64,000 bases of DNA from Epithemia pelagica (Eukaryota > Protista > Bacillariophyta). Under the pieces are notes generated by a model that did no database searches, was not told where the DNA came from, and saw only the letters and a program-made list of their open reading frames with translations. A program made the translations under genes and the position numbers. This document shows, one piece after another, positions 1-64,000 of the stretch. The stretch lies in assembly GCA_946965045.2 (NCBI GenBank), contig OX337239.1, positions 1,364,001-1,428,000 of the forward strand, given 5' to 3'. Position 1 is the stretch's first letter, and each line of letters begins with the position of its first letter.

Positions 1-159
1 CCTTCCTCGTCGGGCGCCCGGCTTGTCGGGAGAATGACTCGACGGGCATATGTCTTGTCGGGCATGCGCCCTCCTCGAACATATGCCCTCATCGTCATTC
101 TACCCTCCGCGCCGGGCGACCCTCCTCTAAAGGACTGAAACACCGTGAAGTAGTCTTAC
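1..159 (+). repeat. Partial copy (truncated by the window edge) of a ~390-bp dispersed repeat
   Basis: Near-identical to 38197-38354 and to the reverse complement of 35085-35243. All three copies end at GTAGTCTTAC. Confidence 0.9.
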
Positions 160-563
160 TACCGGCCCGGCTTGCGCCGTCCCCCAATTCAAAATGTGGA
201 TGGGGACGGGGGATGCATACTTGGTATTATTGTAGGGGGCGAATCATGGAACGTCTACCGACTCCTCTCTTTGTAAGTAAAAGGTACCGACATCCCTTTA
301 CCGACACTTCCTCTCCTGTAGGTACAAGATCCATCACAATGACGTTTGTTCGCGTCGAATCTGTGATGTTTCTGACGCATTTACTACCATGATCCATGAT
401 AGCAGAAAAGTTGCTCATTCGTCTCTTTTTTTGCTGGTCTGGTTTGTGCTGGTTGGTGAGTCATTCGAGATCTGTTGTGTCGATTGTCTCCCTCTCTCTC
501 CAGAGACACACGCCACCACGTGCCTTGGAGATTGCACAAAAAATCTACATTGCACTGGAAACC

Positions 564-1628
564 ATGAAGGTCGTACAAGTTCGCTTCCCCACCATTGTCT
601 TGGTGGTTGCCATTGCCTTTTGCTTGTCCTTGTCGGGTGAAGCATTTGCTCCTCCCTCTCCATCGTCGTCGTCCTCGTCGACCCTCAAGATTGCCAGTCT
701 GTCTCGTCGCTACCACCATCATGAGTCACAACCACAGCCATTGGAAAATGACCTCCCGGAGCAGCCGTCCAATAAGAACAAGAATCACCTGGCCACCACA
801 ACCGCCATTTGGACCACGGTGGCCACCACCCTCTGGACGACCGCACCCGGCATGGCCTGGGCCAATGACAGTCCCGATTGGGGATTGTTTGAAGGCCGCA
901 CGGGTAGTTTGATTCATCCCGTCGTCATGGGAGGTCTCTTTTTGTATTCTGCCTATACCGCCTTTTTGGGCTTTCAATGGCGTCGTCAACGAACCATGGG
1001 CGATGAAATTACCCAAGTCAAGGCCGACTTGGCCGCCGTCACACCGGCTGCTGCCGCCGCAGAGGGAGAAGCACCTCCCGTCAAGACGGCCGCCCAAGTT
1101 GAATTGGAAACCTCTCTGGAAACCTTGCAACAAGAACGCAAAGATTTGGCGGCGGCCAAACCTCGGGACAAGCATTTTTCGCAAGGCTCTTTTTTGGCCT
1201 TTTTGGGGACCGCCATTGCCATTGAGGTACGTTTGTGTGTCGCTGGCTCGTGAATCGTTGTGGTCGCTTGTACTCCAGTGGTGGAAACTTGCTCATGGGG
1301 ATGTACTGACCGAATCAATCTCTCTTTTTTTCGGTTATTCTTTGCATGGGTCTCTCTTGTTGTTGTGCTTTACGTGTTATAGGGTTGTTTGAATACCTTT
1401 AGTCGAGCCGGAAAATTGTTTCCCGGACCTCATTTGTACGGTGGTGCCGCCTTGGTGGTCTTGTGGGGCTTGGCCGTGGCCACGGTACCCGCCATGCAAA
1501 AGGGCAATGATACGGCCCGTACGGTACACATTGCGGCCAATTTGGCCAGTTTGGCCTTTTTTGCCTGGCAAGTGTCCTCCGGGATTCCCATTATGCTCAA
1601 GGTCGTTGACTTGACCTCGTGGCCGTAA
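564..1628 (+). CDS. Plastid-targeted DUF4079-family membrane protein, 2 exons (564-1226, 1383-1628)
   Basis: Signal peptide followed by GEAFAP (ASAFAP-type plastid motif). A GT..AG intron at 1227-1382 joins IAIE|GCLNTF in frame. Motifs HPVVMGGLFLYSAYTAFLGFQWRR and GKLFPGPHLYGG match the cyanobacterial/plastid DUF4079 family. Confidence 0.8.
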
Positions 1629-2421
1629 TGCGCAAGATCCAGACGGACCAGTACTGCACACAGCGACGATCCTCGGCTGCTGCTGCTGCTACTGCAGGAC
1701 CGTCCAACAAGCAGCTACCAACATTGGCCCTCCACACTCCAAAACGCGATCCACACCCTTGACTGCAATGGTAAATGAATCTATTCTAATTGTCAACTGT
1801 TACAGACACTCTCAGCTTTTCGTACAAACCATGTCCATGTGTCGATAGGAGCACGGTCTCCTCTGCGATTAGAATCTACTTTAGAATTGTCTAGCGAACA
1901 TACCATGCAACTTTGCTTGAGTGATTGAACCTCTAGCCGATAGTTTTACCAGCGGGTGGTACGTTCACATCCTCCCCATTGTTGATGGGTGATGCTTTTT
2001 TCGTTGCCCCACCAACCTCTTGTCCACATTCCACACACAATGGTATATTCATGGCTTCACATTCTCCCATAAAACAGTCGTGTCCATACGGGCATTGGTA
2101 CCAGTCGTCACTAGCGTCGCCGCCATAGTCATAACCACGCGCCACATTCATGACAGGTTCAGGCTCTGTTCCATCACTGGACAAGAGCGTTTCCAGTTTT
2201 GTGGCCTCCTCCACCATCTCATTGGAAAGACGATTTTCCGTATTCTGAACCACCCATTTCAGGTGCCCATGAACCGTCGATTTTAAATCTGGTAGAGTTC
2301 TCGTCCAATAGCCTAGCGATCGAGCCATCGCGATCCGCATGGTTGCAGCGGAGTGATAGCTGTGACTGCCATCAGCAACCTCAATTGCTTCCTCATAGCA
2401 CTTCAATAACTTCTCCACATA

Positions 2422-2481
2422 GGAGTCGTTATTCGACTCGTTCGGTTCCGCGGAGTCGTTATTCTACTCGTTCGGTTCCAC
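2422..2481. repeat. 30-bp tandem duplication inside the last ZNFX1-like exon
   Basis: GGAGTCGTTATTCGACTCGTTCGGTTCCGC / GGAGTCGTTATTCTACTCGTTCGGTTCCAC. One copy carries TCG>TAG on the coding strand. Confidence 0.9.
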
Positions 2482-3567
2482 GGTATCAATTTGGGCAGCA
2501 TAGCTCTGGCCAAGCAAATGCAGACACTCGATCAGCGGTTTTGAAGGTGGAGTTGGGGCTTGATTGTTTCTGTTGCCGCAAGCTTCGAATACCTGTTTCA
2601 TCGGACCTGTGCATATTGACTGTCTCATCTCTAACAGTCCTCTGATACTGCGCATCTTTGGTTCTCTTCGTGAGAATCCGTCGAGACCTTTTCTCACGTT
2701 CATCAAATGTTTTCGTTCCAAACTACGAAGCATAGTCATTTTGATTATTCGACCATATCTCCGAATTGAGTGCACAAGTGTCCCGCATTCAGGACACCGC
2801 ATTTGTTGTGTATTTTTCTCATGACGCGACAGTGGCAGACAAGCCGTGAACTGGTCACCAGTACGGACGTAGACACTGTCGATAGCAACATGCCCATCCA
2901 GAGTCGAGACACTGAAAACATGCCCGCACTGTAAAACAATAATGGGGTCGCAATCTACGTTGCCATTCACGTGCTTCCCGTCCATCTGTCTGTTTGCCGG
3001 AGTATCGCAGTCCTTACAGAAAGATTTGTCGGGGCATTTTTCACCGCAAAGAGAGGGACATTGATGACCGCAATCGAGCATCTTATTACATCTCTGCACA
3101 GGACGAAATTGAGAATTGACAACGGTACCCATGTGAATGTTGGCAAATACAAACCTACCTTGTTACAAGGGAAACGAGAACAAGGGGCACCACACACAAG
3201 AGGACATATTCCTTGGTGCTCACATTGCCAGTCGCATGGTTCTGTGCATGCCGCACACTGTCATCGCGCACGGTATTATGAGGAGGAAATTAGACTTGCT
3301 CGGAATGCATCGAAAAGAACTTACCACTTCACTGCACATCCAGGAGCAAGCTGAATGGCTACATCGAGCTTGGCAGCTTTCAACCGTGCATGGAGGACAG
3401 CTACCCATATGACACGTATTAAAACAAGAATGTCCACAAAACAGATAGCGATCACATTTTTTGTTGCAATAATGATCGTAGAATCCACACCTGTTCCGGC
3501 CACAGATTAAAACTGTGAGTGCAACTGAAAGGAGTAGACAACATTAATTGGAGACGAGATCCCGTAC

Positions 3568-4165
3568 ATTTTTTGACAAGGATGTCCGCAATCCATAATC
3601 TGCATACACAATTCTGGACATCGTAGACTAGCTTTCCTGGAGTCTCCACATTTAAGTTGCCTTGTGTGCCCACAACTCTCGAAACGGTAGCTTATCAACT
3701 TTTCGCAATTGTTGGCAAAGTTCTGGAGAGCTTCGTCGTTGCGGGCTTCTCGGCATTCAATGTTTTCGGCAGTATGACCGCACGGGAGCTCCAGTGGTCC
3801 AATGTTAAATTGGCAAGATTGTGACGTTTTCTCGCACTCATCCCCGCATGATCCACACCTGATATCGCAGCAAAGTCGTCAGTCAAACGAACAAATCAAA
3901 GTCAACGACAAGATATCATACCTTTGTCGACAAGGATGTCCGCAGTCCATAATCTTCATACACAATTCTAGACACGGAGGACTACCTTTCCTGGAGTCTC
4001 CACATTTTAGTTGGCGTGTGTGCCCACAACTCTCGAAATGGTAAGTTATAAGCTTTTCGCAGTTGTTGGCAACAAAGTTCTGGAGGGATTAGTCATTGCG
4101 GGCATCGTGGCATGCAATATTTTCAGCAATATGACCACATGAAAGCTTCAATGGTCCAACGTCAA
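3568..4165 (-). repeat. Tandem duplicated NF-X1 finger exon module (~3568-3805 vs ~3922-4165)
   Basis: GPLKLSCGHIAENIACHDARND*SLQNFVANNCEKLITYHFESCGHTRQLKCGDSRK versus GPLELPCGHTAENIECREARNDEALQNFANNCEKLISYRFESCGHTRQLKCGDSRK. Both modules end at a phase-2 intron. Confidence 0.85.
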
Positions 4166-7100
4166 CTTGGCAGGAACCGCATTCCTGATAGCAACGTTTT
4201 GTACACCTATGACCACGTGGACATTGCTCCGGTACCCGCGAACATGCCTCCATGCATTTATTTCCCTTATGACTTCTGCCTGTTGGGTGACAGAACTGAA
4301 ATTCGAAGACAACGTAAGTTGTAGAATCAACCAAAAGACAGCGTGAGTTGTAGAATCGACCAAACACAAGAATACTTGGGGAGTCTTACTTTCGGGCAAA
4401 TATGTCCACATTCGAGACGGTACATGCATATCCGGCCACAACCTCCATCCGGACGATAGTCTCTAAAATCCTTTCTTGAAAATAAGGCCATCGGTGGATC
4501 TGCAGGGTGAATCTGGCATGTGGTAGGTAGACCTCTAACAATATGGCCTTCCTCGTCTAGCATCTCAAGAATAGGGCCCCATGTCCTTTTCCCTTCGCCG
4601 CCTGAAAAGGTCTTGGCATTACCAACAAGGATCATACCCTTCCGAGCCCGGGACAAAGCCACATTTACTCGTTGAGGCTCCTTCAAAAAACCAACAGACC
4701 CACTAGCATTGGACCGAACCAAAGAAATAACGACCAAATCGCTTTCTTCACCCTGATAATTATCAACTGTAGAGCATCGGACACTACCTCGTTGCTCTCT
4801 TGAGCACTTCGACAGGAAACTTTCGTGCTTCTGTTCATCGAACTTGTCCAGGTCTTAATCACTTACGTTCGCTTCGACATCCTGTAAGTGGCGCTTCATT
4901 TCAGTAACGATTTTGAATAGCTGGCCCTGATAAGGAGTCAAAACTACTATATCATCCGTTTTGTAGCCTTGAAGTAAGAGAAATCTTACAATCTCGACAC
5001 ACATCATGGCCTCGTATTTATTGGACTTTGTGGATACGCGACGACCACTATCTCTTGAATCAAGTGGTGATCCATCTTCCTTGTGGTCATGATCAATGAA
5101 AAGGAGATTTTGGGATATCCCGCGAACGTTAGGGTATTCCTGAACTGACGGATGATCGACCAATGTTGGATATGTCTGTTCTCGAATTAGTCTCGATATT
5201 GATGGCCTCATACGATGCTGCACAGCAAGGGTAGCTGAAGGGAGACCACATCGTATAAGTCGCTCGAACAAAGACACGTCTAAATTGTATCCGTTACCGA
5301 AAACGGCTCGGAGATGATGAGTTTCAACTTTCGGACGCAGCTGCATGTGGTCACCAATGAGTACCAGATGCTTTGTTGCAGTGGAAAGTGAAGCCAACAC
5401 ATGCGCCTCCAGAACTTCTCCAGCTTCTTCGACAAATACAATTGACGGAGAAACTTCAGACAATACTTCACGGTATCTCGCGGCACCTGAGGTTGTTGCA
5501 CCAATGATTCTTGCATCCCGAAGAGTGCTTACGAAAGTTTCGTTCCTTGCTGCTTCTCGCTCCTTCACCATGTTACAGATAGCGTTACACGTAGTTGCAA
5601 TGACCCCCTCCTCCAGCGAAAGACAAACTCGTCCCTTTGTTGTTGGGGTTGTCTCCAAAATTCATCCATACCTTCTGGAAAATCGTCCATGAATGGAAGC
5701 ATGGAAGGAGGAAATTCTTTTCCTTTCTTCCATTCGTTCCACAGAAAGTCCGACTCATACCTCCCGTCGCAGGCCGAAGGAACATGCGTATACCTGTACT
5801 GGACTGGATAGTTCTTCCGTAGAACAAGGCTCAAATTATTCCACAAATCGCGCTCTTTCAGAACTTTGAGCGAGCTTTCAATTTCACGATTTTTCCGAAC
5901 CAATACTCCATTATGTTCAGCAATATTTTCGATTTGGTAGCTGCCAATCCGATCTGACTTTGACCTCCCCCCTAACCAGACTATCCGGTTTTCGCCAGAA
6001 TCCAGCATGTGCTCTAGGAACTGATCCAAAGCGTGATTGGTAAAACAGACGCAAAGGATCTTCTCATCTGAGTTTGTCATGACAAGCTGCGCGAGAAGTC
6101 CACCGAGGAATGTCTTCCCTGCATTCAACGCAAAACGACAAGGAAACCAGTCAAATACGCTAACCAGCTACGCAAAGCCATCTTGTTACCCCTTGGTGCA
6201 GTAATACATACCTGTTCCTGGCGGTCCTTGGATCAATGCCACGCGATGTGTTAGAGCGTGAACTACCGCTTCAGCTTGTGACTCGTCGAGTGATGTGTGG
6301 GTACTGATATCCGCAGCCGATAACTTGTCTAGATCAAACTTGTGACCATGAAAATTATGATCTTCAGGAAATGCTAGTTCAGGTCGCATGTAATCTATTT
6401 GTGCCTTCGCCGTTTCCTTATCGTCCTTTGCATCGGTGTCATCTAAAACTCTCTTTCGACCGCGAGATCGGCGAGCTGTGAGCAACTCCTCGGAAAATGG
6501 AATGTCCTCCATTTGCTGCAATGCCTTGAGAACTGATTTATTTGCAAAGAAGGATTTGGATATTTCCACCATTTCATAGGTCGTCATGTTTGCCACAGAT
6601 TCCGCGGCAAGTTGATTGTTTTTCTTCAACAAACCCTTAGTGTCTTTGTCATAAAATTTAGAGTTTTTGGCCAGTTCCAGGAACGACTCAACAACTGCAG
6701 TAGGGTCTTCAAACTCGATTCCTAAGAGAGGACCATCTGCAGTGCACAACCATTCTTTCCTTCTAATAGAAACAGTGCCGGTCCGGACCAACCGGTGATC
6801 GTCCTTGTCCAGAAACTCCACAATGGATCCCTTCAACAAGAACCTGGCAGTATCCCAATCCGCTACCGGCGAACTTGGAGGATCTACTTGAAGGAGAAAG
6901 CTAAATGAATGCTCTCCACAGGGATCAGCATCAATGATGCGAGCATTTCGCCATGTCGACTTGCGTTCGATTATGCCTCGGCGCATGCAGCCGATGGAAT
7001 CTTCTCGCAACAACCGGAAGTTTGCATCAAGAAACCGATCTACCGGAGCATCTTGAATGACGGCATTTTCACCACTTGCCAAGGGAAGGTAGGGTGGAAC

Positions 7101-8826
7101 TTGACACGTCAATTCTTCGGCCGTCGGAACAATCTTGATCTCGCGAAAGTTGGCAAGATCATTGTCGTGGCGACCTCCAGGAGGAATTGTGTCCGTATAC
7201 CAGCAAATGCTCGGTTTAGAACTGTCGTGGTTTGCTTCGAGTCGACGTCGCTTCGTGGGACGACCTGTCGCGGGCTCTACTTCTTGTTGTTGTTTGCGTG
7301 GTAACCTCAACATGGCGCAAAGCAACTGAGCTTGGTTGCCCACATCCTCGCGATCGCGCAGTTTTTGGGCCAATTCTCGGACCGTGGCAGAATGACGAGC
7401 CTCCGCAATCGCGGGAACCATGCACAGCAAAAAGGATGCCATGACACGCGCGGAGTCCGGCTCCAGGCTTGCCATCACGTTGGGTCCATTCGCAAAGGTG
7501 AGAACATGAGGAATGTGGTATAGGAGACTTAGATACTGATCTCGCACTTCTCGGTACAGGGGCTTTGACATGAAATCGTTCAGCGCATGCTGGAGTAAGG
7601 GGATAACCAGTAGGGTGACGTCCTTGGGTGTGGCAACTAATCCAACAATTCGTTCCAGGCACAATCGGCCTTGATTTCGTTCATCCACCATCATGGACAA
7701 GAGTTCCGGCTTGGAGTCAAATGAATCCATACCTTGCAAGAAGCGCATTGCTTGATGATTGTTTCGTAATGCTTCCGTTGATGAACCCTTCAATAGCCGA
7801 TGAAACAGCGCAACGCAACCAGCTAGGCCTCTTTGTTCACCTCGTCCCCTCCCCCGACCTCTTCCACCTCTCCCCTGTGCAGCACCGACACCATCTTGAA
7901 ACCTTTTCTTCTTCTTAGGGCCCATGATGATTGTTTGTTTGTTCGTTTGTTTGTTCGTTTGTTTGTCTCCTTTCGCTACAAGTGTAACGCAAAGTTTCAC
8001 CGCAAAACTTCCAACGTATACACCCCATCGCGTCAGGACGGCAATCGCCATAATGACATTGAAGATTTCTTGATTCTTGATACAAACTGCATTTCGCATT
8101 TCCCCTTTCGTCCTCTGACGTGCGACACTATTTCCAGAAACGTGGTTCCACTCACTGTAGGTTCGAACTTCGAACAGTTAGCTTTTCCAAAACAAGAGTT
8201 GTGTCCATTCATTTCCACAGCAATCTCATCTAGATGGTGATGATGGTTTCAAGACAAATAGCATCCACAGGTAGAACGTGTGTCTTCCGATCCTTTTCTT
8301 CACCGACTGAATTGCCACGGGGAAACAGTCCCAATCAAAGTCTTCCACATAGATTCACCACAACACCCACTCTGTATGTCAAGGTTGAAATGTTGCCAAG
8401 CCATTTTGTACGGTGCCACCAGATTCACTCGAGTGGTTATCCATTCTACTACTGAAATTGAATCGGAACGCCACCCAGAGTAGTTACCCATCCTTCTAAT
8501 GAAATGGAATCGGAACGCCGTCGTCGGTTTTCATTTTCTCTCGTTCCCTTGGCGTCCTCATCGGGATGCAACGATTGTGACATGCCATTTCTCCTGATGA
8601 TAACGAAAGAGAGGATCCTCTTGCCGTCGGTTTTGTCCGCGTCATTGTGCCGTATGGACGAGACTCAAGACTTGAAAGGGACGGTATGCGCGCTTCATTT
8701 CAGCAAGCAGGCCTCGCCGGGACCAAAAAGCTCAACACGGTCCATACGAATAATAGCGCGGCGCACCGTTTGTTCCGTTGGATCAGATTGGTGGGCGTTG
8801 TGCGTTGCCCAGCACACACCAAGGGA

Positions 8827-9267
8827 GGCTGACCCTTAAGCCTCTACGAAACGAAAGTTGAAAGCTGACACGTCATCATTTTACCTCTTTTATCCGGGTA
8901 CTCTTGCTTTTCAGCTTTCGGGGCTACGAAAGTTGGCGCCAACTTTCGTAGGCCAACGAAAGTAGAAGGCGTTCCAGATGTGCAAAGCGTTTAGACAATG
9001 TATGAATGTGAAGTTGTTCATAACGCTCAAGAGTATTGATCGACTGGCGTTCAGCTCCAACGGTCGGTGCGTCCTGTGTACGTCACAATTCTATGAGAAT
9101 TATTTTAGTATTCAATTCATTGAAGTGAAAATGGGGGGGAATGGGGGATGAATGGGGGACAAGGCGCGGTTCTAGTTTTCGTTTCGCAGACGCGTAAGGA
9201 AGCAAAATCCCGCCAAAACGAAATGTCAGCTCTCAACTTTCGTTTCGTAGAGGCTTAAGGGTCGGCC
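8827..9267. mobile_element. MITE-like element, 441 bp, with ~44-bp terminal inverted repeats
   Basis: 8827-8870 is the reverse complement of 9224-9267 with 2 mismatches. GGA flanks both ends (possible 3-bp TSD). A perfect 28-bp internal palindrome lies at 8924-8951. No coding capacity. Confidence 0.7.
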
Positions 9268-9457
9268 GGAGAAGGGAGATCTTTCAACAACAAAGAAAAC
9301 TTCCATTCGTAACAAACAGTCGACAAAGCAAGGGCGTGTGTGACTGTTGTATTCTTTCTTCTCTTTTTTGTCATCTCTCCAGAAGAGCAGCACCAAGGCT
9401 CCTGTCGTTTGGCATTGTCTCTTCCTTCGATAACTTTCCCATTCCAGAAACCACGCC

Positions 9458-10120
9458 ATGTCTGTCACGACGGATTCCACACGCGATTGGTCCAACTGGA
9501 CGGCCACGCAATTGGCGGACTATTTGAAAACAAAAGGTTTGGATGATTATGCAGAAGTCTTTGTGTCCAACAACATTACCGGACAAGTAGCACCGAGCCT
9601 GACGGATGAGAATCTCAAAGAAATGGGCATTTCCGTCGTGGGGGATCGATTGCGTATTATACAAGCCTTGCAACAACTCAAGGCCAGTCAAGCCCAACAA
9701 GACCGCGAAAAGGTAGTGTGGCAAGGCGAAGAAGTCTTGTATGTATCGTGGTTTCATCAATGTTGTTCTACGTGCGGTGGCTGTTGTCCACAAGATGCCA
9801 GCACCTATACCTTGCGAAGCAATCATTTGGAGATCAAAACAGTCCATCCCTGTCGATTGGGTCCCATTACCTGCTGTTGTGGTGAACGATATGACATTGA
9901 CAATATTGATTTGAGCGAAGTGACCGATACGGACGTGGAAGGTGTGCCACCGGGATGTTTGCAACAAGTCTGTTGTTGTGGTGATACCTTGGAGCATGTC
10001 AAGATCCAAACCAGTAGTGAAGGAGAAAAAGTCTTGATCTTGCACAAGGATGTCGGACAAGATGTCGCACGACGATTGAAGAATCAAGTCGAAACCATGC
10101 AACAAATGGAGCGATCCTAA
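9458..10120 (+). CDS. SAM (sterile alpha motif) domain protein with Cys-rich C-terminal domain
   Basis: NWTATQLADYLKTKGLDDYAEVF...LTDENLKEMGISVVGDRLRIIQAL is a classic SAM signature. CC/CCC clusters follow. Clean ATG-TAA ORF of 220 aa. Confidence 0.85.
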   Translation: MSVTTDSTRDWSNWTATQLADYLKTKGLDDYAEVFVSNNITGQVAPSLTDENLKEMGISVVGDRLRIIQALQQLKASQAQQDREKVVWQGEEVLYVSWFHQCCSTCGGCCPQDASTYTLRSNHLEIKTVHPCRLGPITCCCGERYDIDNIDLSEVTDTDVEGVPPGCLQQVCCCGDTLEHVKIQTSSEGEKVLILHKDVGQDVARRLKNQVETMQQMERS

Positions 10121-10825
10121 GTTCGGATGTGTGGATGATAGAAAGAAACATTATTCATGGTAGTGGATGTGGGCCCACCAGAGTTTTTTTCCGGCGATGC
10201 TTCGTGGTGTTTGCAAGTGTGTTTTTCGTATTCCTTCCGCCTGGTTGTGAGCCCTGTAACCCTTTATTAGTTCGAACAATCTATCTCATTGGTCTGTGCT
10301 TTTGCTCAGCTCTGCTTGAACGATATATTCTGTTGGTACCTGCGGCATTGCGCCGTTCTGCTTGATGTAGTAAGATGCTCTACGAATTGCAACTATTGTC
10401 ATGGCGAAGCCATTTTACTGACTTTTTAGAGAAATGTCGTGCGGGGAGGTGTTCACGTTCATTCCTATCACTAAACTGTGGAATATGCGCGTGTGACAGA
10501 TGACGCTTTCGGTTAGTTATAGTTCAGTTGTGCAAAAGAGTTGAATTCTTCTGTCCACGGCGTGTTTGCTGATATCGAGCTATTGGAGAGGCGTGTGTTT
10601 GGCCATGAACGGGTATTGTGGAAGGCTGCTTATTTTCTTGTGTATCGATAAGATTCCGGTTGAATCTTCCGCTACATGTTTGTATTTGTCTCTTACGGGT
10701 AACATTGTCAGCATTCCTTTGTTCTTGTCTTGGGGGGTGCGTTGACAGCGATCATTCTCCTTGTCATTGACCATGCACCCTTTTGGTATTTTCTCTTTCT
10801 TGTCCTTATTCGAATTGTGCGCTGT

Positions 10826-11695
10826 TTACTGCGTATTTTGCTCTGGATGAATACGTTTCCACAAGGCCAAGCCACCACCTCCTCCACGTGCGGTCGCAAT
10901 GCGATCATCGGCCGAAATCCAGTTGAAAAAAGCAGACTTGTCTTGCTTGGCAGAGGCATTGCTGCCCAATCCAGACGAATTGCCCAAGTTGGCCGCTTCC
11001 CCCTTTTTCAAATTAATCGGAACAAAGCCATTGAACAATTGCAATTGATCAAAATCGAAATTGACCCGTCGTTTCTTTTGGTCGAATTCGTAGTCTCCCA
11101 GAAATTTGAGTACACAGAAATCACCTACATAAATGCCATTTTCAATCTTGCGACTGTCATTGTCAAACGACTGAATCGCCTTGAGAGGAAAGTAATTGAT
11201 GCGTCCGGTACGGGCCTGCGTTTTGGCGGTGCCTGTCGTAAAGATCAATCGCCAATCACCCGTCAATTGCTCTTGAAGACGCTCCGTAATCGTGGAGTCC
11301 AATTGAGCGGCCTTGCGCATGTCTCGTTCCAAGGATTGCAAGGCTTCAAAGACGGCATCGGAATCTTGTGTCTTGGTTTCGGCAGCCACATACAAAAGCT
11401 GCAAGGATTCTTGCAACCGTCCTTCCAACACGGCCTTTTCGTCCTCCACACTAGATTTTTTGGACGAGAGGAACCATGCCCTGTTGGTTCTCGTTGATTG
11501 GGTTTGCGTGGTTGCTTTTCTCAGCAATGAAGACGACGAACTTAACGTAGACCTCCTGCCTCCGGATGGGAGAACGGAAAAGGCCTGGACTTGATGGTGA
11601 ATATTGGTAAAGCACGCCTGTAAAAGAACCACCAAGAAGAGCCACGACCAGGGATATCGTCGTTGGAGTGATTGCAATTGCTGTATTTCATTCAT
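10826..11695 (-). CDS. Plastid-targeted PAP/fibrillin-like protein
   Basis: Signal peptide ending VQAFSVLP, then a Ser/Thr-rich transit region. LTGDWRLIFTT and IENGIY..FDFD resemble the PAP_fibrillin barrel. Confidence 0.7.
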   Translation of the reverse strand: MNEIQQLQSLQRRYPWSWLFLVVLLQACFTNIHHQVQAFSVLPSGGRRSTLSSSSSLLRKATTQTQSTRTNRAWFLSSKKSSVEDEKAVLEGRLQESLQLLYVAAETKTQDSDAVFEALQSLERDMRKAAQLDSTITERLQEQLTGDWRLIFTTGTAKTQARTGRINYFPLKAIQSFDNDSRKIENGIYVGDFCVLKFLGDYEFDQKKRRVNFDFDQLQLFNGFVPINLKKGEAANLGNSSGLGSNASAKQDKSAFFNWISADDRIATARGGGGGLALWKRIHPEQNTQ

Positions 11696-12280
11696 GGCGT
11701 CGTATTCGTATCCTGTTGAGTTCAGTAGTCCCTTTTCGTCGAGGAATGTACGTCCATGGACACAACGAGAAGTGTTTGCTGTCGTCGGTCGTCGTCGTCG
11801 GTCGTCGTGTATCTTGCGTATCTTTGTGTGTGCAATCTCTCACTCTCATGGGACTCACCAGTCCCAGGAGAGGTCGGCTAGCTACGGTAGCTACCGGGAC
11901 CCCACCACTACGAGTCCGTGAAAGCATACTGGAAAGAGGATGTTGTTGAGTACTCCTAGGAGTAGATGAGTGCCAGACGATTTTCTCGGTCTAGTTCATT
12001 GCTCCTCCGTCACGCCTTTACCTCTTTCCTGTTTCTGAGACTATGATCACCCTATCATTCTTCCCAATGTCCACCAACCAACCAACCGACCGACCCTAAC
12101 TAGAAAACGAAGTCCACTGGTTTTGCGGACCACATGTCACATGCCTACTCGTAGAATGAAATGGATGCGCAGTAAGATGGTATTTCAGGGTATTGATTAT
12201 TTATTTTTCGTATATCATTGGTGTGTCTTTCGATAAGTTTTGAAAGTCAACAATTTCCTTCGGCTAAGGACTAGGATTCT

Positions 12281-15190
12281 TTAGAGTGTATTCTCGGATC
12301 CTCCTCGCTTTTGCAGTCCACGAGGAAAGTATCGACGACGTGATTCCGGGTTGCTGGAACAAATGCCATTTGAGGGACGACGCGACGGTCGTTCTGTAGG
12401 ATTGGATGTCTCGGAAATCTCGCTTGTCGGTCGGGTTGTAGGAGTCAACGAGTTAAACGGGGCTGATGGAAGACCAGTCGAGCCGTTCGTCGTCGGTGTG
12501 GCGGTGACAGCAACTAAGGGGGGTTGAGTTGGGGCGCTACTGGGTCCGTTGGTTGGTCGAGTAGTCTGTGTTTCGGTAGGATGAGAGGAAGGAATGGAAG
12601 ACGGACGGGATGAGGGAAGGTACGAAGGATTGAACGAAGGCTTCGATGTGGGATTCGAAGAGGGAAATGGGGTGCTGGGAGAAAGAGTGGGATTTGTTGT
12701 GCTCGGTGTACCGGTGGGAGCAAATGAAGGGGATCTCGTTGGAACTTCGGTTGGTAATCCAGTGGGAATTCCCGTGGGTTTGCTAGTGGGCCTGTCACTG
12801 GGCTTGTCGGTGGGCCTGTCACTGGGCTTGTCGGTGGGCCTGTCACTGGGCTTGTCGGTGGGTGTGCTGGTGGGTTGGACGGTTGGATTGCTCGTAGGCT
12901 GGAACGTGGGTTGGTCGGTGGGCTTGTCCGTAGGTGCGATAGTAGGCTTATCAGAAGGCTGGTTGGTAGGGTTGTCCGTGCGATCGAAAGGAGTCACGGA
13001 CGTGGGAGGGGCGGTCGGCTCGTCCGTGGGTCTGTTGGATGGCTTCTTACTGGGTTGGAAAGAGGGATTGTCGGTAGGCTGGTAAGTGGGTTGGTCGGAG
13101 GGGTTACCAGTCGGTTTACTCGTTGGCTGAACAGTCGGCAGGTCTGTGGGCTGGCTGGTAGGTTTGTCAGCAGGCTTGACAGTCGGCCGATAAGTAGGGT
13201 TGTTAGTTGGTCTGTCCGAGGGACTGAAGGTCCGATGGTTAGAGGGACTGAAGGTCGGATGGTTAGTGGGCCTTTCACTTGGCTTGCCAGTGGGTCGACT
13301 TGTGGGGTCGTTGGTAGGGTGATTAGTCGGCCTTTCAGAGGGTTGATCCGAAGGTTTGCCAGTGGGCTTGCGGGTAGGATCACTAGATGGTAGATCAGTG
13401 GGCTTATCACTAGGCTTTTCGGTTGGCTGCTCCGTCGGACTGTTCGAAGGTCTGTCGGAGGGATGGTCAGAGGGCTCGTTGGTAAGCCTGTCTGATGGTT
13501 CGCTTGTGGGTGCTTCGGTAGGCGCGTCACTGGGTGGTTCCGGTTCCAAAATTGTCGGTGTATCCGTCGGCGATAAAGTTGTGGGACTGCTGCTGGGTGG
13601 AAACGTATATTCTTCAACACATGATGCAAAGGGTTGCGAGAGGGTGTTGGTAATGACTTCAACAGTATCCGGAAGAAAGGATTGATCCTCTCTTCGAATA
13701 CTGGCAAACATAAGATCCAAGGGATTGCTAGAATGACGAGCGCCCAAATTATGACCAATTTCATGACCCAGCAATTTGGCATTTCCGGTCAAGTCCAATT
13801 CCATCCGGTCGACTGTCGTACTAAGTCCATCAATGCAAATTGAACCAACATATGCACATCCAATAGCGTTGGCAAATGAAATATTGGTTGGTACATGGCC
13901 ATGAAACAAGTGTGAATTATCGACAAGGTCCGACAATTCGGCCCGCTCGTCTGTCATGTAGTTTCGAAAGTTTCTCAACAAGTCGGAGCATCTCGGACCA
14001 TTCATGTCGGCAAATGGATCAACCGCGGGATCGCAATAGACTTCTAGTTGCCGCAAAACTAAAGTCAGACAAAGAGGTTGAAAGTAAACCATGCTTGTTT
14101 CTTCCACAATGGCCATTGCGGCACTGGTTGCGGCCGCCACCTTTTCTTCATAATCAGTTATAATGTTGTTTGTATTGGAGGTGGCTACCGTTTCACAATA
14201 CAGAGAATCGGTCAAAACAGCGATTTCAATGGCTCGGAATCCATCGCTGCATATGGGTGATTCATTGTCTTGTTCTTGAAGATAGCGAGGATGGTTGGAT
14301 CTTGCTGATGCTTTCGGGGTTTCCTTGTAGCTGGCATGAAAGGTAAAGTTCGTCTTTTGCGTTGGGCGAAACAAAGGAATGAACCGCTTTTCTCGTGCTG
14401 TAGGTTCTTCCTCTTGTTCATGGTCTTTGGCATTCGTTCTTCTCTGGTTGTTGTCGTGACCATCGTGAGGAATACCACCATAGTCATAAAGGAGTCCTTC
14501 AAAGTAGTCTGGGTCGAATTGTGGCTCAGAAATGCAAGCAAACACTTTTTCCGGAACGAGGGGATAGCATAGTTTTTCCGTTCGTCGGGTAGTTGCACCA
14601 GTGTTCAAGTTCCTCGGTCCTGCACCATTGGACTGGACGGTAGCATGTTCCACAACCATGACAACTTTTTGCAAAATTTGAGTTTGTTGTGCAGTCTGAT
14701 GAATCACACACATTAGATTGGGATCGTCCCGACCGCGGGCAATGCCGACCGTCAATTCTCGGCGTTCCCCATCCACACTATAGTAGGTGTCTTAGTCAAC
14801 ACTGGTAGCGGGCCATGTATCTTCTGGCTTGCACGATGTCCATTGATTTGGTTCCAATTCAATTTCCAGTCCATCCACAGCATGAAGTTCCAATTCGTCT
14901 AGGGCTGTCACAGTTTCAGCGGAAAGCAAGACCCCGGGATGTTCTTTGCGAAAGGCCTCTAGGTCGCGAAATGTCACTTGTTGGACCAACAAATCACGAG
15001 GCCGATGGTTCCTGTTGTTGCGCGCCGGAGAATTCATATCCCACGCGTCCACTGCCCGAAAAGGACTGGGAGGAGGTGCATCCTTGTCGTAGTCAAACCA
15101 ACTCTTAACACTGTAAAGCCAATAAACATAGACGAAGAGCATGAAATGGTAAGAACGGCGGTTGGAGGGTGTTGTATAGAGAAAGCCCAT
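12281..15190 (-). CDS. Secreted M12B (reprolysin/ADAM-like) metallopeptidase with long PT-repeat mucin-like stalk; one in-frame TAA at 14792-14794
   Basis: Metzincin zinc motif HEIGHNLGARH followed by a Met-turn (DLMFAS), and IGCAYVGSIC. ORFs 14792-15241 and 12281-14776 are in the same frame, separated only by TAA. Hydrophobic N-terminus. Confidence 0.75.
12480..13590 (-). repeat. PT(x)xP peptide repeat array, including an exact 24-bp unit x3 at 12786-12857
   Basis: Dozens of PTDKP/PSDRP/PTFQP units. GTGGGCCTGTCACTGGGCTTGTCG is repeated three times. Confidence 0.9.
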
Positions 15191-17193
15191 TGTCGTTTGC
15201 GGTAAGGAGGACTTTCTTGTTGAGCATGAAGAGAAAGACAATTATGAGAAAAACAATGGAATATTTGAAAGTGCCGAGCGCCACTCGATCCTGCTCCCCT
15301 GGTGTACTGGTTTATCTTTCTCATCATCGATCTTGTTGTTGCTGTCTTGCTTCATTCTTGTAAGTATCACTTTTACGAGTAGCAATGTGTATTGCATTTT
15401 TGACGTGAACACCGTAGTTGGAGTGCCTCTAAATAAATTCCTGATGTATTTTTCCTTTCTTGTTTTTGGTTCGTGCCATGGCACATACATGCAAGTTTCC
15501 GGATCGTCCTGGATATCTCATCGTCATACGCCTCTAAACATAAAAATGGGAATGATTATTAGTGCCTCTTCCAATTCTGCTGTTTGCATGGTTGCGTATT
15601 ACCGCTTGGTGGAGGCGGTTGTCCGGGTAGATGTGTGAGAAAAAAGAGCTTTCTTCTCTCTTCTCTCTTGTTGCTTGTGGTTGGGAGGCGGTGATCATAC
15701 CTCCCCCCAAGAAAGAATCCTGTTGAACGCAAAAAGAATTGCCACCAACAACAAATTTTTGGGTAATGGTTGGACTTGGGGGAAAGGGCTATATTATACC
15801 TAGTAGAGCTATGAGTATGAGCCACGAGCCACGAGTATGGCTACTCGTACTGATTACTGGTTGCTCGTTCAATTTGATTTTGCTCGTAAGAGTACTAGTA
15901 TTGGTTGGTAGCCAACTCCAACAACTACGAGAGTCGATACTCGTAGGAGTACCTCGCACACGAAGAAACCGATGACCGATGGGCCAACTTCATCGAGTTC
16001 CTCTGGCCCACCCTCACGAACTCGGTCATTCGGTCCCTTGTCCTCCACCAAAAAACAAGTCTCCAGGTTAACGCAAGAAGGTACCTTTCCCTCTTTGTTG
16101 GATACATCTACTCGCATGAATATCAAGATTTATGCCCCGCAAGATTGACAATATCAATCAAATCGTAAATCATCATGGAGCTTCTCATTCTTTTGCCTCG
16201 CCACTCGCCACTCGCCACCTTTAAATTTGTCGGTGACCGGATTCGTCCAAAGGTTTCTCAAGAGCTTGAATCTCATCCGGTCTTGTTCTTGTAGCCAGTG
16301 AGAGAGGAAATGGTTAAGTATGGCGGCCCAGATCCAATTTTCGACTGGGATATCCATATTCCGTTCCTTGATTCATCAATCTGCCCTTGCTTCGAAGACT
16401 TTCCTCACCATCGAGAATCTTTCTCTAGAGACAAGGATTCAGAGCATCTCACCAAACATTTCGAAAACAGAGACAAAGCCGCTATTGTTCGAGCAAAGCA
16501 TGTAGTCATTGATAATCGGACATGCTTTCAATTCAAGAACTTGTTCTATGGTGGTTAGGGTCGCTAGCCAGAGCTGGAGCCGGGACCTACTACTTCTACT
16601 AGGAGTAGCTAGCTAGAGGAGTGATAGGGAGGTAGTTTTGGGTCATGGTTCATATCTATCACGCGCCGACATTGCGATTTGCGAACCTGTGTTTGTACTG
16701 ATGGAACTTATACAAAAGCCATGACACCTCACAATAGTTCAGATAGTATGAAAGGGAAGCAGTTGAATACGAACAGGATGTAATCAATGGTCCGACGTAG
16801 AATATGTACGATGTTCTACGTAGTAGATCGTGTATGGAGTATGGAGCGGGACGAGGGAGCACAACTCTTTCTGCCTTGGGCGCGAGCGTTGCGCAAAAAT
16901 ACTCAAGAACCACGGAAAAGGAGCACACATGCCGCCACTGCCATAACGCATGAAAGGTAAGCGAACGCAAGTCGATGTTCCTCCTTCCCCCGAACGCAAC
17001 TCCATCCTCCAACAAAATGTCGAAACTTTCAGATTCTCCAACACACCATGTCGTCGTCGTCGTTGCAGTTGTTGATGTTCTCATCCTCTTTGTCATTCTT
17101 TTTCTTCTTTTTGGGATCTCGAAGTTCACGAAGCGGAATTCTTGATTCGTATCGATTGAAGCGTTGGGGGTCATTCGTCTGCTTCCAGTCATC

Positions 17194-19923
17194 ATGGCAG
17201 CAGGCAAAGAAGAATCTGAACAAACGTCTACCACGGGTGATGATAATATTGCTGATGCGGTAGACAAGGACAACAAAAAGGTCTTGGAAAATAAGGATGA
17301 CACGGACCCAAACGTTGTAGCCAAAAAGGAAGCTAAGGTAGCGGATGATGGCCCAACGAGTTCCACAAATAGGATGGATGAGGAACCAAGCGCAACAAAA
17401 CCAAAACCAGCATCGCTGGAAGAGTCACAATCTCAGGACAACGACAATGGCAACGGCAAGGAAGATTCAAGTTCGAGTGGTGACCCAGCTGGAAAGACTG
17501 AAAGCACGCTCAAGGAAGAAGACACCCAGGTCGATGATGACGGTGACAAATCGAGAGTAACAAATAGTGATATTGAAAACCAGAACGATGCGGAGCATGG
17601 CAAGGATGCACCGTCAGCTACTGGCCAAGACGAAAGCGAGAACCTCCTAGATATATCGGGAAGAAAGGAAGCCAGTCAGGAAGAATGCAAGGAACAAGAT
17701 GAAGATCGGGAAGAGCGCAAAGTCGACGCCAGGCAAGAAGAAACGGGCGAGGAAGTTCGTTCTACCGATACTATGGATGACAAGAAGGAAAGAAGTGACA
17801 AGGAGACTAAAATTGGGGATCCATCGACCTCTTCTGGTGGTGCGAATGCCTCCGCTACCGCCTCGTACGTTACGGTTCCATCAGGCCCTTACCCGTACCA
17901 GATCCATTGGGGCCCACCGCCACCACCATCAAGTACTCATGTTCCACATGGCGAAGGAGCAGCTATGAGTTTAGTGTCCAGCCCTATGAGACCACCAAGC
18001 ACGAATCCGACTGGGAAGAAGAATGAAAATCAAGACTCTCCAAAGAAGAACGACAAAGAACCTATGAATACTGCCGAAGAGAGTTCTTCACATCCTTCCA
18101 TGCCAAATTCCTCTCCCAGCACTTCGGCTGTCCCGACGCAGCACTCTCACGGTCCACCCCCACCATCATATGCCTATCCACCTCCCTACCCACCGTATTA
18201 TTATCCACCTGCTCCGGGCAGTGGACCACCACCTCCTGTTGGATCGTATCCTTATCCACCTCCCTATTATCCTCCAGCAATGCCCCCTTCGTACATCCCT
18301 CCCCATGGAAATTCCGGTGGATATTACCCTTCCATGGGACGAGGACCATCTACTACAACAACGACTTTGACTTCTTTGTCTCCCAAGGGCACAAGTGGCC
18401 CCGCACCAGGCAACTCGTCTTCTGGTCCTGGCACCAGTAATGCTAGCGCTCCTTCCGAGTTGCTGCAACATCCACTCTACAGTCCCACTCCTCAGTCGCC
18501 GTTGCCACCAGGACCACCGTATCACCCTTCTTCCTATCCCTATGCACCACCGCCGTATCATCCGGCCTACGCACCGCCACCACCATATATGCCCAGTTTC
18601 CCCGATGTCCCCAAGAAGCAGCACGGAGATGCGCCCGACAAAGCTACCGACACACAAGTACCGACAACGTCACCCATGCTAGCATCAGGGCGATTGTCAC
18701 CCTCTGGAAATCAAGAGTACGATCAGGACAAAAATCACAACCGCGACGTGGATAACATGGAATCAGACGAACGGACTAGTACCAGCACTCACATTCGGAC
18801 CTACCTAAAAGCAGCTCCTACCACAAACAAAGAGTACGTGACATGCGGCCATAGAGAACTTTGGTGGATTGATGTTTGACATTTCAGTTTGAATCGTCCC
18901 TCTTGTTTCTCATTTGCATTGCATTTTTGTGCCTTCAACAGGATTTTGCATCGCCGACAACGCAAGAATTCACAGAGCCGAATGCGTGCACACAAGCATA
19001 AGGAACGCATAGAACGCACCATGGCAAAACCAGTGGAAGAACGCACAGAAGAAGAACAAAAGGAGTTGGACCTGTACGAGCAGCGACGCAGTCACAAGAA
19101 TCAACGGAGTAGATCTCGTTCGTCGGAGAAAAAAGAAACAATTGATCAAATCTTGGCGAAACCGGAATCCCAACGAACAAAGTTGGAAATGGCCTTTTTG
19201 GAGCAGTCCTTGGCGGCAAAGAAACGGAAGAATGAAGGCGATCGCTTGCGTCGGGAAAGACTCAAGCTATTGGGTTTGAAAAAGTATGGCATTGATGGCT
19301 CGTCCTTGAACAACAACAGCAGTAATAAGAAACCTCGAGTAACTGCAAGAGGACCTCTTCCACCGGAATTGATGGGTCTTGTCACGGAAAACAAGAATCC
19401 ACAGACCAACGAAGATTCCGTCTCTCCGTACCCAGCACCGTATTCCGAGTCCCATTGCGACCATCACAGCCCCCATGTGTCCCCTCACTCCTACTCTGCG
19501 TATTATCCTCCTCCACCATATGGGGGTTACCATGGAGGTCCATCATCCACTTCCGTTCCAGTTCCACCTTGGGCACCACCGTCTTATTCATACCGCCACC
19601 CAATATTTCCGACTAGTCCTCCACCTACCGGAACCCATGACTTCTCGGTCAGTTCCCGCCGCCCACCCACCGGTGGTGATTTGCAGGATCAGCCGAGCAC
19701 CGAGAGAAGCACGGAGGATGACGACGCAATGCCGGAGGTGACCTCAGACGAGGCAAGTCCCCTAAATAGAACCGAACGGGAGAAAACGACAGCCTCCGAT
19801 TTTGCACCAACCGCAAGAAAAGATGCCGATAGTGCAGATCATAACCACGTAGGGCAGGGGAGCGCCGTTGCAGAGACCCCGAGTCATGAAAATATGCATC
19901 CAACTGACTCTATGGCAGTATAA
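17194..19923 (+). CDS. Pro/Tyr-rich low-complexity protein with a repeated basic helical domain (candidate nuclear regulator), 2 exons (17194-18833, 18942-19923)
   Basis: A GTACGT..CAG intron joins NKE|ILHRRQRKN in frame. The basic unit RRxxKNxxSRxRxxxxKExI..AKP...RT occurs 2-3 times. Confidence 0.7.
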
Positions 19924-21402
19924 GGGGATACTGCGAGGGGGAATAAGTTCATTGGACTCCATTTTTTCGCAGGGATGTTGACCGGTCACGGTTCACGGAA
20001 AAGCTGAACTTTAAACAAGTGCTCAGCTCATGGTAAATTCAAATACCAGGGACTGCAACGTGACTTTATGATTTGACATGACCTGATGCGTCAACATAGT
20101 GGGGGATATTCGTAAGCCAGCCTAAAATGGGTTTGGGTTGTCTAATCTGAAAGTGACCACCATTCTCTATCGTATCATCTTCTCCATCGACAATTAGACA
20201 GGATTTACATTTGTCGTTTGCGAGTGCTCGTTGCGTATATTGATGGTTGGAAGGAGGACAACAATAAGATGCTACTCAAACGGTGTCTTGTGCTCGTCGT
20301 CAGGGGACAACCTTCATGTTCATGGTGGGCAAATAGGCTGTGCTAATTAAAAGCGTATAGGAGAGCTTATCGGTTTTGTAGGATCCACGGCGAGGAAAAA
20401 TTCCCACTGAACGACGAGATTGACTAGGTAGTAAGGCGGCCAATTCCAAATTGGCGCCCCGACTTGCGAAAAGGGACCATTGAGGAAGGCATGATTGACA
20501 ATATTCGCCCGTGTTCCCCAGCGAGCTGGAATGGCTTGGGGAAAAATTGTTGTGGGGACCAAATTCCCAAACATCTTGTTCGTTTTGGCCATGGTAGCTG
20601 CTTGACAATGGCCAGGATAGTTGCAACTATCGTTCGCTACTCGTCGGACTTTATTAATGGGATTGGACAAATGTTCAGACGCGTTTCCAGTCAGGTCCAT
20701 CTCGTGCAGAAAAGTGTTGGGTCACGGAAGTTTGATGTTGCAAAAAACGGGCAAAGCCAAAACTGGATTCAGCCGCGCCACTGGGATGGGAGACTCCTGT
20801 ACTCGGCACAATCATAGTCTTGGCGTCTTTCACCTTGCAAAGATACAACTTAAACATCTGGTCGAATACGGAAAATAAAACCTCATTGAAGCCGATGGTA
20901 TAATCGTCAAGGCCAACACTGGTCAGACTCGACCGTAGGAACACAACAACAAGGCCACCGATGCCGATTGCTGTCGCAAAGAAAATCGGCTTAACCTTCT
21001 TTGTCTCCAGAAGTGTTTTTCGCTTCGTGATGTCGTCAAAGTCTCCGTCAGAAAGCAATCCACAGGGTTTCACATCGAACGTCATGAGTATGTGCTCAGC
21101 ATCTGTTGAAGCACCGATCGCGGTAACTTGACGTTTCACGGGTGGGAGCTGGGAGAGACCCTTCTCGAGGGTAGGCTGATAGACAGCGGAACGATTGTAT
21201 TTGGACTTTGGACATTAAGTCCATCGATTTTTGAGGTCTCCCGTTACAACGGATGTAGCTTCTCAAGAAAATTTGATCCCGTCGTCCGTCGACATTGGCC
21301 GACAGACAGACGACAGACGTGTGACGATTGCGTGGGTTCCGTGGGGGGCGTCGTGTGAATAATGAGACGACTCGAAAAAGAAAAGCTAAGTTCACCTACC
21401 TA

Positions 21403-21835
21403 CCGTAATTTTCGGTGTTTTGTACCCCTCGCATTCCCGTACCCCCCACCCCCTCCGATGTACATGTCCCCATAACTTTTTATCTGCAGGCTTTTTCCTG
21501 GTGATAGGGTTACCCCCACATTCCTCACGTTCCGAGCTTTCTATCACACTGCCTGACATTCCATGGGAGTGAATCAAAGAGGAGAAACAAGAGATACAGC
21601 ATGATGGGTATTATGCTTAGGGCTAAGGCTACGCGTTGAAGCACGGTCTTTCCCCTAACTGGAATAGTGCGACCAACTCTTCTCTACTACTCCGATGTTG
21701 AAGTTGACTATTACTATGAAGTTAATTGTACCTTGCATATGGAATCAAAAAAAAAATAGTAAAAAATCTCTTGGTCCTGTACCCCCCTCACTGATCCATG
21801 CACATTCCGGGGGTACAGGAATCCGAAAATTACGG
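21403..21835. mobile_element. Tc1/mariner(pogo)-type MITE, 433 bp
   Basis: TA|CCGTAATTTTCGG at 21401-21415 and CCGAAAATTACGG|TA at 21823-21837. GTACCCC subterminal motifs are present at both ends. TA target duplication. Confidence 0.8.
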
Positions 21836-22722
21836 TAGTTGAGGGTAGGAGGTAGACGGAGTCAAGTTGTTAATCCAAAGTGGATGTAGAGTACTCCTAG
21901 GAGTAAAAAATAAAAAATAATGAAAATGAGAGTACGTAAGACGACGCGAACCCGGCGAAAAGAAGCTTCGATAGATTCGATCGGGCAAGACTGGCTCGGG
22001 TCCATGGCTTTGTGAGATCTGATCACATGAGACCAAAAGTCGTTGCTTTTGGCTCTCCTCCTCTGATGCCCTCTGATTTGGCGGAGGCAATCGTCGCCAT
22101 CTATAAGTATACAAGTAACTTGCATCTCATAGGAAGGAAATAATATTATGGTAGAAGGAGGATGGGCTATGGACTATGGGCTTATCCAGTTCTTCTTCTT
22201 TTTCACGGAGGGATCGAATAACAACATGGATACAAAAAAGAGACGCTGTATTGCCCATTATTATTTGAATCACCAGTGTCGCTTTCGTTTCCGAATCGAA
22301 TGAGTTTGTTTTTCTTTTCAGCAGTCAGCGACCAAGAGTGGTCGTGAACCCGACCAACCAAGCCTTTATCATTTATCAGAGTTCTCCAACGAACACCGAA
22401 AAGGGCGAGGTACTTTCGGTTGGATGTTGGATGCCGTCGCTGTTGCTGAGTATAGTGGGGACTAGAGATTCTTCGAATTCGCGTCTGGATACTGGATGCA
22501 CTGCTTTCGATGATCTAGGTAGCCGGTATTGGAGAGGAGGGCAAGCACGGACGAGGTTTGGATGGTTCTGATCCTTTATTCGTAGATCCTCTACAGGCCA
22601 TTGAATAACAAGGAAATATGAAGCGAAAGAGATGGCAAGATCAAACTCGGAACCAAAACTTCCGATCTTCGTACATGAATTTGTGAGACGTGATTATGGG
22701 ATTGGCTTTTGTGGAAGGAATG

Positions 22723-22843
22723 CAAGAAATGGTCGCGGTATTGTCGCGAGAATGGGCGAGATTTTAGCGAGACATAGTCCTCTAGGTTAGAGGCTCCTAA
22801 TAGTCACTCTTTTGATTTTGAGACACTATCATGACCGTAATTT
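22723..22843 (+). repeat. 5' LTR (121 bp)
   Basis: Identical by eye to 28894-29014. Begins CAAGAAAT and ends GTAATTT. Confidence 0.92.
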
Positions 22844-22858
22844 GGTTTATCAGACCCA
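22844..22858 (+). promoter_or_regulatory. Putative primer-binding site, complementary to a tRNA-Ile-like anticodon arm
   Basis: GGTTTATCAGACCCA directly abuts the LTR. Its reverse complement TGGGT-CT-GAT-AA-ACC has anticodon stem-loop geometry. Confidence 0.5.
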
Positions 22859-23266
22859 AGACTCTGGTTCGAAAGGAAAAGCTATGGCACAATGGGCCTG
22901 GGAAGGTCGTGAAATATCTGGATCAAAGTTGATCCGCCCATAAGAGACACAAATGGTCTCATACTAGTCTCGAGAATTATCCAACCTGCAACGGGGAATG
23001 GACCGGACTAGTATAGAGGTGCGGTCTGCGTATGCGCGCACCTTGGGCAATGGCGGACGCGCCACTCTTTGCCGTTGAAAAGAAAAGCCTGCCATGCGAC
23101 CAAGCGTTTATGACACATATGTGACGCTGGACGATGACGAATGCAGCTGTGCACGCTTTCTACCTTTTGGATCGCCAGTGTGAGATCGGGAAATGAGTGA
23201 GGCATCACACTTCCGAATACTTGAAAGTCTGAAAGAGTCCGAAAGAGAGAAGAAAGATCGAGCACC

Positions 23267-24763
23267 ATGGCTATGCCTGCACCTCCAGCTCCTCCAACTG
23301 CACAAGAATTGCTTGATGAGTTGAATGGTTACTTGCAGAATACGTTATTGATTGGACAGCAGAATGTAAGAGATGCCTTGAATGCTCAGGGCTTGATCTC
23401 AGTTAGCGATTTCGAAGGCCTTACAGAGGAGGACATCGCTGAAATCTGCTCTAATGCAAGGAAGCCAGGTGGGACAATCAACAATCCTGCTTATGACGTG
23501 GCAAATCCAGTGGCCGGTGTACCTGCAACGATTACCAATCCAGGCGTCTTAGTTGGCCATGTAATCGAGAAAAGACTTAAGATGTTACGCTACTATGTGC
23601 ATCATCTAAAGAAGATCTCGAGGAAGTTTGACCCGGCAGCTGCACATGCTTCTTTGCAGAAGTTACAAGACCTCTATCGTTTCAAAACAAGCGAGGAGGA
23701 GTATGACAACGATATCGAGCTCCCTGAACGCTTGACCTCGGTTGATAACATCCGGACTGTGTTAGAGGATCTCGACGATTATTTCGAAAGGAAGAGAGGA
23801 TGCACAGGAATCCCTCTAGCCGCTTATACGAGGACGATCCAGGCAATCCCTGAAGTTGATGTGGACCCAGGATTTGGCACCCCAAGCATTATCAGGGAAC
23901 TGATCCGACGTGCGCCACATGCTGGCCCCACTGCTTTGACGGACAACGAGGCAGTTTGGGATGCTGTTCGACATGTAACCCACGATGGGCCGGGTTGGGG
24001 TTGGGTCCAAGCCTTCAGTAGATCCAGGAATGGCCGCCAAGCGTATTTGGCTCTCAGAAGCCACTACTTTGGCGACGCTTACCAAACAAGGTTGAGGGCT
24101 AAAGCAGATCAAATCCTCGAAACGAACTACTATGATGGTACCAAAAGAAACTTCACTTATGAAAGGTACATTGAGACTCTGCAGAGAGCATTTGCTGACT
24201 TGGAATCCACTGGAGAATTCGTCAGTCATGAAAGGAAAGTCCGTATCTTAATGACAGGAGTGCACGATCCTAGATTGGAAAGTGCCAAGAACACAATATT
24301 GGCTACTCCGGATCTGCGTGTCACTTTCGAATCGGCATCCAACTACCTTGCTGAAGTATTGGATAATAAGGTATCGTACAGTGCTACGACCCGTAAGGCA
24401 CGAATTTCAGCGGTCCATGTTAACAAGAAGAAACAGAATGGCCATGGCAATGGCAACAAAGGAAAGGGGAACGATGATTCTACAGAATTCAACCCCAACA
24501 AGTATTACCCTTTCCGCAAATGGATCAAGTTAACAAAAGAGCAACAAGCTATGGTCCGGGCAGCACGAGACTCCCAGAACAGTAGTACCAAGAAAAGGAC
24601 CGCCTCGGCTGTTAAGACAGGGAAAGGCAAGAAAAGAAAGAATGAAAGCAATTCCACCACGACGACTGAAGATTCTTCCTGCAGTGATTGTGAAGAAGAG
24701 AACAAAACCTCTGGAATCGGTGCAATCATGAGTCGTAGAAAGAAAGTAAAGGACCAAATCTGA
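23267..24763 (+). CDS. gag: Retrotransposon Gag (CoDi-type), 498 aa
   Basis: First ORF after the LTR. YLALRSHYFG..LRAKADQILETNYYDG..FTYERYIETLQRAF is typical of diatom copia capsid domains. Basic C-terminus. Confidence 0.85.
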   Translation: MAMPAPPAPPTAQELLDELNGYLQNTLLIGQQNVRDALNAQGLISVSDFEGLTEEDIAEICSNARKPGGTINNPAYDVANPVAGVPATITNPGVLVGHVIEKRLKMLRYYVHHLKKISRKFDPAAAHASLQKLQDLYRFKTSEEEYDNDIELPERLTSVDNIRTVLEDLDDYFERKRGCTGIPLAAYTRTIQAIPEVDVDPGFGTPSIIRELIRRAPHAGPTALTDNEAVWDAVRHVTHDGPGWGWVQAFSRSRNGRQAYLALRSHYFGDAYQTRLRAKADQILETNYYDGTKRNFTYERYIETLQRAFADLESTGEFVSHERKVRILMTGVHDPRLESAKNTILATPDLRVTFESASNYLAEVLDNKVSYSATTRKARISAVHVNKKKQNGHGNGNKGKGNDDSTEFNPNKYYPFRKWIKLTKEQQAMVRAARDSQNSSTKKRTASAVKTGKGKKRKNESNSTTTTEDSSCSDCEEENKTSGIGAIMSRRKKVKDQI

Positions 24764-24775
24764 CGGTCCATCAGC

Positions 24776-27700
24776 ATGCTCTCCAAAGACCTGGAAGTAG
24801 CAACATCCACCTGTGAGCTCGACAGTCATGCCGACACGTGTTGTCTTGGCAGTATCTGTTTAAAACTCTACGAGACGGACAAGGCAGAAGTGAGCGGCTT
24901 CACCAACACGCTCGGCAGTATCAAAGAAACCCCAATCATCACAGGGGTAGTTGCATACGATGATCCTGTTTCAGGAGAAACGTACCTTCTGTACTTTCAC
25001 CAGTCATTGCATCTTCCCATGATGGACAAATGCCTTCTCAACCCTAATCAAATGAGGGATGCAGGCATCGTGGTGAATGATGTTCCTTTGAAGTACTTGA
25101 AAGAGGAACAAAGAGAAGCAACTTCTCATTCAATTGTTGCTCCAATAGACGGACAAAGCGAGAACCTCATTATTCCCTTCAATCTTGTGGGAGTCATGAG
25201 TAGTTTCACCGTAAGGAAACCAACATGGGACGAGATAAAAGAAGTCGATCCGTCCAATAGAATCCACATGACGAATGAAAACCCAGAATGGAGTCCGAAT
25301 GACTCAACAGATGATGTTGATGAAAGTAAACTCCGGATTGACTTGGGTAGTAATTCGATCAGAAAGAAAGAACCAAGAAATTTACACCAACGAATGGCAC
25401 GGATGGTCCGTGTGAATACAAGGACGATAGCTGACATCCGTCATCGTCGAAAGGGGACCATTGACCCCATAACTCTGTCAACAAGATGGGGAATAGGAAT
25501 CCCAACAGCTGAAAAGACTTGTGCTGCGACGACTCAATTGGGGATCCGTGACTTCTCAGAGTCAATTGGCAGCAGAAGGTTGAAACATACCTCGTATCAA
25601 CTCAAGCACAGGAGGCTAAGAGCAGATGTTTACACCGACACTCTCTTTTCGGACATAAAGTCCCTCGGCCAGAATACCTGTGGGCAGATTTATGCCACCG
25701 AATTTGGCTGGGTACAATTTTACCCAATGCAAAAGAAGAAAGATGCTCATCGTACGTTGGAACAAGTCTTTAATGACTTTGGAGTTTTCAACAGTGTCAT
25801 CCCCGACAATGCGCCGGAGTTGACCAGTGGTACGTTTCGGAAGACCGCCCATAAGTTTGGTTGTCGCATAAGGCCCATAGAGGCATGGACACCAAATCAA
25901 AATTTAGCGGAGGCCAACATCAGAGAATTAAAGCGCATGTACAGGCGAGAAATGAGGAGAACAAATTGCCCTGGAGTTCTTTGGGACCATTGTCTCGAAC
26001 TAATGGCACGGAGAAGGTCGCACACTGTGTTGACATCCAGTCCGTATGATGAAGGCCCACCAATGAAGGTCCTGACTGGTGACACACCAGACATTTCGCA
26101 TTTAGTGGAGCATCGATGGTATGACCCCGTTTGGTATTCGAATCCCGGATTCGAAGGCAGGAAACTGGGAAGATGGTTAGGCCCGAGCCACAGTGTAGGG
26201 CAAGCCATGAGTTCAAAAATACTCACCGCAAAAGGGAAGATCGTGCACAGAACATCTGTCTGGCCGTTGTCCATAGAAAAATCACATGATGAGACATTCG
26301 CAGCTCAGAAGGACCAGTTTGACGACTCCCTAAGAGAGGCACTGGGAGCACGAATGGAAGGTCTACCACCAGATGAAGACGACGACCCAGATGAATATGA
26401 CACCACAACTCCGCATTATGAACCCTATGAAGACGACGAGCAAGGGGACGTTAGAAAGCCCGAGATGGATGAGCACAAGGTGGACTCATATGACAAGTTG
26501 ATTTCTGCCAAGGTAATGCTTCCACTCGGTGATTCCCTGAGGGCCGGTCAAGTTAAAAGGAGAAAGCGGGATGCGAGTGGTAATTTGGTTGGTCGTGCAT
26601 CCACGAATCCTTACCTCGATACCTCCATGTATGAGGTAGAATTCCAAGATGGGCATGTAGAGGCTTATGCAGCCAATATCATTGCCGAGAACATATACGA
26701 ACAATTAGACGACGAGGGCAATCGTTATCGTCTCATTGATCAAATAATTGATCATAAGAAAGATGCTCGTGCAATCCCCTTGTCGGACAGCACAATCACT
26801 TTAAATGGGCGCGAACACAAGAAAAGAACGACAAGAGGATGGTCGCTCTGTGTTCAATGGCGCGATGGCTCAACAAGTTGGGAACTCTTGAAGGACCTAA
26901 AGGAATCAAACCCTCTTGAGGTCGCAGAGTATGCGGTTGCCAATATGATCGACAAAGAACCCGCTTTTGCATGGTGGGTCGGGTTCACATTGAAAAGAAG
27001 AGACCGACTCATTAAAGCTGCCAAAACAACAAGGTACATGAGAAAATGGCAAAAGTATGGGATAGAAATCCCGAAGACGGTCGAGAGAGCATTGCAAATC
27101 GATAAGGAGACAGGTACTGACTTTTGGGCGAAAGCACTCCGTCTCGAAATGTCGAAGATAGTACCAGCAGTGAAGATCTTGGACGAGGGAGTCCCACATC
27201 CCGTGGGTCATCAGATCATTCCATGTCACATCGTTTTTGATGTTAAAATGGACTTCACCAGGAAGGCCAGGTTCGTCGCAGGAGGCCATAAGACTCAGGA
27301 ACCTGAGACCCCAACTTATGCGAGCGTTGTGTCAAGGGAAAGCGTCAGAATTGGCTTCCTCTTAGCCGCTCTGAATGGTATTGACGTGATTGCTGCAGAC
27401 ATCGCTGGAGCTTACTTGAATGCTCCATGCCATGAAAGGATTTGCATGAAATGTGGATTAGAGTTTGGCAAAGAATTTGAAGGCCGTTTTGCCATCATTA
27501 CCAAAGCATTATATGGCTTAAAAACGAGCGCATTCGCCTGGAGAGAACACCTGTCCACAACGTTGCAGGAGTCACTTGGGTTTCAAGCCTGTAGGGCAGA
27601 CCCCGACGTCTACATGCGTCCGTCAACAAAATCGGATGGTACAAAGTATTATGAACTGGTATTCATATACATTGATGATGTACTCATGATTTCGAACCAA

Positions 27701-28747
27701 GGGAAAGAGATCTTGAACATGTTGGATCAGCATTATTTGCTGAAACCTGATTCGGTCGGCCCTCCTAAAATATATCTCGGCAACCAGGTGGAGACGTTTG
27801 ACATCGACAACGATAGTTCGAAGCGTTGTTGGGCTTTAAGCTCCAGGAGATACGCCAAAGAAGCGATCAGGAATGTTCAAACATGGATGGATGGTCGAGG
27901 GATGCAACTCAAGACGAGGACATCCGGCGTCTTACCTTCTAATTATCGTCCAGAATTGGACACGAGTTCCTACTGTGACCCTGATTGGATGAACTTCTAT
28001 CAGCAACAGATCGGTGTTTTAAGATGGTTAGTTGAGCTCGGCCGTATAGACATCACGGCGGAAGTATCAATGCTGGCAGCGTTCTTGGCTGCACCAAGAG
28101 AAGGTCATGTGCACGCTATGCTACATATATTCGCGTACATCAATACACACGATCGGTCAAGGTTGGTACTGGACCCAGAGTACATCACTCATGGGGAAGA
28201 ACCTTCAGCGGATTGGACAGGGTTTTATCCAGACTCTAAAGAGGAGATTCCCCCTGATGCACCAGAACCGCTCGGCAAGGCAGTACAAATGACCGCTTTC
28301 GTCGATTCAGATCATGCTGGCGATTTAGTCACAAGGAGATCAAGAACAGGAGTGTTGATCTTCTTGAACAGAGCTCCCATCAATTGGTACAGTAAAAAGC
28401 AGACGAGCGTAGAAACATCTACATTTGGGTCTGAGTTCATGGCCTTGAAAGTTGGTGTGGAGATGATTAAAGGACTCCGATACAAATTAAGGATGATGGG
28501 TGTCCCATTGGAGGGGCATACCCATATCAGAGTCGACAACATGTCAGTTGTCCAGAACAGTTCAAGGCCCGAGTCAGTACTGCGAAAGAAGTCCAATGCG
28601 ATAGCATATCATTTTGTTCGTGAGAATGTGGCGAATGGTACTTGTCGTATTGCTTATGAACCTTCTCGTACTAACCTTGCAGATCTTTTAACCAAGATTC
28701 AGACAGGAACGGAAAGGACTCGTTTGGCATCAATGATATTGTTCTAA
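24776..28747 (+). CDS. pol: Retrotransposon Pol (protease-integrase-RT-RNase H), 1323 aa, in frame with gag
   Basis: Protease ELDSHADT. Integrase YTDTLF..IPDNAPE..NLAEANI. RT YLNAP..KALYGLKTSAFAW..YIDD. RNase H FVDSDHAGD..RRSRTG. Confidence 0.95.
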   Translation: MLSKDLEVATSTCELDSHADTCCLGSICLKLYETDKAEVSGFTNTLGSIKETPIITGVVAYDDPVSGETYLLYFHQSLHLPMMDKCLLNPNQMRDAGIVVNDVPLKYLKEEQREATSHSIVAPIDGQSENLIIPFNLVGVMSSFTVRKPTWDEIKEVDPSNRIHMTNENPEWSPNDSTDDVDESKLRIDLGSNSIRKKEPRNLHQRMARMVRVNTRTIADIRHRRKGTIDPITLSTRWGIGIPTAEKTCAATTQLGIRDFSESIGSRRLKHTSYQLKHRRLRADVYTDTLFSDIKSLGQNTCGQIYATEFGWVQFYPMQKKKDAHRTLEQVFNDFGVFNSVIPDNAPELTSGTFRKTAHKFGCRIRPIEAWTPNQNLAEANIRELKRMYRREMRRTNCPGVLWDHCLELMARRRSHTVLTSSPYDEGPPMKVLTGDTPDISHLVEHRWYDPVWYSNPGFEGRKLGRWLGPSHSVGQAMSSKILTAKGKIVHRTSVWPLSIEKSHDETFAAQKDQFDDSLREALGARMEGLPPDEDDDPDEYDTTTPHYEPYEDDEQGDVRKPEMDEHKVDSYDKLISAKVMLPLGDSLRAGQVKRRKRDASGNLVGRASTNPYLDTSMYEVEFQDGHVEAYAANIIAENIYEQLDDEGNRYRLIDQIIDHKKDARAIPLSDSTITLNGREHKKRTTRGWSLCVQWRDGSTSWELLKDLKESNPLEVAEYAVANMIDKEPAFAWWVGFTLKRRDRLIKAAKTTRYMRKWQKYGIEIPKTVERALQIDKETGTDFWAKALRLEMSKIVPAVKILDEGVPHPVGHQIIPCHIVFDVKMDFTRKARFVAGGHKTQEPETPTYASVVSRESVRIGFLLAALNGIDVIAADIAGAYLNAPCHERICMKCGLEFGKEFEGRFAIITKALYGLKTSAFAWREHLSTTLQESLGFQACRADPDVYMRPSTKSDGTKYYELVFIYIDDVLMISNQGKEILNMLDQHYLLKPDSVGPPKIYLGNQVETFDIDNDSSKRCWALSSRRYAKEAIRNVQTWMDGRGMQLKTRTSGVLPSNYRPELDTSSYCDPDWMNFYQQQIGVLRWLVELGRIDITAEVSMLAAFLAAPREGHVHAMLHIFAYINTHDRSRLVLDPEYITHGEEPSADWTGFYPDSKEEIPPDAPEPLGKAVQMTAFVDSDHAGDLVTRRSRTGVLIFLNRAPINWYSKKQTSVETSTFGSEFMALKVGVEMIKGLRYKLRMMGVPLEGHTHIRVDNMSVVQNSSRPESVLRKKSNAIAYHFVRENVANGTCRIAYEPSRTNLADLLTKIQTGTERTRLASMILF

Positions 28748-28883
28748 GTGCGTTTCCCGCCGACGTGTCGGGTTTGGGTACGTCCTGCACTCATTGTGAA
28801 TGGGCTTTAAGCAGGTTATGAAGGAATGGAATGGTGAAATTGGGTATAGAGACACGATTACCCTAGCAAATAGCCAGTAAATC

Positions 28884-28893
28884 GCGAGGGGAC
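28884..28893 (+). promoter_or_regulatory. Polypurine tract
   Basis: GCGAGGGGAC lies immediately upstream of the 3' LTR. Confidence 0.55.
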
Positions 28894-29014
28894 CAAGAAA
28901 TGGTCGCGGTATTGTCGCGAGAATGGGCGAGATTTTAGCGAGACATAGTCCTCTAGGTTAGAGGCTCCTAATAGTCACTCTTTTGATTTTGAGACACTAT
29001 CATGACCGTAATTT
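28894..29014 (+). repeat. 3' LTR (121 bp)
   Basis: Identical to 22723-22843 and followed by the GAATG TSD. Confidence 0.92.
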
Positions 29015-29696
29015 GAATGTACATGGATTTGGTAGGAGTAATGCGGTCCATAAACAGAAACGAGTCCCTACAAGACTGATACAGGTGAAAACAGAATGAT
29101 TTGGCCGCTGAAAGTGTCAAGCTTTTCGAACAAAATGTCCTGAACTCGGATGCAATGGCCGGTGTTCTACTTCCCAACCAGAAATCTGTCCCTAGCATCG
29201 GACTCACTTCGAGTATGGCAACTAATGGTTATAATTCAACGGCATTCGGTACTGTCAGATGCTACTGAAACGTGAGTCATGAGGGGAGCATTGGCGACGG
29301 GCTCGCTCGATCATTGCCAATGATTGGGCCCCGGAGGCTACCTGCAATGGGCAACGAGATACGGGTAAGGGAGTTGATCGTGGTTTCCTTGCATGCATTT
29401 TAATTCGCCCCCAAAATGATAAGCCCAGTAGCCAAAGGAGCTCACAAACTTAAAAGGCGATTATGTTCATTATCTTAGCTACGAGTAGGGGATTCGAATC
29501 TCGTAGGGGTAGCGCAAAAAGAGCAGCACAGCTTGGGGCAGTTTTCGCACCCAAACAGATTGCAACAAAACCCGTCTACAGTGGTAACTGGTAACTGGTA
29601 AGGCCAATCCTTTAGCTCGCAAAACCAAATCGAGATTGCGTGCACGTCAGCATTTTGCGTCACGATTACGTCATATATCCGGGTAAAACAGCATTT

Positions 29697-30034
29697 CTGG
29701 ATTTGTTCGAACCAATCCAGGACCCCGGATTGGTTCGGGAAATTCATTAGGGATAGTGTTTTACTCATGCTAGTGTAGAGGCCAGCCTACAGTTTCGAAT
29801 ATGTTGGGCGGGCGTTCGACATGATGGGCGGGCGTTCGACTCTAACGGTATTCTCGCTTCCTTAGTACCCACTAGTTTTAGTATTCAATTTTTCTAAGTG
29901 AAGAGTGGGGGAGGATGGGGGTCAGGATGGGGGACAGGTGCGGTCTTTTGGATTTGTTTTGCGAATGCGTAAGGACGGCGTTTAGGCACATTTTCCAAAA
30001 CCAAATCCGGCCCGGCCAGCACGGATTGGTTTTG
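29697..30034. repeat. Degenerate MITE-like/hairpin-rich segment sharing a ~100-bp G-rich core with the 8827-9267 MITE
   Basis: 29876-29975 aligns with 9103-9200. Hairpins at 29709-29736 and 29996-30034 are built from GGATTGGTT motifs. A 16-bp direct repeat lies at 29805/29825. Confidence 0.55.
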
Positions 30035-30590
30035 TTGAGCTAAAGGAATGGCCTAACTGGTTGAGTAAGACAACATCTAACATTGTACCACATTCCAAAA
30101 AGACAACTCATCAGAACACACAAAACACTCACAAACGCATTCCACAACTTCTTGAATTGTGTCATTCGGCACGGCAGGTTTCAATTTCGAAGGAAGTTGA
30201 TGGCTTCTCTCCCATTACTCAACAAACAAATCAAACCAAGTCCGTCCCGTAGTTCGATGCATTGAAAGGAACTACTACTAAAGTGGTAGGTTTCAATGGA
30301 TCGATTTGTTTGAGGGGCCCAGAAGTTTCCCCCGTGGTAGTGCTGTTTGGAACGGCCCAACCAACCATACGCCCCAGCTATGGAAAACGCATGGGAACCT
30401 CTTTATCTCACACTTTTTCCTCCTGTGCTTTCTCTCACTTCTTCATTGGAATGATCCCGCCATTGGATACATTTTCGTTGTCTTCCATCGTTGTCTACCT
30501 TTGACGCACCATGACAACAGTTCGTAGCTTGGACTGACTGCAACAAGACTCGAGAATTTTCTTTTTTAAATCGTGGAAGTCACCTTCAAC

Positions 30591-33500
30591 ATGTCAGGTT
30601 CGGCCACGACCATGGTATCTCCTTCGTTTTCCCATCACCAACACCAGCAGCAACATGCAGCACTAGGGCATTCTCCGGTACAACAACAGGCACCACCACA
30701 ATTTCCGTATCACCCAGAAGCTGGTACTCGAACAGAGGGAATGATGACGCACAGTTCTTCTTTGCCATACCTTCCCCCGCCTCAGTCATCAGGATCTGCA
30801 CTTGCACAATCCCATCAAACACAGTCTCCTTCTTCTTCTTCTTCTTTCATGGCAACATCGTCGCACCTGCAACCAATGCCCTATACAGCTGCTACCACTC
30901 CTACCCCTTCAGGTTCCGGTGCGCCCTATGTACTTGGAGGACGAATTCCCAACGTAGTTTCCCAGAGCAGCCCATCCCCTCCTCCCATGATGTCTTCGTC
31001 GTCCTTCTCTGTGCAAGAAAATCAAAATCCTCCACCTGTTGTTCCCCATGATGGACTAGATCAACACAATGAACCAGAAGAGCCCTCTGATTGCATTACC
31101 CGTTTAAGGGAACACGATGTCCTCATGGGGAGAGGTGGAGGGACTAACAACTACATTGGTAATGTCAAATTTCGCAAGTTGGTGCAGCAACACAAGTTAC
31201 GATACCTGGCATGCCCGAAAGTGGATAAACCCAAGGTAGCCAAGGAGGTGGTTTACATTTGGCGCCATCAGCAGAACCCACCCGGCCGGTTTTTGGCCCG
31301 CAAGGAAGAGGATAACAGCGAAGAAGGCGATGACACGGAAGAGAGTGGAAGCGGAAGTGCAGCACATGAATTGGTAGAAGCTGTGGTGGCGGACGACAAG
31401 GACAAGAAGGGTGGCAAAATGACCAAGAAGAGCAAGTCTAGCAAGACGGCCACAAGCGATCCTACTTTGGTAACCACGTCCAGGACAGGGATGGGGCGTG
31501 TTCTTTGGTACGATGTTGGAGACAAGAAAGCTAATGCCAAGGCTTCGCAGTGTTTGCGTGAGCGAACACCGGATGTTGTACCCTATTTGCAACAACTGCG
31601 ACACGAGCAAGATCGTACCACTGAACAGGGAATGATGCGGATCCGACAACATCAACAGCAGCAAGAAAACGAACAGCGTGCTTTTCAGCAGCAGCAGCAG
31701 CAGAAACATAATCACGGGATTGCAGGACCTTTCCTTCAACACTCAGGGGCCAGCAAACAAGAAATGCAATCGTTTCCAAACGGAGGAGGATCCGCCCCCT
31801 CACGTCCTCCACCTCACTCTTTGCAATCCATGATGACTGTGCAATACAACATGCATGGCACCTATTCTCCTTCTACGACAACCCATGATTCAAGAGGAAG
31901 AATGACCATGCGCGATCCACAGAATCAACGACAACCACAGCCATCTCATGGTCTAGGTCCCAGTCAGCCACATTCATCGTCATCATCCATGGGAATTCAT
32001 CCCAGTCTTCTCTCTTCTGAAGCCCGATCGCCTCCTGCAGTTCCGTATGGTTCGAGTACTCCCTCGAATCACCACCATCAGCAGCAACTCCATACATCCT
32101 ATCATGGACCTGACATGTATCACCAAGGACCCCAGGGACGGCATTCTTTTCCACATACTAATACTCAGTTCCGTGGTAGTAGTGAGAATATGATGACTGC
32201 ATCGGGAGATGGAGGCAACGGATATATGCCCGTCTTGAATGGTGATGCTTCCAGCAGCGGACCACCAATGCCTTCAGGAATGTCATATCCCCCTTCTCTC
32301 AACCGACAAGACGATATGTATTTGGATGGTCACACCGGTAGCAGAACTGTCGGTCACAGCCATTCCTCTTCAACCTTGGAAGATGGTGGTGCTCCCCGAA
32401 GTATGCCACATCATCACCGCCATCACCACTCTCCCCATCCTCACCCATCCCACAGTAACATGACCGAAGTGGAGTACCAGCAGCGTTTGTTGATTCTGGA
32501 ACAGCAGCGGCAATTGCAAGAACAGCAAGCTCAGTTGCAGCGCATGCAAGAAGAACAACGCATGAGACAAGATTATCTACAACCAACGCCTGGAAATATG
32601 TCGAGAAATTCCAATGTTGGGAAGAAGGAAGATGAGAACCTAGGAGAGTTCTCGAGACGGGTTCAACCAGAATTGAACAAAGTAACTGGAGAAGCAACAG
32701 CAAGACGGAGAGCATCGGCCACCAACAACTCAAGACAGGGAAGCAATCTTCTTCCCAAAGTTGATTCGCCGGTAGGAGAGACTACATCTACTATACAGGT
32801 TGTGTCTCCTCCGCATAGTTTTCCTCAGCAAGCTCGTCACAAAGATTCTAGTGGCCACAGCAGCGGTACGCCACCCTCATCATCACCTCCACCTCCCATG
32901 GATGCGTACCACTCTCAAGCACCAGCAGCGACGAAAGAACAAGGAGTCGATCAGCTTGATCCAAGTTACGGTAACATGACAGGTGTTGTGTCCAGGTCCA
33001 CGTCATCTTCAGTGTCTTCTTCGTCGTCTTCTCTGGTATCTCCCATGCGTCGTATGCGTGGGAGCGGCAATGCTCGGTCACTCCTGAGTCGCCATCCTGG
33101 AATCATGTCGCCTAACGCTCAAATTAGTGAGCCACCGGACGTCCAACGCCGTGCGGATTTACTCAAGGTTGTGCTGGACACTTCAAAAGCGAAGGAACCT
33201 GAACCAGCCGGCAACCACCAAGGTCCTGAAGAAGCAAATGGCGAACCACAGCATGTGGGCATTGGTAACGAAAGGAACGGAAACCACGAAAATGAGATTC
33301 TGGTAAAGAAGCAACGCAAATCGTCGAGTACACCTCATTGTGACAAGACTACGCCGTCCTCTGCTGCGACACTCTTTCAGAACAAGTCGTTGCTTCATTC
33401 CCAGCAACAAGAGCAACAGGATGCCAAGGCTCTGTTCCGGAAGCGACCGATTCGTTCGGCAATGGTAACCACACACAAACATGGAGTTGAGAACAACGAC

Positions 33501-34646
33501 ACAAATAACGAGAACCCTACAGTGGTGGGCGACCAAGAAAGTGGTATGAACAATTCCTCCTCTGCGCTTCCAAGACGATTGTCGAAGGACAAGGCACCGG
33601 GAAAACCGCCGAAGAGAAGTTTATCGGGAACGATTCGCGGTGTATCTGTACCAGAACGGAATCCTTCCAATGGAATGATGAGCATTGCCAGTTTTGAAAG
33701 CAGGACGGATGCTCATCGTAACGAAGCTGGCCCAATACTCCCTCGTTCCACATCTTCGTCGGATGATGATGACGACGACGAAGAGTTGGTTAATGATAAG
33801 GAAGCTACGTTGGAAGACTATCAACAACGATTGGAACGCTACATTGCATCTAACACATATGGTCCGGGCAATCACAGCAAGAAGGACCAGTCATTGACCC
33901 CGAGCGGTGAAACCATGGATGATGAAGAGACAATTGTCGATGAAGATGACGAAGACGACGACGCGCAGGCCCATAAGGACTTTTACGGCGACTCGGCCGA
34001 CCACTTGTTACAAAGCCCAGTGGGTGTGACTCCGGCAAGTCGTCGTTCGGTCCCTCCTCCGTTATCAACCCGTGCGGAGAAGGACCAAGAGAACGATGCC
34101 CCGGACTCAGATTTGGAAGATGATTGGGAGCAAGAACGAGACAAACGAACGAGCAAATGCACAACCGTTGGCGTGAGTCGAACTACAAGTGGTCGTGGGA
34201 CACGGAAACCCTCAACTCCATCAACACATTATCACTCTCCTTATCATCGTAAGAGTCCGCACCGGACTCCTTCGGGGACCGCAGCGCGCAGTGGTAGAGG
34301 TGGAGTTGAACGACACAAGAGCGGCATGGATGCCAGTATGATGAGCTTAGACGCGGAAACTACCATGTCATCCAAGCAAGGATCTACATCGTTTTCCACG
34401 TCTCTGAGCATTTTTTCCAATTGGACACCGGAAGATTTAAACCATTCACCAAATCATCACCATGCACAGCAGCATCACCACGGGATATCTCATCATGCTC
34501 ATTCTCATGGTCGCCTACCACCTCGGACACCAGGACGATCCGTATCCAATCAATCGCACTTGTCAATAATGTCCGAGTTGACCGACTTGAGTCAAAATAT
34601 GGATGAGTTGTACATTCAACAACATATGCGTGAAGAACAAGCTTAG
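30591..34646 (+). CDS. DUF6824-domain protein with very long Q/H/S/P-rich disordered regions (~1350 aa)
   Basis: HDVLMGRGGGTNNYIGNVKFRKLV...PPGRFLARK...WYDVGDKKANAKASQCLRE is the diatom-expanded DUF6824 signature. Single intact ORF. Confidence 0.85.
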   Translation: MSGSATTMVSPSFSHHQHQQQHAALGHSPVQQQAPPQFPYHPEAGTRTEGMMTHSSSLPYLPPPQSSGSALAQSHQTQSPSSSSSFMATSSHLQPMPYTAATTPTPSGSGAPYVLGGRIPNVVSQSSPSPPPMMSSSSFSVQENQNPPPVVPHDGLDQHNEPEEPSDCITRLREHDVLMGRGGGTNNYIGNVKFRKLVQQHKLRYLACPKVDKPKVAKEVVYIWRHQQNPPGRFLARKEEDNSEEGDDTEESGSGSAAHELVEAVVADDKDKKGGKMTKKSKSSKTATSDPTLVTTSRTGMGRVLWYDVGDKKANAKASQCLRERTPDVVPYLQQLRHEQDRTTEQGMMRIRQHQQQQENEQRAFQQQQQQKHNHGIAGPFLQHSGASKQEMQSFPNGGGSAPSRPPPHSLQSMMTVQYNMHGTYSPSTTTHDSRGRMTMRDPQNQRQPQPSHGLGPSQPHSSSSSMGIHPSLLSSEARSPPAVPYGSSTPSNHHHQQQLHTSYHGPDMYHQGPQGRHSFPHTNTQFRGSSENMMTASGDGGNGYMPVLNGDASSSGPPMPSGMSYPPSLNRQDDMYLDGHTGSRTVGHSHSSSTLEDGGAPRSMPHHHRHHHSPHPHPSHSNMTEVEYQQRLLILEQQRQLQEQQAQLQRMQEEQRMRQDYLQPTPGNMSRNSNVGKKEDENLGEFSRRVQPELNKVTGEATARRRASATNNSRQGSNLLPKVDSPVGETTSTIQVVSPPHSFPQQARHKDSSGHSSGTPPSSSPPPPMDAYHSQAPAATKEQGVDQLDPSYGNMTGVVSRSTSSSVSSSSSSLVSPMRRMRGSGNARSLLSRHPGIMSPNAQISEPPDVQRRADLLKVVLDTSKAKEPEPAGNHQGPEEANGEPQHVGIGNERNGNHENEILVKKQRKSSSTPHCDKTTPSSAATLFQNKSLLHSQQQEQQDAKALFRKRPIRSAMVTTHKHGVENNDTNNENPTVVGDQESGMNNSSSALPRRLSKDKAPGKPPKRSLSGTIRGVSVPERNPSNGMMSIASFESRTDAHRNEAGPILPRSTSSSDDDDDDEELVNDKEATLEDYQQRLERYIASNTYGPGNHSKKDQSLTPSGETMDDEETIVDEDDEDDDAQAHKDFYGDSADHLLQSPVGVTPASRRSVPPPLSTRAEKDQENDAPDSDLEDDWEQERDKRTSKCTTVGVSRTTSGRGTRKPSTPSTHYHSPYHRKSPHRTPSGTAARSGRGGVERHKSGMDASMMSLDAETTMSSKQGSTSFSTSLSIFSNWTPEDLNHSPNHHHAQQHHHGISHHAHSHGRLPPRTPGRSVSNQSHLSIMSELTDLSQNMDELYIQQHMREEQA

Positions 34647-35084
34647 TGCAACTTAAACGCCAACAATATATCAGTCAGACACACTTCTGAGGAGTCTGGG
34701 GTTCGAGAGACTGAATCCACGTACAATCATAAATCAGATGTACACAGAATCTCTTGCTGGAAGGACTAACAAAAATTTGAAACATCTGAGGGCCTGGATG
34801 GGGATGTTCGTTTGAAAGGGACAACATGCCTACTGGTAGGTTTTTGGAGGAAAACGGTTAATCCCAAAATCCTTTTTCTAACTAACCGATCAGAAATCAC
34901 CAAATCGTATGACGTTCAGACAAATTACTAGCATGGTGATGGTAAGGACTCTTTTTTACGATGATCGACTACTTTTTCCTGGATCAGGCTTCAATCGTCC
35001 AAAAAGTTTGGGATTTTAGGAGTCTCTACTAAGAAGACAACCGTTTTCCTCCTTATTTCACAATATTTCTACTTTCGAGACAAA

Positions 35085-35474
35085 GTAAGACTACTTCACG
35101 GTGATTCAATCCTTTAGAGGAGGGTCGCCCGGCGCGGAGGGTAGCATTACGAGGAGGGCTTATGTTCGAGGAGGGCGCATGCCCGACAAGACATATAACC
35201 GTCGAGTCATTCTCCCGACAAGCCGGGCGCCCGACGAGGAAGGAATGAGAAATCACAGGGGAGTAATCTGCTTACTTTATATCTAGATGTGTAGGTAGTG
35301 ACTACCGCCCGGTTTTATTATGAGATGGGATGTCGCAGGGACATAATGTTCCTTTCGCGGTTCACCCATGATGTCGCGCGATTCGCACGATCACTACTTC
35401 CCGGCTCTACAATAAAATTTTACTGTAAAATAAAAATGTGAGACGAACTACCTACCCAGCTAGGTATATAGTTA
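35085..35474 (-). repeat. ~390-bp dispersed repeat, inverted copy
   Basis: Its reverse complement aligns end to end with 37965-38354. Confidence 0.9.
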
Positions 35475-36022
35475 GTACTCCTAGAAGTAGCGATAGTGTT
35501 GTTAGAGGTAGCTTTCAATACTATGTTTCACGGTAAAACCTATCGGTTGAGGGGTAGTCGACGTATTACACAATTGCCCTTTGTCGTTCCACGATTCTGC
35601 TATGGCGCACCTACTGCCATTTTTTGAAAAAGACAAGCTAGGGGTGCGCAATGCGCACCGTCAACAGATCTATCATGTCTACATGAAGCTTTGCGGTATG
35701 GTTTTGCATCTCTTCTGATCTCTTATTTAACAGCCTGAGACAACCAGTTTCTGATTGTTCATGTGCTTCTCCTACTTTACCTCTTCGGTCTTCGGACGTA
35801 GGCGCACCTCCCATTCGTCGACTTCCGTTGCGCACAAGAAACGTCGTGCATCAACAACAATCTTGTCGCAAACTTTGTTGTTTAATCATTCCTGATGAAA
35901 GGAAGTGATTCGACTCGTAATGGATCGTAGTTGTCCACTCTCAGACCCCTACCGAATTGAGAAGGTAATGCTTTGCGGCTGCAACGTGTCGATACGCTCA
36001 TGACGAAAGACTAAACGAGTTT

Positions 36023-37348
36023 ATGTTGACTATTGTGCTTAGCAGGAAGAAAGTCATGACTATGTGGAAGCAGGCTTTGCGCAGTCATCGAGAGGCCTCG
36101 TCATTGGCCTCCGTAAGCAGTAGTCGTTTCGATACGAGGGAGAAGAAGAACAGCTCAAACCAAAGCGTGGTCAGTAATGCAGGAGTTCGTACACACCAAC
36201 AACGACTACGATCCCAAAAGTTGGCGGCGGCACGAAAATTCCGTAATAACTTGCCTCCAAATGTCTACACTTCGTCCTATTCGTTAAATCGGATGGGAGG
36301 TGGAAGTTCTGTTGCGGGGTCTTTTGCGGATGATAATGCCTCTGTTTCGTCGTCGCCCTTGACCATGGTGCCACCTAACGACGACGACGATCGAAGTTGC
36401 ACCTCGGCCATTTCCATTGTCATGCCCCGTGCAAGAAGCAGAAGCAGTGGTCGTCGTGGTGTATCACGAGGAGGACGGGATGACGACTCGGTCACTGGTT
36501 CTGTTGCCGGTTCAGTATATTCTAACTATTCTCGACAGTCGCATGTACGCAGTATGTCCCCCATCCGAAGGCCGGTAGTGATCTATCGTCATGATCCCCT
36601 TCTTCGTACCTCGAGATCATTTTCGCCGACCCGCGAACGTCCATCCGGGCACCGTCATGCCTCTCAAAATGGACCACCACCGACCGCAACCAATCGAACT
36701 CATAGAGAAAATGCCCAGCTTTTTAGATCCCGGAGTGCTGACTCGTATCATAGTTCATGGTTGGAGGCTGGTCGACCATCCCGCTACAGTTATTACCAGT
36801 ACCAGCAAAGCCGTTATGGTCAGAATTCTGATTCATCGGTGAGTCGACCTCGAAAACTTCAGCATGAGGTGCACCAGGAACAAGCGCACGTACCTGAAGA
36901 ACACAGACAACCTCAGTACTCCCGTCGACGAGGCAAAGGCATTCTGCCTCTTGTTGATGACCCTACACAGCCGGGAAGTGTGGCTGACATATCCATGAAT
37001 AGTTCTGCGTCCAGTACGTCATCGGAAAGACAAAGGGACCGGGAACGAAGTCGAAGCCGAAGCAGAGGACGATCCCGCGACTTCGAAGAATCGACAGCAG
37101 AGCTGTGGTACAGGGCAGCATGTGCAGCTGCGGCTGATACGAGTGAACTGATCCATAGCATGGCTGAATTTGTCGACAAGAATTTCTTGTCCCCACCGAA
37201 ACCCACAACCAAGAAGGCACTTCTACTGCCAAGCAACACGGATATCACTTCCAAGCCGACGATGGTGGGCGATAAGGACAATGACAAATCTCCGATCGCA
37301 GACAAGTACGAAAAAGAAACACTTGGCCCAACCACTGCTACGGAGTGA
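36023..37348 (+). CDS. Ser/Arg-rich low-complexity protein with conserved C-terminal helical motif; 5' end uncertain
   Basis: 441-aa ORF. Its C-terminal LIHSMAEFVDKNFLS motif is echoed in the 40916-ending protein. Confidence 0.65.
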   Translation: MLTIVLSRKKVMTMWKQALRSHREASSLASVSSSRFDTREKKNSSNQSVVSNAGVRTHQQRLRSQKLAAARKFRNNLPPNVYTSSYSLNRMGGGSSVAGSFADDNASVSSSPLTMVPPNDDDDRSCTSAISIVMPRARSRSSGRRGVSRGGRDDDSVTGSVAGSVYSNYSRQSHVRSMSPIRRPVVIYRHDPLLRTSRSFSPTRERPSGHRHASQNGPPPTATNRTHRENAQLFRSRSADSYHSSWLEAGRPSRYSYYQYQQSRYGQNSDSSVSRPRKLQHEVHQEQAHVPEEHRQPQYSRRRGKGILPLVDDPTQPGSVADISMNSSASSTSSERQRDRERSRSRSRGRSRDFEESTAELWYRAACAAAADTSELIHSMAEFVDKNFLSPPKPTTKKALLLPSNTDITSKPTMVGDKDNDKSPIADKYEKETLGPTTATE

Positions 37349-37964
37349 AACTTAGAAAGTCAGAGTAGTATCATTTCCATGAAATCACAAACTTAGCTGA
37401 TTATCATAGGGTTGTTCTTGTTCATGACTCGGAGAAACAATAAATCCTGTTCCACCAAATCGGGACCGGTGGCTTCACTCAAATTATAGTTAGCGCTCCA
37501 CGTGCCACTCTTCCGACGTAATCCGATCGAACCATTTGTTGAATCGATTCCATGAAAGGCTCAAGGTGATTTGAGTCGTGGCTCGTGGTCATCATCCCGT
37601 ACCTTCTGGATGTACCTTTTCATACCTTCCATGGGTGATATGATGTGTGGCCCATCGAGAAAAGTCGAGAAAAAAGGTCAAGATAGGAGCAACATAAATA
37701 CCAGCTCCCATGGAAACCGAAGTAATTTCGATTGGACCATGAAATCATGTTGTTCAAATGATCTACATTATGTTCACCTTCCATTCATGGCCATTCATGG
37801 AGCTAGAATATTATATCCATCCAGATCAAAGATGAAAATCCATGCATTATCTTTTTACCATAGGTGTACGGGCTTACTCTTTCTCTGCGCAGAGTTTGTT
37901 GGAGGACATGAAACATGGGGAATGGGGAAGAGACAGACATTATATTATGAGGGAGTCGCATCGA

Positions 37965-38354
37965 TAACTCTATACCTAGCTATGCAGGTAGTTCGTCTCA
38001 CTTTTTTATACTACAGTTGGAATTTATTGTAGAGCCGGGAAGTAGTAATCGTGCGAATCGCGCGACATCATGGGTGAACCGTGTAAGGAAAATTATGTCG
38101 TTGCGACATCCCAACTCCTAATAAAACCGGGCGGTAGTCACTACCTACACATCTAGATATAAAGTAAGCAGATTACTCCCCTGTGTTTTCTCATTCCTTC
38201 CTCGTCGGGCGCCCGGCTTGTCGGGAGAATGACTCGACGGTTATATGTCTTGTCGGGCATGCGCCCTCCTCGAACATATGCCCTCCTCGTCATTCTACCC
38301 TCCGCGCCGGGCGACCCTCCTCTAAAGGACTGAAACGCCGTGAAGTAGTCTTAC
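37965..38354 (+). repeat. ~390-bp dispersed repeat, direct copy
   Basis: Matches 1-159 and the reverse complement of 35085-35474. Contains repeated CTTGTCGGG and CCCTCCTC modules. Confidence 0.9.
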
Positions 38355-39075
38355 AACTTTCAGGATGTCTTCCCCCGCGTATCAGTGGAGGCAGACATGC
38401 AGGCGACATATCTATAAGTAAGTATATATCACTCTTGGTCTTGATGACATTGTCTATTTTACGTTTCCACACGTACCACACTGCGTGACTTCGTATTTGG
38501 GCCCGATTTGATAAAGGTACGTAAAATACTATTACGAGTCATTGTCATATTATTGTCTACGTAGAAACTGGGACGACGCTCAAATATTTAGAGAGGTCTC
38601 GCCAAGAAAAGATAGTATGGACGCGACCTTTCATATTACTTTAACGGCGGCTCCATGTATGCGTGTCATTCCGCGACAAGGCCCTATGTATTTGAGATTT
38701 TGTAGAGAATCCAAACGGAAAGATCCCTCCACAAATATCCAGATAACACGAGACAAGAACCGCATACCTTCCAACGACATGACTCGGTACTGGAATGCTT
38801 TTTGTTTGCGATCGGTCACTCTAAGTTGATCACAAACATGGACTCGCCCAAGGTTTTTATTGAATTTGTTTGTCTTCTATCTATTTCAAACAGTTTCGTA
38901 AACGGATGGCCGTGACATGGACGTGTGATTTGCGGGTAACAAAACTTGGAGATTGGCATTTGTTCATTTGGTTTACGTCATATCATATCAAGTCAATCGT
39001 CAATCAAGGAGACGCAGACAAAACTCTTTTGTTTTGATTTTTGCAGAGCTACTTGTGCATCCTCTTGAAAAGAAC

Positions 39076-40916
39076 ATGATGTCAGAAGATGGAATTCCGC
39101 GCGTGATCGTGGCCAAAAAGCACAAAGCGGCAGTAATGTCTCCGTTGGAAAGGAAGACTCCCCCCGCCAAGAACGGCACTAAAAAGATCCCATTGCCGAA
39201 AAGCCGAAGCGCACGACGCAGTGACACTCCTCGTTGTACGAGCATCAACAGCACTCACAATCACAGTCGAAGCAGCAGTCATAGTGGAAGCGATAGTGAC
39301 CACATTCCGCCACAAACCCCTCAATCCAAGACAAACGCTAACTCAAAACAATCGACCAAAACCAAAACCATCCACAAACAAAAAAACTCGTCCCCTGTTA
39401 CGGGTACAGTACCTCCTCCCGCTTCTAGGTATCCGGCTTCTATAGTGGTGGTGACCGACAAGAGAACACGCCGTCAACGAAGGACACATGGACTGAGTAT
39501 TGTCGAGCCCACTTCGAAACGAGACTTCCCATGGGTTCCCGGACTTCACGTAAACAGTTGTACGACTTGACCCAGGAAGAGGCGGAACGACCGAAAAAAA
39601 ATGAGCATCGAGCTTCAAGGAGGAGAGGGTCTCTTGGTTCATTGTTTGGTGGGAGATCACCGGAAAATACGCAGTACGACGAATCAGAGCAATACGACAA
39701 ACCTGAGCAATACGACGAGCCTGAGCAATACGAAGAGCAATACGAAGAACCGGAACAATATGACAAACCTGAGCAATACGACGAGCCTGAGCAATACGAA
39801 GAACCGGAACAATATGATGAACCAGAGCAAAACGACGAGCCAGAGCAATACGACGAACCGGAACAATATGATGAACCAGAGCAATACGATGAACCTGAAC
39901 AATACAATAAACCTGAGATGGAACTAGAACATGCCATGCAAGCTCGACTGTCACAAAGGTCTCGCAATGATGCTCAACGTCGAGACAGTTTCCGTGGTTC
40001 ATCGGCGTCGCCAAGTCGGGTCGACACACGTTCTATGCACGTTAAATTGTCCTCCTTGGCGGCACTCTCGTATAACGGCGACTTCACGTTCGAAGACAAC
40101 ACTTTGGAAGCCCCTCCTTCTGTAGTGGCCATACCGACATCAATTGTCATGATGAAGAGAGAACCTTCCATTGTGAAATCCCCTCGCCATCGCAAAGGCG
40201 AAGCGATCGTTCATAATGACTCGGAACGAGTTGGTGGAGAACAAAGAGACAAAGAAGTTGATGAATATTCCAGTAGTGCTGAACAATCCTCAACCGCCGA
40301 CAAAGAACAAAAGTTCATGGCGAGGATGAAAATGTTGAAACCAAGGGCCGATAAGAATCGTACAAGACGAAAAGCAGATCACAATGAGCCTAAACGATTC
40401 TCTGAGTTGGACAAGAACTTGGATGCGCAAGAAACTTTTGGTTTACAACGAACCTTTGTGGAAAACGAACGCTTTCCCCATCATGACAAGAGAACAAAGA
40501 AGGACAAAAGAAAAACTAAATCTTCCGAAAACAAGGAAATGAAAAGGATGCAACACGAAAAGGAACCGCAATCACATCGAAATCGAGCAGAAAAGGTACC
40601 GCAATCAAAGGAGGCAACGACTCATAATGTCTCTGCAACCGACGAGACACCTACTTTGCCTGGAGCTGTTGATTCCAAGAAGAAAGAAACAGAGCCAACA
40701 TCGGAGCACGAAACCGAACGCAAATCGACGGTGTACTTCTTGGGAATGGCTGCGCGACAGCTGGTATCCGAAGTGACCGAATTCGTGGATTCTCAGGTCT
40801 TGTCCACTACTAAAAAATCCGCTGCTGAGAGGCGATCAGAAGAATTGGCCAAAACCAAGGCCACAGCTTCCAACAATGCCGATTCGTTGTTCAGGTTTCC
40901 TCTTGCAACATACTAG
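39076..40916 (+). CDS. Low-complexity protein with EQYDEP hexapeptide array; apparent frameshift near 39430-39445
   Basis: The upstream ORF (ATG 39076) and the downstream frame (open from 39429 to TAG 40916) overlap in different frames and have similar K/R/S-rich composition. Confidence 0.55.
39672..39915 (+). repeat. 18-bp tandem array encoding (EQYDEP/EQYDKP/EQYEEP)n, about 13 units
   Basis: Directly visible GAGCAATACGACGARCCT-like units. Confidence 0.9.
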
Positions 40917-41691
40917 GTCAAAGTCATCAGAAGTACCATTGACTAGTTTGCGGATACTTCGCGTTGCTGTTGTGCTATGTTTTAAGGCTGCAAAACTTAA
41001 ATAGAATATCCACTAGTGCAGCACTTTTATAATCAATGAGAATATTTCTAAGCGCAACAAAGAGAGCAGCTTTCTCCGAGCATCGTGAAAGTTCTTATCG
41101 CCGCCGTTTGTTCTATTGGTAAACATCCAAGCAAACATCAACTTGTGTTTTGCAACTTCCATCGGCTACAATTCTTGTCAAAAACTGCACGAATAGACAC
41201 GTCCTGATTTCCAGAGGCATTTTGCCATTTTTATCGTTGACCAGAATGTACGCTTTTGATCACCTATCACTCTCACCCAGCAATGTTATTCATTATCCCA
41301 AGCATCCAATAACCATTGGCAATTAGCACTTTATCTCGACTTCCACTCATCGGCAACTTCCGAACCTTTCGCCTTCCGATCTATCGCAGCTCATATCAAG
41401 GAAAGTTTAAGTATAGTGTTTGAACTGAGTTATGCTTCTTCTCTAGAGCTCTTACAAGTTAGGAGTAGTTTTGCCAGGGGCTTACCCCCATTAGCCTTTT
41501 TACTCCTACTACGGATATTGTGTATCATTACTCCCTAGCGCGGGGGATTAGAGGAATCCCGCCTGAGTCGGAAAAAAGAGCCATTTCTAATGCCTATCGT
41601 GCATACGACTCATGTGAGACTCACACGTGCTTGGGTGTAGTGATAGAGTAGGAGTACGAGCTCCTAGAGGGAGTACGGGTACGGAGTACCA

Positions 41692-41724
41692 TCTGGAATC
41701 TGGAATCTGGAATCTGGAATCTGG
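41692..41724. repeat. (TCTGGAA)x4 heptamer tandem
   Basis: TCTGGAATCTGGAATCTGGAATCTGGAATCTGG. Confidence 0.85.
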
Positions 41725-42116
41725 AGGCAGCAGAGTCTTGTCTGTGAGTTACTCCCCACAAGAACAAACTGCACACTGCAGAGAGCACAGAGAGTACAAT
41801 TTTAGAAGCCCATAGGGAAACTCGGATTATTTGATAGTTATTAGTTATTGACCGGGGCATATTTCAAATTTTTCACTTTGATCAAGAAATGAAGTAGGGG
41901 AAAGGGGAAAGGGATAATGGGATCGTGGATTCGGTTTGAGGTTTTTTGGGGCACGATGCCCACAAATTTGGATTCCTCTTTCACATTGTGATTGGAACTC
42001 TTCCTGTAGAAGCTCCGCGAGTTAAAGCATGTTCAGTCCTCCAGTATAAAAGAAGAAGAAAGATTGTGCAAAATGAGAAAGCTTTCTTGTATGAGACCAG
42101 TGGTCCAGCCGCATGG

Positions 42117-45100
42117 ATGCCACAGCAGCAACGGTCCGAGTCAGAGAAGGACCTGCGAAGTCATCCAACAGGGGAACCAAGTACTGAAAATAGCCGCCAC
42201 AAAGATGGCTCGTTATCATCTGCGCAGGAAACAAATAATGGTGTTTCCTCTGAAACCAATGGCCTATCCAGGGTTATCAGGAGATCCAAAGTAGCATTTT
42301 ACGCCTTTCTGATTGTACTCGCTGCCGTTGCAGCGATCTTCACGTATGTTTATATTTCAAATCAAGAGCAGCAGGATTTTGAAAACGACGTAAGTTTCCT
42401 GAGCGATGCACGAGGACTTTCCCATGAATGCTGTACACCCACTGATTTTGCCATTCTCTTCATCATCCCTTTGATCGACAACAAAAGTTTAAGTTGAAAG
42501 CAACAGCTATTGAACCCCTCTTTGTGCGAACGCGAGATCGTAAATATGAAGTGGGAGAGAGTCTTGCATTGACCATATCATCGTATAAGGAGGCAAGTGG
42601 CCAATCTTTTCCCTTTTTGCCCTTGCCTCACTTTGCCCGGATGGCGGAAGAAGCGCGCCGCATGGCTTTCTGTGAGATAGTTTTGTTTGTGCCCGTAGTA
42701 TACCAGAATCAGACGCAGCAGTATCAGAACTTTGTAAAGGAAAATGGAGTAGCCTGGATTCAGGAAAGTTTACATCTCCAGACAGGAAAAGATTCCGTTG
42801 ATCCCGGTTCGATTCCTCATGAGCTTCATGACTTGCTACAAAATAGTGATGTTGGAGACTACGATAATGATGAGAGTAACGATCATGGAGTAGATCATCA
42901 TGATGACCATGACGTTGACCATGACGACGACCACCACGATCATCACCGAGTCATGACAGAAAGAGACAAAAATAATCGCCTCTTCTTTCGGAAGAACCAT
43001 GCTGATCACAGGGATTCCCGGAAGATAAATGACCCATCGGGAATTTATGGCATCAGAGGAACCAGTTCTCTTACGAACACGAACAGAATGCCAAAGTACA
43101 CATCCGTCACCAGTGGTCCGGGGAAAGCAAAAGAAACATACAGACAAAATGGCCAAGAGAACGGAAGCGAAATAGCAAAACACAGCCTGTATGACCAGCA
43201 TCAGCAAAATCGTAGGGAGAAACGCGTTGTTGCTGACGCTGATGCTTTTCAACTGTCGACAGTGTCCTCACCTATATGGTACGGTTTGTCAGCGGATCAT
43301 ACCGTTGAAATTCCTGCTTCTAACTGATTGAATCCATTTTCCGCTTCTTTTACGCTTTGCTAAAATTTTCAGGAAAACATGGCCAGCGCCGATCAATGCC
43401 ACGGTGATCAATGCGGACTTGCAACTCGATCGTCGTTATGCGGACTTGTCGCAAAGTGTTTTTGATACGAAGAGAAGTGAATTATCGGCCATGAGGTCCT
43501 GGGATGCACTTTTCGACAACTTCCTTCTTTGTCATGGCCACGGTGTTGAACAGCATTCCAGTTCCCATACTCATGGACGAGCGTGTCTCGTTGGGAACGA
43601 TCTCGATGACGGTTATGATGACGATCACCATGAAGAAAGAGAAAAACATGACGGCGAAGAAGATCACCATCATGAAGATGACGATCATGATGAAGAACAA
43701 GATGATCATCACCATACGGATGAGGATCTCGATGAACATGACGACCATGACGAAAATGATCACCCTGAGCACGATGGAGAAGATAGAGAGGCGAACCATG
43801 ATGACAAACATGAGCATAAAGATGAAGGGGACCATCAGGTTGATGATGAAGAGCAGCATGCCGAACACGATCAACCAGCAAGTTTTATCTTGTCGCCGAT
43901 CTTTGAAAGTAGTGCAGAACAAGATTTTGTTCGTGGTTTCGTCATGCTCATCTTTCATTGGACGACCTTCGTAGAAAGTCTTGTGACACTGGGCACAAAT
44001 GGCATGGATTTAGTTATTAGCGACTCGTGCGGTTCAGTGTACACATATCGGCTCCATGGGGACGGTTTCGAGTTCAGAGGTAAGGGCGCATTGCAAGAAA
44101 CCACGTACAACGATATGAAGAGAACTGTCATTCTTGATTCTGAGCAAGATGGCGAGGATGATCATCAGACACATGATATATGCACTTATGTGCTAAGTAT
44201 GTATCCGACCAGAGAACTGCATGGCCAGTTCACCTCGCATGATCCATTCTTGCATGCATTGGTTGTACCGGCGATATTTGCCTTAACGGCGGTCATTTTC
44301 ATGTTCTACGATTGGACCATCAAAAGGCGAAAAGAGCGAGTTGTATTAACCGTCCAGAAAACAGAGGCCATCGTGTCATCGATTTTCCCCAAAAATGTGC
44401 GAGGGCGACTGTTGGACAATGTCGCTATGGAGGATTCTCGCATAAAAAATCAAGTCAATATGACGATGGGGCCATCTAAGACCCCAACCTTGTACCGAAT
44501 TCAGCCAGTATCAGCACAGGAGAAGGAAGAAGATGAAGAAAATTTGGCTGGTGGATCACAAATATACAAGAATGCATCCAAGCCCATTGCCGATCTCTTC
44601 CCGGATGCTACCGTATTGTTCGCTGAAATGGATGGGTTTAGTGCATGGAACTCTTTGAGACAGCCATCAGAAGTCTTCGAGTTTCTGGAAACGATGTATC
44701 GTGCTTTCGACCAATTGGCCCGTCGCCACAAGGTTTTCAAGGTGGAAACGGTGGGAGACTGTTATGTGGCCGTAGCTGGCCTTCCCGAACTTCGCATTGA
44801 TCACGCTTTGGCCATGACCCAGTTTGCCGCAGCTTGTATGGTCGAGTGTGGGCGAATTTGCTCAATTCTCACCAGGGATTTCGGCCCTGACACTGAAAGC
44901 ATGGCTCTTCGAATGGGGCTCCATACCGACCGTAAGTGGAATTTGTGGCCGAGATGTGTGAATCACTTAATTTTCAATTGTACCTCACAATGAACAACAC
45001 TTTCGCTCGGTTGCGGTTGGATACTTTGTAGAATCACTGCCAGTGTTTTGCGTGGCGAAATGGCTCGCTTCCAATTGTTTGGTGATACTGTGAATACCAG

Positions 45101-45455
45101 TGCCCGTCTAAGCAGTACTGGAACAGCAAATCGAATTCACGCCTCGGAAGAAACTGCCATGTCCTTACAGAGTTTTGGCAAGGCCGACTGGTTACATGCA
45201 CGTAACGAGACTGTAATGGCAAAGGGAAAAGGAGCCTTGTCAACTTATTGGATTGTACCAAACGAAAGAGTATTGGAAATGGGAAATTTTTCTGGTGATT
45301 TGTCCAACGCTTCCGAAGATGAGGAATTGCGCGGATCTTTGTCGCCAGACGAGGATAGTGGAAGCGCGTTCACTGGTGCGGGCAGTGAGGAAGAAGAACG
45401 TGTATCTTCCATGGACGAGAAACAAATTGCGTTTTCGAGTGATCGGCCGAATTAG
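42117..45455 (+). CDS. Receptor-type class III (guanylate-like) nucleotide cyclase with His/Asp-rich sensor region. Exons 42117-42389, 42488-43278, 43373-44931, 45032-45455; 1-nt frameshift at the last junction
   Basis: Two TM helices flank a large loop. Cyclase motifs VLFAEMDGF, FKVETVGDCYVAVAG, RMGLHT and RFQLFGDTVNTSAR. The exon 3 donor is phase 1 but the exon 4 acceptor needs phase 2 (expected H-T-G-P-I-T). Confidence 0.8.
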
Positions 45456-46981
45456 CGACGAAAAGTCGCCGTTCTGTCTTTTCACAACCCAACCACTTTG
45501 CTTCGTGCGACCAAGAAACGTAAGGGGAGGAAACTGGACTGTGTTACACTGTAGATCTCTTTGATCAGGAAACATTCCCAGTTCCTAGTAGAAAGACTGT
45601 ACATCAGGGGCTTCCAGTTTGATACGAGAAAGTCAGCATTCCAACAACAAGAAGACCCCATGCATACGAAAGATTCAACCTTGACTTGGGGAGGGAAGGT
45701 AACAAAATAAAAATGAAACTCGACCACAGTTTTTGTTCTCGCCAAAGCGATTCCTCCGCTAGTTTCCATACCTTCCTGTACGTCTTTCCAATGTATGGGT
45801 GGAAACAAACCATCTGTAGCTTGTTGAGAAACGGTCATCCGAACAGTATATTGAAATACAAAGTGCCTTTGGATGTGAAAAAGTGAACCAGTCAACCCCC
45901 GAAAAGAGTGCCATGTCGGCCCGGGTCTGGCTCCTTTACATCGTTGCATTGCTCAAAACTGATTCCCAATAAATTCCCCATGTCGCCGCCCGTTTCTGGT
46001 ATGGAAAGACTGTAATACTTTTCTGAACAGGAACACCCTATCAGTCAACTGATATTCTGACTTATCTGCTGAAGCAGTTCTTGAAAAGATATCAACAACC
46101 ATATTACTTTGCGGAGTTCGGCCAAAGGACATTCAAAGTTTGATCACCAGCTGTTGTTTTACAAAAACGATTCCCAGCACCATCAGTCGAAGATAGCGGC
46201 GACTTCATTGCATCTCATGAATCGATTATATGTCATGAAATGTAAGGTGTTTCATGTAAATGAAAACGGTGGTCCTGCTTCAGGTGCTTCTTCCTTGTTG
46301 CTTTCTTCTTCGACTTAATGCACCGTGAATCTGATGCCAGGTGCGCAATGATTGATTATCCTTCTTGGGTCGGTATGACCGGACTCAAATGAATACAACA
46401 AAGTATCAAATCAGTGGAAAAGCTTCAAATCACATGGAAAGGGAACCTTGACTACGTGCACAACATTCACGGAGCTTGTGCTGTGAAAGACAGCTTCCCC
46501 GTACCCCTACGCATACGAGTGGCGTTGCTGAAAAGGCGCGCAACTTGGAAGAATGATCAGCAACCGTTGGCCATCGGATTTTTTATACTTCCGAACAGTA
46601 TAACCCTCATACTTCCTATTGGAAACTGAATTGCCATTTCTCAACACTGTCCATTCCCATTTCTCTGGTGCTTAGATTTCCCATTCCCCAGACAACTTTT
46701 TCTCCATGGTCTGCTCTTGAAATACCTAGAAGTGATAACCTGCAAACTCCCATATACTTGCTACGGAGTTTAATGACGATCGCGCGGGGTAAGAACTATG
46801 CTGTGCATTAGGAGTAGTAGCTATAGTTTGGTCATCGTTATAAGGAATAGGAGTCGGTGCAGTTGTGTGGAACAGTAGTCAAACTTCAAGAACAAGTGGC
46901 GGCCATTGACAATCAAAAACTGTGTGCATCTTGAGGGGTCAAAGTTGCAAGAACCATGTCGCCACTGCTGGAGGTACATTG

Positions 46982-48328
46982 TTACCGCCGCTTGGCCATA
47001 TCATCCTTTTGCTTTTGGGCGTCTTGTTCCATGGTGAAGGCGTCCAACTCCAAAAACTTGTTTTCATAATATTCGGGGAACCATTGCATATCGTCTTTGC
47101 CCACCATGATATCCACAGTCTTCTTCAACCGCCAAAAGACATTGTGTTGAATGTAGGGGACCTTGTGACGACGACAAATGTCCTGAACTTGGGGAGCCGC
47201 CTTGCGATAACTCAACATACTGAGACTGGGCCACAAGTGATGTTCAATCTGGTAGTTCAACCATCCGTGACCAAAGTCAATCACATCGGTTCCCAAGTCA
47301 TAATCGACCGAGGCCAAGACTTGACGCAAATAAAAGGAACCGGAAAAGGGACGGCACGGCTTGCGGAACCGGTACAGGTCGTTCCCGGCGTGATTGGTCA
47401 CAACCGCCAAAAAGCCGTGAGCGTTGGTCAAGAGTTCGGCCAAGAACAAGTTGCAGACGGCGTTGCAATACATGGTGCTTGCCGTGTAACCTTCCATGTA
47501 GTGACCAACCAAGAGCCAGGGGAGGGGAGTGAGCAAAAAGTGGATGACAAAGTAGGGGCCGAGGACCATCATCATCAATTCCGAGAAGGAATAAAAGGGA
47601 TTTTCACCCGATAGACAAGAACGAATGGTAACCGGTTCATCCGAGTTGATTCCGGCTGGAACCTTCTTTCCCTCTCGACGCAACTGCGCAAGTTTGAGTT
47701 CCTTGTACGTGTTGGGGGAATAATAAAACCACTTCCAGGTGAACATGGCCGCAAAGATTACCATATACTTGTAGACGACTGGAACATTCATGTCCCGCAC
47801 CGTTTCCAAGTTCTGCTCCACCAGATCTGGGTCAGTGGTTTCACTCAAGTTGTAATGGTGGCGATTGTTGTGCTCCACATTCCACGCTTCAGGCATCATC
47901 CAATCAAACCAGTCATTGAATCGATTCCACAGACTTCCCAAGCCAAACTTGAATCTGGACCATCTACCCTTACTTTGAGGATGGCATTTTTCGTACCCAC
48001 CATGACAAGTGTGATGAGCAATCATGGTCCATCGAGAAAAGGTGTAGAGACTGAGACCAACAATGGGAACAAGGTGAATGCCAAATCCCATAGTCAACAA
48101 ACCAAGAGCGGCCAAACCATTGGACCAGCCAATCATTTTATTCAAGTGGTCCACATCGGCAGGCCCTTGTTCTTTCTCCAAACGTTTGCCCAAGGCTTGG
48201 ATTTCACTGCGGAATGCATTCAGATCCAACGATTCAATCCATGCCTGGTCCTTGCTCAACTCAGGACGTTGTTTGGCAGCATTGGAGGATGATTTTTGGA
48301 CTTGTTGTACGGCTTCAGGACAACACAT
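46982..48328 (-). CDS. Membrane fatty-acid desaturase (front-end-like His boxes, no fused cytochrome b5)
   Basis: His boxes HHTCHGG, EHNNRHH and QIEHHLWP. No HPGG b5 motif. Intact 448-aa ORF. Confidence 0.85.
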   Translation of the reverse strand: MCCPEAVQQVQKSSSNAAKQRPELSKDQAWIESLDLNAFRSEIQALGKRLEKEQGPADVDHLNKMIGWSNGLAALGLLTMGFGIHLVPIVGLSLYTFSRWTMIAHHTCHGGYEKCHPQSKGRWSRFKFGLGSLWNRFNDWFDWMMPEAWNVEHNNRHHYNLSETTDPDLVEQNLETVRDMNVPVVYKYMVIFAAMFTWKWFYYSPNTYKELKLAQLRREGKKVPAGINSDEPVTIRSCLSGENPFYSFSELMMMVLGPYFVIHFLLTPLPWLLVGHYMEGYTASTMYCNAVCNLFLAELLTNAHGFLAVVTNHAGNDLYRFRKPCRPFSGSFYLRQVLASVDYDLGTDVIDFGHGWLNYQIEHHLWPSLSMLSYRKAAPQVQDICRRHKVPYIQHNVFWRLKKTVDIMVGKDDMQWFPEYYENKFLELDAFTMEQDAQKQKDDMAKRR

Positions 48329-50199
48329 GTTATTGGTTGGTTGGCTTGCTCTAACTTAGTTACGGGTGAGAAAAATGAAAGGACTGATATGTGCAACAGG
48401 GAGCAGTTCGGATTGGGTACGTGGTGTGGATTCGGCAACGTTGTATCGGCACAACTGGAGAGACTGATATGAATGAGACTCGCAGCTCTAACCTTCACGT
48501 AAGACAATTCAAAAACAGAAAAACACAACGGTGGCGTTGTCGATCGCTCTGTTTGGCTTATGGGGGTAGGAATGGAATGCAACGATTTTGGAACCGGTTG
48601 ACTGGTAGTAGTAGGTGGTAGCAAAGGTGTGTAGTCGTTGGCTTCTTTTTTCCAAACCACCACATCGACCACAGAAATGTGTGCGTGTGCAGTTGATGAT
48701 GGATGGCGGCAGCCTCCGATAGTCATTCGGAAGCGGGGGTGACGTGGAAAGAGGCGAAAAACCCAAGCGAGTGCGCATGAATCCAGAAACGTGGTGGTAA
48801 TAGAAACAATGAGTTGGCAAATGCCGCGAGAGTGTAGACGATGACGCGGACCTTTCACGGAATCTTGCACATGCACATGTCCTCCCAAAAAGATACCATT
48901 TTACTTCTTGACGATCCACCGATGATCAAAGACTTCTATTTTCTCTTGTCACTTGTCATTCCGTTGTTGTGGAACTGATGTGGTTTGGGTCGGTCTCCAC
49001 CTTCCTCTCACCATCGATCCACTTGCTTGGTGCCAATGAGCCTTTCGTCGCATATCTATAATCTCCTATTCCGGAAAGACAGTTCATCTTTGCGTAGTGC
49101 CCGGTGAGTCTGTGACAGCACGAACTCGCACCTCATACAGTACAGGCTGGAGCTCTCCACAACAGAGTCTACATGCGCTTGTTACCTTGTAGAACGTTAG
49201 TCATCATTGGACCCGCAATCGAGTCGGCGCCTATCAGAGTGAGAGCCATAGTATCCGTATCTCTGATAAAAGCAGCACAAATGTGTTTGTAGGTACATCG
49301 GGTTCCTACCTTTCTTCTCCTACGAGGTTTGTTGTAGGACCATAATTCGTCGGTACATCCAGCCGAACCCTCTAGTAGATCTAATGTTTTCTAGGAGTAC
49401 CTTCGAACATGGTCCATCTTCGGTCACCACCTGGAGCTGGAGGTACTAGGTAGTTGTAGTAGGTGTAGTACTCCTAGAAGTCGGAGAAAGACGGACGACG
49501 GACGAGAGAAGCATAAGAGCGATTAGAAAGCGACCCAAAAAGAGGGGGGGTGGCCATGACGCAACACGGTTCGTGTTGGACGCCGTGTTGAACGCCATAT
49601 TAATTCTTAGCTTTCACGAAGAAATAGTTTCATAGGATGTTCGAAATATGGGCTACTTCTATATCGATGGGTAGTACAGGAAGAGAGGGAAGACCGACGA
49701 GCACATGCATCAGTGATTTCCGAGAAGGAAGCTGTTCATTCTCGGAAAGCGGAGATTTTGTATATGGATCAATGAGTAGTCGGCCTATGATGGTGTCGTT
49801 CGTGTGATGTCGTCGTCTGCTGGAAGTCATGTCTGCTGTTCTCTTTTCGGGAGATGTCGAGCGTGTCTGTGTTGTGGTCTTCTTTTTTCCGAGTTGATTG
49901 CATTGATTGATCTCTGGATGGTTCATTCTTCGTTTGGGATTGCCTTGTGCATGTTCTTGTCTTGTGAATGCCACTATTGAAGCCTTTGTCCTTGGAACGC
50001 ACGCACCAGGATTCCCCTTCACGAGATAGTAGAGACTGTGTGGTCATTGCAAAAGGAAGCCGACGGGGAAAGCCTTTCTTCGTTGGTAGTTCGTAGTGCT
50101 CGCATCCTTTGGTTGTTTAGTGGCTGATCTGAACGAAAACGACAACCACCAAGTGTGGAAACAACGATAAACGGCAAGAATAAGAGAAAAGAGGGTAAA

Positions 50200-51681
50200 A
50201 TGGCGAGCGAGGAATTTGTCACAATGGAGAGAAACAAACGGAGTTTGTTCGCACGGCGCCAAGACCACGTTTCGTGGCGGTGGTTGCTGGCAATGGCATT
50301 CCTACTTGTTCTATTCGGAAGGGCCCAATCTCATGACATGACAACCACCATCTCGACGGCCTTTGTAGGACATTTACACCCTGCCAGAACAGCAAGAACA
50401 ACACCATTGACCCAATTGTCCGTCTCATCGGTCCGTCCACCACCGGCGACCACGGCGATCGAATCGGCACCTTGTCTCTTGTCCTCCTCATCCTCCACCC
50501 AACTCTTGGTTCCTTCATCGGTTTCGTCGAAATGTCCCTTTTCTCGTTTCTTTGCCCGCACGAGAATACACCGCCACAAACAGTTAGATCATCAACAACA
50601 ACAAGATACAAAGGACGAAAAAGAACAGCAAACCAGTTTGTCGCTGATCCAACCGGCGACCGTACAACATGCTTCTGGATGGCATACCATATGGATGTGG
50701 CAGGAACAATCCTATCGTCGAGCACTGGCCTTGGCTTGCCCCTTTTTGCGACGGCGAGCGTCGGATGGTTTGGACCTGATCGATCAGGTACTCCATCTGG
50801 TCTGGAGAAGCAGCTCGACATTGTCCTCCACACTTGTATTGAATCACAACAAGAAGAGTCAGAATACCATGGACTGGATTCCTATTGCTTGGAGACGTGG
50901 TCCGGCCATTCAAGCCACACAACAACACCAGCAACATCACTATCATTCACGTGCCTTTCAATTGGCACCTCTCACCACGCAACAATTGCAAGAAGCCCTA
51001 CTGGTGGATTGGAAGGTACCTCGTGTTACAAACGACGAAAGTAACCACCCGACTGGAGAAGAGCACTTCAACAAGGGATATTACATCACGGGGCGTCTCA
51101 ATACGACACTTTATCATGGCGATTGTACCTTTGAAGGACCAGATCCAGATTTGCCCATTCGGGGAGTACGCAAATATGCGCGAGCTGCCGCTCAATTGTT
51201 TTGTTTCGACACCAGCTGGGCTGAATTGCTCTCGCTACAGGCCATCACAGAAACAAAGGATCCGGAAGACCCACAAGAAGGACAGCAGCACAACAAGGCG
51301 CAGGGAGATTCGCGGAGTCGTCCTACGTTGATGGCAACCTGGCGATTGCAAGCGCACTTGCGTTTGCCCTGGCATCCACCCTTACCCTTGGTATATGGCA
51401 CAACTACCTATTATACCCATGTCCAAACGGGGCGCATCACGCATCATGTCGAAAGCTGGGACAATTTGACACCCTGGCAAGCCTTTGTACAAACCCTCCT
51501 GTTGCCCCATCAAGTCACTGTCGTGGAACCACCACCGCCAGTGTTAACAACCAAGTGTGTTCTCGAAGATTCTACAGCAGCTCTGATTACAAAACCACAA
51601 CAACGAGGAGTTTTCCAAAATCCACAACTTGACTCCTACTCACGCATGAACATTGTGTCAGTGTTGTCGGAACCGCCGTGA
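50200..51681 (+). CDS. DUF2358 (SnoaL/NTF2-like) domain protein, probably organelle-targeted; start uncertain
   Basis: FEGPDPDLPIRGVRKYARAAAQLF...WRLQAHLRLPWHP...GTTTYY...GRITHHVESW matches the DUF2358 pattern. Hydrophobic N-terminal signal. Confidence 0.7.
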   Translation: MASEEFVTMERNKRSLFARRQDHVSWRWLLAMAFLLVLFGRAQSHDMTTTISTAFVGHLHPARTARTTPLTQLSVSSVRPPPATTAIESAPCLLSSSSSTQLLVPSSVSSKCPFSRFFARTRIHRHKQLDHQQQQDTKDEKEQQTSLSLIQPATVQHASGWHTIWMWQEQSYRRALALACPFLRRRASDGLDLIDQVLHLVWRSSSTLSSTLVLNHNKKSQNTMDWIPIAWRRGPAIQATQQHQQHHYHSRAFQLAPLTTQQLQEALLVDWKVPRVTNDESNHPTGEEHFNKGYYITGRLNTTLYHGDCTFEGPDPDLPIRGVRKYARAAAQLFCFDTSWAELLSLQAITETKDPEDPQEGQQHNKAQGDSRSRPTLMATWRLQAHLRLPWHPPLPLVYGTTTYYTHVQTGRITHHVESWDNLTPWQAFVQTLLLPHQVTVVEPPPPVLTTKCVLEDSTAALITKPQQRGVFQNPQLDSYSRMNIVSVLSEPP

Positions 51682-52141
51682 ACAGTAGGCGCACCTTTGG
51701 TTTTTGCCCATTTGTGTACAGCAGAAACAAAACTGAATCGTTTCGGAAAAAATATTAAAACAAACATCGATGGACGACTCAGGCCAACAGAAAAACGTCA
51801 CCACAAACCGACAAACAAAAGACTCAAGACCAATCTCCAGCTACAAACACCAGAGCTATTTCGTCTAGAAAGTTCAGCGGTTCGAAGGCAATGGCTGCTC
51901 CAATGTGAGAGAGGACAAGCGACACTCGAACGACATCATGCGTAAATGTGCTCCGCGTCATTATGATCTTTAGAAGCTGCATCCATCAGAGCGTGTGCAT
52001 GTGCATGTATAAATAATACCTCTATAGCTATAACATCGGTTCTTTAACGAAATGCATGATCTCAACTACCTGACACTTCGATCCAGTAAGAGGAGGAAAC
52101 GATCTTTGTACATGTAATCGTTCAGATTCACGACAATAAAA

Positions 52142-54659
52142 CTACTTTCGAGATTTCCAGTGCTCCTCATTTTCTCTCTTAATCCAAGCACCATAGCCAC
52201 TACGGTTTTCACAAAACATCATGTGGTTTCGCCATTCTAAATGCTCTTCGGCAACTTGGGCAATATATCGATAGGCCTGAGGACTGACACGATGGACCTC
52301 TTGTTGAATCTTATTCCAATCAAAATCGGAGCTAGAAGAAGACGAATCTTTATGAATGCTGGAAAGCTTTTGTTCCAAGTTCTCGAGCTGCTCATCCATC
52401 TCTTCAGAAAGAATTCGGAGACCGTTCTCGTCCGAAATGCCACCAGCTGTGCCCAACTGTGACAGCCAATCCGGTAAATCCAGCGACATACCAACGGCCA
52501 GACGAATGAAAATGCGAGTCAAAAACAAGGACGCCCTCAAAGCTGGAGCAACTGTCTTCAACCACTTTGTATCTCTTTTCAGAACAATTCCTGGACCAAC
52601 CTTTGATTGGTCGTGGGAGCATAAAAAATACAGAATATAGATCCGTTTGGTTCGGAAACGTGCTCTATTGAATCGACGTGGTCCACGAGATTCCCTTGGC
52701 AGGGTGAGAATATAGAGATTGGGACATTTAAGTTGGCCTTCTGCATGCTGCGCTCGTGCCCTGGCCGCAGCCAAGGCATACTGCTTCTGCTCCCGTGCCA
52801 GTGAGTCTACTACTTCAAACACTTTCGTTTGAAACACGTGGTCGACCGTTTTCTCCCGATACCGCAATTCGAGTTGCTCACGCTCCTTCTGTTCTATATC
52901 TCGCTGATGCTGAGATACCGCTGCAAAGTGATCGGCCACCAATGCGGGTTCCAGGATCTCCGCCAACTGATGCATTGTAAAGGGGTTCGATAGACAGTCA
53001 CCTTTTCGACAAATAATCTGAGGCGAACCAAGATTGCTTTTCACGTGTTGGGCAAAACAGTGATTGCAAAGGAAATGGGGCCTGAATGCTCGATTGCAAT
53101 TTATCCCTTGATCACCACTTCGTCCACAGGACTGACATATTCCTCCTTTGCATGTACTTGAAGCCGAGATGCAGCTTATTGTGCTGGATGTCAAAGTCAC
53201 TTCAATGGTCGATCTCTGCTCGGATGTGGCTTCTTGAGCACATCGGGTTTTCAGAGCCAGCAATCGGTCAAGACAAGTTGAAAATGTTATGCGTTCGTCT
53301 CGCCGTCCCTTGGGACAAACACAAGACATAGTCATTTCTACCACCTCGTTCAGAATCGTAGCTTTCCACCCTGGGATTTCGTATTTTGCTTTCTTCACCA
53401 GTGTTTCGAATGGGAGCGGTACATCTGTGGGCAACGGAAGCTTTCCTGTCAAAAGAGCCTGCAGGACAAACCCAAAAGAGTATACTTCACATTTTTCATC
53501 AAATGAATGTTGACCATCCATGTACTCGGGGGCCACATAAGGCATGGACCACCCAAGCATCTTTGTAGTAGTGGAGGAGTGTAACCGAGAGTCGTCGACA
53601 AACTTGGCAAGACCAAAGTCAATCAACATGACACGTTCTAGATCGTCCGTGAAACAAATGTTCTGTGGTTTCACATCACGGTGAGAACAACCTGATTTCC
53701 ACAGACATTCCAGTGCTGATGCAATCGATAGAGCAACATCAAGCCGTTTCCTCCAGTCAAATTGAGACATTTTTACATCTGCTGACGCATTGAGCAAATC
53801 TGCCAAGTTGCCACCGCCTGCATACTCATAAACTAGGCACCACATGGAGGGGTCATTTTCCGGAAGGGAGTACCCCAACAAACGAACGATATTGTCATGC
53901 CGAAGTTTTGAGAGACCCTTAATGCCAGACAAGAGAATAACATCAGATAGAATTGAAACAGAAATTCTAGGCGTCGTGGCAGTGCATCGATCTTACCTGG
54001 ATTTCATGAACAAGTTGGTGCCTTAGTTTGCCCTTCTTTTCCATTACAACATGTGCAAAATGCTTCTTTATCGCAAAGACTAGATCATCATCCTTGTCTT
54101 TCACTCGACCCACGTATACCGAAGCAAAACCTCCCCTACCTACTTCCCGATCTTCCGAAAAGTTTTCTGTTGATGCAACAAGAAAGGAAGGAGCAACTTC
54201 CTGCACGTTGTCTGGTACAGACGACTTGTATGCCTCAATCAGTGTTTGGCGGCTTTGTTCGTATTCTTTAGGACGCAGGTATTTTTTCTGAGAATCCAAC
54301 TCTCTACGACACAGTTCCTGAACCTCATTGATCTTTTTTACAATGGGAATCCGTTCTCGTAGACTGCACTTCGCCTTTTGGGCATGTAATGAGTTAAGCT
54401 GTAGTTGAAGTTCATGGTAGGAGGGGAAATCCTCACTGTCGCAAAGGGCTTCCAGCTGCGGCAACAATTCCTGTGCATTGGCTGCGCGGTCCAGAAGTTC
54501 AATGTCATGTGTATCGAGCGTCACCGATCCCAGGTCCTTGTTTAATTGTTCAATGTGATGGTCTAAATCTGCGCGTGTCGCATATCGGATGCGGAGTTCG
54601 CCAACCGATTGGCTGCCCCGCAAAGACAGTTTTGACTCGTCCGATGATGCAACTGAAAT
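52142..54659 (-). CDS. IRAK/Pelle-like protein kinase plus RING-type finger, coiled coil and ROCO/TORNADO1-like C-terminal domain. Exons 54659-53997 and 53917-52142; needs an upstream exon
   Basis: GRGGFASVY, FAIKK, spliced HEIQ|GLSKLRHDNIVRLLGY, LVYEY, WRKRLDVA, HRDVKPQN, IDFGLAK and YVAPEY. Then CxxC..C..H..CxxC..C..C. No in-frame ATG before kinase subdomain II. Confidence 0.85.
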
Positions 54660-54761
54660 CTACAGTCAGTACATGAGAATAGCGAACAGACCACATGAGG
54701 AAAAAAGAGAGTGAGAGAGCAGATAAATTTTGATGGCATATACACGTCTCTGGCGCGATCT

Positions 54762-55901
54762 TCATCGTCTTATCTCTTGACCTTTCGTGTCGTCGGCCTC
54801 TCCCTCGTGAGGGTCAACGAGAGCTACATTGAGAAATTCCACCGACGAATATTCCTTGTGACCACCACATACCACCAGCCTCAAATTCTCATCCGCATCC
54901 TTGTCATTTCTTCCTGTCTGCAGTAGTAATACCATGGAGGGCCATCGCCGTGGCACGGACAGATCGGGGAAATAATACTTGACTCGTCGTTTGGTATCAA
55001 TCACTTCGACCGATTGCAGTTGTTTGCTTTTACCATCAAATCCGCCCGCCACTACCAAACAAGAATGGGATGGTCCTACGGACACGACAGCACGTGAATA
55101 ACGAGGAATACGGAGTGCCAGTGTTCGATGCTCCTTCCAAAGCTTTCCATCCACCAACGGCGATATGGATGGGGGAAAGAGAGGACATGGCTTGCGATAA
55201 TCTGGCCTACTTTCCAAATTCTTTTCTTCTTCTTCTTCTTCTTTTTCAGCAACATCTTGGACTGTAGCAAGTTCGATAGATCGAACTCGATTCAAGGTTT
55301 GATTGAATTTGGGTTGGAATCCTCCCACAAGATACAATTGATTGCCAATCACGGCTGCTCCCAAACTACGACAGGTGTTGGGCATCTCGGGCCCCGCTCG
55401 CAGTAAGGTTGCGGTAGTTTTGGAAGCCGTATCTACAATATCCATCTTGGGAGATGATGATGATCCTCCCACAATGACAATCCACCGATCCTGGACAACT
55501 GTAGCCGCCGAGAAGGACCGACCATGGGAAAATCGACAGGGCATTGGCTGCCATTGTTTCTCCCAGGATGTCATGGCCTTGAAGGTAGCAGGTGGAAGTG
55601 TAGGATCCAAGGCTGAAACGAGAATGCGTTCCATCGAATGAGGTCCACCGCCAATGGCATAGACATGCCCATTGCAGAGCACGGCACACAAACCTACTCG
55701 TGGCCGATGCAAGTGGGGACCCGTCTCCCACTTGTGTTTCGCTGGATTGTAAATTTTTACCGAATATCCCTCGGAAAGATCCATTGTCATGGTATTGGCT
55801 GTTCCTCCCATGATAACAATGCTTTGTTGGTCGGGCAATACCACCGAAGCATGCAGCGCGCGAGGTTGATAGCCAAAATCGGGATACAGGGTTCGGTCCA
55901 T
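54762..55901 (-). CDS. Kelch-repeat beta-propeller (possibly the N-terminal exon of the kinase gene)
   Basis: Six GG-containing blades (IVIMGG, VYAIGG, IVIVGG, LYLVGG, VVAGG, VVCGG) with R..a....v..-type leaders and W/P ends. Confidence 0.85.
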   Translation of the reverse strand: MDRTLYPDFGYQPRALHASVVLPDQQSIVIMGGTANTMTMDLSEGYSVKIYNPAKHKWETGPHLHRPRVGLCAVLCNGHVYAIGGGPHSMERILVSALDPTLPPATFKAMTSWEKQWQPMPCRFSHGRSFSAATVVQDRWIVIVGGSSSSPKMDIVDTASKTTATLLRAGPEMPNTCRSLGAAVIGNQLYLVGGFQPKFNQTLNRVRSIELATVQDVAEKEEEEEEKNLESRPDYRKPCPLFPPSISPLVDGKLWKEHRTLALRIPRYSRAVVSVGPSHSCLVVAGGFDGKSKQLQSVEVIDTKRRVKYYFPDLSVPRRWPSMVLLLQTGRNDKDADENLRLVVCGGHKEYSSVEFLNVALVDPHEGEADDTKGQEIRR

Positions 55902-56537
55902 TTGTCACCCCTGTTGCGGAACTGCCAAACCTGATTTCCGTGCCTCCATTATTTGATGATCCAATGGCTTCAGTATGGTCGTTGTTCTAGAAATGATCCT
56001 TCAATTTGCAGAAACACTCTGCTGCGCTGGATGTGGCAGAAGAGTTTTACGGTCAGCTTCTTTTCTTGTTCTTATTTTTGGTTGGCTTCGTCTCTTGTCC
56101 AGTTCGTGGACTGCAGCGGCAGTCTCATTCTACACGTCCTTTCTTTCGGGAGCTGGATCACTAGAGAAAATGAAAATTGGCACTATACTTGTGAAGGCGT
56201 GTTCCGGTGCCTTGTACGAGCCATCTCCAATCGCAGCCAGAGGTGCTTCTACGAACGAACCTTTCCAGAATAGATCTTCATATTATATCTTTCGAGAAAT
56301 ATGGAGCTGTTTCTACTCCCCCGGCGCGCGCTGTTTGATCCCGCAAAATGATACCAACTATGAAATACATACAGAGGATCGATGCGTTAGAGGAGAGAAG
56401 ACGACTCTTTCGCGCAGGGCGACCAATGAAACAAGCTCGGGACTGACAAGTCTCTCATGAATACGATTCGTCAAACGACCCCCTTCTTCCAACCGACCAA
56501 GGACAAAGAAGAAAAACCAGCGACAGACTGATACTCG

Positions 56538-58394
56538 ATGAACAAACCACCAGCACAGTTGGTCGGAACAATAATGAAGGTGTTCCGCTGGCCAAATAGA
56601 CTCGAGAAGAAACTACCACCATGTGCTGCTGCTGCTCTCCAAAAGACATTGGCCGCATTGGTGTTGGTGGCCCTACTGTCCATTTGGATGGTTCAACTGC
56701 AGGCATCCTCAGTCATGACACACGAGCTAGCAACCGTTTCCTCCTGGTCCGACACGACCACCACCACTGGCACCTACTTGTTGTTGGCGCAAGGACCACA
56801 TCGAATGACGCTTGACAACCGCAACAAGACAAACCACCACAACCGACTAGTCAATGAGGCGGTGTTCTCACTTTCCACTCACGTGACCACCACGAAAAAC
56901 AATCGCAACCCGTCGTCTCAATCCCACTCGGTAATATCATTCGTTCGTTCTGCCACAGTCGAGAATGCCCTTGCTTTCCAATCTTGGAATGCTAGTCGTA
57001 CTGCACCTAATAATGGCGAACCAAGGTTTCGTTTCAATCATACCGAGGCAAAAAAGATTGGTTGCTGCAATACCACCGGTCATGTTTGTTTAGACACGTG
57101 CTATACCCAAGCAGCCTGTGACGATTCGTCTCTGTATCCCTTTGCCTCGGTTGCGGAACAAGAGTGGTTGCAACCCGCTCCGGGACGACGACCGGGACTT
57201 CGACTCTTTTGCAAACAGTACATGGACCAGGACCCGGTACATCATCCTGACCATCCAACCAAAAATGACAAAAAGAATTCGACGACAACAATGGCAGGCA
57301 GGATGACGACGACAGATTGGTGCCCCTTCTCCACTACGGCAACCGATCGCAACCGCACGGCAACAATGACATCCACAAACAAAGTCGATTTGCTCTCCAA
57401 GATTCCCATGGGATGTAGTAAATTTTCCATGGGTGGACGATCCGGTCCCTTTGATCGTACGTTGCTCATCCCACGTGGTAAGCTTGCCATTTGTGGAATT
57501 CCCAAGGTGGGCATTACGCAATGGTTCAAATTTGCCCGATTCCTTTTGGGTGCCGCCGATTATCAGAGCATTCCCTACAACAAACATGATTTGGCTCCCT
57601 TCTTCTTGGAGAAACTACCCCGACATCGACAAGAAGAAGTCTTGAGCAGTCCAGAATGGACGAGGGCCGTCTTTTTTCGAGATCCAGCCGAACGTCTCTT
57701 GTCAGCCTATTTGGACAAAGTTGTGGCAACCACCCATCGATTGCAGCGACGACAAGATGACCAAAACGTCGCCACCACCACCAACAACATCACGACCCCC
57801 AGCTTTGCGCAATGGGTCAAGTCCTTGGTCGACGAAACGTCCCAGCGTTGTCCGGACCATCGTGGTCCGTCGTGGTGTTGGGATCCCCATTGGCGTCCCC
57901 AAGTATATTCCTGTGGTATCAAACCACACACGACACATTCTTCTCTCTTGCCTCTGTTTGAATTTGTCGGAAGTTTGTCGCAGGCTGCCAATCACAGCAA
58001 GGCCTTGCTTCAAAACGTTGGATTGTGGGACGACCATGGTGCGCACTACATTTCGTCCCCCAAGGCACGACGATGTAAAGCACTCCCACCCAATCCCCAC
58101 ACACTGCTTCGCCGCCCACCGGGTGTTTCGGCTCCTGTTGGCTTTCAACAAAGCAGTCGGGGCAAGAACGATGGTCACACGACGGGATCTCAAAACAAAA
58201 TGGATGAGTATTATACACCGGAACTGTTGGCCTTGGTCCAACACTTGTATCATCAAGATTATGAGGTCTGGAATGCCTTGCAACACCCACAAAACGAGGG
58301 AAGGTGGGTTTCCGGTCACGTCTTGCAAGAACAACTCAGTTCACAGCACTGCCCTACGTCTGCCATGGCTCATGTGTCTGTGGTAACCGCATGA
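56538..58394 (+). CDS. Type II membrane carbohydrate sulfotransferase (Sulfotransfer_2-like)
   Basis: N-terminal TM anchor. 5'-PAPS motif CGIPKVGITQW, 3'-PAP motif FFRDPAERLLSAYLDK, and DPHWRPQ. Confidence 0.85.
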   Translation: MNKPPAQLVGTIMKVFRWPNRLEKKLPPCAAAALQKTLAALVLVALLSIWMVQLQASSVMTHELATVSSWSDTTTTTGTYLLLAQGPHRMTLDNRNKTNHHNRLVNEAVFSLSTHVTTTKNNRNPSSQSHSVISFVRSATVENALAFQSWNASRTAPNNGEPRFRFNHTEAKKIGCCNTTGHVCLDTCYTQAACDDSSLYPFASVAEQEWLQPAPGRRPGLRLFCKQYMDQDPVHHPDHPTKNDKKNSTTTMAGRMTTTDWCPFSTTATDRNRTATMTSTNKVDLLSKIPMGCSKFSMGGRSGPFDRTLLIPRGKLAICGIPKVGITQWFKFARFLLGAADYQSIPYNKHDLAPFFLEKLPRHRQEEVLSSPEWTRAVFFRDPAERLLSAYLDKVVATTHRLQRRQDDQNVATTTNNITTPSFAQWVKSLVDETSQRCPDHRGPSWCWDPHWRPQVYSCGIKPHTTHSSLLPLFEFVGSLSQAANHSKALLQNVGLWDDHGAHYISSPKARRCKALPPNPHTLLRRPPGVSAPVGFQQSSRGKNDGHTTGSQNKMDEYYTPELLALVQHLYHQDYEVWNALQHPQNEGRWVSGHVLQEQLSSQHCPTSAMAHVSVVTA

Positions 58395-58517
58395 AATGGA
58401 TTGCATCTCAGAACACAATACACACCACCGAATGATTGTCCTTGGGCACCAGTCCGTTTGGAAGGAGTCCAAGGTTGGTGGAAAGCCAAGTGATGGAGAT
58501 GGAGGTTCTTCGTCCTG

Positions 58518-58704
58518 CCCGGCGCGTGCTGTTTGATCCTGGAAAATACTGCCAACTTCGATGAACAAACCACCACCAGCAGCACAGTTGGTCTGAACAA
58601 TGATGAAGGTGTTCTACTGGCCAAATAGACTCAAGAAGAAACTACCACCATGTGCTGCTGCTCTCCAAAAGACATTGGTTTTGGTGGCCATACTGTCCAT
58701 CTGA
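58518..58704 (+). pseudogene. Tandem partial duplicate of the sulfotransferase promoter/5' coding end
   Basis: Aligns with 56319-56345 and 56535-56687. Carries GGA>TGA (58594) and TGG>TGA (58702) stops. Confidence 0.75.
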
Positions 58705-60009
58705 CCTTTCCCTGGATTCAAGGACATTTCGATATGGAATTTCACAAGACGCAAAAAAGAGCATGCCCACAATCTCTTTGTCGCCCAACAATGCAAGTGT
58801 ACCAGTTCCAACAATTCTCTGGTCGGTATTTGGGAATGTCCTCCTCACCACGACACGTAGTCACACATAAACGATGTGGCCAAGTGAGAGAAGGAGAGAG
58901 TGCACCGAGGGCATCCTTGTCCTCAATGCCATGTGGGACGATCAATACGATGGAGGAACCCAACTCAGGAGGACGAGGGGAAGGTGGTGGTTGAGAGCAT
59001 GACGGTGTATAGCAGATGAATTGCCTGGTCACAGCAACCTATTGGGTATTTTTGACACAGTCTGGAAGCTCGACAGAGCTCCACACGAACGGCGGAAGAA
59101 AAGGGATAAAAAGAGAGAAAGAAAGTTACCAAAGCATCCGTACAATATCTCGAATGGAGAAAAGGTAGCATCATCGCTCCATCCAATCACAATTGTCTAT
59201 TGGGAAAAGGAGAGAATCCCTAAATGCCATCCAAGTACACGGGAGGAAAGAGCTTTTACGTTCGTCGTGCAAAGAACTTGGATACAGACAATGAGAAGTA
59301 GCCGCAAAACGTTTTGGGAAACTCCGCCAGGAAAGGAAGAGACAAGAGACTCGACAGGGCACTCGAAGAAGTCACTTCCAGCTACTTTACCAGTCACCGC
59401 AAACTCACGAAACGATGGAATCCGTGGCACTGGAGATTGGCAACCCTAGAGGCAGCAGAACTGGCTCTGATGAAAAAAGGCTCACAACAGATCCGAGAAG
59501 AGATTCATTGTGCGACTCATATGGTTGTTTTATTTATCCGCAAGAAATAGGAATCCAGAAGAGTCCAACCCTCGAAGGGAGATATGTGAAGAAAAGTCAA
59601 CACCTCCTTGACTTAGGACTAGATGAAACGAGAAGAGGCAATCGAATCATCCCCATTTAGTTAATATATGGTACACCATCAAGACTCGACTGGTGATTCG
59701 TCTTTGATCTCTCAATGTCGTCTAGAATTGTCGTTGGTACATTCTCCATAGATGTTCCAACATGTGAAGCCAACGCGACAAGAGTCTTTCGTTTCTATGA
59801 CATGGTCGTTGTATTTACACAACAGAGGAGAAGGAAAAGAACCTCATGTGTCTTTTGCTAACCCTCTACCGTCCCACTCCTCCATTACAAGCCTTCTAAG
59901 GTAGGACTCCTACTCGTATTGTAGTAAGAGACATTTTTCAAGATTCAGAACAGTCAGAAGTCACAAACAAAAATAAAAATGTTAGAGTGGATACAGAGAA
60001 ACCACCGCC

Positions 60010-60468
60010 ATGACAAGCTCCTCCTCCTCTTCCTCGTCTAACAGTAGAAGTGGCTATGACATCAAGTCTCGGTTTAGTCGTCGGAAGTCTCTTATTTCTC
60101 TCGTGATTTCTCTCGTGATTATTCAGGTAACCGTTTTGGTCCAATATAGATTGCCCCTCAGCGTCACTCCCTGGAACACGGAGACCCTGCACCTACCTCC
60201 TGTTTTGGACACAGCGATGCTACCACCGCAACCATCGAGCCAGCTGAAGAAGAAGCTGGTGGTATTCAATGCCTTGGGCCGTCGCGAAGCGATTCAATAC
60301 AGTTGGTTTCACAAACGTCAGCATTTTGCGGATTGGGATTGCATTGCCTTTTTGTACGTCAACGAAACGAGTGTGCCGGAAGACGATTTTCACTTGATGC
60401 AATTGCAACAAACCACCGACAACGACTCGACGGCTTGCACTGTAATTCGGACACCCAGTGTAGCCTGG
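60010..60468 (+). pseudogene. Type II membrane (glycosyltransferase-like) gene truncated by retrotransposon insertion
   Basis: TM anchor SLISLVISLVIIQVTVLV. The globular sequence DWDCIAFLY..CTVIRTPSVAW ends abruptly at TGTTG (60469), with a stop soon after. Confidence 0.55.
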
Positions 60469-60736
60469 TGTTGTGGCAAGATCAGGAAACGGTAGGAGTC
60501 GACCAAAAGGCGACTGGCGAGAAGGCGAAAGAAGATGCAGATTGGATCTTGGTGAAGCGACGTGGCCAAAGAAAAGCAACACAAACGAAACAAGAAGAAG
60601 CTCATTCTAAGGAGAATACGTAGTTCGATAAGCCTATAAAGAGTTGCTTTTACGGCACGGCTTGTTTGAGTTTCAACATATTCTCCTTAGAAAATAACCA
60701 TTACATCCATTCAGTTTTTGACGTGAACTACACTGC

Positions 60737-61138
60737 ATGAGCGAAGATTCAGCAAGTCCAAGTGTAAAGAATCTTCTAACTCAACTGGCCGAACTCGCTA
60801 TTGCCGAACAGGACAGTTTACGTGCGGTTGAAGTTCGTTACCAAGAGAATCACCGTCGCAAGGAACGTCAGCACCGCGAAGCGGTCGCTGCTTTGGAACA
60901 GCAGTGGGAGATTACCAGGGATAACGACTACGACGAGTGCGAGATCCGGAAGCAGATCATCTTTGAAGATACGCAGGCAAAACGAGAACGCTTATTGGCG
61001 CAAGTGAAACAAGCCGAAGAAACACAACTCCCAAGCACTTGTGTGGCCACCTATCCTGACCACAGTGAGGCAGCCAATCCTGAAGAACCGGACCCGAGAA
61101 CAGCTGTAGTAGAACTCTCACCGAAAATCATCGGTTAG
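60737..61138 (+). CDS. Unknown 133-aa coiled-coil protein inside the putative retroelement leader/LTR
   Basis: ATG-initiated, with E/Q/R-rich heptad-like composition. Confidence 0.5.
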   Translation: MSEDSASPSVKNLLTQLAELAIAEQDSLRAVEVRYQENHRRKERQHREAVAALEQQWEITRDNDYDECEIRKQIIFEDTQAKRERLLAQVKQAEETQLPSTCVATYPDHSEAANPEEPDPRTAVVELSPKIIG

Positions 61139-61911
61139 GTTCGGCACCTCATCGGTTAGTCGAGTCCCGTGGCTTCAAACATCACCTACATCACCTACAT
61201 CCACACTACATACCTAGCTTCGCGCTAGCTCAACCTATATTTCGGTCGCATATACCAAAAAGTGAGAACAGATTGACGAACGTGCTATCACGAATCAACT
61301 TTGGTCTTGATATCCCATCAACGGATGATCATCCGTTGAACATCCGAGCCTGACCTATGCCCTAAGCGTGCGCGCCCAAATTCGTCAAGATGCGCGCAAG
61401 AACTATCCGAGCGTGGCGATCATGTATCCGACCCAACGGTCTAAGTACACAAGGCACGAATCACGATCACGCGAGACCATATCATCGTTCCCACTATTTC
61501 AAGATTGCAAACAAGGACGCGCCAACAAAACTACATATACCAACTTTAGCCAAGAATCGTTGAGGCTGTATATGATATACAAACACATATACATGTTATA
61601 TACCTCACATACATCAACTCCAACCATTCCAGACCTATCACCGCCAAGAACCTATTTCACACGATCGACAACAAGAATGGAAATCTCACACACCAAACCT
61701 AGTAGTAAGCTCACAATCATTAACATTACCATATCATCACGTCTTCAGTGTCCTGACTATCCCTACGATAGAACCCTTGGGTTTCCTTTGTTCTCTGACC
61801 CGTGGAGAACCTTGGTATCAGTTGGTAATCGATTGTGGCTCTTCTAGAGCGTGTACTGACGGAATTCTACTAGATTAACAGTCTCAACTGTCTCATTTCC
61901 CCAAAGTTTTC

Positions 61912-62691
61912 ATGTCCAGTGACTCCAATACTCCTGTCCGTCGGATCTACAACGCTTTCCAGCAGAGTGGTGACCCAACACAGCAGATTGCCGTCCACCC
62001 TGGCGAATTCCTCATCGAGACGCCCTCTAACTCCCCGGAGAAGGCTAGCGCGCCTAATCCGTTCCAGACTCCCGATCAAGTCGTCCCTCCGCCGTCCGAT
62101 CCGAATCGCCCGCCGAACACCCTTGCACGCCGACCGAGTACACCTCCTCGCCCGAACCCAACTCGCACCCGACGTACGAGCCGTCTCATCAACGCGCACC
62201 TCCGTTACTTCCGCGAGCCATCCGAGTATCAGAGCAACCCGGACCACATCCGTTCGACGCTCGAACACGAGGTCTCGTTCGAGTCCGTCCAACCCGTCGT
62301 CGACCTAGAGGATATCCAACGACTCCTAGACTTGCTATACCAATCTCCAAGCTACCGATACATAGCGACCACCCTATCGGCCACCCCATCAGGCTGCCTT
62401 CGGGTACGCTTCCTTACTTTCCAGCGTCCGGTCAATTACTTCCATACCATTTGGGTCGTGAACAAGACTAACCAACCTCTTCCTACCTTGACTACCCGTC
62501 TCGACGACTACGTTGGTTTCATCCAAGTTATCAAGTTGCACCAGGACTTCCGTGCCACTATCTTCCCTCTACTCACCCAACCAGTGAACCACCTAGTTGA
62601 GGACCACAACGGCAACGAAGAAGCTACCTCTGTTACTGAGTCTCCGATTCAACTTGATTACCACAACGAGCCCAGAAGTGACCACGTTTAA
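61912..62691 (+). CDS. Unknown 259-aa ORF upstream of gag (Pro-rich N-half, globular C-half)
   Basis: Intact ATG-TAA ORF with C-rich composition, ending 213 bp before the gag ATG. Confidence 0.6.
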   Translation: MSSDSNTPVRRIYNAFQQSGDPTQQIAVHPGEFLIETPSNSPEKASAPNPFQTPDQVVPPPSDPNRPPNTLARRPSTPPRPNPTRTRRTSRLINAHLRYFREPSEYQSNPDHIRSTLEHEVSFESVQPVVDLEDIQRLLDLLYQSPSYRYIATTLSATPSGCLRVRFLTFQRPVNYFHTIWVVNKTNQPLPTLTTRLDDYVGFIQVIKLHQDFRATIFPLLTQPVNHLVEDHNGNEEATSVTESPIQLDYHNEPRSDHV

Positions 62692-62904
62692 GTAATTTTA
62701 AGTAGTTTTCACACCAAACCAGAGACAAAACCGAGTTCCGCACATCCGGGTTACCTTTCGGACATCACATCACACGTGGACATACGTGGCACATCCGGGT
62801 TCAAAAGGCACACCACACATCCGGGTTACAAAACTTAACTAAAGTTTTCGACTAAGACATCACAGGACACATATCAACATATCTTATCACCAAGTCAAGC
62901 AATC

Positions 62905-64000
62905 ATGGAACCAACTACACCGACCACACCAGAGTTCAACACCAATCAAAGTATATCTGATCAAGAAGTCTTTGATCATATTACTCAGGTGTTGTTCAAC
63001 TTTTCCAAGGAAAGGGTCGATGTACTCGTGAAATGGATGCACCATCATGCTTTTGATGATATCCTTAGTATCATTGAACATATGGCAATTGACCCTGAGA
63101 AGAACATGGATAGTATGACCAAATACAAGTCAGGAAAACAAATGCATGACCTACATGTCAATACAAGCCAGCAGATCAAGTTGCTTGCCCATTGGTTCCG
63201 ACAAACGAGTATCGACATTCAGGGTATACCTTCCAAGGCAACCTGGATGAATCTGACCAAGGCAGAATTTGATCTATGGAGGATAAACACTGACTTTCGC
63301 TCCGGAAGCCCTATCAACGACCCAGTATCACCTATGAAATCTCCATCCCATTTGACGTCACCCAAATCGTTTAGTACTACTTCTGCTGCATCACAGTCCC
63401 AACTGGACCTAACCGCATTCAAGAAGGGAACTAAGCGTGACGCTATGGCATATGAAACATTCAAGGATGAACGATACTACGACACGTTCTGGAGGACTTT
63501 CAAGACCACAGCAAAAGCCCAAGGTTTATCTAATGTTCTTGACTTCCGATACAAGCCGCCGACGAATGATACGTATGTAACAGAACTTTTCCAAGAGCAA
63601 CAAATCTTCCTATACTCCGTCCTTGTGCGCATCATCCAGACTGATCAAGGAAGAGCTTATGTTCGCGAACATGAACATGATGAAGACGCACGAGCAGTGT
63701 TACAGAAGCTTCACACATTGCATACGAAGTCAGACTTAGCGAAACGAGAGGTCTTACGATTAACCAATTACATCTCCAACCTTCGCCTCGATGATACATG
63801 GCGTGGATCATCACGTCAATTTTTGCTTCATTTCCAAGACAAACTACGTTTACTCGACAACCTTGTTGATCTCTCTGATCGCATACCTGATCACACTAGG
63901 ATGACGTTTCTTATGCAAGCTGTCGAGAAGGTACCTGACCTTCGCAGAGTTAAAATCTTGGACAACGTCGTCAACACGAAGTCTGGAGCAAAGTCTCTAT
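62905..64000 (+). CDS. gag: CoDi-type Gag(-Pol) ORF, 3'-truncated by the window (absent from the ORF track)
   Basis: Translated by hand with no stop to the window end: FKKGTKRDAMAYETFKDERYYDTFWRTFKTTAKAQGLSNVLD...QTDQGRAYVREHEHDEDARAVLQKL...LRLDDTWRGSSRQFLLHF. Confidence 0.85.
   Translation, partial: MEPTTPTTPEFNTNQSISDQEVFDHITQVLFNFSKERVDVLVKWMHHHAFDDILSIIEHMAIDPEKNMDSMTKYKSGKQMHDLHVNTSQQIKLLAHWFRQTSIDIQGIPSKATWMNLTKAEFDLWRINTDFRSGSPINDPVSPMKSPSHLTSPKSFSTTSAASQSQLDLTAFKKGTKRDAMAYETFKDERYYDTFWRTFKTTAKAQGLSNVLDFRYKPPTNDTYVTELFQEQQIFLYSVLVRIIQTDQGRAYVREHEHDEDARAVLQKLHTLHTKSDLAKREVLRLTNYISNLRLDDTWRGSSRQFLLHFQDKLRLLDNLVDLSDRIPDHTRMTFLMQAVEKVPDLRRVKILDNVVNTKSGAKSL

Follow-up and report, generated by a model that had tools for sequence, protein, structure and literature searches.

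A kinase, RING-like finger and possibly ROCO-related tail cassette beside a Kelch propeller in the diatom Epithemia pelagica: a candidate member of an undescribed modular signalling family

In this study we describe a locus of Epithemia pelagica in which a protein kinase, a RING-like finger and a C-terminal tail domain (CTD) follow one another and, as judged from their sequences, form the conserved cassette of an undescribed modular protein family. The locus (52142-53917 together with 53997-54652 of the window, the 64,000-nucleotide stretch of contig OX337239.1 that was analysed) could be a functional member of a cytosolic signalling family, with an N-terminus most likely supplied by the adjoining Kelch β-propeller; we hold this reading tentatively, at not quite an even chance. 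Three copies of the cassette were found in the genome, and only that of the window locus is intact. The other two are both broken: in one (L002) the kinase is inverted relative to the finger and the CTD, and the other (L003) is a cassette fragment beside a copia element.

Layout of the locus, the Kelch propeller and the kinase

According to the ORF listing all elements between 52142 and 55901 lie on the minus strand (Table 1). Sequence searches were run exon by exon.

Table 1. Features of the Kelch-kinase-finger-tail locus (window positions).
Feature	Position	Strand	Remarks
Kinase C-lobe, finger and tail ORF	52142-53932	-	ORF listing
CTD	52145-52759	-	205 aa; no Pfam family; motifs CP.L..L.P, Y.LYFLC, VAP.L, W..M, AWVKK.N..W
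RING-like finger	52994-53137	-	C-x2-C-x9-C-x6-H-x2-C-x2-C-x15-C-x4-C; eight ligands
Kinase C-lobe	53249-53917	-	HRDVKPQN, DFG, APE; Pfam Pkinase 9.2e-29
Intron inside kinase	53918-53996	-	79 nt, GT..AG; HEIQ|GLSKLRH; confirmed by RNA-like contig X2
Linker and kinase N-lobe ORF	53967-54623	-	ORF listing
Exon: Ser/acid-rich linker, helical region, kinase N-lobe	53997-54652	-	GRGGFAS, FAIKK; no Met before the lysine
Candidate intron	54653-54781	-	129 nt, GT..AG, phase 1; would join Kelch to linker; retained in X2
Kelch β-propeller ORF	54762-55901	-	379 aa, six blades; TGA stop at 54762-54764
Alternative ATG (MKIAPET)	54763-54765	-	overlaps the Kelch stop as ATGA
Heterozygous SNP	54782	-	C>A (+ strand); contig X3, about half of X4 depth
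GAA-type simple repeat	55215-55256	-	encodes Glu-rich insert (EEEEEEEK) between blades 4 and 5
Probable 5' UTR	55902-56158	-	X2 reaches about 257 nt beyond the Kelch ATG on its 5' side

The Kelch propeller of the original prediction was borne out by Pfam (Kelch_1 5.9e-18, Kelch_6 1.7e-14). Its six GG-containing blades align with those of paralogues, the framework motifs are conserved, and an in-frame TGA stands two codons 5' of the ATG. At least about a hundred Kelch paralogues were detected in the genome, and about 100 of them align with the window Kelch at 30-36% identity; most are stand-alone proteins of approx. 400 aa that end soon after blade 6. A single lineage-specific clade (100/100 support) contains both the window Kelch and this stand-alone family, and both have six blades, but the two are only 33-36% identical, the window Kelch lacks the N-terminal leader and the C-terminal helix of the stand-alone proteins, and in the tree it sits on a long branch outside their tight clade.

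A 6160-nt RNA-like contig (X2), of which positions 3998-6102 align to 53996-56100 and whose end was extrapolated to approx. 56158, is continuous from upstream of the Kelch ATG to beyond the tail. As X2 also fuses the convergent neighbour gene, its continuity is no proof of a single transcript. On the other side a divergent sulfotransferase gene begins at 56538 on the plus strand. Within the kinase X2 skips 79 nt (CT..AC on the plus strand, cut +1), an intron that was absent from the earlier account and that occurs at the same kinase position in the relative L004. Since this intron is spliced in the contig, the cassette is expressed and processed.

The frame of the linker and kinase N-lobe is open upstream as far as a TAG (54660-54662). 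Its first Met lies 3' of the FAIKK lysine, so that, as had been predicted, no ATG precedes kinase subdomain II. The kinase looks active, with the GRGGFAS, FAIKK, HRD, DFG and APE motifs all present; in our preferred reading it would be a Ser/Thr kinase of an RLK/IRAK-like type. Against PDB sequences the C-lobe matched SOBIR1 best (1.9e-24), followed by MELK (1.7e-18), ULK1 (4.5e-18) and IRAK4 (1.3e-17). The earlier assignment to IRAK/Pelle-like kinases gains some support from SOBIR1 and IRAK4, which are among the best solved relatives, but the scores of MELK and ULK1 are close to these.

The finger, the tail domain and their relatives

The eight ligands of the finger are invariant in 24 relatives and follow the RING order, with atypical spacings. 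A profile of the 24 fingers gave a weak match to ARIH1 RING1 (residues 168-237, E 0.008-0.01), with further weak matches to Z protein, TRIM2 and RNF8, and none of the Pfam RING models reached threshold on the finger. The Atlas feature search with finger plus tail likewise returned IBR/RBR clusters weakly (score 0.83-0.84), and the pattern 'I.C...GC.S.PFT' at the end of the finger resembles the end of ARIH1 RING1. We concluded that the finger is RING-like and, on weak evidence, nearest to RBR RING1; the C3HC4-like finger first proposed is supported by its invariant ligands and, weakly, by the ARIH1 match.

The tail motifs CPNLYIL, YFLCSH, VAPAL and LDLP are present as predicted, and the window CTD keeps all invariant positions, Ile replacing Val in AWVKK. 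Finger plus tail had no Pfam or NCBIfam match that rose above noise, and neither phmmer with the tail against PDB sequences nor a CTD profile search gave a match. Started from the tail, the word-index search returned nothing but the window's own protein; started from the long paralogue P0131, it returned nothing but P0133. No ROCO protein was therefore reachable by sequence.

An AlphaFold2 model of the CTD was alpha/beta (pLDDT 81.3, pTM 0.80); a single-sequence AlphaFold2 prediction of finger plus tail had a pLDDT of 37. When the CTD model was compared with the ESM Atlas, the four best family sets were all ROCO. Two of them were plant-dominated, with a TM by query of 0.65-0.66 over 174-176 residues and an rmsd of 3.8-3.9, and one set was named 'LRR-GTPase of the ROCO family'. 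Cyanobacterial ROCO sets had a TM of 0.56, and the next rows down were at 0.25-0.31. The Atlas feature search with the CTD alone gave no match, a solved counterpart of the CTD was not found, and solved Roc-COR structures were unmatched. Domain scans of the window's three ORFs, 27 whole CTD-bearing proteins and four locus ORFs detected neither Roc nor Ras, and Pfam COR-A and COR-B had no match at E<=1 in 46 CTDs. The proposed likeness of the tail to ROCO and TORNADO1 proteins is consequently supported in part, by a match of the predicted fold to some undefined region of ROCO models, but not as a Roc, COR-A or COR-B domain or as a sequence link.

A tail query gave 85 matches among 1.84 billion representative proteins. 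The window copy agrees with the definition of the cassette, having a kinase, then the eight-ligand finger, then a CTD with the CP, YFLC, VAP, W..M and AWVKK motifs. In L006, P0139, P0142, P0152, P0170 and P0187 a single ORF has ankyrin repeats ahead of the cassette. In other proteins Kelch, Deltex RING-DTC or ankyrin modules precede the CTD alone, and one diatom transcript has a TIR domain after the CTD. Kelch propellers of the same lineage as that of the window share single ORFs with a CTD in P0131, P0133, P0206 and P0201; three of these were scanned or compared directly, and P0206 was placed through its 90% cluster, which it shares with P0131, and a phmmer CTD match. In a metagenome locus (L007) the CTD closes a 1201-aa ORF that has no Pfam domain. 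An architecture of variable sensor, kinase, finger and tail, of the sort that had been suggested, does exist in these relatives; none of the 85 tail relatives was found to combine Kelch, kinase, finger and CTD, and a literature search found no published description of such an architecture.

The Kelch-to-kinase gap and the origin of the N-terminus

The Kelch ORF and the linker/kinase ORF share one frame across a 129-nt gap. Read-through of the Kelch stop was rejected because the gap contains three in-frame stops, the Kelch TGA and two more. A nested gene, with a first kinase exon 5' of Kelch, was rejected as well; the minus-strand ORFs that lie between 55901 and the sulfotransferase gene are all short (<=83 aa) and overlap the start of that gene.

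The splice that had been proposed would remove an intron from 54781, at the donor AAAG|GTCAAG, to 54653, at the acceptor TTTCAG|TT. Both sites are present, in phase 1, and the spliced model comes to 373+219+591 = 1183 aa, close to the predicted length of about 1190 aa. The splice itself was not seen: X2, the one RNA-like contig here, lacks the kinase intron but still contains the 129-nt gap, and no contig with the junction was found. As contigs drop minor forms, this indicates that gap-retaining RNA is present and probably dominant, and a spliced form may exist beside it. GTCAAG is a weak donor (C at +3, A at +5); the heterozygous SNP occupies its position -1 (G/T) and replaces Gly374 of the Kelch tail by Cys. 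We regard a Kelch-kinase fusion by removal of the candidate intron as possible, somewhat short of probable.

Several observations count for the fusion. The two frames agree in strand and register, the gap has GT..AG ends of matching phase, and the kinase frame is start-less. From YATRADLD on, the helical region of the linker has homologues in L004 (33% identity, E 1e-21) and L005, and it is internal in these relatives, whose ORFs extend a further 75 aa (L004) and 220 aa (L005) upstream. The relatives with ankyrin repeats and cassette in a single ORF, the single ORFs joining Kelch of this lineage to a CTD, the unbroken course of X2 across the locus, the spliced kinase intron, the intact open frame of the cassette, and the position of the window Kelch outside the tight stand-alone family point the same way. 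Against the fusion count the gap kept in X2, the weak donor with its heterozygous -1 G, the lack of a Kelch-kinase-finger-CTD protein among the 85 relatives, and a sensor-linker junction without intron in the relatives L005 and L006. With at least about a hundred Kelch paralogues in the genome, the adjacency of Kelch and kinase could also be due to chance.

The same evidence can be read as two genes, a stand-alone Kelch whose 3' UTR runs through the gap and a kinase-RING-CTD gene with its promoter within the end of the Kelch coding sequence, an arrangement that we consider somewhat less likely than the fusion. The kinase gene would start at ATG 54765, the MKIAPET first exon that had been named as an alternative, and a short intron (approx. 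54653-54743) would lead into the linker exon. The donor for it, ACGT|GTATAT (intron from 54743), is indeed in frame with the same acceptor, and the ATG has A at -3; this mini-exon splice is, however, equally unseen in the RNA-like contig, and GTATAT is no better a donor than GTCAAG. That the contig retains the gap would be natural if Kelch mRNA is the more abundant there, and the merged convergent neighbour weakens X2 as a witness for one transcript. Several ATGs in the 170 nt upstream would nevertheless confine the transcription start to approx. 54766-54870. Among relatives, the stand-alone habit of most Kelch proteins in the genome and the merely short N-termini before the kinase in P0153 and P0174 suit two genes, but in full-length relatives the kinase normally comes after some 400 aa of repeat domain.

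Quite improbable, in our view, is that the kinase-RING-CTD frame is a 5'-truncated relic, left untranslated on read-through Kelch transcripts from which only the Kelch protein is made. The missing in-frame ATG, the gap kept in the RNA-like contig and the broken state of both other cassette copies in the assembly would agree with a relic. However, approx. 810 codons are open across linker, kinase, finger and tail, with the kinase motifs, the eight finger ligands and the CTD invariants all intact; the frame-preserving 79-nt intron is still spliced; and the sole SNP within exons 2-3, CAA>CAG at 54255, is synonymous. The long branch of the neighbouring Kelch also argues that the arrangement is not recent.

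Under the preferred fusion, removal of the weak 129-nt intron would yield a 1183-aa Kelch-linker-kinase-RING-CTD protein, and intron-retaining RNAs would end at the Kelch TGA and give the propeller alone. The Kelch face may bind a partner, the CTD may self-associate as a ROCO-like scaffold, the kinase might then be activated in trans and the RING might recruit an E2. A wider proposal is that diatoms and other marine protists possess undescribed modular cytosolic sensors, in which ankyrin repeats or a fast-evolving Kelch stand before a kinase, RING-type finger and scaffold domain related to ROCO, with TIR and Deltex swaps, and that retention or removal of the intron decides here whether the product is the Kelch binder on its own or a kinase/E3 equipped with it. 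This is speculative and we consider it unlikely. An innate-immune role of the locus is something we only infer.

To our knowledge almost nothing is known of the means by which diatoms perceive viruses, bacteria or other partners. A cassette placed on interchangeable binding domains, and found near TIR and Deltex modules, is what one would expect in a signalling or defence family, and its tail is a defined new domain with a predicted fold in common with TORNADO1-type ROCO proteins. If the Kelch fusion is true, the large Kelch repertoire of the genome would be tied to an enzymatic output; if it is false, the locus still holds the only intact cassette found there.

Comparison with known systems

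Kinases of the IRAK/Pelle/plant RLK group (SOBIR1, IRAK4, BRI1, BIK1) gave the best solved-structure matches to the C-lobe. The window kinase differs in its HRDVKPQN loop, which is not the typical RLK form, and the protein has neither a death domain nor a transmembrane segment.

Arabidopsis KEG is organised as RING-kinase-ankyrin-HERC2-like and animal RIPK4/ANKK1 as kinase-ankyrin. They too unite a kinase and a repeat domain (in KEG also a RING) in one polypeptide, but in another domain order and without the CTD; the likeness is one of domain content and kinase fold.

With RING1 of RBR ligases (ARIH1/HHARI) the finger has the C3HC4 ligand order in common, whereas its C3-to-H spacing is 4-6 instead of 1-3 and its last pair is C-x4-C. 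RBR ligases carry IBR and Rcat after RING1; in the window protein helices and the CTD come after the finger instead, and neither an IBR match nor further Cys clusters were found 3' of it, so that it is not identified as an RBR E3.

A tail of this kind is not described in the brown-alga ROCO paper (PMC11378527). TORNADO1-type and cyanobacterial LRR-Roc-COR ROCO proteins are, like the family of the window, large and multidomain, with a repeat domain at the N-terminus.

Gene arrangement and transcript evidence

The elements of the original prediction were all found in the window, on the minus strand, and the Kelch, kinase, finger and tail lie in three successive ORFs (see the table). Its domain reading was largely right: the Kelch propeller and a kinase with all motifs were present and the finger looked RING-like by its ligands, but no Pfam RING model matched the window finger. 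Because GRGGFAS, FAIKK, HRDVKPQN, DFG and APE are all present, the kinase looks catalytically competent as judged from its motifs. As predicted, no ATG lies ahead of kinase subdomain II; the first Met of the second frame falls after the FAIKK lysine. An in-frame TGA lies two codons 5' of the Kelch ATG. All searches used exon-wise queries.

Features of the candidate gene and its neighbours (window positions)
Feature	Position	Strand	Remarks
Convergent ORF	50155-51681	+	Sub-threshold DUF2358 match
Kinase C-lobe, finger and tail ORF	52142-53932	minus	596 aa; Pfam Pkinase 9.2e-29
Intron inside kinase	53918-53996	minus	79 nt; GT..AG
Linker and kinase N-lobe ORF	53967-54623	minus	Frame open upstream to TAG 54660-54662; N-lobe weak in Pfam
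71-aa ORF	54550-54765	minus	Starts at ATG 54765; frame other than Kelch; spans candidate acceptor
Candidate Kelch-to-kinase intron	54653-54781	minus	129 nt
Kelch stop TGA overlapping next ATG	54762-54765	minus	ATGA
Kelch propeller ORF	54762-55901	minus	379 aa; Pfam Kelch_1 5.9e-18
Sulfotransferase-family gene	56538-58394	+	Sulfotransfer_2 1e-21; divergent from Kelch gene

Four sequencing runs of one study were used. Two (X1, X3) consist of long genomic contigs, from which the window itself may derive, X2 is transcriptome-like (39 Mb of contigs, longest 19.6 kb) and X4 is fragmentary, with three loose ends at 52518, 54982 and 55284. The end at 52518 starts with GATC, as at Hi-C ligation junctions, which suggests that X4 is Hi-C; the other two have no GATC start. 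Given these loose ends, depth steps in X4 are not biological.

The single X2 contig aligned to 52000-56100 omits exactly the 79 nt inside the kinase, which fuses HEIQ to GLSKLRH in frame and confirms this intron. The same codon is interrupted by an intron in the relative locus L004. The contig runs from ~49920 to ~56158 and ends in intergenic space short of the sulfotransferase gene, which fits an RNA origin. It also includes the convergent neighbour, implying overlapping 3' ends, and its continuity is therefore no proof of one transcript.

The candidate Kelch-to-kinase junction

Kelch and kinase had been proposed to form a single gene, joined by splicing of donor AAAG/GTCAAG to acceptor TTTCAG/TT. 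Both sites are phase 1, and the spliced model would have 373+219+591 = 1183 aa. The two ORFs share one common frame; read-through of the Kelch stop was excluded by three in-frame stops in the gap. The donor GTCAAG is weak (C at +3, A at +5), and the sequenced organism is heterozygous (G/T) at the donor's -1 base (54782). The proposal thus stood as far as a phase-matched, in-frame donor and acceptor are concerned, but the X2 contig keeps the gap and no second X2 contig with a junction aligned here. Contigs report the presence, not the absence, of transcript forms; the unspliced gap is probably dominant among transcripts, and a minor spliced form may exist beside it. Our tentative reading, plausible though short of probable, is that Kelch and kinase are fused by way of an intron whose splicing is inefficient or regulated.

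A start at ATG 54765, with donor ACGT/GTATAT and the same acceptor, is equally in frame. It would give a separate kinase gene beginning with a mini-exon, an arrangement that we regard as possible but would not favour. Retention of the gap would be more natural if a commoner Kelch mRNA overlapped the start of such a gene, but the mini-exon splice is, like the Kelch-to-kinase splice, absent from the X2 contig; any complete-kinase model consequently requires a splice that the contig lacks. That the kinase-finger-tail frame is an untranslated relic seems unlikely, and is weakly opposed by the single synonymous and zero non-synonymous SNPs in exons 2-3 (linker, kinase, finger and tail).

Related loci bear on the fusion reading. 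The helical regions of L004 and L005 are homologous to the window linker from YATRADLD on (33% and 28% identity), with the ORF continuing a further 75 aa upstream in L004 and 220 aa in L005, and in L006 an ankyrin domain, linker and N-lobe occupy one ORF. The linker is therefore internal in the cassette family, normally with a repeat domain ahead, which raises the prior for a Kelch fusion. Relatives have no intron at the sensor-linker junction, so that any fusion here would have arisen secondarily, by the former stop and spacer turning into an intron. Such an origin would agree with an intron that is weak and in part retained.

Around 100 proteins are related to the window Kelch (30-36% identity). 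Most of them are stand-alone, ~400-420 aa in length and encoded on long contigs that seem to come from one assembly, the sample having been checked only in the case of P0003. By alignment the window Kelch has six blades, without the family's N-terminal leader and conserved C-terminal helix. The tree placed it within a lineage-specific clade (100/100) and outside the tight stand-alone family (100/100), on a long branch, and sets no order relative to CTD-fused Kelch domains. This placement indicates an old, divergent copy, not a recent insertion.

Architectures of the cassette family

A word search with the tail matched only the window's own protein. An exhaustive HMMER search with finger and tail found 85 proteins at E<=0.001 (30 at E<=1e-10). 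In Pfam scans of hits and local phmmer mapping, the kinase, the finger and the 205-aa C-terminal domain (CTD) form a cassette conserved across relatives. Many hits of 530-570 aa start within the kinase and are ORF fragments split by the same kinase intron.

Ankyrin repeats precede the cassette in P0139, P0142, P0152, P0170, P0187 and L006, and the CTD alone in P0159. In P0178 and P0195 the CTD comes after two tandem RING-Deltex-DTC units, with no kinase, while P0145 and P0183 (2481 aa, MMETSP transcriptome) have two tandem CTDs and zero Pfam domains. A TIR domain follows the CTD of the cassette in P0136 (diatom Entomoneis sp. CCMP467 transcriptome; TIR_2 1.2e-09) and P0209 (JGI contig; the TIR scan covered P0136 only), which suggests that the cassette may be linked to TIR signalling. 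Kelch, a long helical region and CTD occur in P0131, P0133 and P0206 (placed as cluster mate of P0131), and Kelch and CTD in P0201. These four are on megabase-scale ENA contigs, apparently of the same assembly as the window; the sample was verified in three cases only (P0003, P0207, P0122). None of the relatives found combines Kelch, kinase, finger and CTD in one protein.

Among the cassette copies found in the genome, only that of the window is intact. In the paralogue L002 (5753-7978) of the same assembly, both kinase lobes are on one strand and finger and CTD on the other, which reflects either a misassembly or an inversion within the gene. At L003 (1678-7744), a copia-type reverse-transcriptase ORF (RVT_2) lies ~2.4 kb away from a finger-CTD fragment.

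Finger and C-terminal domain

Eight ligands are invariant in an alignment of 24 relatives (C-x2-C-x9-C-x4-6-H-x2-C-x2-C-x15-C-x4-C). The finger profile matches ARIH1 RING1 (E 0.008-0.01) and, more weakly, the RINGs of arenavirus Z, TRIM2 and RNF8; C2H2 fingers also match it, over the C-x4-C…H portion. No IBR or Rcat domain was found after the finger. From its sequence we take it for a divergent finger of the RING type, with putative E3 activity.

AlphaFold2 with a 46-sequence alignment gave a confident CTD model (pLDDT 81.3, pTM 0.80) of three strands, a helical bundle, a hairpin and a final helix. The tail had been likened to ROCO and TORNADO1 proteins. No CTD matched Pfam COR-A or COR-B, the CTD fold matched no solved Roc-COR structure, no scanned CTD-bearing protein has a Roc domain, and Foldseek against the PDB returned nothing (best E 0.18). 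The likeness nevertheless gained an independent fold-level match: in an ESM Atlas shape search the four best family sets were all ROCO clusters. Two are plant-dominated, one of Roc/Ras type (TM 0.65) and the other bearing the name 'LRR-GTPase of the ROCO family' (TM 0.66), and two are cyanobacterial Roc-COR clusters (TM 0.56); the remaining rows have TM <=0.31. We regard the CTD as an unannotated mobile domain; going by the modelled fold, TORNADO1-type ROCO proteins may also contain it.
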